From positions 39,178 through 103,177 of the forward strand of contig UQKC01000001.1 in assembly GCA_900541495.1 (NCBI GenBank): 64,000 bases of DNA, in the 5' to 3' direction. The stretch comes from an uncultured Ruminococcus sp. (lineage in GTDB: Bacteria; Bacillota; Clostridia; Oscillospirales; Ruminococcaceae). The notes beneath the pieces were generated by a model. It was not told where the DNA came from, searched no databases, and saw nothing but the letters and a program-made list of their open reading frames with translations. Made by a program: the position numbers and the translations under genes. Positions 1-64,000 of this stretch are shown in pieces; positions within the stretch are counted from its first letter, which is position 1, and the number at the start of each line of letters is the position of its first letter.

Positions 1-15
1 TTTCATAAGCCCACA

Positions 16-288
16 TCAGTTAGCACTCCTTTCCCAAGGCCAAGGATCATCTGTCCAGTAAAAATGTTCATCGGAATCATTTTGACGTGCAGTCAGCGGA
101 CCATACTTTTTATTGTATGCCTCAACAGCTTTCTTTTTGCGTTCTTTTATCTCATTGAACTTTGCCAAAGCGTTTCTGTCGTTCGGGTGAGTATCAAGAA
201 ACAAATTTAAGTCATAAAGATAGAAGTCATACATCTGTATGACCTTTAAAAGATTACCTGCACACATCATTGCAGTCACCTCCATCAC
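16..288 (-). CDS. cotJB: spore coat protein CotJB
   Basis: 90-aa ORF with CotJB signatures (LFLDTHPND ... DDPWPWE); overlaps cotJA stop; bases 1-15 are probably the start of cotJC running off the window. Confidence 0.8.
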   Translation of the reverse strand: MMEVTAMMCAGNLLKVIQMYDFYLYDLNLFLDTHPNDRNALAKFNEIKERKKKAVEAYNKKYGPLTARQNDSDEHFYWTDDPWPWERSAN

Positions 289-445
289 CTAAAAACGGAA
301 AATAAAGCTCAGGAAAGACAGTTCCTTTTTCAAGAGCAATATTTTCAGGGTAGGTTTCATCATATTTTTGAAACGGAACATAGCACATTGCAAGCGGAGT
401 ATCTTCCGGGAACAAGCTTGTTTCATTTTTATAGTTTTTATCCAT
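254..445 (-). CDS. cotJA: spore coat-associated protein CotJA
   Basis: ORF with LAMCYVPFQ motif typical of CotJA; start placed at ATG 445 preceded by AGAGGAG RBS (ORF-track start at 517 lacks RBS). Confidence 0.65.
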   Translation of the reverse strand: MDKNYKNETSLFPEDTPLAMCYVPFQKYDETYPENIALEKGTVFPELYFPFLGDGGDCNDVCR

Positions 446-548
446 AGCAGCTCCTCTTTTCATTTTTAGTTTTATCACTTCCTTTTTCATTATATGAAAT
501 GAGCTGTAAATTGACATAAAAAAATATCAATAAAAATTTTATGTTCGC

Positions 549-577
549 TTGCAAATCGGCAAAAAATATTGTAAAAT
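549..577 (+). promoter_or_regulatory. sigma-A-like promoter upstream of comEA (TTGCAA -17- TGnTAAAAT)
   Basis: -35 TTGCAA 549-554, 17-nt spacer, extended -10 TGtaaaat 570-577, about 30 nt before the comEA start. Confidence 0.4.
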
Positions 578-608
578 GTAATTATAAAGGAAAAAGCGGT
601 GATATATT

Positions 609-1121
609 GTGAAAAAATCTTTTATAAAAGCTGCCGCGGCAATCGTATCCGTATTGGCATTTGTACTCGTAATATCGCTGTATGATTCAGAAAAGCTTGC
701 AGAACCGATCATTGGCTATTCCGAGGCAGTAACGCAGATACCTCTTGACAGTATGTGGAAAGAAACTGCACAAACTGAAGAAACAACACAGACTTCCGAA
801 ACTCAAACAATTACAACAGTATCGGCTCCGGAAAATACCCCGCGAATATCCGAACCTACAGAAACAGTCACAACCAAACAGCAAACTTACACATCCGAAA
901 TCTCAGAAACATCCCCAAAACTGGAACAAAACGAACTTATCAACATAAACACTGCCACTGCAGATGAATTAAAGCAGCTGAACGGCATTGGCGATGTGAT
1001 CGCCGCAAGGATAGTTGAATATGCTCAAACGATCGGTTTTAATTCGATAGAAGATATAAAGAACGTCAAGGGTATTGGCGACAAAAAATTTGATAATATA
1101 AAGGATAAGATCACTGTTTGA
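609..1121 (+). CDS. comEA: competence protein ComEA (membrane-anchored, tandem HhH DNA-binding)
   Basis: N-terminal TM helix, Thr/Glu-rich linker, C-terminal HhH motifs (LNGIGDVIAARIVEY ... VKGIGDKKF); GTG start. Confidence 0.8.
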   Translation: MKKSFIKAAAAIVSVLAFVLVISLYDSEKLAEPIIGYSEAVTQIPLDSMWKETAQTEETTQTSETQTITTVSAPENTPRISEPTETVTTKQQTYTSEISETSPKLEQNELININTATADELKQLNGIGDVIAARIVEYAQTIGFNSIEDIKNVKGIGDKKFDNIKDKITV

Positions 1122-1219
1122 GGACAGCGGTCTTATTTTTTGCTGCTTAAATATTGCAAAATATATTGAAATGTGATATAATAAAACATATATTTGTTAA
1201 TGATTGGGTGTTTTACGCA

Positions 1220-3439
1220 ATGGACGAAAACCAGGGTATAATAATAGAGGGTTCTGTCGATCAGATACTTTTTTCAAATCCGTCAAACGGATATGCTGTT
1301 GTAGGTCTTTCGACCAACGCCGGCGATATCGTTGTCACCGGTGAACTTGGAAATGTTGAAGAGGGCGAACTTCTTTCCGTTACTGGAAAATATGTGAATC
1401 ACCCACGCTATGGAACACAGTTCAGCGCCGAAATTTGCGAAAGAAAGCTTCCCGAAACTTCCGCGGCGATACTAAAATATCTTTCATCAGGCGTAATAAA
1501 AGGCATTGGTCCTACACTCGCAAAGAGAATAGTTGAAAAATTCGGCGATAACACCCTTGATATTTTTGAAAATGACCCCGAACGACTTAAAGAAGTAAAA
1601 GGCTTTACTCCGCAGAAAGCCGAGGAAGCGGCTATTGAATTCAAACGAATATATGGCATAAGAACACTTATGATCTTTCTGTCACAATATGGCATAAGTC
1701 CGTCATTTGCTGTAAAAGCTTGGAAAAGGTGGGGACAATATGCTGTCGATGTTATAAAGGAAAACCCTTATGTGCTTTGTGAACAGGGGATAGAACTTGA
1801 TTTTGTCAAGGCAGAAAAAATTGCCGGGGAAATGAAAATACCGTCCGACAGCGAGGGCAGAGTGAAAGCAGGAATGTTCTATATCCTTACCGAGAATACA
1901 TATCTCGGGCACACTTGTCTGCCATACCAACACCTTGTTGAAACGACCGCCAAATACCTCAACGTCACAGAAGAGCTTATTGATAAAGTTATTGATGAGG
2001 AAATCGATGAAAACCGCCTTGCTTTATACACCAGCCGCAGGCAGAACCGCGATTATATCTATATATATGAATATTACAACGCCGAAACTTATATTGCAGG
2101 CAGATTGAATGTCCTCAACTCATTTATGAAAGATACGGAATATGATTATTCCAAGATGATAGAGCTTGAAGAAAAGTCAAAAAATATCGTTTATGCAGAG
2201 CAGCAAAAAAAAGCGATCTCGCTTGCACTTTCCAAAGGCTTCATTGTCCTGACGGGTGGACCGGGAACGGGAAAAACCACAACTCTCAAAGCTATAATCT
2301 CGCTGTATGAACAGCGTGGAATGAAAGTCCAGATCGCCGCGCCAACGGGAAAAGCCGCAAAGCGAATTTCTGACCTTACTGGATACGAAGCAAAAACGAT
2401 ACACCGTCTTTTGGAAGTTTCATTCGATAATTCGGGCAAGCTTCGTTTCAAACATAATGAAACAGAGCCGCTTGCCTGCGATGTTATGATAATCGATGAA
2501 ATGTCAATGGTGGACTGCCTTTTATTCGAGTCACTGCTCCGCGCGCTAAAGCTTTCGTGCAGGCTTATTATGGTAGGCGACTGCGACCAGTTACCGTCTG
2601 TCGGTGCAGGAAATCTGCTCAAAGATATGATTGAAAGCGGTGTTCTTTCCGTTGTACAGCTCAACGAAATTTTCCGCCAAGCACAGCAAAGCGCTATCGT
2701 TATGAATGCTCACCGCATCGTTAAAGGCGAAAACATCGACCTTACACGAACTGACAATGACTTTTTCTTTATACAAAAGCTTGATTATCAGGAAGCAGCC
2801 GAAACGGTCGTGCAGCTTTGCACGGAACGTCTTCCGAAAGCTTATAATTATTCACCGACCGATGATATTCAGGTGCTTTGCCCATCGCGAAAAGGTGTTC
2901 TCGGCGTGGTTGAGCTGAACAATGCATTGCAGTTCGCAATAAATCCGCCTGAACGAGGCAAAAATGAGATAAAAGGTATGAACTACACCTTCCGCGAACA
3001 TGATAAAGTAATGCAGATAAAAAATAATTACGATATAATATGGAAAAAGGAAAGTGAAAACGGCTCGGGTATCTTTAACGGTGATATCGGCACTATTGTA
3101 AAAATATCCAAGCGAGAATTAAAATTAGTAATCGATTTTGACGGAAGAATAGTTTCATACTCAACAGAAATGCTTGACCAGCTTGAACTTGCTTATGCTG
3201 TGACCGTACATAAAAGTCAGGGCAGTGAGTTTAATGCAGTCATTCTTCCGCTGCTTGGAAATTTTGAGAAGCTATATTTCCGAAATCTTCTTTATACTGC
3301 AGTTACAAGAGCCAAAAAGATGCTTATAATCGTTGGTTCAAAGCGAACAGTCGAATTTATGATTGCAAACAACAGACGTACAATGCGCTATAGCTGTTTG
3401 CGCGAAATGCTTGACAAGGAGATGGATTTTGGTGTTTGA
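1220..3439 (+). CDS. recD2: RecD2-like SF1B ATP-dependent DNA helicase (YrrC family)
   Basis: Walker A GGPGTGKTT, SF1 motifs (DEMSMVD, VGDCDQLPSVGAG, TVHKSQGSEF); N-terminal OB/HhH region; start set at ATG 1220 (the ORF opens at 1154). Confidence 0.8.
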   Translation: MDENQGIIIEGSVDQILFSNPSNGYAVVGLSTNAGDIVVTGELGNVEEGELLSVTGKYVNHPRYGTQFSAEICERKLPETSAAILKYLSSGVIKGIGPTLAKRIVEKFGDNTLDIFENDPERLKEVKGFTPQKAEEAAIEFKRIYGIRTLMIFLSQYGISPSFAVKAWKRWGQYAVDVIKENPYVLCEQGIELDFVKAEKIAGEMKIPSDSEGRVKAGMFYILTENTYLGHTCLPYQHLVETTAKYLNVTEELIDKVIDEEIDENRLALYTSRRQNRDYIYIYEYYNAETYIAGRLNVLNSFMKDTEYDYSKMIELEEKSKNIVYAEQQKKAISLALSKGFIVLTGGPGTGKTTTLKAIISLYEQRGMKVQIAAPTGKAAKRISDLTGYEAKTIHRLLEVSFDNSGKLRFKHNETEPLACDVMIIDEMSMVDCLLFESLLRALKLSCRLIMVGDCDQLPSVGAGNLLKDMIESGVLSVVQLNEIFRQAQQSAIVMNAHRIVKGENIDLTRTDNDFFFIQKLDYQEAAETVVQLCTERLPKAYNYSPTDDIQVLCPSRKGVLGVVELNNALQFAINPPERGKNEIKGMNYTFREHDKVMQIKNNYDIIWKKESENGSGIFNGDIGTIVKISKRELKLVIDFDGRIVSYSTEMLDQLELAYAVTVHKSQGSEFNAVILPLLGNFEKLYFRNLLYTAVTRAKKMLIIVGSKRTVEFMIANNRRTMRYSCLREMLDKEMDFGV

Positions 3440-4133
3440 TATCAAAAATGTCAAGGCATTTACTCTTGATCTGATATTTCCGAACCGATGTCCGCTCTGC
3501 GGAGAGGTCATCAACTGGAAATACGAATACTGTCAAGGCTGTTTTGAAGAACTTCCGTACACAGGTGAAGAATTCTGCCGCGGCTGCGGTAATATATCAA
3601 GCAGTTGTATATGTCACAGAAATGAAAACCTCTTTTCACGATGTTATGCTGCGTTTTATTATTTGGACAGTGCAAAAGGCGGAGTTGTTTATCTGAAGAA
3701 CACTAAGAATGATGTTTTTCCAAGGCTATTCGCCGAAAAAATAAAGTCTGATATCGAAACAGATTCTTATGAATTCAAAGCTGACTGCATAGTTCCCGTT
3801 CCAATGTCCAAAACAAAACTTCGCAAACGCGGATTTAACCAAGCGGAAGTTCTTGCCGACGCGTTGGGGCAGCAGCTCAACATACCTATTTACGGAAATG
3901 CACTTACAAAAAGCATTTCTTTTGTTGCTCAGCATAAGCTATCCGCATCTCGCAGAAAAACTAATGCCGCACACTTGTATTCAGCAGGTGAGAATATAGA
4001 TATCAAAGGCAAAACAGTTATAATAGTTGATGATGTTATGACTACCGGTTCAACGATAAACTCCTGCGCCGAAATTCTTCTTGAAATGGGTGCAAAAGAG
4101 ATAATCGCAGCGGTTGCCGCTTCAACTATCTAA
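3432..4133 (+). CDS. comFC: ComF family protein (ComFC-like, PRTase fold with N-terminal Zn finger)
   Basis: CPLCGE...C..C zinc finger plus PRTase motif VIIVDDVMTTGST; in-frame GTG at 3432 just upstream of the recD2 stop (3437-3439); start uncertain. Confidence 0.7.
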   Translation: MFDIKNVKAFTLDLIFPNRCPLCGEVINWKYEYCQGCFEELPYTGEEFCRGCGNISSSCICHRNENLFSRCYAAFYYLDSAKGGVVYLKNTKNDVFPRLFAEKIKSDIETDSYEFKADCIVPVPMSKTKLRKRGFNQAEVLADALGQQLNIPIYGNALTKSISFVAQHKLSASRRKTNAAHLYSAGENIDIKGKTVIIVDDVMTTGSTINSCAEILLEMGAKEIIAAVAASTI

Positions 4134-4169
4134 TTAAGAATACTATAATCCCGAAAGGAATGACATATA

Positions 4170-5174
4170 ATGGATATTGGAATTGATTTAGGAACTGCAA
4201 ATGTTATTATTACAATGGGAAACAGCGGTATTGTACTCAATGAGGCTTCTATCGTTGCTTTCAACACGAAAACTGAAAAGGTAATTGCAGTAGGTACGGA
4301 AGCATATAAAATGCTCGGCAAAGCGCCCGAACACATTCTTGTTGTTCAACCGCTTTCTGACGGCGTTATCTCTGACCATAAAATGACAGAATATATGGTA
4401 ACTGCTTTTATTGAAAAAATAACGGGACAAAAGCTCCTTATGCCTAACATCGTAATGTGTGTTCCGTCTTCAATAACAGATGTTGAGAGCAGGGCAGTTG
4501 TTGAAGCTGCAAAAGTTGCAGGTGCGAAGAAAGTATATCTACTTGAAGAGCCGATTGCAGCACTTCTTGGTGCAGGAGTTGACATTTCAGCACCAAATGG
4601 AAATATGGTCGTTGACATCGGTGGAGGAACAACTGATATAGCGATAATCTCTCTTAACGGAATCGTTGCAAAAGCATCGATAAAAGTTGCAGGAAACAAA
4701 TTCGACAAGGAGATCGTAAAATACATCAGCAACCGCTACCGTGTTCTCATTGGTGAGAAGACAGCCGAAATGGCAAAGATATCCGCTGCAAATGTTTTTG
4801 ATCCCGATGGAAGCAAAACGATAGTTGTAAAGGGCAGACATCTTATCAGAGGACTTCCCGAATGTATTCAGATATCAGATTATGATATATACGAAGCGAT
4901 CATTGACAGCATAAATGAGATCGTCGCAAACATTAAATCTGTATTTGAAAACACTCCGCCTGAGCTTGTCGGAGATATTTATAAAAACGGAATTTATCTT
5001 ACGGGTGGCGGTGCACTTATAAATGGACTTGACAAGCTGATTTCAAGTGAAATAAAAGTACCATGTATCGTTGCAGACGATCCACTTTCCTGTGTTGCAA
5101 AGGGAGCACAGCTTTCATTCAAGTATCTCGATAAACTTCTTGACGGTTTCCAAAACGTTTCACTTTATAAATAA
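4170..5174 (+). CDS. mreB: MreB/Mbl family actin-like cell-shape protein
   Basis: MDIGIDLGTANV start, actin-fold phosphate-1/2 motifs (DIGGGTTDIAI); RBS AAAGGAA. Confidence 0.8.
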   Translation: MDIGIDLGTANVIITMGNSGIVLNEASIVAFNTKTEKVIAVGTEAYKMLGKAPEHILVVQPLSDGVISDHKMTEYMVTAFIEKITGQKLLMPNIVMCVPSSITDVESRAVVEAAKVAGAKKVYLLEEPIAALLGAGVDISAPNGNMVVDIGGGTTDIAIISLNGIVAKASIKVAGNKFDKEIVKYISNRYRVLIGEKTAEMAKISAANVFDPDGSKTIVVKGRHLIRGLPECIQISDYDIYEAIIDSINEIVANIKSVFENTPPELVGDIYKNGIYLTGGGALINGLDKLISSEIKVPCIVADDPLSCVAKGAQLSFKYLDKLLDGFQNVSLYK

Positions 5175-5180
5175 TAATAT

Positions 5181-5222
5181 AAAAGAAAAAATCCCGATTT
5201 CGTTTGAAATCGGGATTTTTTG
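5181..5222. terminator. bidirectional rho-independent terminator between mreB and oadB
   Basis: aaaaaatcccgatttcgtttgaaatcgggatttttt hairpin with T/A runs on both sides. Confidence 0.6.
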
Positions 5223-5232
5223 ATACCATAAA

Positions 5233-6429
5233 TCAATAAGGAATAATGCTGAGGAGAACGCCTGCTGCAACAGCAGAACCGATAACACCTGCAACATTCG
5301 GACCCATAGCGTGCATAAGGAGGAAGTTCTTTGGATTTTCTTCCTGACCAACCTTCTGAGATACACGGGCAGCCATAGGAACTGCGGATACACCTGCAGA
5401 ACCGATAAGAGGATTAACTTTACCCTTTGTAACAAGATACATAAGCTTACCAAAAAGAACACCGGCAGCAGTACCAATGCTGAATGCGATAACGCCGAGA
5501 ATGATAACCTTAAGGAACTTAGCATTAACGATCTTATCAGCAGTTGTTGTAGCACCAACGGAAACACCGAGGAAGATAGTAATGATATTCATAAGTTCAT
5601 TCTGTGCAGTCTTGCAAAGTCTGTCGCAAACGCCGCTTTCCTTGATAAGGTTACCAAGCATAAGCATACCTACGAGAGGAGCTGCGGAAGGAACGAGGAG
5701 TGCAATAACTATTGTTACAGCGATAGGGAAGATGATCTTCTCTGTCTTGGAAACCTGTCTGAGCTGTGTCATAACAACAGCACGCTCTTTCTTGGTTGTA
5801 AGAGCTCTCATTATTGGAGGCTGAATGATAGGAACAAGCGCCATATAGGTATAAGCTGCAAGTGCGATCGTACCTGTATCAATATCAAATCCACCGCTTC
5901 GGAGAAGTTTACTTGAAACGAAGATAGCAGTAGGACCGTCTGCGCCGCCGATGATAGCGATAGAACCGGCTTCCTGAGGTGAGAATCCAAGCCAAGCAGC
6001 GCCCAAGAATGTGAGGAAGATACCTGCCTGAGCAGCAGCACCGAGAAGGAAGCTCTTAGGATTTGCAATAAGAGGAGCAAAGTCAGTCATACATCCGATT
6101 CCGAGGAATATGAGAGGAGGATAGATCTGAAGCTTTACGCCCAAATACAGCAAGTCGAGCAAACCGCCGTTATGTAATATCTCACCGAAATCAAGCTGAC
6201 GACCGCCGCTGATATCAAAAAGCTCAGGGTGATACATTTCTGTGAGCGGAAGGTTTGTAAGAAGCATACCGAAAGCAATAGGCAAAAGAAGAAGCGGTTC
6301 AAACTGATGCTTGATTGCAAGGTACAGGAACACGAAAGAGATCAGGATCATTATAACAGACGGGAATGTCATATTGACAATACCCGAGGTGTCGATCAGT
6401 CCCTTAATGGATTGAATAAAAGTTTCCAT
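5233..6429 (-). CDS. oadB: Na+-translocating decarboxylase beta subunit (OadB/GcdB/MmdB family)
   Basis: 398-aa polytopic membrane protein with family-typical conserved stretches. Confidence 0.8.
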   Translation of the reverse strand: METFIQSIKGLIDTSGIVNMTFPSVIMILISFVFLYLAIKHQFEPLLLLPIAFGMLLTNLPLTEMYHPELFDISGGRQLDFGEILHNGGLLDLLYLGVKLQIYPPLIFLGIGCMTDFAPLIANPKSFLLGAAAQAGIFLTFLGAAWLGFSPQEAGSIAIIGGADGPTAIFVSSKLLRSGGFDIDTGTIALAAYTYMALVPIIQPPIMRALTTKKERAVVMTQLRQVSKTEKIIFPIAVTIVIALLVPSAAPLVGMLMLGNLIKESGVCDRLCKTAQNELMNIITIFLGVSVGATTTADKIVNAKFLKVIILGVIAFSIGTAAGVLFGKLMYLVTKGKVNPLIGSAGVSAVPMAARVSQKVGQEENPKNFLLMHAMGPNVAGVIGSAVAAGVLLSIIPY

Positions 6430-6449
6430 CTTTGGTTTTTACCTTTCTA

Positions 6450-6824
6450 TTAGAATACTCGGGTACTTTCAGCGATACCCTGTGAGCCCCAAGCACTTCT
6501 GCGTGATGTCTTGGGAGAAGCTTTTCTTACACTTTTGATTGCAAAATTTCCTGACATTGAAGCAACGGCTGCGGCAATAACAGCAACTATCTCATCACTG
6601 ATGCCGTCCTCGATCTGCATTGCGGGAGCAGAAGCCTGAGGAGCTTTGACTGCAACAGCTTCGGTCTTTTTGCCGCTGTCATTTTTCTTATCTTTATTGC
6701 CTTTGAAAGCATCAAAGATCTTACCCATTACCCAAACGAATGCAATAAGAATGACAAGTGCAATAAATACAACGATAAGACCTGTCAGTACAACTGCAGC
6801 TACATAAGAGCCTTCCATTTGCAT
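6450..6824 (-). CDS. OadG-like small subunit of Na+-pump decarboxylase
   Basis: 124 aa, single N-terminal TM then Ala/Pro-rich tail; sits immediately upstream of the beta subunit. Confidence 0.5.
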   Translation of the reverse strand: MQMEGSYVAAVVLTGLIVVFIALVILIAFVWVMGKIFDAFKGNKDKKNDSGKKTEAVAVKAPQASAPAMQIEDGISDEIVAVIAAAVASMSGNFAIKSVRKASPKTSRRSAWGSQGIAESTRVF

Positions 6825-7069
6825 AATTCCACATCTCCTTTAAAAAAAATATCTATATTATTATAACCTATTTCCGACAATAAAGCAAGATTTTTATGGC
6901 TAAAAAAATAACAAACTTTTATGTGTTTTTCTGTGAATTATCTATTAATTCCACTACATTTGCTCAAATAATCGATTAAGAAAATATTAATCAAATATTG
7001 TATGCTTTTTTACTATTATTTGATCGATATGTGCTATAATTATATTAATTTTTGAATGGAGGCAGAACA

Positions 7070-7975
7070 ATGACCCCTTTTTTAATATCACAGCTTGAAT
7101 CACAGATCGAATCCGCAGTACCTGATATCTCTGACTATGTTGAAGACGGCGTTATCAAGGTTTCTTTCTTTTCAAAGCTATGGTCAAACTTCATTGAATA
7201 TCTTCCCACGCTTATAGCCGCAATTATTGTTTACATAATCTGCACTATAATCAACAAGATCATCATGAAGCTTCTTTCCAAGGGCTTGAATCGCAGCCGT
7301 ATCGACTCAACGGTACATGGCTTTTTGAAATCACTTGTAAAAGTTGTACTTTTATGCATAACAATTATAATTGTACTTACGATACTTCGTGTACCTATGA
7401 CTTCGATCATTACAGTTGTTGGTTCAGCTGGAATCGCTATCGGTCTTGCTCTCCAAAGCAGCCTTTCAAACATCGCAGGCGGGGTTATCGTTCTTGTTGA
7501 AAAGAACTTCCGTGTCGGTGACTATATTTCAATAAACGGAACAGAAGGCACTGTCAAGGAAATATCCGTTTTTGCTACAAATATCGTTTCTTACGACAAT
7601 AAATCTATTTTTGTTCCGAATGGCATAGTTTCCAATGCAACCATAATCAACTACACAAGAGAAAAAACACGCCGCGTTGAACACGTTATGTCGATATCAT
7701 ATAATAACGACACTAAAAAAGCAATTTCGGTTATTTCCGATGTTTTGAAAAATAACAGCAAGGTGCTCGAGACTCCTGAACCATTTGTAAGAATATGTGC
7801 GTTCGCAGCAAGTTCTATCGACATCTCTGTCAAAGCTTGGGTAAACTCTGAGGACTATTGGACCGTTTATTTTGACCTTTTGGAAGAGATAAAAGATGCA
7901 TTTGACAAAAATGACATCGTTATTCCTTACAATCAGCTCGATGTTCACATGATAAATAACGAAATTCAGCAGTAA
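7070..7975 (+). CDS. MscS family mechanosensitive ion channel
   Basis: TM3/beta-domain signature (GIAIGLALQSSLSNIAGGVIVLVEKNFRVGDYI); start at ATG 7070 after GGAGG RBS. Confidence 0.8.
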   Translation: MTPFLISQLESQIESAVPDISDYVEDGVIKVSFFSKLWSNFIEYLPTLIAAIIVYIICTIINKIIMKLLSKGLNRSRIDSTVHGFLKSLVKVVLLCITIIIVLTILRVPMTSIITVVGSAGIAIGLALQSSLSNIAGGVIVLVEKNFRVGDYISINGTEGTVKEISVFATNIVSYDNKSIFVPNGIVSNATIINYTREKTRRVEHVMSISYNNDTKKAISVISDVLKNNSKVLETPEPFVRICAFAASSIDISVKAWVNSEDYWTVYFDLLEEIKDAFDKNDIVIPYNQLDVHMINNEIQQ

Positions 7976-8048
7976 AGCTCAATTACTTCACAGTTAAATC
8001 AAAACAATAAAAGCCGTTCCGATGAAAAAATCAGAACGGCTTAAATTA

Positions 8049-8810
8049 TTATGCTTTGTTATCGATAAGCTGAGACATATCATACATTCCCGCTGTTTTA
8101 TCACTGATAAAAACAGCTGCATTTACAGAGCCGACAGCAAAAACCTCCTTTGAAGAAGCGTGGTGAGAAAGTGTGATAACCTCATCTCTGCCCGAGAATA
8201 TAATATCATGCTCACCAACGATCGTACCGCCTCTGATAGAGTGGATACCGATCTCATTCTTATCTCTCTTCTTGCGCTGTGAATGTCTGTCATAAACATA
8301 GTGACAGCGGTCGTTGAGCGTATCATTGATAGCGTTTGCAAGCATTATAGCTGTTCCGCTCGGAGCATCTATCTTCTGATTATGATGCTTTTCAACGATC
8401 TCAATATCAAACTGATCTCCGAGAATTTCAGCAGCCGTCTTTGCAAGCTTTGTCAAAAGGTTGATTCCAAGCGACATATTGAATGTAAAGAAAACAGGTA
8501 TCTGCTCGGAAGCTTTCTTGATTTTCGCTGTCTGTTCCTCGTTGTAGCCCGTTGTGGCAATAACAATAGGAATTCCTGTTGAAAGGCAGTAATCAAGCAG
8601 CTTATCAAGAGCTGACGGGTGGGAAAAATCAATGATAACGTCAGGCTTTTCGTTCAATTCAGCAGGGGAAGATACGATAGGGAAGTCAGCGTAGGTTTCG
8701 GTATTGATATCGATGCCTGCGATAGTTTTGCAGTCATCTCTTTCCGAAATAACAGAGCTGATGACTTTTCCCATGTGTCCGTTCGCGCCGCTTATAGCAA
8801 TTTTTATCAT
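8049..8810 (-). CDS. dapB: 4-hydroxy-tetrahydrodipicolinate reductase
   Basis: MIKIAISGANGHMGK Rossmann N-terminus, DapB length and conserved C-terminus. Confidence 0.9.
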   Translation of the reverse strand: MIKIAISGANGHMGKVISSVISERDDCKTIAGIDINTETYADFPIVSSPAELNEKPDVIIDFSHPSALDKLLDYCLSTGIPIVIATTGYNEEQTAKIKKASEQIPVFFTFNMSLGINLLTKLAKTAAEILGDQFDIEIVEKHHNQKIDAPSGTAIMLANAINDTLNDRCHYVYDRHSQRKKRDKNEIGIHSIRGGTIVGEHDIIFSGRDEVITLSHHASSKEVFAVGSVNAAVFISDKTAGMYDMSQLIDNKA

Positions 8811-8830
8811 TTTTTCACTTCCTAACAGAT

Positions 8831-9721
8831 TTACTTAACAAGTCCGACCTTTTTCATAGAGTTTGTGAGAAGATCAATCTTAGCCTGCTCCATTTTAAGA
8901 AGCGGAAGTCTGCATTCGCCAACATTCATTCCGAGAATGTTCATAGCTTCCTTTACAGGAATAGGATTTACATCGCAGAAAAGGTTGTTGATAAATTCAA
9001 GATACTTGATCTGAAGCTTTGCTGCAGAAGCAAAATCATTCTTGAGGCAGTATTCAGTCATTTCGTGTGTTTCCTTGGGGAGAACGTTAGAAAGAACGCT
9101 GATTACACCCTTGCCGCCGAGTGACATTATCGGAACGATCTGGTCGTCATTGCCGCTGTAAACATCAAGCTTATCGCCGCAAGCTTCAATGAGCTTTGCA
9201 ACAGCAGAAATGCTTCCGCTTGCTTCCTTTGCAGCAACGATGTTCTTGTGTTCAGCAAGCTTAATATATGTATCAAGAGCAATGTTTACACCTGTTCTTG
9301 AAGGAACATTATAAAGAATGATAGGGAGGTTCACACTGTCAGCAATTGCTGTAAAGTGCGCAACCAGTCCACGCTGTGAAGTCTTATTATAGTAAGGTGT
9401 AACAACGAGAAGTCCGTCAGCGCCAAGTCTTTCAGCTTCGCGGGAAAGTGCGATAGCATAGCTTGTATCGTTGCTGCCTGTTCCTGCAATAACGGGAACT
9501 CTCTTGTTAACGTGTTCTATGCAGCGCTTGATACATTCAACGTGTTCTTCATGGTTAAGAGTCGCAGATTCACCTGTTGTTCCGCAGATAATAATTGCAT
9601 CTGTGCCGTTTTCGATCTGATAATCGATATTTGCACAGAGCTGATCATAATTAACACTTCCGTCAGCGTTCATCGGGGTAACGATAGCAACGCCTGCACC
9701 TGTAAAAATAGTGTTTTTCAT
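8831..9721 (-). CDS. dapA: 4-hydroxy-tetrahydrodipicolinate synthase
   Basis: GTTGES motif, TIM-barrel lyase family, 296 aa. Confidence 0.9.
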   Translation of the reverse strand: MKNTIFTGAGVAIVTPMNADGSVNYDQLCANIDYQIENGTDAIIICGTTGESATLNHEEHVECIKRCIEHVNKRVPVIAGTGSNDTSYAIALSREAERLGADGLLVVTPYYNKTSQRGLVAHFTAIADSVNLPIILYNVPSRTGVNIALDTYIKLAEHKNIVAAKEASGSISAVAKLIEACGDKLDVYSGNDDQIVPIMSLGGKGVISVLSNVLPKETHEMTEYCLKNDFASAAKLQIKYLEFINNLFCDVNPIPVKEAMNILGMNVGECRLPLLKMEQAKIDLLTNSMKKVGLVK

Positions 9722-9740
9722 ATTAGGCTCCTTTTATGGT

Positions 9741-10196
9741 TTAAAGGTTTATTGTATATGTAAGCCATTCATCTGAATTGCATTTTCCGCCAAGCTCTTC
9801 ATAGAATTTCTGAGCAGAGGTATTCCAGTTCAGACAGTTCCATTCCAAGCGTGAGCAATGTTGTTCTTTTCCTATCTCTTTTATTCTATCAAACATCATT
9901 TTCCCTACACCGCATCTTCTGTATTCGGGATCAATAAAAATATCCTCAATATAAAGTACGCGTTTGCCCGAAAAAGTTGCTATTTTATAGAAATAATAGG
10001 ACATAACTCCGATAGGAACGCCATTATTCTCGGCGATCAATGCATTCAGACCGTTTTCTTCGTTCAATAAGCCACAGATCTGTGACTCGGTGACATTGCA
10101 GTATTCAGAAAGTTTTTCAAATTCCGCAAGCTTTTTAAGATATGCAGCAATAGTCGCCGAATCCGATCCTGTTGCTTTTCTTAACGAAAGATCCAT
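9741..10196 (-). CDS. GNAT family N-acetyltransferase
   Basis: 151 aa with acetyl-CoA motif (RRCGVGKMMF); embedded in the asd-dap operon. Confidence 0.7.
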   Translation of the reverse strand: MDLSLRKATGSDSATIAAYLKKLAEFEKLSEYCNVTESQICGLLNEENGLNALIAENNGVPIGVMSYYFYKIATFSGKRVLYIEDIFIDPEYRRCGVGKMMFDRIKEIGKEQHCSRLEWNCLNWNTSAQKFYEELGGKCNSDEWLTYTINL

Positions 10197-11278
10197 TAAT
10201 CAAAATAACCCTTTTCAGCAAGAAGTTCAGCAAGAAGAACTGCGCCGCCTGCTGCACCTCTGAGAGTGTTATGAGAAAGACATGCAAACTTGTAGTCATA
10301 CTGATTGTCTTCTCTGAGTCTGCCGACAGAAACAGCCATACCGTTTTCGATCATTCTGTCAAGCTTAGCCTGAGGACGGTTATCCTCTTCAAAATAATGG
10401 AGGAACTGCTTTGGTGCGCTTGGGAGGTTGCATTCCTGCGGAACACCCTTGAAATTCTTCCAAGCTTCGAGTATCTGCTCCTTAGTCGGCTTCTTCTTAA
10501 ACTTTACAAATACTGCAGCTGTGTGACCGTCGGAAACAGGTACACGGAAGCACTGTGCTGTAAAGAGAGGTTCTTTAGCGCTTTCGATGTGATCTCCCTC
10601 GATCTTGCCCCAAAGCTTGAGAGGTTCCTGCTCGGACTTTTCTTCTTCGCCGCCGATGTAAGGGATAACATTGTCGATGATCTCAGGCATTGTTTCAAAT
10701 GTCTTGCCTGCGCCGGAAATCGCCTGATATGTACATACAAGAACTCTGTCGATGCCGAATTCGTCCTTAAGAGGGTGAAGTGCAGGAACATAGCTCTGGA
10801 GTGAGCAGTTGGACTTAACAGCGATAAAGCCTCTCTTTGTGCCAAGACGCTTTCTCTGTGCTGCAATGATCTCAATATGTTCAGGGTTGATCTCAGGAAC
10901 TACCATAGGAACATCAGGTGTGAATCTGTGTGCGGAGTTGTTGGAAACAACAGGGCATTCAGCCTTAGCGTAACGCTCTTCAAGAGCCTTGATCTCATCT
11001 TTCTTCATATCAACTGCGCAGAAAACGAAGTCAACCATGCCTGCGATCTTTTCTACATCAGCAGTTGCGTCCATAACGATAAGATCCTTGATATTCTCAG
11101 GGATAGGGGAAGTCATAGCCCACTTTGCTCCGACTGCTTCCTCATATCTCTTGCCTGCGCTTCTCGGAGAAGCTGCAAGAGCGACTACATTGAACCAAGG
11201 GTGATTGGAAAGAAGCAGAGAAAATCTCTGACCTACCATACCGGTTGCGCCGATGATACCTACGTTATACTTTTTCAT
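10196..11278 (-). CDS. asd: aspartate-semialdehyde dehydrogenase
   Basis: MKKYNVGIIGATGMVGQRF N-terminus; 360 aa; first gene of the asd-GNAT-dapA-dapB operon. Confidence 0.9.
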   Translation of the reverse strand: MKKYNVGIIGATGMVGQRFSLLLSNHPWFNVVALAASPRSAGKRYEEAVGAKWAMTSPIPENIKDLIVMDATADVEKIAGMVDFVFCAVDMKKDEIKALEERYAKAECPVVSNNSAHRFTPDVPMVVPEINPEHIEIIAAQRKRLGTKRGFIAVKSNCSLQSYVPALHPLKDEFGIDRVLVCTYQAISGAGKTFETMPEIIDNVIPYIGGEEEKSEQEPLKLWGKIEGDHIESAKEPLFTAQCFRVPVSDGHTAAVFVKFKKKPTKEQILEAWKNFKGVPQECNLPSAPKQFLHYFEEDNRPQAKLDRMIENGMAVSVGRLREDNQYDYKFACLSHNTLRGAAGGAVLLAELLAEKGYFD

Positions 11279-11299
11279 TCTGATTTCTCCCTTAAAAAT

Positions 11300-11340
11300 T
11301 ATTAATATAAAAATAAAAATCGGTATAAAACCGATTCATC
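11300..11340 (-). terminator. riboswitch expression-platform terminator (aatcggt/accgatt hairpin plus U-tract)
   Basis: minus-strand hairpin followed by a T-run between the L-box aptamer and the asd start. Confidence 0.5.
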
Positions 11341-11370
11341 ATACTGAATATTGAAATAACTTCACATAAA

Positions 11371-11545
11371 TGCGATAGCACTCCATCATTCGTAATGTAT
11401 GATGACAATCATACACCTATTAAATGCATGATCAGAAAACGATCGGCCAAGATCATCATCTTCGGCGGCTGCGCCTTTCAATGCTGCATAAGTCGACTTG
11501 GCAGTCTGTCAGCATCTACTATTCTATACCGCACCTCTATCTTAA
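11371..11545 (-). ncRNA. lysine riboswitch (L-box) leader of the asd operon
   Basis: minus-strand reads GATAGAGGTGCG ... TTGAAAGGCGCAGCCGCCGAAG ... TTGGCCG ... GATGGAGTGCTATC, matching L-box core elements as in B. subtilis lysC. Confidence 0.75.
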
Positions 11546-11635
11546 ATCAAGTTTTATATTATCACCATTCTTTCTATTTGTCAATAGATTTTTCCAAAAT
11601 AACATTAAATTAATATAATATCATATAAATACATT

Positions 11636-11664
11636 TGACTTTATAGCTTTTTTGTGGTAAAATT
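11636..11664 (+). promoter_or_regulatory. sigma-A-like promoter for queA (TTGACT -17- TAAAAT)
   Basis: -35 TTGACT 11636-11641, 17-nt spacer, -10 TAAAAT 11659-11664. Confidence 0.4.
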
Positions 11665-11714
11665 TTATCAACTGCAATATATTTAATCAGATGTGAAAGG
11701 ATAATTTGTATTTT

Positions 11715-12740
11715 ATGCTGAAATCGGAATTCTATTACGCTCTGCCCGAAGAGCTTATCGCACAAACGCCAATCGAACCGAGAAATTATTCCCGATTAAT
11801 GAAAATCGACCGCAAAAGCGGTGAAATAGAGCATCGTCACTTCTATAATCTATGCGATTACCTAAAAAAAGGTGATTTGCTCGTTATGAATGATTCACGT
11901 GTACTGCCGGCAAGACTTTATGGCATAAAGGAAGAAACAGGCGCTTGCGTTGAATTTCTGCTTCTTGAACAAAAAGGGGACAAGCTGTGGGAAATACTTG
12001 TTCGCCCCGGCAAAAAGGCCAAGCCGGGCGCAAGATTCAGCTTCGGCGACGGCAGACTTAAAGCCGAAATAATTGAAACAGTCGAGGGTGGAAACAGAAT
12101 AGCAAAATTCGAGTGTGAAGGAAACTTCTTTACAGCACTTGAAGAAGTCGGACAGATGCCGCTTCCTCCATACATCAAGGAAAAGCTCAAAGATAAGGAA
12201 CGTTATCAGACGGTTTATTCAAAAGAATTGGGCTCTGCAGCAGCTCCGACAGCAGGTTTGCACTTTACAAAAGAAATGCTTGCCGAGCTTGAAAATATGG
12301 GTGTAAAGCTTGCATACGTTACACTTCACGTCGGACTCGGAACATTTCGACCCGTAAAGGAAGATAATGTTCTCGAACATAAAATGCACTCGGAACACTA
12401 TTATCTTCCTAAGGAAACTGCCGATCTCATCAAACAGACCAAGGCTGAGGGCGGCCGTGTTATCGCAGTAGGTACAACTTCATGCAGAACACTTGAAAGC
12501 GTCGGAACATTCTTTGATGATATGGACGAACATGAGGGATACACCGATATATTCATTTATCCCGGATATGAATTCAAAGTAATTGACGGACTTATAACAA
12601 ATTTTCATCTTCCGGAAAGCACTCTTATTATGCTTGTATCGGCTTTTCTTGGTTATGAAAAGACAATGAACGCTTACAAGATCGCTGTTGATGAAAAATA
12701 CAGATTCTTTAGCTTTGGTGACGCAATGCTGATAGTTTGA
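11715..12740 (+). CDS. queA: S-adenosylmethionine:tRNA ribosyltransferase-isomerase
   Basis: [17 protein letters not shown]-terminal signature; start taken at the second Met of the ORF. Confidence 0.85.
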
Positions 12741-12780
12741 CATAAACCCAGCAATGACATCTTAGCGTGGAGAAAACATT

Positions 12781-14675
<1,895 letters not shown>

Positions 14676-14718
14676 GCAGCCGCTTCCTAAAAAACTGTAT
14701 CGAAAGGAACTATAAACC

Positions 14719-16383
14719 ATGGAAATGAAAGATCTTTACAAAAAATATGTCAAGGAGACCTTCGATGAAAACGGACTTATCAAAGACCTCGATTTTGATA
14801 TTCCTGAAAACTTCAATTTTGCTTACGACATAATCGATGTTATAGGAAAAAACGAGCCTGAGCGCAAAGCAATGGTCTGGGTCAATGATAAGGGCGAAGA
14901 ACACACCTTCACCTATAAAGATCTTTCGGTCAGATCAAATCAGTGCGCAAATATGCTTCTTGCACACGGCGTAAAAAAAGGTGATATGGTTCTTTCGGTT
15001 CTCAAAAGACACTATCAGTTCTGGATATTGCTTCTTGCGCTTGATAAGATAGGAGCAATTCTCATTCCTGCAACAAATCAGCTTATGAAAAAGGACTACA
15101 CCTACCGTTTTGAAGCAGCAGACGTTAACTATGTTGTCGCAACCGCAGACGGTGATGTTACCGATCACATTGAGCAGGCACTTGAAGAATACAAGGGCAT
15201 AAAGGAAAAGTTCATCGTCAGAGGTGAACGTGACGGTTGGACGAACTTTGACGCTGAATGTGCTAAATACCCGACAGAACTTGAAAGAATTCAGAACAAC
15301 GTCAATGACAATATGCTGATATACTTCACATCGGGAACAACGGGCTATCCGAAAATGGTCGTTCACACACATTATTATTGCCTCGGACATATTGTTACAG
15401 CTAAATATTGGCACAAGCTCCACGAGGGCAGCCTACATCTTACTATCTCCGAATCAGGTTGGGCAAAATGTATGTGGGGAAAGATGTATGGTCAGCTCCT
15501 CTGCGCTGCTTGCCTGTTTGTTTACGACTTTGACCGTTTCCATGCAAATGATATTCTTAAGAAGATCCAGGATTATAAAGTTACTTCGTTCTGCGCACCT
15601 CCGACAATGTACCGTATGTTCATCAAAGAGGGAATCTCGGGTTATGATCTCTCCAATCTTGAACGCACAAGCATTGCAGGCGAAGCTCTTAACCCCGAAG
15701 TATTCAACCGTTGGTATGACCTTACTGGTTTAAAGGTAATGGAGGGCTACGGTCAGACTGAAACAGTTCTTGCGATAGGAAATATGTGTGAAATGGAGCC
15801 GAAGCCGGGTTCAACAGGTATTCCTACACCGCTTTTTGACATAAAGATCTATGATGATGACTGCAATGAGGTTGAAAACGGTCAGGAGGGCGAAATTGTA
15901 ATAATTCCCAAGACCAAAGAGAAGATCGGTCTTTTCAAGGAATACTACAAGAACCCAGAGGCTACCGCCGAGGCATGGAGAGGTGGAGTTTACCACACAA
16001 ACGACCTTGCTTACAAGGATAATGACGGCTATTTCTGGTATGTCGGACGCAAGGACGATGTTATCAAGTCCTCGGGCTACAGAATCGGACCATTCGAGAT
16101 CGAAAGCGTTCTAATGGAACATCCTGCGGTTCTTGAAGTTGCTGTTACAGGCGTAAAGGACGCGATCAGAGGTATGGTCGTTAAGGCAACTATCGTTCTT
16201 ACCAAGGCATACAAGGAAAAAGGCGACGAAAAGCTTGTAAAAGAGCTTCAGGAACACGTTAAAAACCAGACTGCACCTTACAAATACCCACGTGTTATCG
16301 AATTCGTTGATGAACTTCCAAAAACTATCAGCGGAAAAATAAGACGAGTTGAAATTCGCGAAAAAGATAACTCAAATTCATAA
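14719..16383 (+). CDS. AMP-dependent synthetase/ligase (acyl-CoA synthetase family)
   Basis: AMP-binding motif IYFTSGTTGYPKMVVHTH and C-terminal SGKI lysine motif. Confidence 0.8.
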   Translation: MEMKDLYKKYVKETFDENGLIKDLDFDIPENFNFAYDIIDVIGKNEPERKAMVWVNDKGEEHTFTYKDLSVRSNQCANMLLAHGVKKGDMVLSVLKRHYQFWILLLALDKIGAILIPATNQLMKKDYTYRFEAADVNYVVATADGDVTDHIEQALEEYKGIKEKFIVRGERDGWTNFDAECAKYPTELERIQNNVNDNMLIYFTSGTTGYPKMVVHTHYYCLGHIVTAKYWHKLHEGSLHLTISESGWAKCMWGKMYGQLLCAACLFVYDFDRFHANDILKKIQDYKVTSFCAPPTMYRMFIKEGISGYDLSNLERTSIAGEALNPEVFNRWYDLTGLKVMEGYGQTETVLAIGNMCEMEPKPGSTGIPTPLFDIKIYDDDCNEVENGQEGEIVIIPKTKEKIGLFKEYYKNPEATAEAWRGGVYHTNDLAYKDNDGYFWYVGRKDDVIKSSGYRIGPFEIESVLMEHPAVLEVAVTGVKDAIRGMVVKATIVLTKAYKEKGDEKLVKELQEHVKNQTAPYKYPRVIEFVDELPKTISGKIRRVEIREKDNSNS

Positions 16384-16414
16384 AAATACAGCCTGATAAG
16401 ATTCATAAAAATAC

Positions 16415-16443
16415 AGCCTGATAAGTTAATTCTTGTCAGGCTG
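16415..16443 (+). terminator. hairpin after the ligase gene (cagcctgataag..cttgtcaggctg), inside a 25-bp tandem duplication
   Basis: 12-bp stem with 1 mismatch, weak U-tract. Confidence 0.4.
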
Positions 16444-16453
16444 TTACAATTAC

Positions 16454-16489
16454 AAAAGCCGTTTTTGATTTTAGTTCAAAAACGGCTTT
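16454..16489. terminator. 14-bp-stem hairpin aaagccgtttttga/tcaaaaacggcttt (possible terminator for minus-strand transcripts)
   Basis: perfect inverted repeat with 7-nt loop; abuts the left end of the TIR element. Confidence 0.4.
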
Positions 16490-16648
16490 ATACTAATTCT
16501 TGATCGTTCTATAGACAAAATCGACAGATAGAATAAGTTCAGTCAAGAAAAGCGACCACAGGCAGACTGTTGCCTGACAAGGGAGCTTGACGCCGAATGA
16601 ACTTATTATAGCCGAGAGTTTGTCTATAGGTTGATCAAGAATTAGTAT
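16490..16648. repeat. 159-bp element bounded by 30-bp imperfect terminal inverted repeats (MITE-like or structured sRNA candidate)
   Basis: ATACTAATTCTTGATCgttCTATAGACAAA at the left, its reverse complement (3-nt mismatch) at the right; internal hairpin caggcagactgttgcctg. Confidence 0.4.
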
Positions 16649-16654
16649 TATATA

Positions 16655-17740
16655 TTAGTGCTGATTTAAAATGCGTTCATCGCAGTATTCACATTCAAGA
16701 GTATCTCCATTACCTCTGAATGATCTCGGCAGATATGCTTCCTTGTGAGTAATGCAGTTAGGGTTTGTGCATCTGATACTGTTGTGAATATTTCCGCTAA
16801 GAAGTGTAGACGGATATTCATTCTTTAAAACAGTGAGAATAAGCGCCATTCTGACATACATTCCGTTCTTTGCCTGTTTGAAATACATTGCACGGGGGTC
16901 ATCATCAACTGCAATATCGATCTCATCAACTCTCGGAAGAGGGTGAAGAACGATAAGATCCTTGCTTGCTTTGGACATTTTTTCCGTATCAAGGCGGTAA
17001 ACATTTTTCTGCTTTTCGTATTCATCAAGGTCAGAAAAACGCTCGCGCTGGATTCGTGTCATATAGAGAATATCAAGCTTGTCAATAACTTCTTCAAGTG
17101 AATCAACTTCAGTAAATTCACAACCGTGAGCCTTTAATATATCAATTATATATGACGGAACTTTAAGCTCGGGAGTTGATATAAAGATGAACTTGTTGCC
17201 CTTATAGCAGGACATTGCTTTACAGAGAGAATGAACAGTTCGACCGTTTTTGAGGTCACCGCAGAATCCAATAGTATGGTTCTCAATAGTTCCTTTTTCT
17301 ATGTATAAAGTCAACAGATCGGTGAGGGTTTGTGTTGGATGAAGATGTCCGCCGTCGCCTGCGTTTATGATAGGGCAATCAGCTGTCAATGCAGCAGCCT
17401 TTGCAGATCCTTCAAGAGGGTGTCGCATTACCAAGACATCTGCATAACCCGAAACTATTTTTGTTGTATCTTTAAGATTTTCACCTTTTGAAACCGATGA
17501 GGTCGCAGGATTATCAAAACCAATTATCGTTCCGCCAAGGCGAAGCATTGCTGTCTGGAACGACATCTGCGTTCTTGTTGACGGTTCATAGAAGAGCGTA
17601 CCCATAATTTTTCCGTCACATTCATGAGCATATTTTTCGGGTTCTTTTGCGATCTTTGCACCGAGCGAAACGATTTCGTTCCACCAAGAAATGGGCATAT
17701 CGCTAAGGTCGATAAGGTTGGTAAATTTAGATGTTACCAT
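16655..17740 (-). CDS. pyrB: aspartate carbamoyltransferase catalytic chain with fused C-terminal PyrI-type zinc domain
   Basis: STRTQ and HPTQ carbamoyl-phosphate motifs; C-terminal ~50 aa CTNPNCITH...LECEYCDE resemble the PyrI zinc domain; start at second ATG after AAAGGA. Confidence 0.85.
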   Translation of the reverse strand: MVTSKFTNLIDLSDMPISWWNEIVSLGAKIAKEPEKYAHECDGKIMGTLFYEPSTRTQMSFQTAMLRLGGTIIGFDNPATSSVSKGENLKDTTKIVSGYADVLVMRHPLEGSAKAAALTADCPIINAGDGGHLHPTQTLTDLLTLYIEKGTIENHTIGFCGDLKNGRTVHSLCKAMSCYKGNKFIFISTPELKVPSYIIDILKAHGCEFTEVDSLEEVIDKLDILYMTRIQRERFSDLDEYEKQKNVYRLDTEKMSKASKDLIVLHPLPRVDEIDIAVDDDPRAMYFKQAKNGMYVRMALILTVLKNEYPSTLLSGNIHNSIRCTNPNCITHKEAYLPRSFRGNGDTLECEYCDERILNQH

Positions 17741-17865
17741 AGTTAAAGATCCTTTCATTTATAACAATGTGATTTTATCTTATTCATTTTATCACAAAAC
17801 GACACTCTATTCAATAGTTTTTTTCAAATTTAATAAATTCGGTTATAAATCGACATAAAATAATT

Positions 17866-17905
17866 CGCAGAAAAAGCTCACACGATCACTTGAACCGTGT
17901 GAGCT
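17866..17905. terminator. bidirectional terminator hairpin (aaaagctcacacg...cgtgtgagctttt)
   Basis: perfect 13-bp stem flanked by A/T runs, between the GH31 stop and the pyrB upstream region. Confidence 0.6.
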
Positions 17906-17920
17906 TTTATAAGCATTAAT

Positions 17921-20257
17921 TTAGAGTGCGATAGAAACCTTGCCATCGGAATTAGCAGGAACTTCAACAGTCTTGCCGCCCGAAACAGTGATCTTGAACG
18001 GTGAAGCATTCTTTGTGAAGCTTACATCGATCGTGCCGTTGTTGTTTACGGCTGTAAGTTCCAGAACCTTGTTGGAATCTGTATCGTAGATAGTGCATGA
18101 AGCGGACTTACCGTTTTCAAGCTCATAAATAACTATCTCTGCATTGTTGAGATAATCGTATTCAAAGTTCTTCTCAAATGCACCGTAAGCAATTATGCTG
18201 TTAGGCTTTGCAAGGCAGGGGAGAGAGAAGTAATCGAACTTTTCATTGTAGTACTTTCCGCCCTCGTACTTCTTTCCGCTGATGATATCGGTCCATACGC
18301 CTGCAGGAACATAGAACTCTGCTGTGCCCTCTTCGTTGAATACAGGAGCAACGAGAACATTATCACCAAACATATACTGTCTGTCAAGGTAGAGGCAAGC
18401 AGGATCATCTGCATAGTCGATAACCATTGCTCTCATCATAGGAACGCCGACAGTTGATGTCTTGTTAGCCTGTGCCCAGATATAAGGCATCATCTTACCC
18501 TTGAGCTTTGTGAAGAAACGGAGAACATCAACGGATTCTTCGTCAAAGAGCCAAGGCACTCTGTAAGAGGAGTTTCCGTGGAGTCTTGAGTGTGAGGAGA
18601 ACAGTCCAAATGCTGCCCATCTCTTGTAGATATCAGGTGTTGCTGTTGCTTCAAATCCGCTCATATCGTGGCTGAAATAGCCGAAGCCTGAAGCGCAGAG
18701 TGACAAGCCGCCGCGGAGTGTTTCTGCCATTGAAGTGTATTCAGCAGAGCAGTCGCCGCCCCAGTGAACAGGGAACTGCTGACCGCCGACTGTTGCAGAA
18801 CGAGCAAAGAGGCAAGCCTTGTTTTCACCGTAATATTCCTTAAGAACATTGAATACAGTCTTATTGTAAAGATATGTGTAATAATTATGCATTGCGATAG
18901 GATCAGAACCGTCGAAATACTTAACGTTTGTCGGGATTCTCTCACCGAAGTCGGTCTTGAAGCAGTCAACGCCCATTTCGCAGAGCTTTTTAAGCTTACT
19001 TGCATACCACTTGCAAGCATCAGGATTTGTGAAGTCTACAATTGCCATACCCGGCTGCCACATATCGCACTGGAAAACGCTGCCGTCAAGATTCTTGATG
19101 AAGTAACCATTTTCCTTACCCTCTGCAAAAAGAGCAGAACGCTGTGCAATGTAAGGATTGATCCAAACGCAGATCTCAAGATCCTTTGCTTTAAGACGCT
19201 TGAGCATTGCAGCAGGGTCTGGGAACTGACGCTTGTCCCATTCAAAGTTACACCATTCAAATTCCTTCATCCAGAAGCAGTCAAAGTGGAATACCTGAAG
19301 AGGGATATCTCTTTCAGCCATACCGTCGATAAAGGAAGTAACCGTTTCTTCATCATACTTTGTTGTAAACGAAGTTGTGAGCCAAAGTCCGAATGTATAA
19401 GCAGGAGGAAGTGCAGGCTTACCTGTGAGTGTTGTGTAATTTGAGATAACTTCTTCGAGGTTTTCACCGCCGATAACGAAATATTCAAGCTTTTCGCCGG
19501 GAACAGTAAAGGAAACCTTTGAAACTGTATCGGAAGCAACTTCATAAGAAACCTTATCGGAGGAATTTACGAAGATACCGTATCCTCTTGAAGAGATATA
19601 GAACGGAATGGACTTATAGGACTGGTCGCTGCAAGTACCACCGTCAGAGTTCCATGTTTCAACGTTCTGACCGTTCTTAACGAATGTTGTGAACTTTTCG
19701 CCAAAGCCGTAGATACATTCACCAACGGAAAGCGTAAGCTGCTCACGGAGATAGGAATTACGCTTATCGCGAGGATAAGACCAGAATGTATCGTCCTGTG
19801 TTGCTTCAAGTCTACTGGAAACCTTGAACTGACTTTCATTTACAACAGTTGTAGCTCTCCAAGCGCCGCCGGTGAGCTTCTTGTCCTTGTAGTAGAACTG
19901 AACATTCCAGCTATACTTTGAAATGTGTACCTTTGTATTGCCTGCAACGAGTTCAACAAAATCATCGCCGTCAACGATCTCGGGAGTAAAGCCCTGATCT
20001 TCATAAAGTTCAAACTTAGGTGCATTGTCAAGTGTACCCATATAGTGGTTTATGGAAACCTTGATAACATCTTTCTGTGTGCAGGAATAGGTGATATCGA
20101 GAACAGGTCCGCCGAGGGTCATACCTCTGTTCTGGATATAGTTTGTGGTCGCAAGGACATTTATAAAGTTTTTGCCTGTCTTGATCTCATAGGCCTGTGA
20201 TGCATAGTTTACATCATAGCCTTTCTGATTAAGCCAAAAGCCGTCTGCAAATTTCAT
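17921..20257 (-). CDS. glycoside hydrolase family 31 (YicI-like alpha-xylosidase/alpha-glucosidase)
   Basis: 778 aa; GH31 catalytic-region motifs (WINPYI, KTDFGE). Confidence 0.85.
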   Translation of the reverse strand: MKFADGFWLNQKGYDVNYASQAYEIKTGKNFINVLATTNYIQNRGMTLGGPVLDITYSCTQKDVIKVSINHYMGTLDNAPKFELYEDQGFTPEIVDGDDFVELVAGNTKVHISKYSWNVQFYYKDKKLTGGAWRATTVVNESQFKVSSRLEATQDDTFWSYPRDKRNSYLREQLTLSVGECIYGFGEKFTTFVKNGQNVETWNSDGGTCSDQSYKSIPFYISSRGYGIFVNSSDKVSYEVASDTVSKVSFTVPGEKLEYFVIGGENLEEVISNYTTLTGKPALPPAYTFGLWLTTSFTTKYDEETVTSFIDGMAERDIPLQVFHFDCFWMKEFEWCNFEWDKRQFPDPAAMLKRLKAKDLEICVWINPYIAQRSALFAEGKENGYFIKNLDGSVFQCDMWQPGMAIVDFTNPDACKWYASKLKKLCEMGVDCFKTDFGERIPTNVKYFDGSDPIAMHNYYTYLYNKTVFNVLKEYYGENKACLFARSATVGGQQFPVHWGGDCSAEYTSMAETLRGGLSLCASGFGYFSHDMSGFEATATPDIYKRWAAFGLFSSHSRLHGNSSYRVPWLFDEESVDVLRFFTKLKGKMMPYIWAQANKTSTVGVPMMRAMVIDYADDPACLYLDRQYMFGDNVLVAPVFNEEGTAEFYVPAGVWTDIISGKKYEGGKYYNEKFDYFSLPCLAKPNSIIAYGAFEKNFEYDYLNNAEIVIYELENGKSASCTIYDTDSNKVLELTAVNNNGTIDVSFTKNASPFKITVSGGKTVEVPANSDGKVSIAL

Positions 20258-20487
20258 GACAAAATCCTCCTCTTATGTAATTGATTACATTGTACAACAT
20301 ACACATAAAAAATGCAAGGGGTTTTCAAAATTTTATTTTTTGTTCATATCTTTTGCTTCTATATAAGCATACAAGCCCTTAGCTTTGAATATTATTGAAC
20401 AAAGCAGGTGATGATACAAAAATGCTCTTACCGAGAAATTTTTATCATTAAAATTGTTTTACCACGACAAAACAAGGAGGAAAACCT

Positions 20488-22029
20488 ATGGAACTTAAAA
20501 TCAACAGGGAAGAGTTATGTTCGTCCGAATTGATCCTGAAAACCAAACAGGAGCAGTCGATCGAACTTGACTATGTTCTTCCCGATTATTACCCCGAGAT
20601 TTTCAAGATACTGAAATGTTTCACTTCGCCGAAGATAGCTTCATACAGCGTTTCGGGCAGCAAACTCACATACGAACTTTGCGTAAACATAAAGATAGCG
20701 TATAATGACGAAAACAGCTGCACTGTTCACGTTGTAGACCAGAAAATGATGTTTACGAAGTCAGTTGAACTCGGTAGATCCTGCAATGAACCCAAAGTTT
20801 GTATAAAGCCAAGCGTTGACTACATCAACTGCCGTGCAGTAAATTCACGCAGACTTGACATCAGGGGAGCTGTTTCGACCGATATATGCGTCACCGACAG
20901 CAGCAGGCAGGAAGTTGTCTGTGATGCTTACGGAATGGACATCGAACTATGCAAAAAACCGATAACTTACCCCGTGAACAAGCTTTATGCCGAAAAACAG
21001 ATCACAATAACCGACGATTTTGAACTTGGGATCTCAAAACCTGCCATAAACGACATACTTTACTATGATGCGTGTGTTTCTTCAACTGATAAAAAGATAA
21101 TCGCCAATAAAATGGTCGCAAAGGGCGAGATCTGCATAAATATGTTCTACACCTGCGATGAAGACAAGATCGAAACGCTTACGTTTACACTTCCATTCTC
21201 GCAAATAATCGATATCGAGGGTATTGATGACAGATTTGACTGCAATATTGAAGCAGAGATAATGAACTGCGAAATAATGCCCCGTTCAGACGGTGACGGA
21301 AACACCAAAGTCGTTGACTGCTCCATTTCGATAATGATAAAGTGCAATGCATACAGAATGGGAACGCTTGAACTCGTCTGTGACGAATATTCGACCTCTT
21401 TTGGAACTTCCGACCAGAGAGAAACTATCCATTACGATACTATGCCGCAATGGATAAACACTACATTTTCTGCAGGCTGTTCATTTGATACCGGTGAAAA
21501 CAAAGTTGAACGTGTTTACGGTGTCACAGCAAGTGTAAAGAATTGTCACTTTACAGCAAACAATGAGAGCAATGAACTAACCGCAGACGGAACTATATGC
21601 TGTACACTTATTGCAAGCTCAGAGGACGACAAAAGCATTTTTGCTGACAAGGAAGAGAACTTTACATACAGCATTCCCCTTGAAAACATCTCCGATGAAG
21701 CATATATCAGTATCAGCGTGATACCTACTTCCTGCTCATACAATATTTTATCTGAGGGAACTGTAGATGCAAAGGCAGAATTAAAGCTTTGCGGAAGTAT
21801 TTGCTGTACCAAGACAGCGGAATGTATCACCGATATTTATGCAGACGAAGATGCTCCTATACAAAAGGACGAAAACTGTGCATTGAAGCTTTACTTCTGC
21901 GAAAGCGGTGAAAGTCTTTGGGATATCGCCAAGCGTTACCACTCTTCCGCAAAACTTATAATGGATGAAAACGACATAGAAGATGAGATGATCGGCAATG
22001 ATATGATGCTGATAATTCCAATAATGTAA
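20488..22029 (+). CDS. SipL/SpoVID-like sporulation protein (DUF3794-type N-terminal region, C-terminal LysM)
   Basis: N-terminus LDYVLPDYYPEI (DUF3794-like signature), C-terminal LysM-like segment (LWDIAKRY...); 15 nt upstream of spoIVA. Confidence 0.55.
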   Translation: MELKINREELCSSELILKTKQEQSIELDYVLPDYYPEIFKILKCFTSPKIASYSVSGSKLTYELCVNIKIAYNDENSCTVHVVDQKMMFTKSVELGRSCNEPKVCIKPSVDYINCRAVNSRRLDIRGAVSTDICVTDSSRQEVVCDAYGMDIELCKKPITYPVNKLYAEKQITITDDFELGISKPAINDILYYDACVSSTDKKIIANKMVAKGEICINMFYTCDEDKIETLTFTLPFSQIIDIEGIDDRFDCNIEAEIMNCEIMPRSDGDGNTKVVDCSISIMIKCNAYRMGTLELVCDEYSTSFGTSDQRETIHYDTMPQWINTTFSAGCSFDTGENKVERVYGVTASVKNCHFTANNESNELTADGTICCTLIASSEDDKSIFADKEENFTYSIPLENISDEAYISISVIPTSCSYNILSEGTVDAKAELKLCGSICCTKTAECITDIYADEDAPIQKDENCALKLYFCESGESLWDIAKRYHSSAKLIMDENDIEDEMIGNDMMLIIPIM

Positions 22030-22044
22030 AAGGGGTGTTCCGGA

Positions 22045-23523
22045 ATGGTCAATAATGATATTTACAGCAGCATTGCCAAAAGAACTGACGGCGACATTTA
22101 CATCGGTGTTGTCGGACCGGTCAGAACAGGCAAATCAACTTTTATAAAAAAATTTATGGAATCGCTCGTTATTCCGAATATCACAAGCGAATTCCGCAAA
22201 GAACGTGCCATTGATGAACTTCCTCAATCAGCTGCAGGCAAGACCATAATGACAACCGAACCCAAATTCATTCCCGAAGAAGCGGTAGAAATAATACTTT
22301 CGGACAATGCTGTTTTCAACGTCCGAATGATAGACTGTGTAGGCTATATCGTTCCTGCTGCGATCGGTTACATCGAGAATGAAGCTCCTCGAATGGTTAT
22401 GACTCCCTGGTTTGAGGAGGAAATTCCTTTCGCAATGGCAGCCGAGATCGGAACGCAGAAGGTCATTAAGGAGCACTCGACAATAGGTCTTGTTGTTACA
22501 ACAGACGGCAGCATCACCGACATTCCCCGTGATGAATATTGTGATGCCGAAGAGCGCGTAATAAACGAACTTACCGAGATCAATAAACCGTTCGTAATCG
22601 TTCTGAACTGTCTTGACCCGAAAAGCAGCAGCGCACAGCAGCTTGCATCAGAGCTTGGAGAAAAATATTCAACTCCAGTTATTCCCGTAAACTGTCTTGA
22701 ACTCGATGAGAAGGGGATAAGCGATATTTTAAGGCAGGTGCTTTACGCATTTCCCGTTAAGGAAGTCAATATCACTATGCCGAAATGGATAACGGCACTC
22801 GACAAAAATCACTGGCTCAAAAGCAGTGTTGTTTCCGCAATTAGAGCAGCTGCAGAAAACATCAGACATATCCGTGATATGACTAAGCTCACCGAGCGAC
22901 TTTCGGACGGAGAATACATATCCGGTTCGCAGATATCTGAAATCGACCTTGGAAAGGGAAGTGCAGGCATTAGGCTGGACTTTGACGGTGAACTTTTCTA
23001 CAAAATTCTCGGCGAAGAAACGGGCATTGATATCAAAAACGACAATGACCTTATGCCGCTTCTGAAAGACCTTATCGCTATCAAAAAGAAATATGAAAAA
23101 GTAGAAAATGCTTTGAATGAAGTAGAAGCAACGGGATATGGCATCGTTATGCCCGATATCGACGATCTTTCACTCGAAGAACCCGAGATCGTTAAGCAGG
23201 GTGGAAAATACGGTGTTCGTCTGAAAGCTTCTGCGCCGTCAATTCACATGATGAAAGCTGATATCGTCACCGAAGTCAACCCGATAGTCGGTTCGGAAAA
23301 GCAGTCGGAAGAGTTGGTTATGTATCTTATGAATGAATTCAATGATGACCCAACAAAAATTTGGAACTCCAACATCTTTGGCAAATCTCTGCACGACCTT
23401 GTTAATGAGGGTCTGCACAACAAGCTTTATAAGATGCCCGTTGACGCTCGACTCAAACTCCAGGAAACGCTTGAACGTATTATCAACGAAGGCTGCGGCG
23501 GACTTATTTGCTTTATTCTTTGA
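22045..23523 (+). CDS. spoIVA: stage IV sporulation protein A
   Basis: Walker A GPVRTGKSTF at the N-terminus, 492 aa, typical SpoIVA length and composition. Confidence 0.9.
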   Translation: MVNNDIYSSIAKRTDGDIYIGVVGPVRTGKSTFIKKFMESLVIPNITSEFRKERAIDELPQSAAGKTIMTTEPKFIPEEAVEIILSDNAVFNVRMIDCVGYIVPAAIGYIENEAPRMVMTPWFEEEIPFAMAAEIGTQKVIKEHSTIGLVVTTDGSITDIPRDEYCDAEERVINELTEINKPFVIVLNCLDPKSSSAQQLASELGEKYSTPVIPVNCLELDEKGISDILRQVLYAFPVKEVNITMPKWITALDKNHWLKSSVVSAIRAAAENIRHIRDMTKLTERLSDGEYISGSQISEIDLGKGSAGIRLDFDGELFYKILGEETGIDIKNDNDLMPLLKDLIAIKKKYEKVENALNEVEATGYGIVMPDIDDLSLEEPEIVKQGGKYGVRLKASAPSIHMMKADIVTEVNPIVGSEKQSEELVMYLMNEFNDDPTKIWNSNIFGKSLHDLVNEGLHNKLYKMPVDARLKLQETLERIINEGCGGLICFIL

Positions 23524-23548
23524 TTTCTTCCTTGTCTTTTGTCATAAA

Positions 23549-23596
23549 AAACAGCACCCTTGCAGGTTCAATGCAAGGGTGCTGTACTTTTATTTG
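23549..23596. terminator. bidirectional terminator between spoIVA and the convergent giant gene
   Basis: cagcacccttgca..tgcaagggtgctg hairpin followed by a T-run. Confidence 0.5.
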
Positions 23597-23597
23597 G

Positions 23598-26500
23598 TTA
23601 TGATAACTTGTTGCCGCATTCTGCGCAGAATTTAGCGTTTGGACTTGTTATTCTTGCGCCGCACTGGTCGCAGAAACGAGGCTTAGGTTCTTCAGAAGCA
23701 GGCTGTTCATCTGCTTTTTCCTCTGCTGCTTCAGCGGCAGGTGCTTCTTCCGTTTTTTCAGCTGCTTCGGTCTTTTCTTCAACTGCTTCTGCTGTCGGTT
23801 CAGCGGTTTCAGTTTTAGGTGCAGGAGCTTCATTTACTGCTGCGTTTATAGCAGCAACAGGTATTTCCTGCGTTCTTTCCTTAACGGCATTTTCAAGGAG
23901 TTCCTTCATCTTTTCAGCAGAACGCTGATCTCTTATGTAATTAACAAGAGCAGTCATAGCCTTAGCTGTGCCGTCAATGGTATTCTTGTTTATTGCACAG
24001 TTGATCTCGTTGGTGTTGCCGTTTCTCTCAGTCACAACGATAGATGTGCTTACAAACGACTTCTTAGCCTGGAACGAAACGATATCGTCGATCTTAATAC
24101 GATTGAACACGCCCTTATTGATAAAGTAGAAATACTCTGTTGTAAGAGCAAAACCGTTATCTCCCGAATTGTCATGGAGAAAGATAGGAAGTTCATATCT
24201 TCCGACAGAGATATAATTCTTGCAGGCCTCATCATACTTAGGGTAAAAGAGGTTTGAAAGAGTAGGAACAAGGAAGTTTGCTGTTGAAACATTGAACTCA
24301 TCGATCTTCTGCTTAAGGAACATAATATATGTTCTCTGCTCGTTATTTTTGAGTTCCATAATATGTGATTCGATCATATCAAGATACTTGTTCTTGACTG
24401 TATCATCGAGAGCCATTGTTCTGAGGCGAACTATAACATCAAGCGACTTCTTTGCACTGAGATTGTTGATATTTCCGATAATATCGGTAACTTCCTTTTC
24501 GGCAAGGAAAGAAAGGCACTCATCGACTTTAACGATGTACTTCGTTTTGAGTTCAAGAGGACATCTGTATTCTTCGATCTTTGATTTAACAGCGAGAAGC
24601 TCTTCCTTAGACATATTTTCAACGCCGTCCATAAGTTTCTCAATGTTTTCAATGTGGAGTTCTTTTATTCTGTTTTCAAGCTGCTCAATTCGTTCTGTCT
24701 TCTTATCCTCGTGGAAATCACCATTCTTAATAGTATCGAGAGCATAAATTGCCTTATCAACATCAATGGTGGTAATATCACCAATGATAGCATCAAGTTT
24801 TTCTGTTTCAAGAACAGAAGCTCTTTCAGCTATCTTATTTACACCTCGCTCAAAGTTTTCGAGTGTAACTTCGTTATCGGCAAGTTTATCGGAAAGATCA
24901 GACTTGAACTGTTCAAGCTCACTTTCGGACATATTCTGAACTGTATCAAGAAGCTTGTTATATTCAGCATTTTTGATATTGTCGATACATTCATCGATCT
25001 TAGCATAATATTCATCGCTGATTGCAACATATTCTTCGTTTTCAGCAATTTCATTTCTGAGCTTTTCAAGCTGTTCGATATCCATTTCGGAAATTCCCGA
25101 GCAGAGTTCATCAAGCTCTTCACGACGAAGTTCATCTTCACGTTCGGTTACCTTTTTGAGATAAACTGTTGTGATAGATTCATCGTAAGTACCGCTGAGA
25201 AGAACATCTTTGAGTTCATTCAAAGCGTCCTGATTCATAGAGAAGATATACTTGCAGCGTTCAGCAAGCTCAGAGTTCTTGAGTTCAGCCTCACGGCGGT
25301 CAATTCTGTCAAAGCATTTATCCTTGAGTTCGCTGTTGTAATTCTTATCGGAAGAATTGATCTTTGAACGAAGCTCATCAAGCTGATCCTGTTCCATATT
25401 TTCGATGTTTTCACACATTGAAGCAAGTTCTTCATCAATAAGGGTCTGTTCACGCTGTGCGACCTTGACCATATAGGGAGCGATAAGTTCATCGCTGTAG
25501 CTCTTTTCGCTGAGAACGGACTTGATGCTTTCAAGTTCTTCTTCTGTTGCAAAATCAACATTTTCAAAAAGCTTTTCAACTTCGTGATGCTCGTAATCAA
25601 CGATAAGTCTGTCGATCTCTTCGATATATGCACTCGTGTACTTTTCGGGGAACTTGTCACTTGAAAGCTTAAGCTTTGCATCTGTAAGCATATCAAGTGT
25701 AAATTCATCCATACCGCTGCAAATAAGATTGATCTCAGCCTTGATCTTATCATCTGCAAACTGCTCTATCTTGCGTGTATAGCTTTCAGCCATTACAGCA
25801 GGATATCTGCCAGAATTTACACTCTGGAGCAGGGTAGATATCTCGGCAGTATCCATATCATCAAGCTTTGCAATTCTTCTGTCGAGTTCCTCTGTAAATG
25901 CGATATCAAGGTGATTGTTGATATCGGGAAGCTTGGCATTTATAACAGATTCCGCATATCCGGATTTAAGGACATCATCACGAAGCTTGATAGTTTCATC
26001 AGCGTCAAGCGTTGGCAGACCAAGGCAAAGCTGATCGAGCATACTTTCCTCAACGCAGTTCATTGCCATCTTAACTTTGAGAAGATATTTTGACTTTGTG
26101 ACATCGTCAATAGTAATACCTTCAATATGCTTTTTGAGCTGATTGAGTTCATCTTCGTTAAGAGCAGAAAGATTTATGCAAAGTGTCTGGAGTTCAAGTT
26201 CATTTGCTACTGCGCGCTTCATAGCCTCGGGAGTGTCAAAAACAGTTCCGTTAAAGCTTCTGCTGCGAATATCAGCATCCTTGATATATTCAGCAAGCTC
26301 GTCAATATAGCTTCTGTCCTCAAAGCCATACTTTACGTTAACTTTTTCAAGTTCGTCCTTTATGATCTCAGCCTGCTTGATCCCCGAAACAAAGTTGCCG
26401 TTTTCATCAAAAAGATCAGCATTCAGATAGGAATCAAAAATAATACGCTGAAGTGTAGCTTTATCTACAGGTGCAACATTCCAGAAGTTTGCAAGCTTTT

Positions 26501-27644
26501 CGAGATTAGCTTCTTCCTCGGGATATCTGTAAAGCGTATATGCAAAAATACCATAGCTTTCAGGTCTGAATGAAAGTATCTTGGAAATAAGGAACTTTTC
26601 TTCGGCAGAACCCTGCGAGCCTGAAAATTCCTTCTGTTCAAGGTCTTTCATAAGCGAAACGTAGTCACTGTCTGAATTAACGGAATAGCTGTACTCAAAG
26701 AGATCAGACTTTGTAAGTGCATCGGTAAATGCTATCTTCACTGCAGCCATAGCAGTGCTGTTTCCGTCAATATTGATACCGTGTGATTTTTCCTTAAGTT
26801 CTTCTTCTGAAAGATTTATGTACTTGTTTACATACTCGGAAACAAACTTGTCAAGAGTAATTGTAACGCCGTTGTTTGAAAGCACTTCAACAGCAAGCTT
26901 TCTGATAAATTTATCAGCAGAGAATTCAAATTCTGAAGCCTTAAAAATTTCGTCAGCTTCGGAAAGTTCACCTGCGATAGCGTTAAACTGCTCAAAAAGA
27001 ACATCAGTTTTCAGTATTCTTGTGGTTTTGCCGTCAATGATGACCTTTTTATCAAAAAGATCAAATGTAAGGTCATTCGTATCTGCAAAATCAGGCGCTT
27101 CATCAACACATTTTGCAAAATACTTATCAATACATTTCTGAATATATTCAGCACCGAGCGTGATTATCTCGCCGATCTCTGCTTTGTTCCAGAAGAATGT
27201 ATTATTGATTTTCTTAAAATGAAGGACTCTATTGGTAAGGGGAGTGACAGGAGCGTATCTTTTGCCCTTTTCACGCATATATGCTTCGCTTACAACAATA
27301 GTATCATTCTTTCCGTTTATCATCCAATCCTCGGCATAGAATGCGTTCTCAGCCATAATATCGGTAAGATATACATAGCCATTCTCGGCAGCTATCTCTC
27401 TCGCTCTTGTGATATTGAAAGACTGCCATTCTTCATTGTCGGCAGACATTAAAAGCATGTCGGAATAACGGCAGATATTAAGTCCGTTGCTCTTAGCTTC
27501 CTCGTCAGAACATCTGCATATCAATTCATTTTTCTGGGTAGGATGACATATAAATTTAGCTTCGGAAAAGCACTTGTTTTCGAGTTCATCGGCAAAAGCA
27601 AAGCATTTTTCCTTAAATACGTCATACTGATTAAATACGTCCAT
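23598..27644 (-). CDS. 1348-aa hypothetical protein: N-terminal globular region, about 8 degenerate ~90-aa helical repeats, Ala/Glu-rich linker, C-terminal zinc ribbon
   Basis: uninterrupted ORF; start at ATG 27644 after GGGGG RBS; C-terminus PRFCDQCGARI..CAECG; no TM segments seen. Confidence 0.6.
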   Translation of the reverse strand: MDVFNQYDVFKEKCFAFADELENKCFSEAKFICHPTQKNELICRCSDEEAKSNGLNICRYSDMLLMSADNEEWQSFNITRAREIAAENGYVYLTDIMAENAFYAEDWMINGKNDTIVVSEAYMREKGKRYAPVTPLTNRVLHFKKINNTFFWNKAEIGEIITLGAEYIQKCIDKYFAKCVDEAPDFADTNDLTFDLFDKKVIIDGKTTRILKTDVLFEQFNAIAGELSEADEIFKASEFEFSADKFIRKLAVEVLSNNGVTITLDKFVSEYVNKYINLSEEELKEKSHGINIDGNSTAMAAVKIAFTDALTKSDLFEYSYSVNSDSDYVSLMKDLEQKEFSGSQGSAEEKFLISKILSFRPESYGIFAYTLYRYPEEEANLEKLANFWNVAPVDKATLQRIIFDSYLNADLFDENGNFVSGIKQAEIIKDELEKVNVKYGFEDRSYIDELAEYIKDADIRSRSFNGTVFDTPEAMKRAVANELELQTLCINLSALNEDELNQLKKHIEGITIDDVTKSKYLLKVKMAMNCVEESMLDQLCLGLPTLDADETIKLRDDVLKSGYAESVINAKLPDINNHLDIAFTEELDRRIAKLDDMDTAEISTLLQSVNSGRYPAVMAESYTRKIEQFADDKIKAEINLICSGMDEFTLDMLTDAKLKLSSDKFPEKYTSAYIEEIDRLIVDYEHHEVEKLFENVDFATEEELESIKSVLSEKSYSDELIAPYMVKVAQREQTLIDEELASMCENIENMEQDQLDELRSKINSSDKNYNSELKDKCFDRIDRREAELKNSELAERCKYIFSMNQDALNELKDVLLSGTYDESITTVYLKKVTEREDELRREELDELCSGISEMDIEQLEKLRNEIAENEEYVAISDEYYAKIDECIDNIKNAEYNKLLDTVQNMSESELEQFKSDLSDKLADNEVTLENFERGVNKIAERASVLETEKLDAIIGDITTIDVDKAIYALDTIKNGDFHEDKKTERIEQLENRIKELHIENIEKLMDGVENMSKEELLAVKSKIEEYRCPLELKTKYIVKVDECLSFLAEKEVTDIIGNINNLSAKKSLDVIVRLRTMALDDTVKNKYLDMIESHIMELKNNEQRTYIMFLKQKIDEFNVSTANFLVPTLSNLFYPKYDEACKNYISVGRYELPIFLHDNSGDNGFALTTEYFYFINKGVFNRIKIDDIVSFQAKKSFVSTSIVVTERNGNTNEINCAINKNTIDGTAKAMTALVNYIRDQRSAEKMKELLENAVKERTQEIPVAAINAAVNEAPAPKTETAEPTAEAVEEKTEAAEKTEEAPAAEAAEEKADEQPASEEPKPRFCDQCGARITSPNAKFCAECGNKLS

Positions 27645-27925
27645 ATTTTTGCCCCCAAATTTCAAAATTATATATTTATATCATACCAAAATTCCCTTAA
27701 AAAGTCAATAACTTATTGCAATTTTAACAATAATTCTTTTTTTAGGCAATTTATTTTATTAATTTTATCAGATTAAACAGTTAGCTTTGTAAAATAAGAT
27801 AAATAAAAAGTTTGCTTTTGCCGAATTTTAAAATTTCATTGCAAAATAGTTCCAATCCCATTGACAAAAACTTAATTTTGTTACATAATATATGTATATA
27901 TTAATAGGGGAAGGAAATTCCTGAT

Positions 27926-29293
27926 ATGAATAACGATAAAAGAATCAAAATCGCCTATATTGGCGGCGGTTCATACAATTTTGGCTGGAAACTTTTTTCT
28001 GAATTGGCTGCCGAAGAAATTTGTGCGACTATCAACCTTTATGACAAGGATAAGCAGCTTTCGCTGACTAATGAAGTTATAGGAAATAATTTGAGGGATA
28101 ACCCACGATGCAAAAGTGATATAGTATTTCTTGCCTGCGACACTCCCGAAGATGCATTAAAGGGAGCGGATATCGTCTTAATGTCGATAAGCTGCGGAAA
28201 TACCGATGATGAAGCTGCACTCCACAATATTATTGAAAAATACGGAATTATCCAAACCTCAGGTGAACAAACAGGACCTATCGGCGTGATAAACGCACTG
28301 TGGATCCTCCCTGATTACATCAAATATGCCGAGCTTATTAAAAAGTATTGTCCAAATGCCTGGGTAATAAATCTGAGCAATCCAATGTCGGAATGTATTG
28401 ACATAATGATAAAGGTTTTCCCTGAAATAAAAATATTTGGCTCGACAAATGAGCTTTTTCAAACGCTCGAATTTATCGGAGGACTTGTTGAAACCGAAAA
28501 TGGCATATCCAATGTTCGCAGACGTGATATAAAATATAACCTTATGGGTATAAGCGGTTTTTCATGGTTCGATAAAATTAGCTACGACGGGGAAGATATA
28601 ATGCCGATCTTCCGCAAATATGCCGAAAAATTCTATAAAACGGGCTACGAACTTCACCCGGGCGAATATAAAACCAATCCTTTTTCATCCGCAAATAAAG
28701 TCAAATTTGACCTTTTTCTGAGATATGGTCTTATTCCTGCCGTAAGTGACAGAACGATCGCAGAATTTTGTCCGCCTTGGTATTTAAGAAGTAAGAAAAC
28801 TATTGAAAACTGGAAATTCAGCGGTTCAGCAGTAAATTACAATAAAAAGCTCTCAATAGACCGCCAGGGAAGAGTTAAGCCTCTTATGAGCGGAAATGAG
28901 TACCTCGCCATAGGCGGATATACCAGCGATGTTGTACTCCAGATACGTGCACTTATAGGTAACGGAAATCTTATAACAAACGCCTGCAGAACAAATAAAG
29001 GCCAGATTTCTAATCTTCCAGAGAATGCTGTTGTTGCATCAAACGCGCTTATAAGCAAAAATAACGTTCAAACAGTTACTTCAGGCGTACTTCCAGATGA
29101 GATCGCAGCTATTGCAATAAGACATATTTCAAATCAGAACACAATAGTAAAATCCGTAATTGAAAAGGATCTTGATGTAGCTTTTAATGCATTTCTCAAC
29201 GATCCGCTCGTCTGCATCGATCTCGACAGTGCAGGAGAACTTTACAAAGAAATGCTTTCCGCAGTAAGCAAAGATCTTGTTTATTTTTGTTGA
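27926..29293 (+). CDS. glycoside hydrolase family 4 (NAD/Mn-dependent glycosidase)
   Basis: KIAYIGGGS Rossmann start and GH4-like layout, 455 aa; strong RBS GGGGAAGGA. Confidence 0.75.
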   Translation: MNNDKRIKIAYIGGGSYNFGWKLFSELAAEEICATINLYDKDKQLSLTNEVIGNNLRDNPRCKSDIVFLACDTPEDALKGADIVLMSISCGNTDDEAALHNIIEKYGIIQTSGEQTGPIGVINALWILPDYIKYAELIKKYCPNAWVINLSNPMSECIDIMIKVFPEIKIFGSTNELFQTLEFIGGLVETENGISNVRRRDIKYNLMGISGFSWFDKISYDGEDIMPIFRKYAEKFYKTGYELHPGEYKTNPFSSANKVKFDLFLRYGLIPAVSDRTIAEFCPPWYLRSKKTIENWKFSGSAVNYNKKLSIDRQGRVKPLMSGNEYLAIGGYTSDVVLQIRALIGNGNLITNACRTNKGQISNLPENAVVASNALISKNNVQTVTSGVLPDEIAAIAIRHISNQNTIVKSVIEKDLDVAFNAFLNDPLVCIDLDSAGELYKEMLSAVSKDLVYFC

Positions 29294-29296
29294 TAA

Positions 29297-29343
29297 AAAT
29301 CAGTCTTATACAAACAATTAAATTTGTATAAGACTGATTTTTT
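29297..29343. terminator. rho-independent terminator after the GH4 gene
   Basis: aaaatcagtcttatacaaa..tttgtataagactgatttttt hairpin. Confidence 0.6.
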
Positions 29344-29435
29344 AATATTGATCTTTATTACTATTACAGTAATTGTGTAATAGTGGCATAAAACAGGTAT
29401 TTTGAGTTATTGGATAGTAGTGTTTGATGTCTATT

Positions 29436-29456
29436 TAATTTCGCTAAATAAAAGTT
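29436..29456 (+). repeat. left copy of 21-bp direct repeat TAATTTCGCTAAATAAAAGTT (putative attL core)
   Basis: exact match to 39017..39037. Confidence 0.6.
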
Positions 29457-29603
29457 AATACGTCGTTTTTCCCCTCGGCTGTGAAGTCGGGGGATTTTGC
29501 TTTATAAAATTTTGTGAACGAATAATTTTTTGTGTGAATTTTAGTGCAATGGAAAATAATGCAGTCGGATATAGAGCATAGATTATTGATATTGATAAAC
29601 AAA

Positions 29604-29630
29604 AAAAATGCCCTTTCGGGCATTTCTTAG
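29604..29630 (-). terminator. terminator of the small minus-strand gene (gcccgaaagggc hairpin plus T-run)
   Basis: hairpin immediately after the stop at 29627 on the minus strand, followed by TTTTTTTT. Confidence 0.5.
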
Positions 29631-29860
29631 AATGGAAGTTCATCAGGGTCAATTTCATCAATGAAATTTTTTATATCTTCATCTGTTGCGATTTGAAAAG
29701 GACCTATAAAATCATATATACTTGGCTTTGACTCTGCCTGTGGAGTTGTTGCTAAATTCTGCCTATTTTCCCCGTGTAAAGTGTGATTGGAAAAACTTTC
29801 GACATAATCCCAAGTGCGCTCACTTACCTCGTAATAATCGTTGTTGCATAAACCGTACAT
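29627..29860 (-). CDS. small hypothetical protein (77 aa, acidic C-terminus DEDIKNFIDEIDPDELPF)
   Basis: ORF with AGGAG RBS and its own terminator; start at MYGLCNN; a degenerate inverted copy lies 220 bp away. Confidence 0.5.
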   Translation of the reverse strand: MYGLCNNDYYEVSERTWDYVESFSNHTLHGENRQNLATTPQAESKPSIYDFIGPFQIATDEDIKNFIDEIDPDELPF

Positions 29861-30082
29861 AATATTTTTTCTCCTTTGAATTTGATTTCGTTGCACGTTA
29901 ATTACCTTATTTTTTTTTGCGGCTTTTTACCAAGTTTTAAAGCTTCTGTGAATAGATTTTTAAAGGAGTGAGGAACGAGCGGAATGGAAAAGGTATTAAC
30001 AAAAGGTTTAAAAGGTGGTAGAAAATTGCAAAAAAAATAAGGTATAGTGCAGAATCGAAAGCAAATCAAAGGAGAAAAAAAT

Positions 30083-30297
30083 TGTGCGGTTTGAGCAACG
30101 GCGGTTTGGAGAGTGTGAGCGTTTGGGATTATGTCGGAAGTTTTTTTACACTTTACACAAGGAAAGTGGCAGAATTTAGCTTCAACGGAGCTGATAGAGT
30201 CAAAGTCAAGTGTATATGATTTGTCCTTTTCAGCTTGCAATAGATGAAGATATAAAAAATTTCATTGATGAAATTGACCTTGATGAACTTATTCTAA
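30083..30297 (+). pseudogene. frameshifted inverted paralogous copy of the 29627..29860 gene
   Basis: about 80% nucleotide identity in inverted orientation; N-terminal 43 codons in frame, then a +1 shift relative to the intact copy. Confidence 0.4.
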
Positions 30298-30490
30298 AAA
30301 GTGCGCAAAAGGGTGTTTACGGTGCAGGAATAGAAATAATCTGTGCGCCGTATCAGCGGAATGAAAAGGAATTGCAATAAAATGCCTCCGCTCGGTTGAG
30401 AGCGTGGCGCACACTTGCGCCCAGGAGTTCACAAAACTTTTACAATACTACCTTGCGGAATACGGAGTTGCGCATATAATTAAAAACCCG

Positions 30491-30772
30491 GGAGATAGAC
30501 CCGCACGTTGACGGAGATAGACCCGCACGTTGACGGAGATAGACCCGCAGTTTAGGAATCTGAACATCTGACGTTTTCAGACATCTAACGAATCCGAGAA
30601 CGACCCACGACCGCAAGCGGGTCTATCTCTCTGAACATCTGACAGCTTCGAACATCTAACGAATCCGAGAACGACCCACGACCGCAAGCGGGTCTATCTC
30701 TTTGAACATCTGACAGCTGCGAACATCTAATGGATATGAGAACGACCCACGACCGCAAGCGGGCCTATCTCC
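30491..30772. repeat. iteron/inverted-repeat array: 3x GGAGATAGACCCGCA(CGTTGAC), then 3 tandem ~70-bp units each ending in its reverse complement GCGGGTCTATCTC
   Basis: read directly; each ~70-bp unit also has internal GAACATCTGAC / GAACATCTAAC sub-repeats; candidate phage ori or packaging signal. Confidence 0.7.
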
Positions 30773-30900
30773 CTTAACCAGCCAAAATGCGCAACGGAGT
30801 ATTACGCAAGGTGGAGATTGTAAAAGCTTTGTGAACGGTGTACAGTGTGGGCGTTGTTCGGTTCGCTGTTTCTTCGGTGTTTGCCGTCTGTGTGGGCGCA

Positions 30901-30948
30901 AAAAAATGACGGTTATTCCGCTTGCGGGGTAACCGTCATTTTTTTATC
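30901..30948. terminator. strong bidirectional terminator (aaaaaaatgacggttacc..ggtaaccgtcattttttt)
   Basis: perfect long stem with A-run and T-run on either side. Confidence 0.6.
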
Positions 30949-30961
30949 GTGCGCCGCACGT

Positions 30962-31117
30962 TTATTTCTCCTGCATTTCATAATATTTTTTAATAATCTG
31001 TATAACTTGCGCCGAAAATGTTCTTGTTTCGTTTTCTGCGCTTCTTTTAACTTTTTCTGCTAATTCTTTTGGAAAGCGTATGCTTTTGACTAAATTTTCT
31101 TCTTTGTCATTCATCAT
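30962..31117 (-). CDS. 51-aa ribbon-helix-helix (Arc/CopG-type) regulator, divergent from the phage structural operon
   Basis: MMNDKEENLVKSIRFPKELAEKVKRSAENETRTFSAQVIQIIKKYYEMQEK; RBS GGGTG; below the ORF-track size cutoff. Confidence 0.55.
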   Translation of the reverse strand: MMNDKEENLVKSIRFPKELAEKVKRSAENETRTFSAQVIQIIKKYYEMQEK

Positions 31118-31159
31118 AGTTTTACACCCTCTTTCAAACTACATCATACTACATAAAAA

Positions 31160-31195
31160 TACACTTGTCAATTTGTTAAAATTGTCAATTGTAAT
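31160..31195. promoter_or_regulatory. direct repeats TTGTCAATT x2 (candidate operator) in the divergent promoter region between the RHH gene and the phage operon
   Basis: ttgtcaatttgttaaaattgtcaattg, about 85 nt upstream of the ATG at 31281. Confidence 0.35.
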
Positions 31196-31280
31196 TTATT
31201 GTAGTTTGTGGTAAGCTTTAAATGTAGTTTAAAACACTACACTGTAAAATTTTTATTAACAAAGGAAGAGGTTTTATATT

Positions 31281-39565: not shown

Positions 39566-41833
39566 ATGGCAAATCACTACGCTGATGAAAATCAGGAAAT
39601 TATCTCCGACCAGGAAGATACTTCTGCAAACACATCTCACAATAAAAAATCTAATAAACGCAAAAAGACAAGATCAAAGAAAAAAATGCATCCTGTCAAA
39701 AAGTTCTTTGCAATAATTGGTACTACCCTGCTTTCACTCTTTCTTATAGTTGTTATTTCAGGATCTATTATTGCTGCAGCACTGACAGTTTATGTTCTCC
39801 AGTTTGCCGATCAGGATGCTGTTGATATTTCGCTGTCTGACCTTGACCTTGATTATACTACTTTTATATACGGCTATGATGAGAATGAATCTCTTGTTGA
39901 ATTAAAAAGTATAAGCAGAAACGCTGACCGAATCCCTGTTACGATCGACCAAATTCCTCAGCACGTCCAAGATGCATTTGTTTACATTGAAGATGAAAGA
40001 TTTTATGAGCACTATGGCGTTGACTGGAAACGTACTTTTACAGCATTTATAAACGAAATTCTTCACATGTGGGGTCGTCAGGGTGCTTCCACGATCACCC
40101 AGCAGCTTGTAAAAAACGTTACGGGCGATGCTGATGTTAAATGGGACAGAAAGATCCGTGAAATATTCCGTGCAGCAACACTTGAAAAATACTGTCCCAA
40201 GACGGATATTCTTGAAGCATACCTTAATTATATCGGTTTTGGCGGAAGTACATCGGGTATTCAGGCTGCTTCGCTCAAATACTTTGGAAAAGATGTATCT
40301 GAACTTACTATTGCCGAAGGTGCGTGTCTTGCAGGTATCCCTAAAAACCCCGAGGTAAATAATCCGTTCGCTGTTACGGTCAATGCAGACGGAGAAACGG
40401 TTTACGGCAAAGATCTCTGCCTCGAACGTCAAAAGCTTGTTCTTGCTGCGATGTACAAAAATGCAGTTATTTCAAAACGCCAATACGAAGAAGCATTGAA
40501 TGAGAAAATCGAGTTTGTTGACCCTAACGCAAAATACGAAAACGGTGAAAATAAAGTTCAGAACTGGTTTGTCGATATGGTTATCCGTGATGTTATTCTT
40601 GATTTTGAGGATCTTTACGGAATCGATTATGACGAAGCGAGCGATAAGCTCTACAACGGTGGATATGAGATCTACACGACTGTTGACATTAAAATGCAGG
40701 ACGAACTTGAGGCAAAATTCCAAGACTATACCAACTTCTCTCAGAATGTCCTTGTTGACCCTCCACAGGCAGCTTTCATTTGTATGGACTATCAGGGAAA
40801 TATCAAGGCAGTTGTCGGTGGAATCGGCGCAAAATCGGGTTCAAACATCTCTAACAGAGCAACAAGAGCTACCCGTTCTCCGGGTTCATGTATAAAGCCT
40901 ATAACTTCGTACGGCTATGCAATTGAGAACGACCTGATAACATGGTCATCGATCTTCACCAACAAACCTGTTACTGAAATTCTTGATGAGCAAACAGGTC
41001 AAAAACGTTCATGGCCTTATAACTATAACTCCAAAACCTATGATTATGCAGGATACTTTACGTTCCAGGCACTTCAGCGTTCACTCAACACCGTTCCTGC
41101 ACAGCTTATACAAATGGAAACACCGCAGGCTGTATTCGATTTTCTTCAGAATAAATTCCAGATCACTACACTGACCGCCAGCGACGCTGACCTTGCACCG
41201 TTGTCAGTCGGCGCGCTCACAAACGGTCTTACCCTTAAAGAGCTTGTTGCCGCATATCAGGTATTCGGAAACGGTGGTAAATACTATAAGCCGACATCAT
41301 ACACCCAGGTACTTGATTCAAACGGCAAGGTAATTCTTCAGCACAAATACACTCCAATTCAGGCAATAAGCAAGGAATCAGCCTATGTAATGAACAAGCT
41401 TATGCAAACAGTTATTGAAGGTCCTAACGGTACAGGTAGAGCTGCGAAGCTTGCAAATACGCCGCTTATCGGTAAAACAGGTACTTCGCAGGATTGGAAA
41501 GACCTTTCTTTCGTAGGTTGTACCCCTGACTACGTCAGCGGTATATGGTATGGTTATGATATTCCTAAAGAGATACCAACAGGCACTTACTACAGCTCAT
41601 CAACTGTTTGGAAAAATGTATTCGGAGATATCGCCGATGCGGGTCCAACCAAATCATTCCCCGAATGCAGCGATGTACAGGAGCTTTATTACTGTACAAA
41701 GACAGGCAAACTTGCCAGTGGAACCTGCCCGACTTCAAGTGTAGGCTATTATAAGAGTACAAATATTCCGGAAATGTGTTCAGGACATCACGACGAAGAC
41801 AAAAAAGAAGATAAAAAAAGCAACAACGACTGA
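39566..41833 (+). CDS. class A penicillin-binding protein (transglycosylase/transpeptidase, PBP1A family)
   Basis: N-terminal TM, GT51 motifs (EDERFYEH, GASTITQQ), transpeptidase SxxK region; start at ATG 39566 after AAAGGA. Confidence 0.85.
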   Translation: MANHYADENQEIISDQEDTSANTSHNKKSNKRKKTRSKKKMHPVKKFFAIIGTTLLSLFLIVVISGSIIAAALTVYVLQFADQDAVDISLSDLDLDYTTFIYGYDENESLVELKSISRNADRIPVTIDQIPQHVQDAFVYIEDERFYEHYGVDWKRTFTAFINEILHMWGRQGASTITQQLVKNVTGDADVKWDRKIREIFRAATLEKYCPKTDILEAYLNYIGFGGSTSGIQAASLKYFGKDVSELTIAEGACLAGIPKNPEVNNPFAVTVNADGETVYGKDLCLERQKLVLAAMYKNAVISKRQYEEALNEKIEFVDPNAKYENGENKVQNWFVDMVIRDVILDFEDLYGIDYDEASDKLYNGGYEIYTTVDIKMQDELEAKFQDYTNFSQNVLVDPPQAAFICMDYQGNIKAVVGGIGAKSGSNISNRATRATRSPGSCIKPITSYGYAIENDLITWSSIFTNKPVTEILDEQTGQKRSWPYNYNSKTYDYAGYFTFQALQRSLNTVPAQLIQMETPQAVFDFLQNKFQITTLTASDADLAPLSVGALTNGLTLKELVAAYQVFGNGGKYYKPTSYTQVLDSNGKVILQHKYTPIQAISKESAYVMNKLMQTVIEGPNGTGRAAKLANTPLIGKTGTSQDWKDLSFVGCTPDYVSGIWYGYDIPKEIPTGTYYSSSTVWKNVFGDIADAGPTKSFPECSDVQELYYCTKTGKLASGTCPTSSVGYYKSTNIPEMCSGHHDEDKKEDKKSNND

Positions 41834-41885
41834 TGGATTAATGGCAGGATAATTTCTGCCATTAATTTTTGACTGAGGAGTAAAT

Positions 41886-43001
41886 ATGAACGAATTAAAA
41901 CTTGTATGTCCATGCCATTTTGGACTTGAAAGTGTCTTAAAATTTGAAGTTACCAAGATTGGTGGCGAAAACATCAATGTGACCGACGGAAGAGTATCAT
42001 TCACAGGTGATTTTGCTACTCTTGCACGTGCCAATATATGCCTTGCATCGGCAGAAAGAGTTCTTATCGAGCTTGCTTCATTCAAAGCAACTACTTTTGA
42101 GGAGCTTTTCCAGGGCGTAAAAGCAATTCCATTTGAAGATTTCATCGGCAAAGATGATGTTTTCCCCGTAAAAGGCTATTCACTGAATTCTACACTACAC
42201 AGCGTTCCCGACTGCCAGTCTATTATAAAAAAAGCAGTTGTAGAACGTCTGAAAAGCAAATATAATGTAACTTGGTTCAATGAAACGGGAAATACTTATC
42301 AGATACAGTTCAGCATACAGAATGATAATGCTGTTATCTACTTTGATACAACAGGAGCAGGACTTCATAAACGAGGCTACAGACGTAATTCCAATGCTGC
42401 ACCTATTAAGGAAACGCTCGCAGCAGGCATAATCGACCTTTCACACGTCAGAAGTGATTCTATCGTATGTGACCCATTCTGCGGAAGCGGAACTCTTATA
42501 ATCGAAGCGGCATACAAGGCTCTTAACATTGCCCCTGGTCTGAAGCGCCATTTTGCAGCTGAAAAATGGGACATTATCGACCCTAAGATATGGGAAAATG
42601 TTCGTGCAGATGCTCTTGATGCTATCAGAAAAGATACTGATTTTTTTGCATACGGATATGATATTGACCCGGAGGCCGTTGCTCTTACGCAGGAAAACTG
42701 CCGAAAAGCAGGAATACAGAAACGCGTTAAAATTGAGCAGGCGGATATAAGAAGCTATGTAAATGAACCAAACACGATCACAATATGCAATCCTCCATAC
42801 GGTGAAAGAATGCTTGAGATCAAAGAAGCCGAGGGACTTTACAAAATAATGGGACAGCGATTCAAAGCCAACTCCGAAGCTCCTGCCTTTGTTATTGCTC
42901 CGCACGAACAGTTTGAACAGTTCTTCGGAAGGAAGGCCGATAAACGCCGCAAGCTTTATAACGGAATGATAAAATGTCAGCTTTATATGTACTTCAAATA
43001 A
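41886..43001 (+). CDS. THUMP-domain class I SAM-dependent RNA methyltransferase (RlmL/YpsC-like)
   Basis: DPFCGSGT SAM motif and NPPYGER motif IV; N-terminal THUMP-like region. Confidence 0.8.
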   Translation: MNELKLVCPCHFGLESVLKFEVTKIGGENINVTDGRVSFTGDFATLARANICLASAERVLIELASFKATTFEELFQGVKAIPFEDFIGKDDVFPVKGYSLNSTLHSVPDCQSIIKKAVVERLKSKYNVTWFNETGNTYQIQFSIQNDNAVIYFDTTGAGLHKRGYRRNSNAAPIKETLAAGIIDLSHVRSDSIVCDPFCGSGTLIIEAAYKALNIAPGLKRHFAAEKWDIIDPKIWENVRADALDAIRKDTDFFAYGYDIDPEAVALTQENCRKAGIQKRVKIEQADIRSYVNEPNTITICNPPYGERMLEIKEAEGLYKIMGQRFKANSEAPAFVIAPHEQFEQFFGRKADKRRKLYNGMIKCQLYMYFK

Positions 43002-43005
43002 TACA

Positions 43006-43042
43006 AAAGCTCCTGTTACTGATTCGGTAACAGGAGCTTTTA
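43006..43042. terminator. bidirectional terminator (aaagctcctgttac..gtaacaggagcttt)
   Basis: perfect hairpin between convergent genes. Confidence 0.6.
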
Positions 43043-44269
43043 TTACTTTACAAAATATGATTCAAAATCTTCGCCTATTATCTCTGCAATAAGGCTGTCA
43101 TAATCAGCATGATTGGAACCGCTTTCGGTAATTACGGGAATTACCGAAATTTCAGTTCCGCATTGTCCCTTGATGATCTCAAAAGCAGTTTTGAATTTAC
43201 TGCTCGAGTCAAGCTCGCTGAATACTATTTCATTGTTATTGTAAACAACACTTTCGCTAAATTCAGCAGGATCAAAATCAATAAGAAGCGTATATCCGCT
43301 CAACTCACCCGGCTTGAATATCTCAGCTCTGCCATAAATAATATCGGCTGCGTTTGTTCGTATAAATGTTTTAGTATTATGCTCATTTGCAGCAGTCTGA
43401 ACAATATTTGCAAGCTCAATAAGAGCTTTATATCTGTTTGCATCTTTTACAGTATCGCCGAGAAGATTAAGATCGGAATTTCTGAATGTCGGGAATGTCA
43501 ATCCGCTTACAGTAATATAGTCAAAACCTGCCGCCGAAACCTCATTGGCCATATATCTGACCATTTCCTTGGTATCATCATCAAACGGCGAAAGCCACGG
43601 CTTGCCGCCCTTGTCCGCTGCGGTATCAAGCCATGTCGAGCCATCAAGCGCATGATAAGAGCCGTCACGATACTCACCGTATCGATTGTTATCCTCAAGG
43701 ATATTTAATTCAGCAATCATCTTCAATCCGCTGTTCTTTATCAAAGATGCGATCTGCTGAATTGGCATATTTCCTACAACAGCATTTTCATCTGATTTTG
43801 CCATTGTTGAAGCGGTGCTGTAATATATTTTTCCGCCTTTTGCTTTCAAAGTGACCGATACTGCTGTATATCCGTCAGCTTTTACCTGATCGAGCAATGC
43901 AGAAAACTGTGATGGATCACTTAATGCATCTTCGGAAAGCATATATGCAGTCAGTCCGGTTGAATTAATTATTTCATTAGAAGTTACAGTTTCACTCGAC
44001 TCAGCCGTCACCTCTGTGCTGTCCTCGTTTGTGTCCGATGTTTCGGCAACTTCAGAGGTCACAGCGGGCGGTGTCCACGGTTCTTTTACATTATCCGTAT
44101 TTTCATTTTCCTTGTTCAAATAATTCAATATCGGCTTGCCAACGCTGTATCCAACAAAAACAAGTGCCGCTATAACTATCAATCCCAACAGAACACGAAG
44201 CGCCCTTTTGAGCCTTTTCTTTTTTTCATAAGAATTGGTACGATAAACTTTTCTGCCTTTTTTTGACAT
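43043..44269 (-). CDS. hypothetical membrane-anchored extracytoplasmic protein (basic N-terminus, one TM, Thr/Ser/Glu-rich linker, alpha/beta domain)
   Basis: 408 aa; last gene of the rpe-rnfDEA-like operon; possibly a glycoside-hydrolase-like TIM-barrel fold (low confidence). Confidence 0.5.
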   Translation of the reverse strand: MSKKGRKVYRTNSYEKKKRLKRALRVLLGLIVIAALVFVGYSVGKPILNYLNKENENTDNVKEPWTPPAVTSEVAETSDTNEDSTEVTAESSETVTSNEIINSTGLTAYMLSEDALSDPSQFSALLDQVKADGYTAVSVTLKAKGGKIYYSTASTMAKSDENAVVGNMPIQQIASLIKNSGLKMIAELNILEDNNRYGEYRDGSYHALDGSTWLDTAADKGGKPWLSPFDDDTKEMVRYMANEVSAAGFDYITVSGLTFPTFRNSDLNLLGDTVKDANRYKALIELANIVQTAANEHNTKTFIRTNAADIIYGRAEIFKPGELSGYTLLIDFDPAEFSESVVYNNNEIVFSELDSSSKFKTAFEIIKGQCGTEISVIPVITESGSNHADYDSLIAEIIGEDFESYFVK

Positions 44270-44290
44270 TATATCCGTCCTTTCGTATAA

Positions 44291-44896
44291 TTATCTTACT
44301 GTCGTAGATGCAAGTCCGTAAAACGCCATACTTATTATGCCGATATATATCAGCGTCAAAGGATAACCTCGAAAACAGTATGGAACAGACGCATCATGAA
44401 GTCTGTCATAAACAATTGCTGTTATATATATTGCAAACATAAACCCAAGACCTGTGCCAACACCTCTGAAAATATATTCAGACAGCATCGTACAGTTCTG
44501 TGAATTAAGGAACATCGCTCCGAGAATAGCGCAGTTCAGCGCCGAAAGATGTATGAATTTCTTTATTTTCAGGAACTTCTTATTGAAAAATTTCCAAAGA
44601 ATAAGAAGTGTTATAATATAAACAATGCCAAGTATCGCAACATAAACAAACGGCTGATAAATATATGCCTGTTCATTTTTTATATCTGATCCAAGAAGGA
44701 ATTTGTCAGCAAAAAAGCCTAAAAAGCCTGTTACAACAGAGAAATACACAGCACATAAACCAAATCCGAAAATGTTTTTTCTGTTTCGTGAAACGGAAAT
44801 GAGTGTACTTGTGTCAATAGCCCTTGTAAATACCGTATTTTCAACAAAGATCAATACAAGCGATATTGAAATAAGTCTGAATAACTCTGACATCAC
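44291..44896 (-). CDS. RnfA/NqrE-family membrane protein
   Basis: ALNCAILGAMFLN...GVGTGLGF parallels RnfA ITTNCAVLGVALLN...GFGAAVGF. Confidence 0.7.
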   Translation of the reverse strand: MMSELFRLISISLVLIFVENTVFTRAIDTSTLISVSRNRKNIFGFGLCAVYFSVVTGFLGFFADKFLLGSDIKNEQAYIYQPFVYVAILGIVYIITLLILWKFFNKKFLKIKKFIHLSALNCAILGAMFLNSQNCTMLSEYIFRGVGTGLGFMFAIYITAIVYDRLHDASVPYCFRGYPLTLIYIGIISMAFYGLASTTVR

Positions 44897-44910
44897 AAGC
44901 CTACCTCCTT

Positions 44911-45528
44911 TTAATTGCTGACCTTCTTTATCAAAAGTAAAATTCCGCGCAATGCCGCCGCAAATATACCGAGAAGAATAAATCCTCCGAACGGCTGATA
45001 AAATGCTTTGAACAGCATCGGCAGAGTTATCACGTTTCCGTTTATCTCTCCCGTAGATATTATCTCTCTTATCAATCCGAAAATCAATACAACAATATCA
45101 TATCCAATGATGCCCAATATCAGATCAAGCACCATTCTGCTTTTCTTTTCTGTCATAAAAGCCGTATCCGAATGGAAAATGATGAATGAATTTGTTATAA
45201 GAAGAGGAAAATATATCCCCATATTCTGCAACGCCTGCGGAAACAGCGAGGAAATTATTATCGCCGTCGGAACATAAACAAGTGCACCGATCGCAATATA
45301 GACAATTACCCTTACCGTATAAACTAACTTCTGCGGAATAAACGATGACAGAAGCATCGTAAAGAAAGTAATCACAGAAAAAGTGAGCGCAAGTATCGCA
45401 GCATTTTTTAATGTGTTTGCTATAACTATAACGGGCGCGATCGCTGTTCCAAGCACAAGAACAAGATTGTTCCGCACCATGGCATTATATATCACAGAAC
45501 CCAGTGATTCTTTTTTTAGGTTATTCAT
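44911..45528 (-). CDS. RnfE/NqrD-family membrane protein
   Basis: MGIYFPLLITNSFII and GLIREI segments parallel RnfE LGIFIPLIVVNCIIL / GAIREI. Confidence 0.65.
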   Translation of the reverse strand: MNNLKKESLGSVIYNAMVRNNLVLVLGTAIAPVIVIANTLKNAAILALTFSVITFFTMLLSSFIPQKLVYTVRVIVYIAIGALVYVPTAIIISSLFPQALQNMGIYFPLLITNSFIIFHSDTAFMTEKKSRMVLDLILGIIGYDIVVLIFGLIREIISTGEINGNVITLPMLFKAFYQPFGGFILLGIFAAALRGILLLIKKVSN

Positions 45529-46525
45529 TGCTCAGACCGCTTTCATCAGTTTTTTTAGTTTTTTCTGCTGCCGCAGCTCTTTTCTTCTTTGCATCGGAAA
45601 TTATCTTAGCAAAAGAAAGCATCTTTCTGTCCAGTTCAATTCCGAATGGTGCGGCAATTACCACTGCATAAATTATTGGATTTTCCGCTCCTGCATAGAA
45701 TCTGAAAATAAGCGTCAAAAATCCCGTGATAAGTCCGAGAATAAGCCTTGACGACCTTGTCTTCGGCAATGTACGATAATCACACGAGAGAAATATCATT
45801 CCGAATATCATCATACCACTGCAAAGCACGGATAAAGTATATTTCGTGTCAAATCCGCAGTAAATAAGCGTTCCGATAACAACTACAGCGAACTGCGAGC
45901 AAAATGAAATAGCAGATATAGAGCGGCGAAGCATAAGAAAAATCGCCGTAATTATGAACAGAATTATAAATCCTGTACCCATAGGTCCGCAGAATTTACC
46001 GACCAAAAGATCAATTATCGAACTTGAAGCCGCATCATTAGACAAAGCTACACTCTTTGACATTGACTGAAACAATGATGTGTTCAGCAGTTCTTCCGAT
46101 GAAAGACTCAAATGCACAGCAGGACGCGGATAGTTCAGCATCTCCGTTGGGAAGCATATCGAACTGAACAAAAACGACACAGCAGCACCGTTAAATATCT
46201 CGTTTCCCCTGCCGCCGAATGCGTGTTTACAGATAATTATTGCAAACAGATCAGCCGTCACTACCGCATAAAACGGCACAGCGGCAGACATCATCAAAGC
46301 TATCGTCAAACCTGTGACAATAGTTGAGATTTCAGCCTTTACCCTTACCCTGCCTCTTAGTTTATAGCATATCATATCCGTCAGCAAACATACAGCAACA
46401 GAAACAATAATTATCATCGCTGCTCTTATGCCGTAATAATATACCGCAATTACAGCAGGAATAAGCAAAGCTATGAGCATATCTGCCGAGATCAGATTAT
46501 CCGATTTTGAATTTATACGCTCCAT
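45521..46525 (-). CDS. RnfD/NqrB-family membrane protein
   Basis: N-terminal half aligns well to RnfD (ALLIPAVIAVYYYGIRAAMIIIVSVAVCL...KHAFGGRGNEIFNGAAVSFLF); no obvious SGAT flavinylation motif. Confidence 0.75.
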   Translation of the reverse strand: MERINSKSDNLISADMLIALLIPAVIAVYYYGIRAAMIIIVSVAVCLLTDMICYKLRGRVRVKAEISTIVTGLTIALMMSAAVPFYAVVTADLFAIIICKHAFGGRGNEIFNGAAVSFLFSSICFPTEMLNYPRPAVHLSLSSEELLNTSLFQSMSKSVALSNDAASSSIIDLLVGKFCGPMGTGFIILFIITAIFLMLRRSISAISFCSQFAVVVIGTLIYCGFDTKYTLSVLCSGMMIFGMIFLSCDYRTLPKTRSSRLILGLITGFLTLIFRFYAGAENPIIYAVVIAAPFGIELDRKMLSFAKIISDAKKKRAAAAEKTKKTDESGLSNE

Positions 46526-46532
46526 AACAAAG

Positions 46533-47180
46533 TCAATCTCTCAATAATTCAACAGCTTTTTTCATATCCTCCGCACCGAAAAGATATGAACCCGCAACAA
46601 GAATGCTTGCGCCGTTCTCTTTGACCTTGGGAGCTGTCTTATCATTTATTCCGCCGTCAACTTGAATAGGAACAGTCATATTGCGCTTGTCCAATTCACC
46701 TTTAAGTTCTGCTATCTTATCAAGCGTTTCGGTAATGAAGCCTTGTCCGCCGAAACCTGGTTCAACTGTCATAACAAGTATCATATCTATCTTATCCAAA
46801 TAAGGATAAAGTACCGAAACGGGAGTATTCGGCTTAACGGAAACACCTGCTTTTTTACCATAAGAATGAATAAGGTCAATGACCTCTCCGCAGTCCGAGC
46901 CTGCCTCGTAATGGAAAGTAATGATATCAGCGCCCGATTCGGCAAACTGCTTGATATACTTTATAGGATCAACTATCATAAGATGTACATCAAGAACGAT
47001 ATCAGTAACCTTTGAAACGGACTTCAGTACAGGAATACCGTAACTGATATTATTTACAAAAACACCGTCCATAACATCAAAATGTATGTAGTCGCAGCCT
47101 GCCTTTTCCGCACGTTTAATATCACGTTCGAGATTACAGAGATCTGCACTCAAAATTGAAGCTGAAATAATCGTATCCAC
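46533..47180 (-). CDS. rpe: ribulose-phosphate 3-epimerase
   Basis: SILSADL, DVMDGVFV and VDGG motifs; start at GTG 47180 after AAGGAG. Confidence 0.85.
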   Translation of the reverse strand: MDTIISASILSADLCNLERDIKRAEKAGCDYIHFDVMDGVFVNNISYGIPVLKSVSKVTDIVLDVHLMIVDPIKYIKQFAESGADIITFHYEAGSDCGEVIDLIHSYGKKAGVSVKPNTPVSVLYPYLDKIDMILVMTVEPGFGGQGFITETLDKIAELKGELDKRNMTVPIQVDGGINDKTAPKVKENGASILVAGSYLFGAEDMKKAVELLRD

Positions 47181-47457
47181 AATAAATCTCCTTGAAAACA
47201 TAATCATTCATTTAACATTATATATCATTGTCAAAAAAAAATCAAGGTCAAATGCTAAAAATATAAGCATTTGACCTTAATCTATATAAAAACGGCTGCA
47301 AAATCAGTTTTTTATAGCCAAAGCTCCCCTGCGGATATTCTCACATTAAATGAAAATACCACTCTGACCTACCGTATTGCTTATGCCGTATATTTTCATT
47401 CTATGCAGCATAACGCAAAAAGCCACAAGTCAGTTTGTCCGCAGAAAAAGAGTAATA

Positions 47458-48627
47458 TCAGCTGTAAAGAAGCTTTTTCAAGTCAGTATCTCCCGCAAAC
47501 GAAGAAACATTGTATAAAACAAGCGCTTCGTCATAATCCGATACATCAATAATTTTTTTATACGATATCTGAATGTACCGCATATCGATCAGAGTTATCT
47601 CCGAATAGTGATCCGTCAGAAATTGTGAGTAGCAGTGTGCATAGGAATCCTTGATTATAAGAAGTTTTCCGCCCTCATTTCCCGTTTTGATAGTTACAAT
47701 GGGCGCATTTGTTCCAAGGAAAGACGCGTATTTATCCTTTACATCAAGATAATCACGATAGTAGATGCTGTCGCTCACTTCGGGGTCAGAACCGAATACC
47801 TGAGTTACCTCGACCGTCATCGGCTTATCACCGTCAGGATCGTGATAATAGTCCATCGTATCATCCTTGACGCTTGTGTTGAGCGTCTTTGAGTAGAACG
47901 TTCCCTTAAAGCTGTCACTCGCGTGTTCAACATCATAATAGGAAAGTTCGTGCGGAACATAACCCATTTTCTCACCTGCCGCAGCATAAGCATAATATGC
48001 CCCAAGCGATGTCCAGTGGTGATCCGTTCTGTAATAGATATACTCGTTCTTGTGCGAACTTAATACATCATAAACATCTATCCTGGTTATATCATCATCA
48101 AGACCCGAATAAACATAATCAATAAAGCTGCGCTGGTCAAGCTCGGGATAAAAATATGAAAGCTCATCTTTGTAAAATTCAGCCGATGTAGGAACGAGCA
48201 TAGTGTAGACCGGGATATTATTCTCTTTGCTGAATTCGTTTATCGCTGTAATACTCTTGTCAACATCACTGTAATCGGGTTCGCCGACCTTTTCGATTAG
48301 CCTGTCTTTGAGGACATATATACCGCCTATCTCTTTCTTTCCGACAGCAGTTTCAATACCCGATTTCAATTCGAGCCAGCCAACTCTTCCCGAAAAATGA
48401 TCGGCAACATATTTTTCAAGCTTATCTGTATAAGTTCTGTCAAACCACGTTTTGGCAGAGAGTTTTGGCTTTCGTTCGAGCGATTTGTTTTCAAGCTCAG
48501 AGAATGTTTCCTTTGGTTTAAATATCGTTATGAGCGCAAATATTATGAAAAATCCGAAAAATATGATACAGCTTACGATCTCAATAATATGGCTGCTCTT
48601 CTTATCTGACTTTTTTATTGTTCTCAC
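47458..48627 (-). CDS. DHHW family protein (AlgX/AlgJ/PatB-like SGNH-type O-acetyltransferase partner)
   Basis: N-terminal TM and the motif YRTDHHWTSLGAYYAY. Confidence 0.7.
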   Translation of the reverse strand: MRTIKKSDKKSSHIIEIVSCIIFFGFFIIFALITIFKPKETFSELENKSLERKPKLSAKTWFDRTYTDKLEKYVADHFSGRVGWLELKSGIETAVGKKEIGGIYVLKDRLIEKVGEPDYSDVDKSITAINEFSKENNIPVYTMLVPTSAEFYKDELSYFYPELDQRSFIDYVYSGLDDDITRIDVYDVLSSHKNEYIYYRTDHHWTSLGAYYAYAAAGEKMGYVPHELSYYDVEHASDSFKGTFYSKTLNTSVKDDTMDYYHDPDGDKPMTVEVTQVFGSDPEVSDSIYYRDYLDVKDKYASFLGTNAPIVTIKTGNEGGKLLIIKDSYAHCYSQFLTDHYSEITLIDMRYIQISYKKIIDVSDYDEALVLYNVSSFAGDTDLKKLLYS

Positions 48628-48630
48628 CTC

Positions 48631-50034
48631 TTAAAAACGGAAATATAAGAATGGATTATAGCTTGCATCAACAAGATAAGCCGTGCAGTTCACAAGTATA
48701 AGAAGCTGTGCCGCTATCGCTGCAATTTTAAGCTGCATGGGCTTCTGCTGCTGAAGCTTGTCTGTAAATTTTGTAAAAATATCCGTTGATGCAAATATAC
48801 ACAAAGCAAATATTACAGCGTTCGATGCAAGCAGGTAAAGCGCCGTGCTGTCGCCCAATATTCCGTTAGCGCCGAACATTGCACCGATAAAATGCCAAGC
48901 GTCTGTAAGTGTATTCGTATCAAACAATACCCAGCCTAAAACCACTAAAATAAAGGTATAAAGCGTACTTACTGCCTTTGGAAGCTTTGCAAGTATCTTT
49001 CCCCAGCCAAGTCTTTCAATAACAATGAGAACACCAAAGTAGAATCCCCAAAGCATAAAGTTCCAACTTGAACCGTGCCATAAGCCTGTGAGTGACCATA
49101 CAATGAGCAGGTTAATAATAGTCCTTGCCGAACCTTTGCGGTTGCCGCCGAGCGGAATATAAACATACTCTCTGAACCAGCTTCCAAGTGTGATATGCCA
49201 CCTGCGCCAGAATTCGCTTATGCTTCTCGAAAGATACGGGTGATCAAAATTTATCGGGAAATTAAATCCGAGCATTTTTCCAAGTCCGATAGCCATATCG
49301 GAATAACCCGAAAAGTCAAAGTATATCTGGAATGTAAATGCCAAAATTCCAAGCCATGCTGTTGCCGCAGATATCTCGCCATAGTCCATAACCTTTACCT
49401 GCGTCCATACAAGACCGATGTTGTTCGCAAGGAGAACCTTTTTCGCAAGTCCTTTAAGGAACTTGCATATTCCCTCACTTACCTTTGAAATGCTGATAGT
49501 TCGGCAATCGATCTCTCGCGCAACATCTTCATAACGAACGATAGGTCCTGCAACGATCTGCGGGAAAAGCGTAACATAAGCCGCAAAGCTGAAAAAATTC
49601 TTCTGTACCTTGATTTTCTTCATATAAAGATCGATCGTGTAAGACATACTCTGGAACGTATAGAACGAAATACCAATAGGAAGTGGAAGCTGTGGGTCGG
49701 TGATATGCAAACCGAACACGGAATTAATTGTTGTAATTATGAACGAACTGTATTTGAAAACTCCGAGCAAACTCAGGTTCATTATTACTGAAACAAGCAG
49801 GCATACTGTCTGAATGTTTCGCTTGTCATTGAATTTATTAATAAACAAACCTGCCGTATAGTCTATCGCCGTTGAAATAAGCATTATGACCACATATTTC
49901 GGTTCGCCCCATGCATAGAAAAACAATCCCGTAAGGAGAATAAAGATATTTCTGAACTTATCAGGAAGTATGAAATACAAGATCATTGTTATCGGCAAAA
50001 AGTAAAACAAGAATACTAAACTTGAAAAAACCAT
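48631..50034 (-). CDS. MBOAT family membrane-bound O-acyltransferase (AlgI/DltB/PatA-like)
   Basis: 467-aa polytopic protein with MBOAT conserved His region (WHGSSWNF..) and typical N-terminus. Confidence 0.85.
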   Translation of the reverse strand: MVFSSLVFLFYFLPITMILYFILPDKFRNIFILLTGLFFYAWGEPKYVVIMLISTAIDYTAGLFINKFNDKRNIQTVCLLVSVIMNLSLLGVFKYSSFIITTINSVFGLHITDPQLPLPIGISFYTFQSMSYTIDLYMKKIKVQKNFFSFAAYVTLFPQIVAGPIVRYEDVAREIDCRTISISKVSEGICKFLKGLAKKVLLANNIGLVWTQVKVMDYGEISAATAWLGILAFTFQIYFDFSGYSDMAIGLGKMLGFNFPINFDHPYLSRSISEFWRRWHITLGSWFREYVYIPLGGNRKGSARTIINLLIVWSLTGLWHGSSWNFMLWGFYFGVLIVIERLGWGKILAKLPKAVSTLYTFILVVLGWVLFDTNTLTDAWHFIGAMFGANGILGDSTALYLLASNAVIFALCIFASTDIFTKFTDKLQQQKPMQLKIAAIAAQLLILVNCTAYLVDASYNPFLYFRF

Positions 50035-50037
50035 ATT

Positions 50038-50640
50038 TTAATCATTCCCCTGCCTTTGTGATAATTTAGCTGTGATTTTCATAAACTCGTCCCTTGACAT
50101 CATCGTGTTGATGATCTCGAGCATTGCATTTGTCGTCATTAATTCAGGCATTCCGAGATATTTCAAAAGCTCACTTCGCTTCTCGGCGGAGTTGTTTCCT
50201 CCCGAAAGTCCCGCTTCAAAAAGGTCAAGCTTTGTAACAGGTTCTCGCTCGCTGTCAGCCTCGGTCGAAATAACTCCCGCCTTGCGGAAAGCTTCAAGCA
50301 ATATCTGTGTGTCAATACCCTCAACACCTATCTTGCCCTCTTTGGACGGAGCAGCTTTGCGTTTTTCCTTGCCGAAAATATCGGGAATATAAACATTCGT
50401 TATTTTGCCGTCGGATATTGCACCTTTGAGAAAATTCCGTATCTTAAAGCCTGCACTGTCCGAATCGGTCAGAATAATTATTCCCTTATTTTTTGCAAAA
50501 AATCTTATTATTTCAAGTTTTTCCTTATCTTTTATAACAGAAAAACCGTTTGTTGTTATTATCACTGCATCGACAACAGAGGAAAGCTTTATTTTATCAT
50601 ATTTTCCCTCGACGATCACAGCCTGTTCAAGATGAAGCAT
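50038..50640 (-). CDS. rnmV: Toprim-domain ribonuclease M5-like protein
   Basis: AVIVEGKYDKIKL...IITTNG Toprim signature plus DSD acidic motif. Confidence 0.6.
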   Translation of the reverse strand: MLHLEQAVIVEGKYDKIKLSSVVDAVIITTNGFSVIKDKEKLEIIRFFAKNKGIIILTDSDSAGFKIRNFLKGAISDGKITNVYIPDIFGKEKRKAAPSKEGKIGVEGIDTQILLEAFRKAGVISTEADSEREPVTKLDLFEAGLSGGNNSAEKRSELLKYLGMPELMTTNAMLEIINTMMSRDEFMKITAKLSQRQGND

Positions 50641-50649
50641 AAAAATTTC

Positions 50650-51693
50650 CTATTCAAGCGACAGCATTTGAACGATTGCTTCCTGCAAAAGCACAATGCT
50701 GTCCGTTTTTGATGATTTTATTTTATAATCGGTTTCGGTAAGTATATTTAAGCATTTTCTTAAATGTGAAGTTGAGTAGAACCTTGCATCGCGATAAGCG
50801 TTATTGACACGGAATTCCATATTTTTTTTATAATTGAAGTCCGAGATTATCTCGCCCGTCGATTTTCTGCTGCCTATGCCAAGTTTTACCCGATAAAGGT
50901 CAAGCATATTTCCCGAAATTGCATATATGATCCTTATCGGTTCTTCTTTTTCAAGTATAAGATCGTTAAGAAGCTGAATGGAATTGTATTTGTCACGCCT
51001 TGCAATCGCGCTTGCAAGCTTATATGTCGTCGCTTCAAGCTGCCTTGGAGAAACAAGGTCAATATCAGCCTTGGTTATCTCTCTCCCGCTTTTGTATGCT
51101 ATCAGCTTGTCTGTTTCATTCGCCGTAATCATAGAATCACAGCCGCATAGCTTCGCAAGATAAACAGCTGTATCCTTTGATATCGAACCTCCGCTTTTTG
51201 TCACCTTTGCAACGATAGCCTTTGCAAGTTCTTCTGCAGTTTTCAGTTCAAAAACACAAACATCGCCTTTTTGGGAAACAGCATCAACAAGCTTTTTATA
51301 TTTCGGCGAAGGATACTTTTTTCCTTCTGTAATATCTATCGAAGTGTAGAAAAAAACAACTATAGTGGTTTCGGGAATATCGGGAATGTACTTCAAAACA
51401 TCGGAAAGCATATCCTTGCCGTCTTTGTTGGCTATAAGGTCACTCACAACACAGCAAACGTGTTCTGCAAACACAGGCAAAGCTTCGCAGGCTTCGTAGA
51501 ATTCCTCATAGTCAAAATTTTTGCCATCAAAAACATGATAATTATAAACATCGTCAGTCTTTACAGCCTTTGAAACGAGTGCATTTTTATATTTTTCAAC
51601 CGAAACAATGTCTTTACCGTAAAAACAGTACACACTTTTGAACTGAGCCGAGCGTATCACAGCTTTAAGTTCATTTTCAATAATAGTCGGCAC
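50650..51693 (-). CDS. holA: DNA polymerase III delta subunit
   Basis: 347 aa, clamp-loader delta fold pattern; overlaps the comEC stop. Confidence 0.8.
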   Translation of the reverse strand: MPTIIENELKAVIRSAQFKSVYCFYGKDIVSVEKYKNALVSKAVKTDDVYNYHVFDGKNFDYEEFYEACEALPVFAEHVCCVVSDLIANKDGKDMLSDVLKYIPDIPETTIVVFFYTSIDITEGKKYPSPKYKKLVDAVSQKGDVCVFELKTAEELAKAIVAKVTKSGGSISKDTAVYLAKLCGCDSMITANETDKLIAYKSGREITKADIDLVSPRQLEATTYKLASAIARRDKYNSIQLLNDLILEKEEPIRIIYAISGNMLDLYRVKLGIGSRKSTGEIISDFNYKKNMEFRVNNAYRDARFYSTSHLRKCLNILTETDYKIKSSKTDSIVLLQEAIVQMLSLE

Positions 51694-53812
51694 AGCTTAA
51701 CACCTCCGCTTCAAAGCCGTCATCATAAGCCTTTATAATTACATTTTCACCGTAAAAATTTCGAGTGTCTTTGTTTGCAGCGGTTTCAATTTTGCTGTCA
51801 GCAAATATCTGAACTTTGCCGCTGATATTTTCATAAAACTTTCTTCCTGCATACTCAATAACAACGTCATATTCGCCTGCTGACGCAGCATTTTTTCGTC
51901 CGTCATAAGCGAATATATCACAGCCGTTCACATTCAGCATCAGTGTATTGTTATCCATTATATTTAGAGTGTAGGTCGGCATTGTTATGACCGCTGTTTG
52001 GCTTTCATCATATCCTTTGTGAACTGCATCTATAAAGCCTTGCACAGATTCTTCATATTTACTCGGATATATGATAGTACCGATATTATATAGCCTGCTT
52101 CGCGCAGAATATGTCGAAACAGATGCCTGCGCATCAACAAGAAGTCCTATCATCTCTATTCGGTATATTCCCTTTCGGTCAAGATATTTGAATATCTCAT
52201 CAGCACATAAACCGCCCTTGTTAAGGTCGATTATTGATGCATTCTTCTTATCATTTATAACAATAGTTGAAGAACTTCCGCTTTTTATAAATGCAACATC
52301 AATATGATTCGACGGAACAAATCGATAAACATAGACCGCAAACACACATAAAACACACGCTGCCGTATAAACTATCGCAGTCGTTTTTACCTTACGAAAA
52401 TATACCGCCGCCGCAATCGTCACAGCCAAAGCCGCAATTATCGCCCAATAAGAAAACCTGTTTGAAACAGCAATATATGTAAAGTGCATTTCGCCAATGA
52501 GCTTTACACTCGCAAGCACAAACTTGCAGCATATTCCGCTTATCTTCATAAGAGGAACGAGCAGAAAACCCACACCGCCGCTGAAAACAACTATCGTTCC
52601 GCATATAAGTATGACCGAGCATATCGGTATAAGTATTAGATTTGATAATGGTGAAACGACCGATACCTCATCAAAATACAAGAAACATACGGGAAAGACT
52701 ACTGCCGAAACAACAGCCGATGTTATCATCGACTTTGCTGTTTTTCCGATTTTGCGCTTATTTTCAACAACTTTTATTATAGCAGGTGCAACCGCTCCAA
52801 CACCAATAACACCCGTCACCGAAAGTATAAACGAAGCGTCCATAACCGCAAATGGATTGCCGACCGTCAGCAATATAGCAGCAATTCCAAGCGAGTTCAT
52901 AAGATCAGCTCTTCTGTTGAAAAGTGAAGAACCATACACCAAAATAAGCATAACAGCTGCACGAATAACTGAATTTGAAGCTCCCGAAAGCATTACAAAT
53001 GCAAACATCGGTATCAGAACTATTCCAAAACGTGCAAACTTATTCAGCTCTGTCAGCTTCAGCGCAAACCAGAATAGTGAACACACTATAGATAAATGCA
53101 CTCCCGAAACAGCCATTATATGACCTATCCCTGCACGGTACATCATCTTTTTGGTATCGCTCTCAATGTTTGATTTATCACCGAACATAATCGCGTCAAC
53201 AAGCGCATTGCTTTCCGAATCAAGCTGAGTTCGCATTTTGTCATGAATAAACTCTCTGTAATGGCACATTACACGTTTTATAGGCACATTATCCGACGGA
53301 ATAATACTGATTTCGGGTTGATCTATCGACAGAAAATAACCCTTTGCCTTGTAATATTTCAAGCTGTTGAAAGAGAAACTGTTTTTGGGCAGTACAGCAA
53401 TTCCCTTTACAGTGATATCATCTCCGATATTACACATTTTGGCTTCACCATAGCAATAAACTTTTGCATCTATGTTCCCGTTTATTTTTCCGTCAATATA
53501 ATAAAGTGACCTATCATCATTATAGTCGGTAAAATCGGTCAGAACTCCCGAAACAGTAACTTCCTGACCGCTGAAAGAGATAATATTCTGATAGCAAAGC
53601 TTGTCATAGCTAACAAAATAAAATGAGCCTATCGCAAAGCACACCGAACATACAAGGTAAACAATTTTACTCCTGCCTTTGAGTATCAAAATCACGACAG
53701 AAAACACGACTGCCGCAATACTCACTGCAATTACAGCCTCCGATATAAAAAATGATGCGAAAAACAGCCCAAGCAAGTATGAAAAAACCACATAAGCCAT
53801 TTTTCGTATCAT
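51677..53812 (-). CDS. comEC: ComEC/Rec2 DNA internalisation channel protein
   Basis: competence domain (GIGHIMAVSGVHLSIV), many TM helices, C-terminal metallo-beta-lactamase-like region. Confidence 0.85.
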   Translation of the reverse strand: MIRKMAYVVFSYLLGLFFASFFISEAVIAVSIAAVVFSVVILILKGRSKIVYLVCSVCFAIGSFYFVSYDKLCYQNIISFSGQEVTVSGVLTDFTDYNDDRSLYYIDGKINGNIDAKVYCYGEAKMCNIGDDITVKGIAVLPKNSFSFNSLKYYKAKGYFLSIDQPEISIIPSDNVPIKRVMCHYREFIHDKMRTQLDSESNALVDAIMFGDKSNIESDTKKMMYRAGIGHIMAVSGVHLSIVCSLFWFALKLTELNKFARFGIVLIPMFAFVMLSGASNSVIRAAVMLILVYGSSLFNRRADLMNSLGIAAILLTVGNPFAVMDASFILSVTGVIGVGAVAPAIIKVVENKRKIGKTAKSMITSAVVSAVVFPVCFLYFDEVSVVSPLSNLILIPICSVILICGTIVVFSGGVGFLLVPLMKISGICCKFVLASVKLIGEMHFTYIAVSNRFSYWAIIAALAVTIAAAVYFRKVKTTAIVYTAACVLCVFAVYVYRFVPSNHIDVAFIKSGSSSTIVINDKKNASIIDLNKGGLCADEIFKYLDRKGIYRIEMIGLLVDAQASVSTYSARSRLYNIGTIIYPSKYEESVQGFIDAVHKGYDESQTAVITMPTYTLNIMDNNTLMLNVNGCDIFAYDGRKNAASAGEYDVVIEYAGRKFYENISGKVQIFADSKIETAANKDTRNFYGENVIIKAYDDGFEAEVLSCADYY

Positions 53813-53830
53813 ATAAATTACCTCCGAGTT

Positions 53831-56804
<2,974 letters not shown>

Positions 56805-56842
56805 TTTTTATCTACTCCAATCAATTTATATTTTGGCTGAGA

Positions 56843-57586
56843 TCAGTCTTCTTCGTCTTCTTCAGGCATATCCCAGTTGTGATAAACATTCTGAACGTCA
56901 TCATTATCCTCAAGAGCATCGAGAAGAAGATTCATCTTGCGGATAGATTCATCGTCTGTGAGTGTTGTATAGGTCGCAGGGACCATTTCAACATCTGCGG
57001 AAACAAGCTTGTAGCCCTTTTCAACAAGTCCGTCACGAACAGCGGAAAGATCATTAGGCTCTGTTTCGATCTCAATTGTGCCGTCTTCCATTGAGAAATC
57101 AGCAGCTCCGAGATCAAAAACATCTTCCATTACCTTGTCTTCATCAAGACCTTCACCGTCAGCAACGATGATGCCCTTGCTTGAGAACATAAAGGATACA
57201 CAGCCTGTTGTACCGAGGTTTCCGCCGAATTTGTCAAAGTAATGACGGATATCGCCTGCTGTTCTGTTCTTGTTATCGGTGAGAGTTTCAACAATTACAG
57301 CAACGCCGTTAGGACCATAGCCCTCATAAACGTTAGCTTCATAGCTTGTCTTATCTCCGCCGCCTGCAGCTTTCTTAATTACTCTGTCGATGTTGTCATT
57401 AGGTACGTTGTTAGCTTTAGCCTTTGCAATAAGTTCACGGAGCTTGGAGTTGCTGTTGGGATCTCCGCCGCCCTCTTTAACGCAAACTGTGATCTCACGG
57501 CCGATCTTTGTGAAGACCTTAGCTCTTGCGCCGTCTGTTGCTTCTTTCTTTCTCTTGATGTTGTTCCATTTGGAATGTCCTGACAT
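56843..57586 (-). CDS. yebC: YebC/PmpR family DNA-binding regulator
   Basis: MSGHSKWNNIKRKK N-terminus, 247 aa. Confidence 0.9.
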   Translation of the reverse strand: MSGHSKWNNIKRKKEATDGARAKVFTKIGREITVCVKEGGGDPNSNSKLRELIAKAKANNVPNDNIDRVIKKAAGGGDKTSYEANVYEGYGPNGVAVIVETLTDNKNRTAGDIRHYFDKFGGNLGTTGCVSFMFSSKGIIVADGEGLDEDKVMEDVFDLGAADFSMEDGTIEIETEPNDLSAVRDGLVEKGYKLVSADVEMVPATYTTLTDDESIRKMNLLLDALEDNDDVQNVYHNWDMPEEDEED

Positions 57587-57614
57587 AACCTTAAATCTCC
57601 TTATAAATAAAATT

Positions 57615-58295
57615 TTACATTATAATATTTTTGCTGAACAAGTTTAGGTACAGCTTGTTATCTTGAGTTTTTATCGGCTCTCCGCGCGTGAAAAGTATGC
57701 GCTTGGGAGCAATTTTCTTTAACCTTGTTATGAACTGTCTTGCCTTCTTCGGACTTTCACACAGAGCAGGAAAACAAGGATAAATAATATTCATCACAGC
57801 GTCGCCTATGTATAGATCATTGCCAAATTTATAAGCGAGTGAACCCATTGTGTGTCCCTCCGCCGAATAAATTTTGCATTCTGCACCGATCTCGGACGAA
57901 ATATCGGAATTTTCATCAATGAACTTGTAAACATCGAATAGTTCAACGGGTTTGCTTCGTTTTCTCTCTTCAAGAAAGCTCAAAGCCGCACCCGTAAGTC
58001 CGACTGAAAAAACATTTCTGTCTGATCTGCCCGAAGCGAGCACATAATCAGCTTCGCTCATATAAATAGGCGCATCGAAAAGCTCGGAAAAATACTTGGC
58101 GTTTCCGGTCACTTCACTGTGACCGTGCGTAAGCAGAATCTTCTTTATATTGTAGTTGATAAGCCACATTTCAATGCTGTCACGGTATCTTGCTTCGCCC
58201 GTGTCAATGAGAATATCACCGTCAGGCGCTTTCACAACATAGCAGTGAACACCATCGCAGTCGATCATATTAAGATCATCATACAGACCGCTCAT
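57615..58295 (-). CDS. MBL-fold metallo-hydrolase
   Basis: LLTHGHSE(V)TG motif; start at ATG 58295 after GGAGG. Confidence 0.7.
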   Translation of the reverse strand: MSGLYDDLNMIDCDGVHCYVVKAPDGDILIDTGEARYRDSIEMWLINYNIKKILLTHGHSEVTGNAKYFSELFDAPIYMSEADYVLASGRSDRNVFSVGLTGAALSFLEERKRSKPVELFDVYKFIDENSDISSEIGAECKIYSAEGHTMGSLAYKFGNDLYIGDAVMNIIYPCFPALCESPKKARQFITRLKKIAPKRILFTRGEPIKTQDNKLYLNLFSKNIIM

Positions 58296-58296
58296 T

Positions 58297-58686
58297 TCAC
58301 ACCTCCGTATTATTCCAAATATAATCAAAAAGTTCGTTTATCCTCGCATTATCGCCGAGCAGATCGAGATACCCGAAAAGAGTTTCAAGCGAAGTTGCTC
58401 TGCGGTATTCGATAGGATTTGAACTCTTGGGGACAGTGTTGGAAGTTGCATTCCGCCCCCTTTTCATAATATCAGTTTCAGCCTCGGTAAGAAGCGGAAG
58501 TATAACATCGACTGCTTTTGACTGATAGCCTGCGCGAACCTTTTCAACAGCTTCCTTGTGAAGCTTGTTTACAGACATATTTGCCGTTTTGACAAGCTTT
58601 TCTCTGACAAGCCTTTCATAGACCGCATCACCGAGAAAAGCAAGCGTCAGCGGACTGTACTGATTTACTTCATGTTTTTCTATGAT
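58297..58686 (-). CDS. mrnC: mini-ribonuclease III (MrnC), start codon uncertain (non-canonical ATC/ATA candidate)
   Basis: LTLAFLGDAVYERLVRE and KRGRNA motifs in one frame; no ATG/GTG/TTG between the upstream in-frame stop and the conserved N-terminus. Confidence 0.55.
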   Translation of the reverse strand: MIEKHEVNQYSPLTLAFLGDAVYERLVREKLVKTANMSVNKLHKEAVEKVRAGYQSKAVDVILPLLTEAETDIMKRGRNATSNTVPKSSNPIEYRRATSLETLFGYLDLLGDNARINELFDYIWNNTEV

Positions 58687-59210
58687 ACATCACCCTTAGT
58701 TATCGTTCCCGAATTATGGCTGAAATGAAACAGCATATCTATAAAGCTTTTGTGATAAGGAATAAAAATACCATTGTCTATCATTGCTTTTATCTCATCA
58801 ATATCCGCCCATTTAGCATTTTGGACTTCCTCATTCTGAAGATGAAGCTTCGACGGGTCAACATCCATATTCACCGCATACCAATCGTCAAAAACTTTCC
58901 CGGTATCTATTGTGATGAAGCGTCTGAGCTGTTTGGTATCAAGCTTGATGCCCAATTCTTCATGGACCTCTCTTACAGCCGCCAATAAACTCGTATCGCC
59001 CGAAACAGCACTGCCCCCGACACTTACGTCCCACATATTGCTCCAACCCTTTTTAAAAGGCTGTCTTTGCTGAATAAGCATTCTGCCGTCCGTGCCGAAA
59101 ATACAGATATGAACTACCATTCTATGGTATCCATCAGGGGTTTTATCTCCCCTTATCATGGTTTTCCCTGTCTTTATGCGGTTTTCATCGTATAGATCAA
59201 ATATCTCCAT
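58680..59210 (-). CDS. NUDIX hydrolase
   Basis: Nudix box AAVREVHEELGI. Confidence 0.8.
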   Translation of the reverse strand: MEIFDLYDENRIKTGKTMIRGDKTPDGYHRMVVHICIFGTDGRMLIQQRQPFKKGWSNMWDVSVGGSAVSGDTSLLAAVREVHEELGIKLDTKQLRRFITIDTGKVFDDWYAVNMDVDPSKLHLQNEEVQNAKWADIDEIKAMIDNGIFIPYHKSFIDMLFHFSHNSGTITKGDVS

Positions 59211-59222
59211 AACAGCTCACCA

Positions 59223-60503
59223 TTAATATACGAAGTCGAACTCAAATCCATAGATATTTACGACATCGCCTTCGTTGATGCCCATTTCTTCAAGCTTGTC
59301 GATGATACCGGTATTGCGAAGAACACGCTGGAAGTACTGGAGCGAAGAATAATCGTCCATATCAACTGTGCGCATAATGTTTTCAAGCCACGGAGCTTCA
59401 ACATAGTAAACAGCGTCATCGCCTCGGGTGATCTCGAACTTCTCGCCAATACCTGCACGTTCATCGAGCTCTTTCTGTGTAAGCGGTTCAGGCTTATATT
59501 CCTTTATCGGAGGAAGTGTGTCAAGCTTAGCCGAAACAGCAGCCATAAGTTCTTTCGTACCCTGCGTTGTTGCGGCAGAGATCTGATAAAATTCAAGTCC
59601 CTTGCTTTCAATATAAGCCTTGAACTCCTCTATCTGCTCGGGAGAAGCCATATCACACTTGTTGGCAGCAACTATCTGAGGTCTGTCAGCCAAGTCCTCA
59701 CTGAAATTGCGAAGCTCTCTGTTTATTATCTCAAAATCTTCCTTAGGATCACGACCCTCAACACCAGAAACATCAACAACGTGTACAATGAGTCTGCATC
59801 GGTCAACGTGACGGAGAAACTCGTGTCCAAGTCCAACACCCTCGCTCGCTCCCTCGATAAGTCCGGGAATATCAGCCATAACAAAAGATTTTCCCTCTGT
59901 TACCTTGACAACACCAAGAACAGGTGTAAGCGTAGTAAAATGATAATTTGCGATTTTCGGCTTTGCAGCGGAAACAACTGAGATAAGTGTTGATTTTCCG
60001 ACATTCGGGAAACCTACAAGACCTACATCTGCAAGCAGTTTAAGTTCAAGTGTTACCTCAAATTCTTCACCCACAAATCCGGGCTTTGCAAACTTTGGTA
60101 TCTGTCTTGTCGGAGTAGCAAAACGGGCATTGCCCTTTCCGCCTTTTCCACCTTTGGCAATAACCTTCGGTTCATCGGTTGACATATCAGCCATTATACG
60201 TCCCGTTGCAGCATCACGAATGACCGTTCCCTGCGGAACTTTTATTATAAGGTCAGCAGCATTTCTTCCCGTACAGTTCCCTGCGCCGCCGTTCTGACCC
60301 TTTTCAGCAACATATTTGCGTTTGTATCGGAAGTCGATAAGCGTTGATATGTTTGTATCAACAACAAAAACAATATCTCCGCCTTTTCCGCCGTCACCGC
60401 CGTCAGGGCCGCCTGCAGCAACATATTTTTCACGGTGAAAGGAAACAGCGCCATCACCGCCGTCACCTGCTTTAATATAGATCTTAGCCTTATCAACGAA
60501 CAT
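59223..60503 (-). CDS. obg: GTPase Obg
   Basis: MFVDKAKIYIKAGDGGDGAVSFHREK Obg fold N-terminus, G1 motif GFPNVGKST, C-terminal OCT domain. Confidence 0.95.
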   Translation of the reverse strand: MFVDKAKIYIKAGDGGDGAVSFHREKYVAAGGPDGGDGGKGGDIVFVVDTNISTLIDFRYKRKYVAEKGQNGGAGNCTGRNAADLIIKVPQGTVIRDAATGRIMADMSTDEPKVIAKGGKGGKGNARFATPTRQIPKFAKPGFVGEEFEVTLELKLLADVGLVGFPNVGKSTLISVVSAAKPKIANYHFTTLTPVLGVVKVTEGKSFVMADIPGLIEGASEGVGLGHEFLRHVDRCRLIVHVVDVSGVEGRDPKEDFEIINRELRNFSEDLADRPQIVAANKCDMASPEQIEEFKAYIESKGLEFYQISAATTQGTKELMAAVSAKLDTLPPIKEYKPEPLTQKELDERAGIGEKFEITRGDDAVYYVEAPWLENIMRTVDMDDYSSLQYFQRVLRNTGIIDKLEEMGINEGDVVNIYGFEFDFVY

Positions 60504-60687
60504 ATAATACTCCGTTCCAAGGAATCATTGATTCCTACAATCAAGCGGCTCTGCCGCATTCAGACATTAAAATACATTATATTATACCACATTTTTTGAA
60601 TAGTTGTCAATAATTTTTAAGATAAATTCGCCGTAAACGCTGTTTTCCTTTCATCGATAAACAATATTCCTTTATATAAAAACAAAA

Positions 60688-60714
60688 AGGGATAGATATC
60701 TATCCCTTTTTAAA
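60688..60714. terminator. terminator hairpin after rpmA (aaaaagggatagatatctatccctttttaa)
   Basis: perfect palindrome with flanking A/T runs. Confidence 0.5.
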
Positions 60715-60728
60715 GTCAGAATATGAAA

Positions 60729-60986
60729 TTAGTCAGCAGTATAAACGCTTACCTTCTTGCGGTCGCGTCCAACTCTTTCAAACTTAACCGTTCCGTCAAC
60801 CTTTGCGAAAAGTGTATTATCGGAACCCATACCAACGCCTTCACCTGGGTGAATGTGTGTACCTCTCTGACGAACAAGGATGTTGCCGGCAATTACTGCC
60901 TGACCGTCTGCTCTTTTAACACCAAGACGCTTGGATTCAGAATCACGTCCGTTCTTGGTGGAGCCCATACCCTTTTTATGTGCCAT
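60729..60986 (-). CDS. rpmA: 50S ribosomal protein L27
   Basis: [24 protein letters not shown]. Confidence 0.95.
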
Positions 60987-61034
60987 ATTGATTACACCTC
61001 CGTTAATCTAAAAATAACTGTTTTGGATAAGAAC

Positions 61035-61349
61035 TTATGCCTTGATAGCGTCGATTCTTACCTTTGTGTAAGGCTGTCTGTGACCCTGCTTCTTGTGAGA
61101 AGAGCCCTTCTTAGGCTTGTAAGTGAAAACAGTGATCTTCTTAGCCTTGCCGTTCTTAAGAACCTTAGCCTCAACTGCTGCACCGTCAACGTATGGAGCA
61201 CCAACTACAAGACCGCTGTCCTTACCAACTGCGATAACTTTGTCAAAGCTTACAGAATCATCAGCATTAACGTCGAGCTTCTCGATGAAGATCTCATCAC
61301 CCTCGGAAACCTGATACTGCTTTCCGCCTGTTTCAATAATAGCGTACAT
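61035..61349 (-). CDS. rplU: 50S ribosomal protein L21
   Basis: [18 protein letters not shown] start; the ORF-track N-terminal extension is not real. Confidence 0.9.
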
Positions 61350-61654
61350 TAAAATGGCACCTGCCTTTTCTATAAACTCGCTGTAACAATAGGCGTATGC
61401 AAAAGCATACTTGAAATAGCCTAAGACATGCGGCTTTATTATTATAGCATCGGTCAAGCATTTTGTCAAGCTTTTTTCCGTTTTTCTAAAAAAATTACTA
61501 TTTTGGCATTTTTGCAAGTGATTCGCCAAAGTTTTATATGCATTTTTTACAAAGTTAATAATTATTTAATATTTTAGAAATCAAAATACAAATAATTTGT
61601 TTAAAAATATGTTAAAATATAAATAATAATTCTTATTCTCGGAGGCAAAAACCA

Positions 61655-62377
61655 ATGGCAAAAGAAAAAACTGCTAAAGAAAAAGCTATAAAAGATAAAG
61701 AAGCAGAAAAAGCTTCAAAAAAGAAAACTCCTGCCGCTCCAAATCCAATACTGAAACTTGATAAACAAACTAAAGTTGAGCTTCAGAATTTTCTGTTCGG
61801 AACAAGTGAAAAAAAACTTATGGTTTCGGAAGATTTTTTGAACGGAATGACTATAAAATACATATCAAAAAGAATGAAGATAATCAATACAGCATTCGCA
61901 AATCTTCACACTACCCGTTCAGCCGTCTTCTTCTTTAAAAATACAGCTGAAATCGAAAAGTACATTGAAGACCTTATCGTTCTTGAAAAGTATTATCCGT
62001 TTAAAAATCCAGTACCAAGCATTTATAAGCGCAATTATCTTGCACATAAACCTGCAGCCATTACGGGCATGATTAACAGGGTATGGAAAACCGCACTGCA
62101 AAAATTTCCTCTCAAAGACGATGAATCCCCCGAGGATATAAGCCCTGCTGCTTTGAATTTTTACGATCAGGTGATAAATGAACTGCTCTCTGAAAAGGAT
62201 AACTATTCCGAAAAGGATATGGAAACAATAAATTCATTCTACACCCGTATTCACGGTGAACAAACAGATGAAGAAATGGTAGATCCGCTGATTTCTCCCG
62301 ACGAAGACACTTCTGCAGAGGAAGCAACTGACGATCAGGGCGATTTCTCACTCGATCTTGACGGTGACAATTCATAA
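61655..62377 (+). CDS. hypothetical protein (Lys/Glu-rich N-terminus, acidic C-terminus)
   Basis: 240-aa ORF with RBS GGAGG; no recognisable motif. Confidence 0.5.
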   Translation: MAKEKTAKEKAIKDKEAEKASKKKTPAAPNPILKLDKQTKVELQNFLFGTSEKKLMVSEDFLNGMTIKYISKRMKIINTAFANLHTTRSAVFFFKNTAEIEKYIEDLIVLEKYYPFKNPVPSIYKRNYLAHKPAAITGMINRVWKTALQKFPLKDDESPEDISPAALNFYDQVINELLSEKDNYSEKDMETINSFYTRIHGEQTDEEMVDPLISPDEDTSAEEATDDQGDFSLDLDGDNS

Positions 62378-62417
62378 ACATTCGGTACAGCCTATGTCAA
62401 ATATAGGCTGTACTTTT

Positions 62418-64000
62418 TTATTTTCCCAACATTCTGTTGTAAATCTCATCGCGTGAAGAAAGCTGCTCCTTCGCTGCTTTAAGCGTTGAATCGGTTATAT
62501 TGTCACCGCCCATTATTCTCGCTATCTCTCCTGCTCTTGAATTCTTGTCAAGCATAGATACCTCTGTAAATGTTCTGTTGTCTTTTGTCTTTTTCTCGAT
62601 AAAAAGATGACTGTCCGCCATTACAGCTATCTGGGAAAGATGTGTTACACACAAAACCTGACGGCTTCGGGATATCTCACGGAGCTTTACGCCTATCTTC
62701 TGCGCAGCCTTGCCGCTTACACCGGTATCGATCTCGTCAAATATCATTGTCGGAACGTCATCTTTTTCCGCTGTAACATTTTTTATTGCAAGCATTATTC
62801 GTGAAAGCTCACCGCCCGATGCTATCTTCGCAATAGGCTTAGGAGGCTCTCCCGCATTGACGGATATAAGTATCTCCATTGAATCCATTCCCGAACTTGT
62901 GAGCTTTCCGAGCATCTGTGATATTTCAAGCTTAACATTTGGCATATCAAGGAATTTCAGTTCATTTTCTATCTTGGATGAAAGCTGATCTGCCGCTTCG
63001 CGACGTTTCTGTGACAAGTTCTTCGCCTTTGCACTTACTTCTTTAAGAAGCTCATTTCGCTCAGCACTTATCCTCTTTATCTCTTCCGTATTGTCAATAA
63101 GTTCGGCAGCTTCGTTCTGCGCCGAAGTGTATTTTTCTATGACATCTTTAAGCTCAGGACCATACTTTTTCTTTATAGATATCAAAGTATCTCTTCTGTT
63201 GTCAAGATATGATAAACGGCTCTCGTCCACATCAATACTGTCATTCAGACTTTTTATCTGATCCGCGATGTCAGCAGCTTCTATTTTTAAGCTGTCAAGA
63301 CGTGACGATATTTCATCAAGCGAGGGCATTATATCAGAATAACGCTTTAGATCCGTAATTATATCATTGATAACACCGCAGATCCCGTCGTTATCATCGT
63401 CGCCCGAAATTTCTTCCGCCGCCGAAGATAAGGTCTTAGAAATTGCACTGCTGTTGCTGATAACATTAAATTCGTTATCTATCTTTTCGTCCTCATTTTC
63501 GTCCGAGATCTGAGCTTCCTTTATCTCATTCGTCATTATTCTGAGAGTTTCAAGACGTGACAATTTTTCCGATTCGTTATCGGATAATTTTTTTATTCGT
63601 CGTGAAATATTCTGCAATTTGTGGAAACTTTCCCGATAATCCTCGATCTCACTTTGTATACCTGCAAAATTATCAACGATGTCAATATGCTTTTCTGGAT
63701 ACATAAGTATACGGTTATCGTGCTGACCATGAACATCTATCAGCGTTATGCCGATCTCCTTTAAAACGGAAACCGAAGATGTGCGTGAATTTATGCGAAC
63801 TCCGCTGCCGCCGTCAGATGATATTGTTCTTGTAATAAGCAGTTCATCATCCGAATGATCAATACCGAACTCGTCAAGCTTTTCCTTTGTTTCAGCAGAA
63901 AGTCCCTTGAATAATGCCGTCACCGAAGCCTTATCACAGCCTGAGCGGACAATATCCTTGCTGACCCTTTTTCCGAGAACAGCATTTATTCCGTTTATAA
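62418..64000 (-). CDS. recN: DNA repair protein RecN (C-terminal ~527 codons; N-terminus beyond the window end)
   Basis: SMC-like coiled coil plus ABC signature ASGGELSR and Walker B IFDEIDTGVSG; the frame stays open to position 64000. Confidence 0.85.
   Translation of the reverse strand, partial: INGINAVLGKRVSKDIVRSGCDKASVTALFKGLSAETKEKLDEFGIDHSDDELLITRTISSDGGSGVRINSRTSSVSVLKEIGITLIDVHGQHDNRILMYPEKHIDIVDNFAGIQSEIEDYRESFHKLQNISRRIKKLSDNESEKLSRLETLRIMTNEIKEAQISDENEDEKIDNEFNVISNSSAISKTLSSAAEEISGDDDNDGICGVINDIITDLKRYSDIMPSLDEISSRLDSLKIEAADIADQIKSLNDSIDVDESRLSYLDNRRDTLISIKKKYGPELKDVIEKYTSAQNEAAELIDNTEEIKRISAERNELLKEVSAKAKNLSQKRREAADQLSSKIENELKFLDMPNVKLEISQMLGKLTSSGMDSMEILISVNAGEPPKPIAKIASGGELSRIMLAIKNVTAEKDDVPTMIFDEIDTGVSGKAAQKIGVKLREISRSRQVLCVTHLSQIAVMADSHLFIEKKTKDNRTFTEVSMLDKNSRAGEIARIMGGDNITDSTLKAAKEQLSSRDEIYNRMLGK

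Follow-up and report, generated by a model that had tools for sequence, protein, structure and literature searches.

To our knowledge, what is known of the filamentous phages from Gram-positive gut anaerobes comes almost entirely from sequence, and no cis-acting replication element has been defined for them. In f1/M13, the (-) origin comprises the hairpins B and C and is primed by the host RNA polymerase holoenzyme. It is reportedly a -35/-10-like and orientation-specific hairpin, a picture that is said to go back to Higashitani et al. in 1997 and Zenkin et al. in 2006. The packaging signal of the Ff phages, with a length of about 78 nt, has no promoter-like motifs, and the single-strand origin (sso) cassettes of plasmids are exchanged between replicons with unrelated Reps. 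The stem-loops Frpo, ssi and ssp rebuild -35 and -10 boxes on single-stranded DNA and recruit RNA polymerase, their transcripts can prime synthesis of the complementary strand, and they are inactivated by conversion to double-stranded DNA (PMC9849209; PMC11541004; bioRxiv 10.64898/2026.01.09.698686). By definition, finally, an sso works in one orientation and in the single-stranded state only, and it depends more on structure than on sequence (PMC4595007).

The element described here lies in an inovirus-type prophage of about 9.6 kb that is integrase-less and inserted at a dif-like palindrome within the window, by which we denote the whole 64-kb stretch of DNA that was analyzed. The bounds of the insert were set by contigs from other samples that have the same flanking genes and no phage (empty sites L029, L035 and L036; L numbers are our handles for the loci compared). 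The following features frame the prophage and the element:

29436..29456, plus strand: attL core TAATTTCGCTAAATAAAAGTT, the left prophage boundary as obtained by comparison with the empty sites
30900..30945, no strand assigned: bidirectional hairpin resembling an intrinsic terminator, located between the element and the RHH gene; a 22-nt inverted repeat with an A-run on one side and a T-run on the other
30962..31117, minus strand: RHH gene of 51 aa, ribbon-helix-helix (Arc/CopG-like) by Pfam and PHROG matches
39017..39037, plus strand: attR core, the same 21-mer as attL, inside the palindrome ATTTCGCTAAA-TAAAAG-TTTAGCGAAAT

The empty site is an 11-6-11 palindrome, and other prophages take up the same att site in other samples, at least six different ones that are inovirus-like and integrase-less, besides one IS200-like element. 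No recombinase was found among the prophage ORFs, and integration looks like the Xer type at a dif-like site. The plus-strand genes from 31281 on include a Zot/pI-type ATPase (34763-35632) and a rolling-circle Rep of the G2P type (35737-36726), for which the best genome match is Huintestinicola butyrica. The genes for SpoIVA and SipL adjoin the prophage, and from these the host was judged to be a spore-forming, Clostridium-like gut bacterium. The cumulative GC skew peaks at about 39 kb. Minus-strand ORFs are found at 30240-29444 and, across attP, at 38374-37858, and the left region of the window is in part a lineage-specific inverted duplication.

A preliminary description of this DNA had reported an array of iterons and inverted repeats at the left end of the prophage. 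The array is indeed phage-borne and non-coding, but it does not mark the end, as it begins 1035 bp inside the prophage from attL. The three tandem iteron copies and the three subsequent units of some 70 bp were recovered by Tandem Repeats Finder and a repeat finder:

30491..30556, plus strand: three tandem units of 22 bp, the amplified 5' arm of an inner stem, with arm cores at 30490-30504, 30513-30526 and 30535-30548
30559..30771, plus strand: three tandem units of 71 bp, the amplified apex and 3' arm of the inner stem, with return arms at 30617-30629, 30688-30700 and 30759-30773

Two of the 22-bp units are identical and the third, with a differing tail, is 77% identical; the 71-bp units show 100, 93 and 83% identity. 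The 13-mer GAGATAGACCCGC is present in three copies on the plus strand (30492, 30514, 30536) and in three inverted copies on the minus strand (30617, 30688 and 30759, the last with one mismatch). It does not occur elsewhere in the 64-kb window, where 0.68 copies would be expected by chance, and none of 100 shuffled sequences reached six. The units had been described as ending in the reverse complement of the iteron, which is correct for GCGGGTCTATCTC only and not for the GACCGCAA part. Sub-repeats within each unit are real: two copies of GAACATCTRAC per 71-bp unit accompany a conserved GAACGA...CGACC motif and were located at 30562, 30633, 30650, 30704 and 30721, the sixth copy being CAGACATCTAAC. 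The repeat finder additionally returned an outer inverted repeat, 30427-30475 / 30787-30836, with a length of about 50 bp; it surrounds the entire array and had been missed in the preliminary description.

Six copies of a 13-mer, with a spacing of 22 bp that corresponds to two helical turns, resemble plasmid iterons, and the RHH gene adjoins the array. Direct and inverted iterons might then be bound by Rep, by a partition protein or by the RHH protein, and mark a rolling-circle (+) origin or a centromere. We consider this very unlikely, and the decisive evidence comes from related inoviruses, a comparison that the preliminary description had itself proposed. Related phage genomes were gathered via the RHH protein and its homologues on public contigs and, together with the covariance-model search described below, yielded about 15 distinct versions of the element, in phage contigs as well as in prophages. 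Outside the window lineage all of these are single-copy: one arm, one apex and one return arm form a hairpin element of 223-228 nt (delimited by regular expressions and the covariance-model family), and phages with 90-98% identical proteins are among them. In the genomes gathered via the RHH protein the element is placed between GTTCAC... and ...GTGAAC. The direct repeats are absent from every relative outside that lineage, and for the array as such this is the kind of absence by which the preliminary description had said that it would be refuted.

Amplified forms are confined to the window lineage, with 3+3 units in the window and 2+3 in L002/L008, the same prophage from another sample, in which the 22-bp unit count is two. 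In L005 at least two 71-bp units are present up to the end of its contig. Note that these copy numbers derive from short-read assemblies, three of which, being independent, agree on the 71-bp repeats. As read from this comparison, the array arose in an older hairpin through tandem amplification, which affected one arm by itself and the opposite arm together with the apex, and it is because of this amplification of a hairpin arm that the locus looks like a set of iterons. The 22-bp units are taken to be recent because they are identical (save for the differing tail of the third) and variable in number, while the 71-bp units are taken to be older because they have diverged from one another. We treat the amplification as a slippage-type expansion that left the outer stem and the loop untouched. 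A quite different phage, L031, with an initiator of the Rep_trans family, retains a single-copy hairpin with one apex unit, and its inner stem, GGGAGATAGACCCGC...GCGGGCCTATCTCCC, is identical to that of the window, including an A.C mismatch that is retained in the last unit of the window. The newer return arms, in turn, are perfect complements of the 5' arm, and only the oldest keeps the mismatch. Correction or template switching within the hairpin may have produced the perfect arms, although this is speculation.

A covariance model, R1, was built from 12 versions and added diverged copies in L072, L073, L027 (in the H. butyrica genome), L032 (a prophage at the same att site) and L092. The element is not universal, as it is lacking in other RHH-bearing relatives. 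Blastn of the array region against phage and plasmid collections gave no match, viral and genome collections did not contain the exact iteron pair, and the arm motif is absent from IMG/VR. A metagenome scan retrieved 18 loci, of which just two, L010 and L012, proved genuine. The copy in L010 appeared to lie in foreign DNA, but the contig is an artificial product of assembly, a chimera in which a shared 17-mer links the copy to DNA of an SSU5-like phage of E. coli. This bears on the notion that the element is a MITE-like miniature inverted-repeat transposable element that inserted into phage genomes. A discrete unit of 225 nt with long terminal inverted repeats in otherwise different phages has the appearance of such an element; however, every copy found is in an inovirus-like genome and on its coding strand, there is no evident target-site duplication, the chimeric contig was the sole apparently foreign context and the scan of the genome collection for the arm motif pair was empty. 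We regard a transposable element as extremely improbable.

As the preliminary description had further suggested, the region was folded as single-stranded DNA, and it is in this form that the inverted repeats matter. The minimum-energy fold of the 410-nt unit is one long hairpin with -89.3 kcal/mol and a z-score of -10.9, in which the three long-range stems nest as had been anticipated. It comprises the following parts:

30427..30836, plus strand: whole hairpin element, 410 nt in the window, with outer stem, internal loop, inner stem(s) and apex
30427..30475, plus strand: outer stem, 5' arm, carrying the -35-like TTGCGG at 30453-30458
30475..30480, plus strand: -10-like TATAAT, whose first base closes the outer stem, the rest lying in the 5' side of the internal loop
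30774..30786, plus strand: 3' side of the internal loop, TTAACCAGCCAAA, inside the nearly invariant CCCTTAACCAGCCAAAA
30787..30836, plus strand: outer stem, 3' arm, holding the conserved GGTGGAG bulge region

All versions fold alike, and this includes ones with almost no sequence identity in the stems; z-scores of -6 to -11 were obtained. In the common architecture, an outer stem of about 45 bp leads to an internal loop of about 14x13 nt, beyond which an inner stem of 14-18 bp carries an apex of about 70 nt. In the internal loop of the ancestral form, which has about 225 nt in total, the 5' side opens with TATAAT and the 3' side is CTTAACCAGCCAAAA.

Conservation of the fold was assessed with two alignments. 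In alignment A1 (12 sequences), 52 pairs are 95% paired, versus about 45% when the partners are slid against each other, and 17 pairs have changed on both sides. Alignment A2 is restricted to the outer stem and adds the distant members; here, 42 pairs are 91% paired versus 33-47% for slid partners, and as many as 26 have changed on both sides. For A1 none of 500 shuffles was as good on any measure, and the same number of shuffles failed to match A2. Both stems thus covary strongly, the outer stem most of all. Folding energy is uninformative with respect to the strand (-89.3 vs -88.7 kcal/mol), but the mismatches are not: with the poorly aligned L032 excluded, G.T cells outnumber A.C cells by 24 to 1 on the plus strand, which is therefore the folding strand. 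As judged from this covariation, the hairpin structure is under selection, and on the plus strand. In all seven lineages checked the strand of the element is also that of the rep gene and the morphogenesis genes, and wherever both were seen the element shares one strand with a CTTG|ATA nick motif. From gene orientation, the nick motif and the biology of Ff we infer that the plus strand would be the one that is packaged.

Of 16 versions, 15 have TATAAT or CATAAT at the same structural position in the loop, and the 12 close ones also have a TTGnnn in the stem, 16-17 nt upstream of this -10 motif. The pair scores 9-11 of 12 in 13 of the 16, namely in the 12 close versions and in L032, where it reads TTGACA-16-TAGGCT, while the best matches on the opposite strand score 7-9 at scattered positions, so that nothing comparable exists there. 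The TTG of the -35 motif is conserved while the adjoining stem bases covary. In the window itself the -35 motif is weak (TTGCGG, 3/6) and was missed by a consensus scan, and in the distant L027, L072 and L073 a -35 is not recognizable and only the -10 is present. On the 3' side of the loop, CCCTTAACCAGCCAAAA is almost invariant in alignment A1. In the fold, then, the -35 region is duplex, the -10 is held open, and the conserved 3' side of the loop stands opposite as the template strand.

We propose, with about even confidence, that the hairpin acts as a single-strand (minus-strand) origin by imitating a promoter on single-stranded DNA. Once the plus strand has been displaced or injected, the hairpin would fold and its stem would rebuild a duplex -35 region, while the internal loop would present the -10 as a pre-opened bubble. 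Judging from the resemblance of the motifs, the host sigma-A RNA polymerase might bind to this structure. The distance from the -10 suggests that RNA would start on the 3' arm, near the conserved TT of CCCTTAA, and run towards the apex, with the loop side at 30774..30786 as the putative template and start region for the primer RNA. Being complementary to the plus strand, this product could prime synthesis of the complementary strand. In the window lineage, duplication would have led to three 5' arms and three apex-plus-3'-arm units that pair as three nested stems. Single-stranded stem-loops that rebuild -35 and -10 boxes do recruit RNA polymerase, and the resulting transcripts can prime the complementary strand (PMC9849209; bioRxiv 10.64898/2026.01.09.698686). 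Features of an sso are present in the element: its structure is extensive and conserved over sequence, it is orientation-specific, and it is independent of Rep. Against a single-strand origin count the weak -35 of the window and its lack in the distant members, the RHH-bearing relatives that carry no copy, and the negative homology searches, by which the element is not tied to any proven origin. The single-strand origin also leaves the triplication of the apex and the perfect newer return arms unexplained.

Given its high stability, its orientation specificity and its position on the viral strand within the main non-coding region, the hairpin could also be a packaging (morphogenetic) signal. 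Such a hairpin would be double-stranded on single-stranded DNA, escape the ssDNA-binding protein and mark the start of virion assembly, in the manner of hairpin A of Ff, and it could coexist with an origin. Every phage that carries the element encodes a Zot/pI-type assembly ATPase. Nevertheless, a packaging signal leaves unexplained why a TATAAT is conserved in a loop of fixed size and a TTG at promoter spacing, and since the Zot proteins of the carriers are only 43-45% identical and their pIII-like proteins only 34-40%, the signal would need to have little sequence specificity. Hairpin A is likewise a long, imperfect, orientation-specific intergenic hairpin of the viral strand, but it differs in size and with respect to the promoter-like motifs. 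Packaging as the function of the element is unlikely in our estimation.

The same motifs might constitute an ordinary promoter on double-stranded DNA, and it counts against a single-strand origin that the promoter would work in this form as well, reading into the apex. Its product, a structured non-coding RNA with a length of about 250 nt, or some 450 nt in the window, would start just before GGGAGAUAG and end at the terminator at 30900-30945, and it might act on the convergent RHH transcript. A perfect -10, a correctly spaced TTG in the -35 and the terminator downstream agree with this, and so does the inner stem, which covaries and would fall within the RNA. The outer 5' arm, however, lies upstream of the transcription start, and yet it is the outer stem that covaries most. 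Moreover, no Rfam family matches, either at gathering or at E-value thresholds, and in L031 nothing follows the element on that strand. A double-stranded promoter for a structured RNA might hold for the inner part of the element; as an account of the whole, we find it rather improbable. A small ORF after the hairpin (GVQCGRC...) was ruled out by frame-breaking indels among relatives.

A candidate (+) origin is found next to the rep gene:

35634..35697, plus strand: probable (+) origin for Rep; TACTTGATATTAGCC comes after a GC-rich hairpin, and rep begins about 40 nt further downstream

The motif ACTTGATATTA matches the core of the phiX174 viral-strand origin at 11 of 11 positions and spans the annotated nick position, the putative cut being ACTTG|ATATTA. 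It is also found upstream of rep in L001-L005 and L008 and in L032 and L085, distant phages with a Rep of just 36% identity to that of the window. No phiX174-type nick motif exists within 30427-30836, and a Rep nick site inside the array was dropped in favor of 35634-35697. For L031, a motif of the pT181 type was matched at chance level only. The array had been expected to be a rolling-circle origin or to bind Rep, and this conflicts with the distribution of the inner stem in both directions: the same stem, with the same 13-mer, occurs with the unrelated Rep_trans of L031, and different stems and 13-mers accompany Reps that are 90-95% identical. Judging by these comparisons, the array is unlikely to be a Rep nicking site, a rolling-circle (+) origin or a Rep-binding site. 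The Reps that accompany the hairpin are of the G2P type in the window, L027, L032 and L072 and of the Rep_trans family in L031, and because the hairpin occurs with two unrelated Rep families we consider the element to be Rep-independent and usable with different Reps.

The RHH protein was ruled out as the iteron binder since an identical protein is found with three different inner-stem sequences. The promoter region of its own gene contains four or five A(A/T)ACTACA boxes, and by sequence these are a likelier RHH operator than the array, the protein probably being a phage regulator and not the partner of the array. In tblastn comparisons against the relatives none of the 23 prophage ORFs tracks the 13-mer. 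Direct repeats that co-vary with an initiator were not found, repeats being seen in the window lineage only.

Measured against the described systems, the element comes closest to those that start synthesis on single-stranded DNA. As in Ff, the (+) single strand of an inovirus must be converted to duplex, and an intergenic hairpin of the viral strand is orientation-specific and has a -10-like and, in most versions, a -35-like motif. Unlike the two adjacent short hairpins of Ff, however, it is a single long hairpin that places the -10 in an internal loop and has a large apical domain, and the host is a Gram-positive, Clostridium-like one. Sequence similarity to Ff is not detectable, and R1 found nothing in M13. 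The sso elements of Firmicutes (ssoA, ssoU, ssoT and ssoW, and sso1 of ICEBs1) are structured over 150-340 nt, orientation-specific and located on the displaced strand (PMC4595007), as would hold for the hairpin. Like sso cassettes, the element is found with unrelated Reps, but it is carried by inovirus-like phages. A search with R1 returned no significant match in pT181 (ssoA) or pUB110 (ssoU), only generic short hairpins at 15-17 bits, and the ssoA motifs RS-B and CS-6 were not seen in the element by eye. With iteron origins or the 'bind' locus of a pMV158-type dso the locus shares tandem 22-bp direct repeats and inverted copies, in the window only; here, however, the repeats are not conserved in the family and track no replication protein. 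The Xer substrate attP(+) of CTX-phi is also an ssDNA hairpin of an integrase-less inovirus at a dif-like site, but the present element stays intact inside the prophage, 1 kb from attL, and has no similarity to the att core. An attP hairpin of the CTX-phi type was ruled out, as the att cores sit at the prophage ends. In our interpretation, the element would work like an sso or a single-stranded promoter without being a member of M13, pT181, pUB110 or Rfam families by homology. By the sequence criteria used here it is a new family with a distinct architecture of a single hairpin with loop and apex, the apex being triplicated in one lineage.

Frpo, ssi and ssp share with the element the single long stem-loop (Frpo was compared by description only), but they are located in the leading regions of plasmids from Enterobacteria, upstream of genes that are expressed, whereas here the carrier is a phage and no consistent gene follows. 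For the hairpin to have an equivalent task, RNA polymerase loaded on the incoming (+) strand would have to read leftwards and express the minus-strand genes ahead of the formation of the replicative form. The structural evidence for this is the same as for the single-strand origin, and the minus-strand ORFs of the window (30240-29444 and, across attP, 38374-37858) lie downstream in the direction of the template. This arrangement is not conserved, though: in L053 the element is followed by a gene on the opposite strand, the L032 homologue of a 73-aa protein lies on the other strand and upstream, and part of the left region of the window is the lineage-specific inverted duplication. We hold early expression as the role of the hairpin to be decidedly improbable. 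A broader proposal, to which we attach only a small probability, makes the element a phage counterpart of plasmid ssDNA promoters with two jobs. It would, first, provide a start of transcription, and so of priming and possibly of early minus-strand expression, and its stable nested stems would, second, be a roadblock that times the conversion of ssDNA to dsDNA. The triplication (3+3, polymorphic with 2+3) would then represent adaptive tuning of the delay or evasion of hairpin-sensing defences, and not neutral slippage.

A minus-strand origin, as we prefer to read the hairpin, provides a structurally supported candidate for the start of the complementary strand in these phages, in the form of a cassette of about 225 nt that occurs across phages with different Rep families, together with a candidate (+) origin next to rep and a covariance model with which further copies can be found. 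If priming by RNA polymerase holds true, ssDNA promoter mimicry would extend from the phages and plasmids of E. coli to the inoviruses of Clostridia. For annotation, the case advises caution, as an 'iteron array' can be the recent tandem amplification of a hairpin arm and not a design for protein binding.

A further structured region precedes the main hairpin:

30389..30421, plus strand: on the 5' side of the main hairpin, a pair of small hairpins (CGCTC-loop-GAGCG, 30389-30404; GGCGCA-loop-TGCGCC, 30406-30421)

These small hairpins are absent from L031 and L053 and are conserved in close relatives only; in L012 and L037 their stems are kept and their loops are variable.

The prophage lies between two att cores:

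29436-29456: att core flanking the prophage on the left (attL)
39017-39037: att core flanking the prophage on the right (attR)

The insertion site is an 11-6-11 palindrome, ATTTCGCTAAA-TAAAAG-TTTAGCGAAAT, with a family-4 glycosidase gene on one side and a PBP gene on the other. It is unoccupied in most strains, empty versions being represented by the public sequences L029, L035, L036 and L076-L083. In other samples, integrase-less inovirus-like prophages of at least six different kinds are found at the same site, as is one IS200-like Y1 transposase, and the cumulative GC skew of the window peaks at about 39 kb. The palindrome, the repeated occupancy without an integrase and the position of the skew peak suggest that the insertion site is the dif site of the chromosome, used by phages via the host Xer recombinases. 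In one genome (L001, GCA_964328945.1, 6000-12156) two different inovirus-like prophages stand in tandem, one with a G2P Rep and the other with a Rep_trans, a polylysogeny like that found at dif sites in Vibrio.

Within the prophage, a second and larger hairpin adjoins the element, built from two inverted copies of a small gene:

29694-30232: larger second hairpin directly left of the element, a 540-nt imperfect palindrome
29627-29860 (-): 77-aa ORF, one copy of the duplicated gene
ending at 30380 (+): second copy of the duplicated gene, partly degenerate

Folded as single-stranded DNA, the palindrome reaches -151.5 kcal/mol (z = -22), and DEDIKNFIDEID is found near the end of both gene copies. 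The inverted duplication seems restricted to the phage lineage of the window. Further left, about 50 bp inside attL, AAAATTTTGTGAACG (29506-29520) resembles the terminal arm of the element, GTTCACAAAA, in reversed orientation, a similarity that may be due to chance or to the remains of a further element copy; the covariance-model search returned no element at this position.

Among related phages, the element is absent from several that bear the RHH gene (L044-L052, L061-L063). In some other relatives (L053, 3560-3900, and L073) the sequences on either side of the 225-nt element are complementary to each other over a further 20-35 bp, which lengthens the hairpin to nearly 300 nt. The metagenome contig L010 (OQVL01034537.1, 1-2018), in which the element is fused to a sequence that shares about 98% identity with an E. 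coli SSU5-like phage-plasmid, was rejected as a genuine new context, since the junction is a 17-mer (303-319) common to both parts and the contig is thus an assembly chimera.

The RHH gene, which adjoins the element, shares its upstream region with a 133-aa gene:

31130-31240: region with the divergent promoters of the RHH and 133-aa genes

This region contains direct and inverted A(A/T)ACTACA boxes, four or five in all, which overlap the TTGACA-17-TATGAT promoter of the RHH gene and likely constitute its operator. The 5' arm of the element itself contains one invariant ACTAC (30446-30450), facing a conserved bulge. Many relatives (L037-L043, L044-L052, L053-L060) have a gene of 86 or 99 aa after the RHH gene. 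It is missing from the phage of the window and may form a module of two genes with the RHH gene, for example a toxin-antitoxin pair.

The (+) origin of the G2P-type Rep is probably located at 35634-35697, where a GC-rich hairpin is combined with ACTTGATATTA, which is identical to the phiX174 origin core. This arrangement is kept upstream of rep in the related phages L032 and L085, where Rep is only 36% identical. Elsewhere in the window, and unconnected with the hairpin finding, a lysine riboswitch was detected at 11368-11547 on the minus strand (104.9 bits).

Follow-up and report, generated by a model that had tools for sequence, protein, structure and literature searches.

The window, that is the whole 64-kb stretch of DNA that was analysed, carries rpe and the genes of an RnfD-like, an RnfE-like, an RnfA-like and a 408-aa DUF4015 protein as a single minus-strand unit that extends from a promoter-like site to a strong terminator. 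The features of the locus, listed by descending coordinates, are the following:

47233-47277: terminator of the upstream DHHW gene, its T-run being overlapped by the promoter TTGATT-17-TATAAT
47217..47245, minus strand: sigma-70-like promoter TTGATT-17-TATAAT, serving the rpe-D-E-A-DUF4015 unit
46533..47180, minus strand: rpe, ribulose-phosphate 3-epimerase (PF00834, 3.9e-71; TIGR01163)
45521..46525, minus strand: RnfD-like membrane protein, 334 aa (PF03116 NQR2_RnfD_RnfE, 7.2e-54)
44911..45528, minus strand: RnfE/NqrD-like membrane protein, 205 aa (PF02508 Rnf-Nqr, 1.5e-23)
44291..44896, minus strand: RnfA/NqrE-like membrane protein, 200-201 aa (PF02508 Rnf-Nqr, 2.8e-25)
43043..44269, minus strand: 408-aa DUF4015 protein (PF13200, 2.3e-12)
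43003..43043, bidirectional: intrinsic terminator with a 17-bp stem, ending both the operon and a convergent rlmL-like gene

The genes are packed as tightly as originally described, with 7 nt between rpe and D, an 8-nt overlap of D with E, 14-17 nt between E and A and 21 nt between A and the 408-aa gene. The rpe product scores 263.8 bits against TIGR01163, above the equivalog cut-off of 212.6; its longest ORF extends to 47207, the probable start being the GTG at 47180, which is preceded by an AAGGAG ribosome-binding site and coincides with the end coordinate given in the original prediction, and in identical contigs the protein is called with 215-222 aa. As to the RnfA-like gene, callers place its start at the ATG at 44893. 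Neither a riboswitch nor a substrate-specific regulator was found upstream of the operon. RnfG and RnfB were not found within the 64-kb window; a search of every real frame of the window likewise failed to find RnfC-like, mecA-like or ferredoxin-type (CxxCxxCxxxC) ORFs, and NqrF and NqrC genes were not found in the operon or elsewhere in the window. The claim that RnfC, RnfG and RnfB are missing beside D/E/A is thus upheld for an operon bounded by a promoter-like site and a terminator.

That these consecutive genes encode homologues of RnfD, RnfE and RnfA, as had been proposed, is borne out by Pfam E-values from 1e-23 to 1e-54 and by best PDB matches that are all Rnf/Nqr subunits. The D, E and A proteins score 183.6, 84.2 and 89.8 bits, the gathering cut-offs being 27.7 (PF03116) and 23.8 (PF02508), and their closest solved structures are RnfD, RnfE/NqrD and RnfA/NqrE, respectively. 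The RnfD-like model matches solved RnfD chains with a TM-score of 0.75-0.81 at a sequence identity of 22-25%, the AlphaFold models of both this and the DUF4015 protein being of moderate confidence (pLDDT 73-75); the folds that come next after RnfD and NqrB are urea transporters and Amt/Rh channels, and in sequence the protein scores 83 bits against RnfD vs 30 bits against NqrB. D, E and A are true Rnf/Nqr membrane-subunit homologues, D having the RnfD fold. All of them fall below the curated NCBIfam cut-offs: 130.1 bits for D against TIGR01946 (rnfD; cut-off 207.05), 51.5 for E against TIGR01948 (rnfE; 213.4) and 75.4 for A against TIGR01943 (rnfA; 229.3), the last two proteins being 2.7- to 4-fold under the threshold, and the NqrB, NqrD and NqrE scores also lie far below the thresholds (52-68 bits vs cut-offs of 235-414). 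Databases label the proteins of the D/E/A module as Rnf subunits, and a literature search found nothing on an Rnf-derived D/E/A module with a DUF4015 partner.

The residues that hold the cofactors in Rnf are largely missing. Over its full length the RnfD-like protein contains neither a [ST]G[AS][ST] nor a TxAT covalent-FMN motif, and the FMN threonine of the TGAT sequence of Azotobacter vinelandii RnfD aligns to a valine at a site that is unconserved among 15 close homologues; the absence of an SGAT-type motif noted at the outset is confirmed. None of the best 150 family representatives has a flavinylation motif at the canonical position. Motif-less RnfD-like proteins make up at least 150 representative clusters. 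A non-covalent riboflavin in the D-like protein is compatible with its sequence. As for the intramembrane [2Fe-2S] centre, three of its four cysteine ligands (two from RnfE, two from RnfA) are replaced in the proteins of the window: the RnfE-like protein has no cysteine at all, its ligand positions being Ala31 and Ser114, and in the RnfA-like protein the first cysteine is Ser30 and the second is kept as Cys122. The same residues at these four positions characterize the window's clade, in which Ser114 (92%), Ser30 (96%) and Cys122 (96%) are themselves conserved; some lineages retain two of the four cysteines, the full set occurring in 0 of 128 related loci. Judged from the alignments, D/E/A has lost both its site for covalent FMN and its set of [2Fe-2S] ligands.

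On the other hand, much of the proposed Na+ path is still recognizable. With the residue roles taken from PMC11889175, the source for the RnfA/E residues implicated in Na+ handling, and with counts made over 133 (E) or 128 (A) loci, the equivalent of RnfE Arg67 is kept in 108/133 loci, that of Glu115 is Glu or Asp in 80/133 (about 60%), the asparagine preceding the lost cysteine of E is present in 111/133 and that of RnfA Asn112 in 124/128; the Arg-Glu motif of RnfE is also nearly constant (Arg 132/133, Glu 128/133). In the proteins of the window the Arg/acidic pair is retained, as are the asparagines of the half-helices, with Arg73 and the Arg154-Glu155 motif conserved in E and Asn121 invariant in A; the KxxFGG and FNxAA motifs are conserved in D. 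The equivalent of RnfA Glu88, which belongs to the proposed Na+ gate network, has been lost, mostly to Leu or Tyr.

The 139 related loci examined place the operon in context. Their commonest layout is rpe, a divergent mecA-like gene, an RnfC-like gene, D, E, A and DUF4015; RnfG and RnfB occur in 0/139, D and E are separated by at most 60 nt in 133/135 loci and never by an intervening gene, and no additional Pfam domain was found in long D or E tails. Carriers of the module include Ruminococcus champanellensis, Massilioclostridium coli and Clostridium facile. The RnfC-like gene, which in most relatives outside the window's clade lies directly upstream of D, is present in 38/41 metagenome loci vs 0/41 loci of the window's clade, where this subunit has been lost altogether. 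All 53 complete copies possess two CxxCxxCxxxC (4Fe-4S) motifs and none of the 53 has the GxGGAxFP NADH/FMN loop, the RnfC sequence GMGGATFPT aligning to DEYDGKPLY. Because most relatives outside the clade carry this loop-less RnfC-like gene, the three-gene D/E/A core is the most stripped-down version of a variant with four subunits, which corrects the original picture of a stand-alone core. The most constant neighbour is rpe (39/41 and 41/41 loci), although in most lineages an oppositely oriented mecA-like gene separates it from the cluster, so that there it is not co-transcribed.

The 408-aa protein had been described as a membrane-anchored extracytoplasmic protein of unknown function; the former part holds, whereas the latter is too bare. 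The protein scores 47.1 bits against PF13200 (gathering cut-off 27), which assigns it to DUF4015, a putative glycosyl hydrolase domain. It has 11 K/R among its first 24 residues, a single TM helix (26-44) and a T/S/E-rich linker of 47 residues ahead of the folded domain, an arrangement of basic tail, helix, linker and C-terminal domain that therefore predicts an N-in, C-out topology. Its model (pLDDT 75) consists of alternating strands and helices and matches TIM-barrel glycosidases, the best Foldseek hits being Cwp19 (5oq2, 7.7e-10), the GH domain of PgaB (6au1, 7.4e-9) and GH20 enzymes; the Cwp19 and PgaB matches have only 10-12% identity and a TM-score of about 0.5. The acidic residues Asp193 and Asp215, located after beta strands, are invariant and belong to the most conserved loop (193-225), which is poorly modelled (pLDDT <50). 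The tail and TM helix (0.45-0.48) are as conserved as the barrel (0.44), the linker much less so (0.23). Furthermore, the gene lies directly 3' of A in 82 of the 89 loci with enough flank (44/46 and 38/43), at a distance not exceeding 60 nt in 91/104 (median 22 nt), and remains operonic with A down to about 25-30% D-protein identity; the co-occurrence of the three-gene core with this gene, originally proposed as a check, is thereby documented. Cwp19 is a lytic transglycosylase (PMC6016235) and DUF4015 fusions parallel cell-wall polysaccharide deacetylases (PMC12700454). The 408-aa protein is best described, on the strength of its model, as a TM-anchored, glycoside-hydrolase-like DUF4015 TIM barrel and an almost invariant operon partner of D/E/A.

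What could be the function of such a module? We infer, as the best reading and with a probability of roughly 0.45, a membrane module derived from Rnf, non-redox and probably conducting cations, in partnership with an extracytoplasmic glycan hydrolase. D/E/A would be the membrane core of a complex that no longer carries electrons, and the E/A pair may still bind Na+ or H+ and pass it through an alternating-access mechanism, since it keeps the Arg/acidic pair of the gate as well as the asparagines of the two broken helices on either side of the former cluster site. Lacking a redox input, the ions would therefore only run down their gradient and the module would not be a pump; it could instead represent a conformational device that ions gate or drive, or a cation-coupled carrier. 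D/E/A and the DUF4015 protein would form one complex, the conserved basic tail and TM helix of the latter docking into the core and possibly taking the topological place of the TM-anchored RnfG or RnfB, whereas the DUF4015 domain would cut or remodel a GlcNAc-type cell-wall or surface glycan, like Cwp19 and PgaB. Given such cation passage and such a complex, the membrane module may control, position or energise the extracellular hydrolase, or else move its substrate or product. The original suggestion that the module is non-canonical and possibly non-redox, serving ion translocation or transport, finds support in the loss of the cofactor sites, the absence of G and B, the strong selection described below and the retained Na+ residues. 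The deep synteny with rpe and the divergent mecA-like gene is not accounted for by a glycan-hydrolase partnership.

The early loss of subunits and cofactor ligands would look alike if the operon were a decaying rnf remnant devoid of present function. However, D, E, A and DUF4015 are under strong purifying selection, their dN/dS (0.03-0.16) being comparable to that of the housekeeping neighbour rpe (0.02-0.08); intact ORFs are seen across the 139 loci, which come from many species, dozens of invariant residues are left and the substitutes themselves, Ser114 and Ser30, are conserved. Decay, to which hardly any probability can be given, is effectively refuted by this selection analysis.

A considerably stronger rival, though still an unlikely one, holds that D/E/A is a stand-alone secondary transporter or channel, with DUF4015 and rpe as mere regulatory or historical neighbours; its cargo might be a cation or else a small neutral molecule, for which the urea/ammonium-transporter-like fold of D would offer a passage, or a sugar-derived compound with a link to pentose-phosphate metabolism. 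The folds ranking behind RnfD and NqrB, the transporter-like inverted-repeat architecture of RnfA/E (review PMC12174285), the preserved ion-path residues and the constancy of rpe, predicted to be co-transcribed in the window, are all consistent with this possibility, against which stand the persistence of the DUF4015-A operon to such low D identity, a membrane anchor conserved like a functional surface, the mecA-like gene that sets rpe apart in most lineages and the lack of an upstream riboswitch or substrate-specific regulator. Less probable again is that D/E/A is still a redox machine relying on unseen cofactors or partners, such as a non-covalent flavin in D, the C-like 4Fe-4S clusters of the relatives, or RnfC/G/B and ApbE supplied by a canonical operon elsewhere, for which the 64-kb extent of the evidence leaves room in the genome. 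Indeed, both 4Fe-4S motifs are present throughout the complete RnfC-like proteins, ligand Cys122 is conserved in the window's clade and two of the four cysteines survive in some lineages; yet that very clade has no C-like gene, its E-like protein is cysteine-free, no locus has the full ligand set, the flavinylation motif is missing family-wide, the C-like proteins are devoid of the NADH/FMN loop and neither G nor B accompanies any of the loci, while a swapping of subunits between paralogues so diverged (D 22-25% identical to solved RnfD) would be unlikely. The preferred reading, a non-redox module associated with a glycan hydrolase, implies that in this gut Ruminococcus the core of an energy-conserving enzyme has apparently been repurposed for a different, probably cell-envelope, job, because its redox-cofactor sites are stripped and a glycosidase-like partner is almost always co-encoded.

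Rnf (RnfCDGEAB, EC 7.2.1.2), the Na+/H+-translocating ferredoxin:NAD+ oxidoreductase whose structure has been solved from Clostridium tetanomorphum (7zc6), Acetobacterium woodii (9eri) and A. vinelandii (8ahx), shares with the module homologous D, E and A subunits, the gene order D..E-A, the D fold, the KxxFGG and FNxAA motifs of D, the gate pair and half-helix asparagines of E/A and, in the relatives, a C homologue with two 4Fe-4S motifs. The module differs from it in that, of the six subunits co-encoded for Rnf, the operon described here has D, E and A only and misses RnfG and RnfB, in that D is without the covalent-FMN threonine motif and one of four [2Fe-2S] cysteines is left in the window's clade, in the loop-less (GxGGAxFP) or absent C-like subunit, in scores under the curated Rnf cut-offs and in the constant extra DUF4015 gene after A, the usual place of rnfB. 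Na+-NQR (NqrABCDEF, Vibrio cholerae) has a homologous B/D/E membrane core and provides a precedent for cofactor loss in the superfamily, because NqrA, which is homologous to RnfC, carries no redox cofactors (review PMC12174285); Na+-NQR retains, however, FMN bound covalently to both NqrB and NqrC, the Fe-S centre of NqrD/E and electron input through NqrF (FAD, 2Fe-2S), all of which are absent here. Cwp19 of Clostridioides difficile and the C-terminal GH domain of PgaB, the best fold matches to the DUF4015 barrel, both act on GlcNAc-containing surface polymers; the putative hydrolase belongs to a different Pfam family, DUF4015, and has an N-terminal TM helix and basic tail vs the cell-wall-binding repeats or the lipoprotein/deacetylase context of those proteins.

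FtsEX exerts an ATP-driven control over extracellular cell-wall hydrolases. The present module might resemble it by functional analogy without homology, an ex-transporter membrane complex governing an extracytoplasmic hydrolase by conformational change; unlike FtsEX, with which it shares no fold, its plausible source of energy or signal would be an ion gradient or, in the relatives, the Fe-S-containing C-like subunit.

Five ORFs read in one direction on the minus strand make up a compact unit in which rpe is followed by genes for an RnfD-like (D), an RnfE-like (E) and an RnfA-like (A) protein and by a gene for a DUF4015 protein.

Features of the unit and its borders (E-values from Pfam):
47233-47277: hairpin plus T-run, terminator of the upstream DHHW gene
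47217-47245: promoter-like site TTGATT-17-TATAAT upstream of rpe
46533-47207, minus strand: rpe (ribulose-phosphate 3-epimerase), longest ORF; Ribul_P_3_epim, 3.9e-71
45521-46525, minus strand: D-like protein, 334 aa; NQR2_RnfD_RnfE, 7.2e-54
44911-45528, minus strand: E-like protein, 205 aa; Rnf-Nqr, 1.5e-23
44291-44896, minus strand: A-like protein, 201 aa; Rnf-Nqr, 2.8e-25
43043-44269, minus strand: DUF4015 protein, 408 aa; DUF4015, 2.3e-12
43003-43043: bidirectional terminator with a 17-bp stem, closing the unit opposite a convergent rlmL-like gene

The successive intergenic distances, from rpe to the DUF4015 gene, are 7, −8, 14 and 21 nt; the real start of rpe is probably the GTG at 47180, which has an AAGGAG 7 nt before it, and in identical contigs elsewhere the gene is called as a product of 215–222 aa. 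The unit is flanked by MBOAT and DHHW/AlgX-like genes upstream and by RlmL-like and class A PBP genes downstream, none of which is an Rnf subunit, and no RnfC-like, mecA-like (PF05389) or ferredoxin-type ORF is present anywhere across the 64-kb window. Both the tight packing of D/E/A-like genes between rpe and the 408-aa gene and the lack of RnfC, RnfG and RnfB, as claimed in the original prediction, are thus borne out within the window. The only CxxCxxCxxxC string of the window (45128-45484, minus strand), considered as a hidden Fe-S gene, was judged a chance match: it lies in an alternative frame within the RnfE-like gene, stop-free over 119 codons, which is without start context and resembles RnfC-like proteins only at E>1. 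An Rfam search of the window yielded no riboswitch or RNA leader upstream of the operon, its sole match being a lysine riboswitch far away (11368-11547, minus strand, 104.9 bits).

As to the surroundings, the MBOAT (DltB/AlgI-like, 467 aa) and DHHW/AlgX-like SGNH (389 aa) pair directly upstream of rpe (47458-50034, minus strand) bears the signature of a putative extracytoplasmic glycan O-acylation system and keeps its synteny with the rpe-D-E-A-DUF4015 block in most of the clade formed by the closest orthologous loci (hereafter, the window's clade), the terminator lying between them in the window. A stretch of low GC content (0.32-0.37) at 32400-39000, with a Zot-like assembly ATPase and a rolling-circle replication initiator (example ORFs 34763-35632 and 35737-36726, plus strand), has the look of a filamentous, inovirus-like phage integrated beside the PBP gene; since otherwise identical contigs carry at this place either a GH4 gene or another Rep_trans element, the site is a strain-variable insertion hotspot.

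The rnfD-E-A-like homology of the three middle genes is correct and far beyond chance, as demonstrated by the Pfam E-values, by the solved-structure relatives and by the superposition of the D model on RnfD. The best structural relatives of D, E and A are RnfD, RnfE/NqrD and RnfA/NqrE, respectively, in the Rnf complexes of C. tetanomorphum, A. woodii and A. vinelandii and in the NQR of V. cholerae, and the AlphaFold model of the 334-aa D-like protein, of moderate confidence (pLDDT 72.6), gives TM-scores of 0.75-0.81 against RnfD chains. Profile searches find the Rnf-Nqr Pfam families, but the NCBIfam scores fall far under the curated Rnf cut-offs (rnfD 130 vs 207 bits, rnfE 51.5 vs 213, rnfA 75 vs 229).

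The canonical electron path includes a covalent flavin and intramembrane [2Fe-2S] sites (review PMC12174285). The absence of an SGAT-type flavinylation motif noticed earlier in the RnfD-like protein is confirmed, as no [ST]G[AS][ST] or TxAT motif occurs in the entire sequence and the FMN-bearing Thr of the A. vinelandii RnfD TGAT aligns with a Val, at a position unconserved among 15 homologues. The E-like protein of the window contains no cysteine at all, Ala31 and Ser114 occupying the [2Fe-2S] ligand positions of RnfE/NqrD, while the A-like protein has Ser30 in place of the first ligand and keeps the second, Cys122. The replacements are themselves conserved over 51 orthologous loci (Ser114 92%, Ser30 96%), as is the retained Cys122 (96%), and the full set of four cluster cysteines is kept in 0 of 128 loci. 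With the motif missing in D and the cysteine ligands replaced in E and A, the sequences imply that neither the flavin nor the [2Fe-2S] sites can form in the D/E/A proteins as known.

The D/E/A cluster is no one-off and represents a large family. A first scan, with one genome per species, gave 51 loci, all with D-E-A and all from uncultured Ruminococcus, Oscillospiraceae or Clostridia MAGs save one (L038, JAMPIC010000014.1), which has the full Oscillospiraceae-type synteny from comEC to rlmL yet was deposited under the label of a Prevotella sp. MAG, probably through a binning error. Searching 1.84 billion representative proteins with a D-like profile returned 382 clusters at E<=1e-30, and in none of the best 150 does a flavinylation motif occupy the canonical position; a metagenome scan seeded by a narrow alignment added 80 loci, the locus counts taking in some near-identical metagenome contigs. 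The cluster is also carried by cultured species, among them Ruminococcus champanellensis, Massilioclostridium coli and Clostridium facile. In context look-ups and metagenome loci the genes most often follow the order rpe, mecA-like (in divergent orientation), RnfC-like, D, E, A, DUF4015; the metagenome set has rpe in 41/41 loci, RnfC-like in 38/41, mecA-like in 19/41 and DUF4015 in 38/43. The window's clade has rpe upstream in 39 of the 41 loci with enough flank, DUF4015 downstream in 44/46 and RnfC-like in 0/41, so that the co-occurrence of the core with the 408-aa gene, which the original prediction had proposed to look for, proves recurrent. The median gaps across loci are −4 nt (C-D), −8 (D-E), 10 (E-A) and 22 (A-DUF4015), and at no locus examined does a gene lie between D and E, the usual place of rnfG. 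In some of the D-, E- and C-like proteins the C terminus is extended by a charged low-complexity tail of 300-600 aa (locus L049 9947-11440; proteins P0310, P0296, P0280; locus L102 4011-7000); an RnfG domain concealed in such tails (proteins up to 1018 aa) was considered and rejected, Pfam showing core domains only. The mecA-like gene (about 190 aa), which many lineages have in divergent orientation between rpe and the Rnf-like genes (L046 8401-8961, L049 8284-8889, L058 7383-7946 and many metagenome loci) and which is missing in the window's clade, matches PF05389 chiefly over its C-terminal ClpC-binding half; upstream of clusters with this gene no sporulation-type promoter was recognized, the intergenic regions being short, unalignable and uninformative.

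The DUF4015 protein begins with 11 K/R among its first 24 residues and a single TM helix (26-44), after which a 47-residue T/S/E-rich linker leads to the folded domain. Its model has an overall pLDDT of 75 (moderate confidence), rising to >90 in most of the barrel. It matches Cwp19 of C. difficile (7.7e-10), which acts as a lytic transglycosylase (PMC6016235), as well as the glycoside-hydrolase domain of PgaB (7.4e-9) and GH20 hexosaminidases. Like cell-wall polysaccharide deacetylases, DUF4015 is found in fusions with a YkyA domain (PMC12700454). Among 97 distinct orthologues the mean top-residue frequency is 0.45-0.48 in the cytoplasmic tail and TM, 0.44 in the barrel and 0.23 in the linker, with recurring motifs in the tail (K-[IV]-K-R-[YH]..[IM]-Y-R) and next to the membrane (G-[YWF]....P). 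Such conservation is unusual for a passive anchor and, since tail and TM are conserved as strongly as the barrel, they may dock to the D/E/A core.

The most likely reading, to which we assign a probability of about 0.45, is that of a non-redox, cation-conducting, Rnf-derived module acting with the tethered DUF4015 hydrolase on cell-wall or surface glycan. A more tentative extension of this reading is that Na+ or H+ would run down its gradient in the cofactor-free D/E/A core, that the Fe-S RnfC-like subunit of the relatives might additionally sense the cytoplasmic redox state, and that the ion flow (or redox signal) would produce conformational work that activates, places or supplies the membrane-tethered extracellular hydrolase. 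As one joint and likewise tentative proposal, a respiratory ion pump may have become a cell-envelope machine, driven by a signal or a gradient, in which ion-driven conformational work governs the hydrolase, and this system may be widespread in gut Oscillospiraceae/Ruminococcaceae-type Clostridia; if true, cell-wall remodelling coupled to the ion-motive force would be a new class of system.

The RnfC-like protein of the relatives has RnfC_N, SLBB and two-cluster ferredoxin domains (201 bits against TIGR01945, cut-off 246) and keeps its two CxxCxxCxxxC motifs in 53/53 complete copies; the GxGGAxFP loop, the FMN/NADH site in the NuoF/RnfC family, is found in 0/53 of them, GMGGATFPT of C. tetanomorphum RnfC aligning with DEYDGKPLY. 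This residual Fe-S domain, together with single ligand cysteines that persist in scattered lineages, suggests descent of the D/E/A family from redox-active Rnf rather than from a primitive pre-redox form.

In A. woodii, Na+ is proposed to pass through RnfA/E beside the cluster, by way of an RnfE Arg67-Glu115 gate, backbone carbonyls at the TM4a/b breaks and RnfA Asn112 (PMC11889175). The equivalent of Arg67 is Arg in 108/133 loci (Arg73 in the window), that of Glu115 is Glu or Asp in 80/133 (Asp121) and that of Asn112 is Asn in 124/128 (Asn121); the Asn preceding the lost Cys of E is found in 111/133 loci and the Arg-Glu motif of E is kept in 132/133 and 128/133, the RnfA Glu88 equivalent being lost in the family. 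The ion-handling part of the E/A pair thus looks better preserved than the redox part. D, E, A and the DUF4015 gene have dN/dS values of 0.03-0.16 against five orthologues, similar to those of rpe (0.02-0.08), which indicates that the four proteins are functional. Of the rival readings, an independent transporter or channel is doubtful, urea and ammonium channels being the next-best folds of the D model after the RnfD type; a cryptic redox role that relies on cofactors or partners outside the view here is unlikely; and decay is scarcely credible. None of the four readings accounts for the rpe plus mecA-like neighbourhood; rpe, a conserved neighbour of the cluster, was dropped as a functional partner because it belongs to another transcription unit in most lineages.

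The non-redox, cation-conducting reading bears on a mechanistic dispute, insofar as both the site of ion passage (RnfD/NqrB vs RnfA/E-NqrD/E) and its redox gating are still argued (PMC11889175 vs the Nqr work cited there), and a natural cofactor-free Rnf/Nqr core with the proposed gate residues kept could be used for tests of ion conduction in isolation from electron transfer. Furthermore, DUF4015, a large family without demonstrated activity, would gain a defined membrane partner. There is also an annotation hazard: RefSeq/PGAP labels these D-like proteins, in the three cultured species and in many MAGs, as 'RnfABCDGE type electron transport complex subunit D', so that rnf-counting metabolic reconstructions may credit abundant degraders of fibre and starch in gut and rumen with an energy-conserving Rnf that they may not have.

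A full-text literature search turned up neither an account of an Rnf cluster of the D/E/A or C/D/E/A type that lacks G and B nor any link of such a cluster to DUF4015. The D/E/A cluster belongs to the Rnf/Nqr membrane-subunit superfamily, with clostridial Rnf as its closest known system, but departs from the Rnf complex in every testable defining feature: the set of subunits, the flavinylation site, the ligands of the cluster and the scores against curated cut-offs. It would exemplify a repurposed respiratory complex, and NqrA of Na+-NQR offers a precedent for the loss of cofactors within the superfamily.
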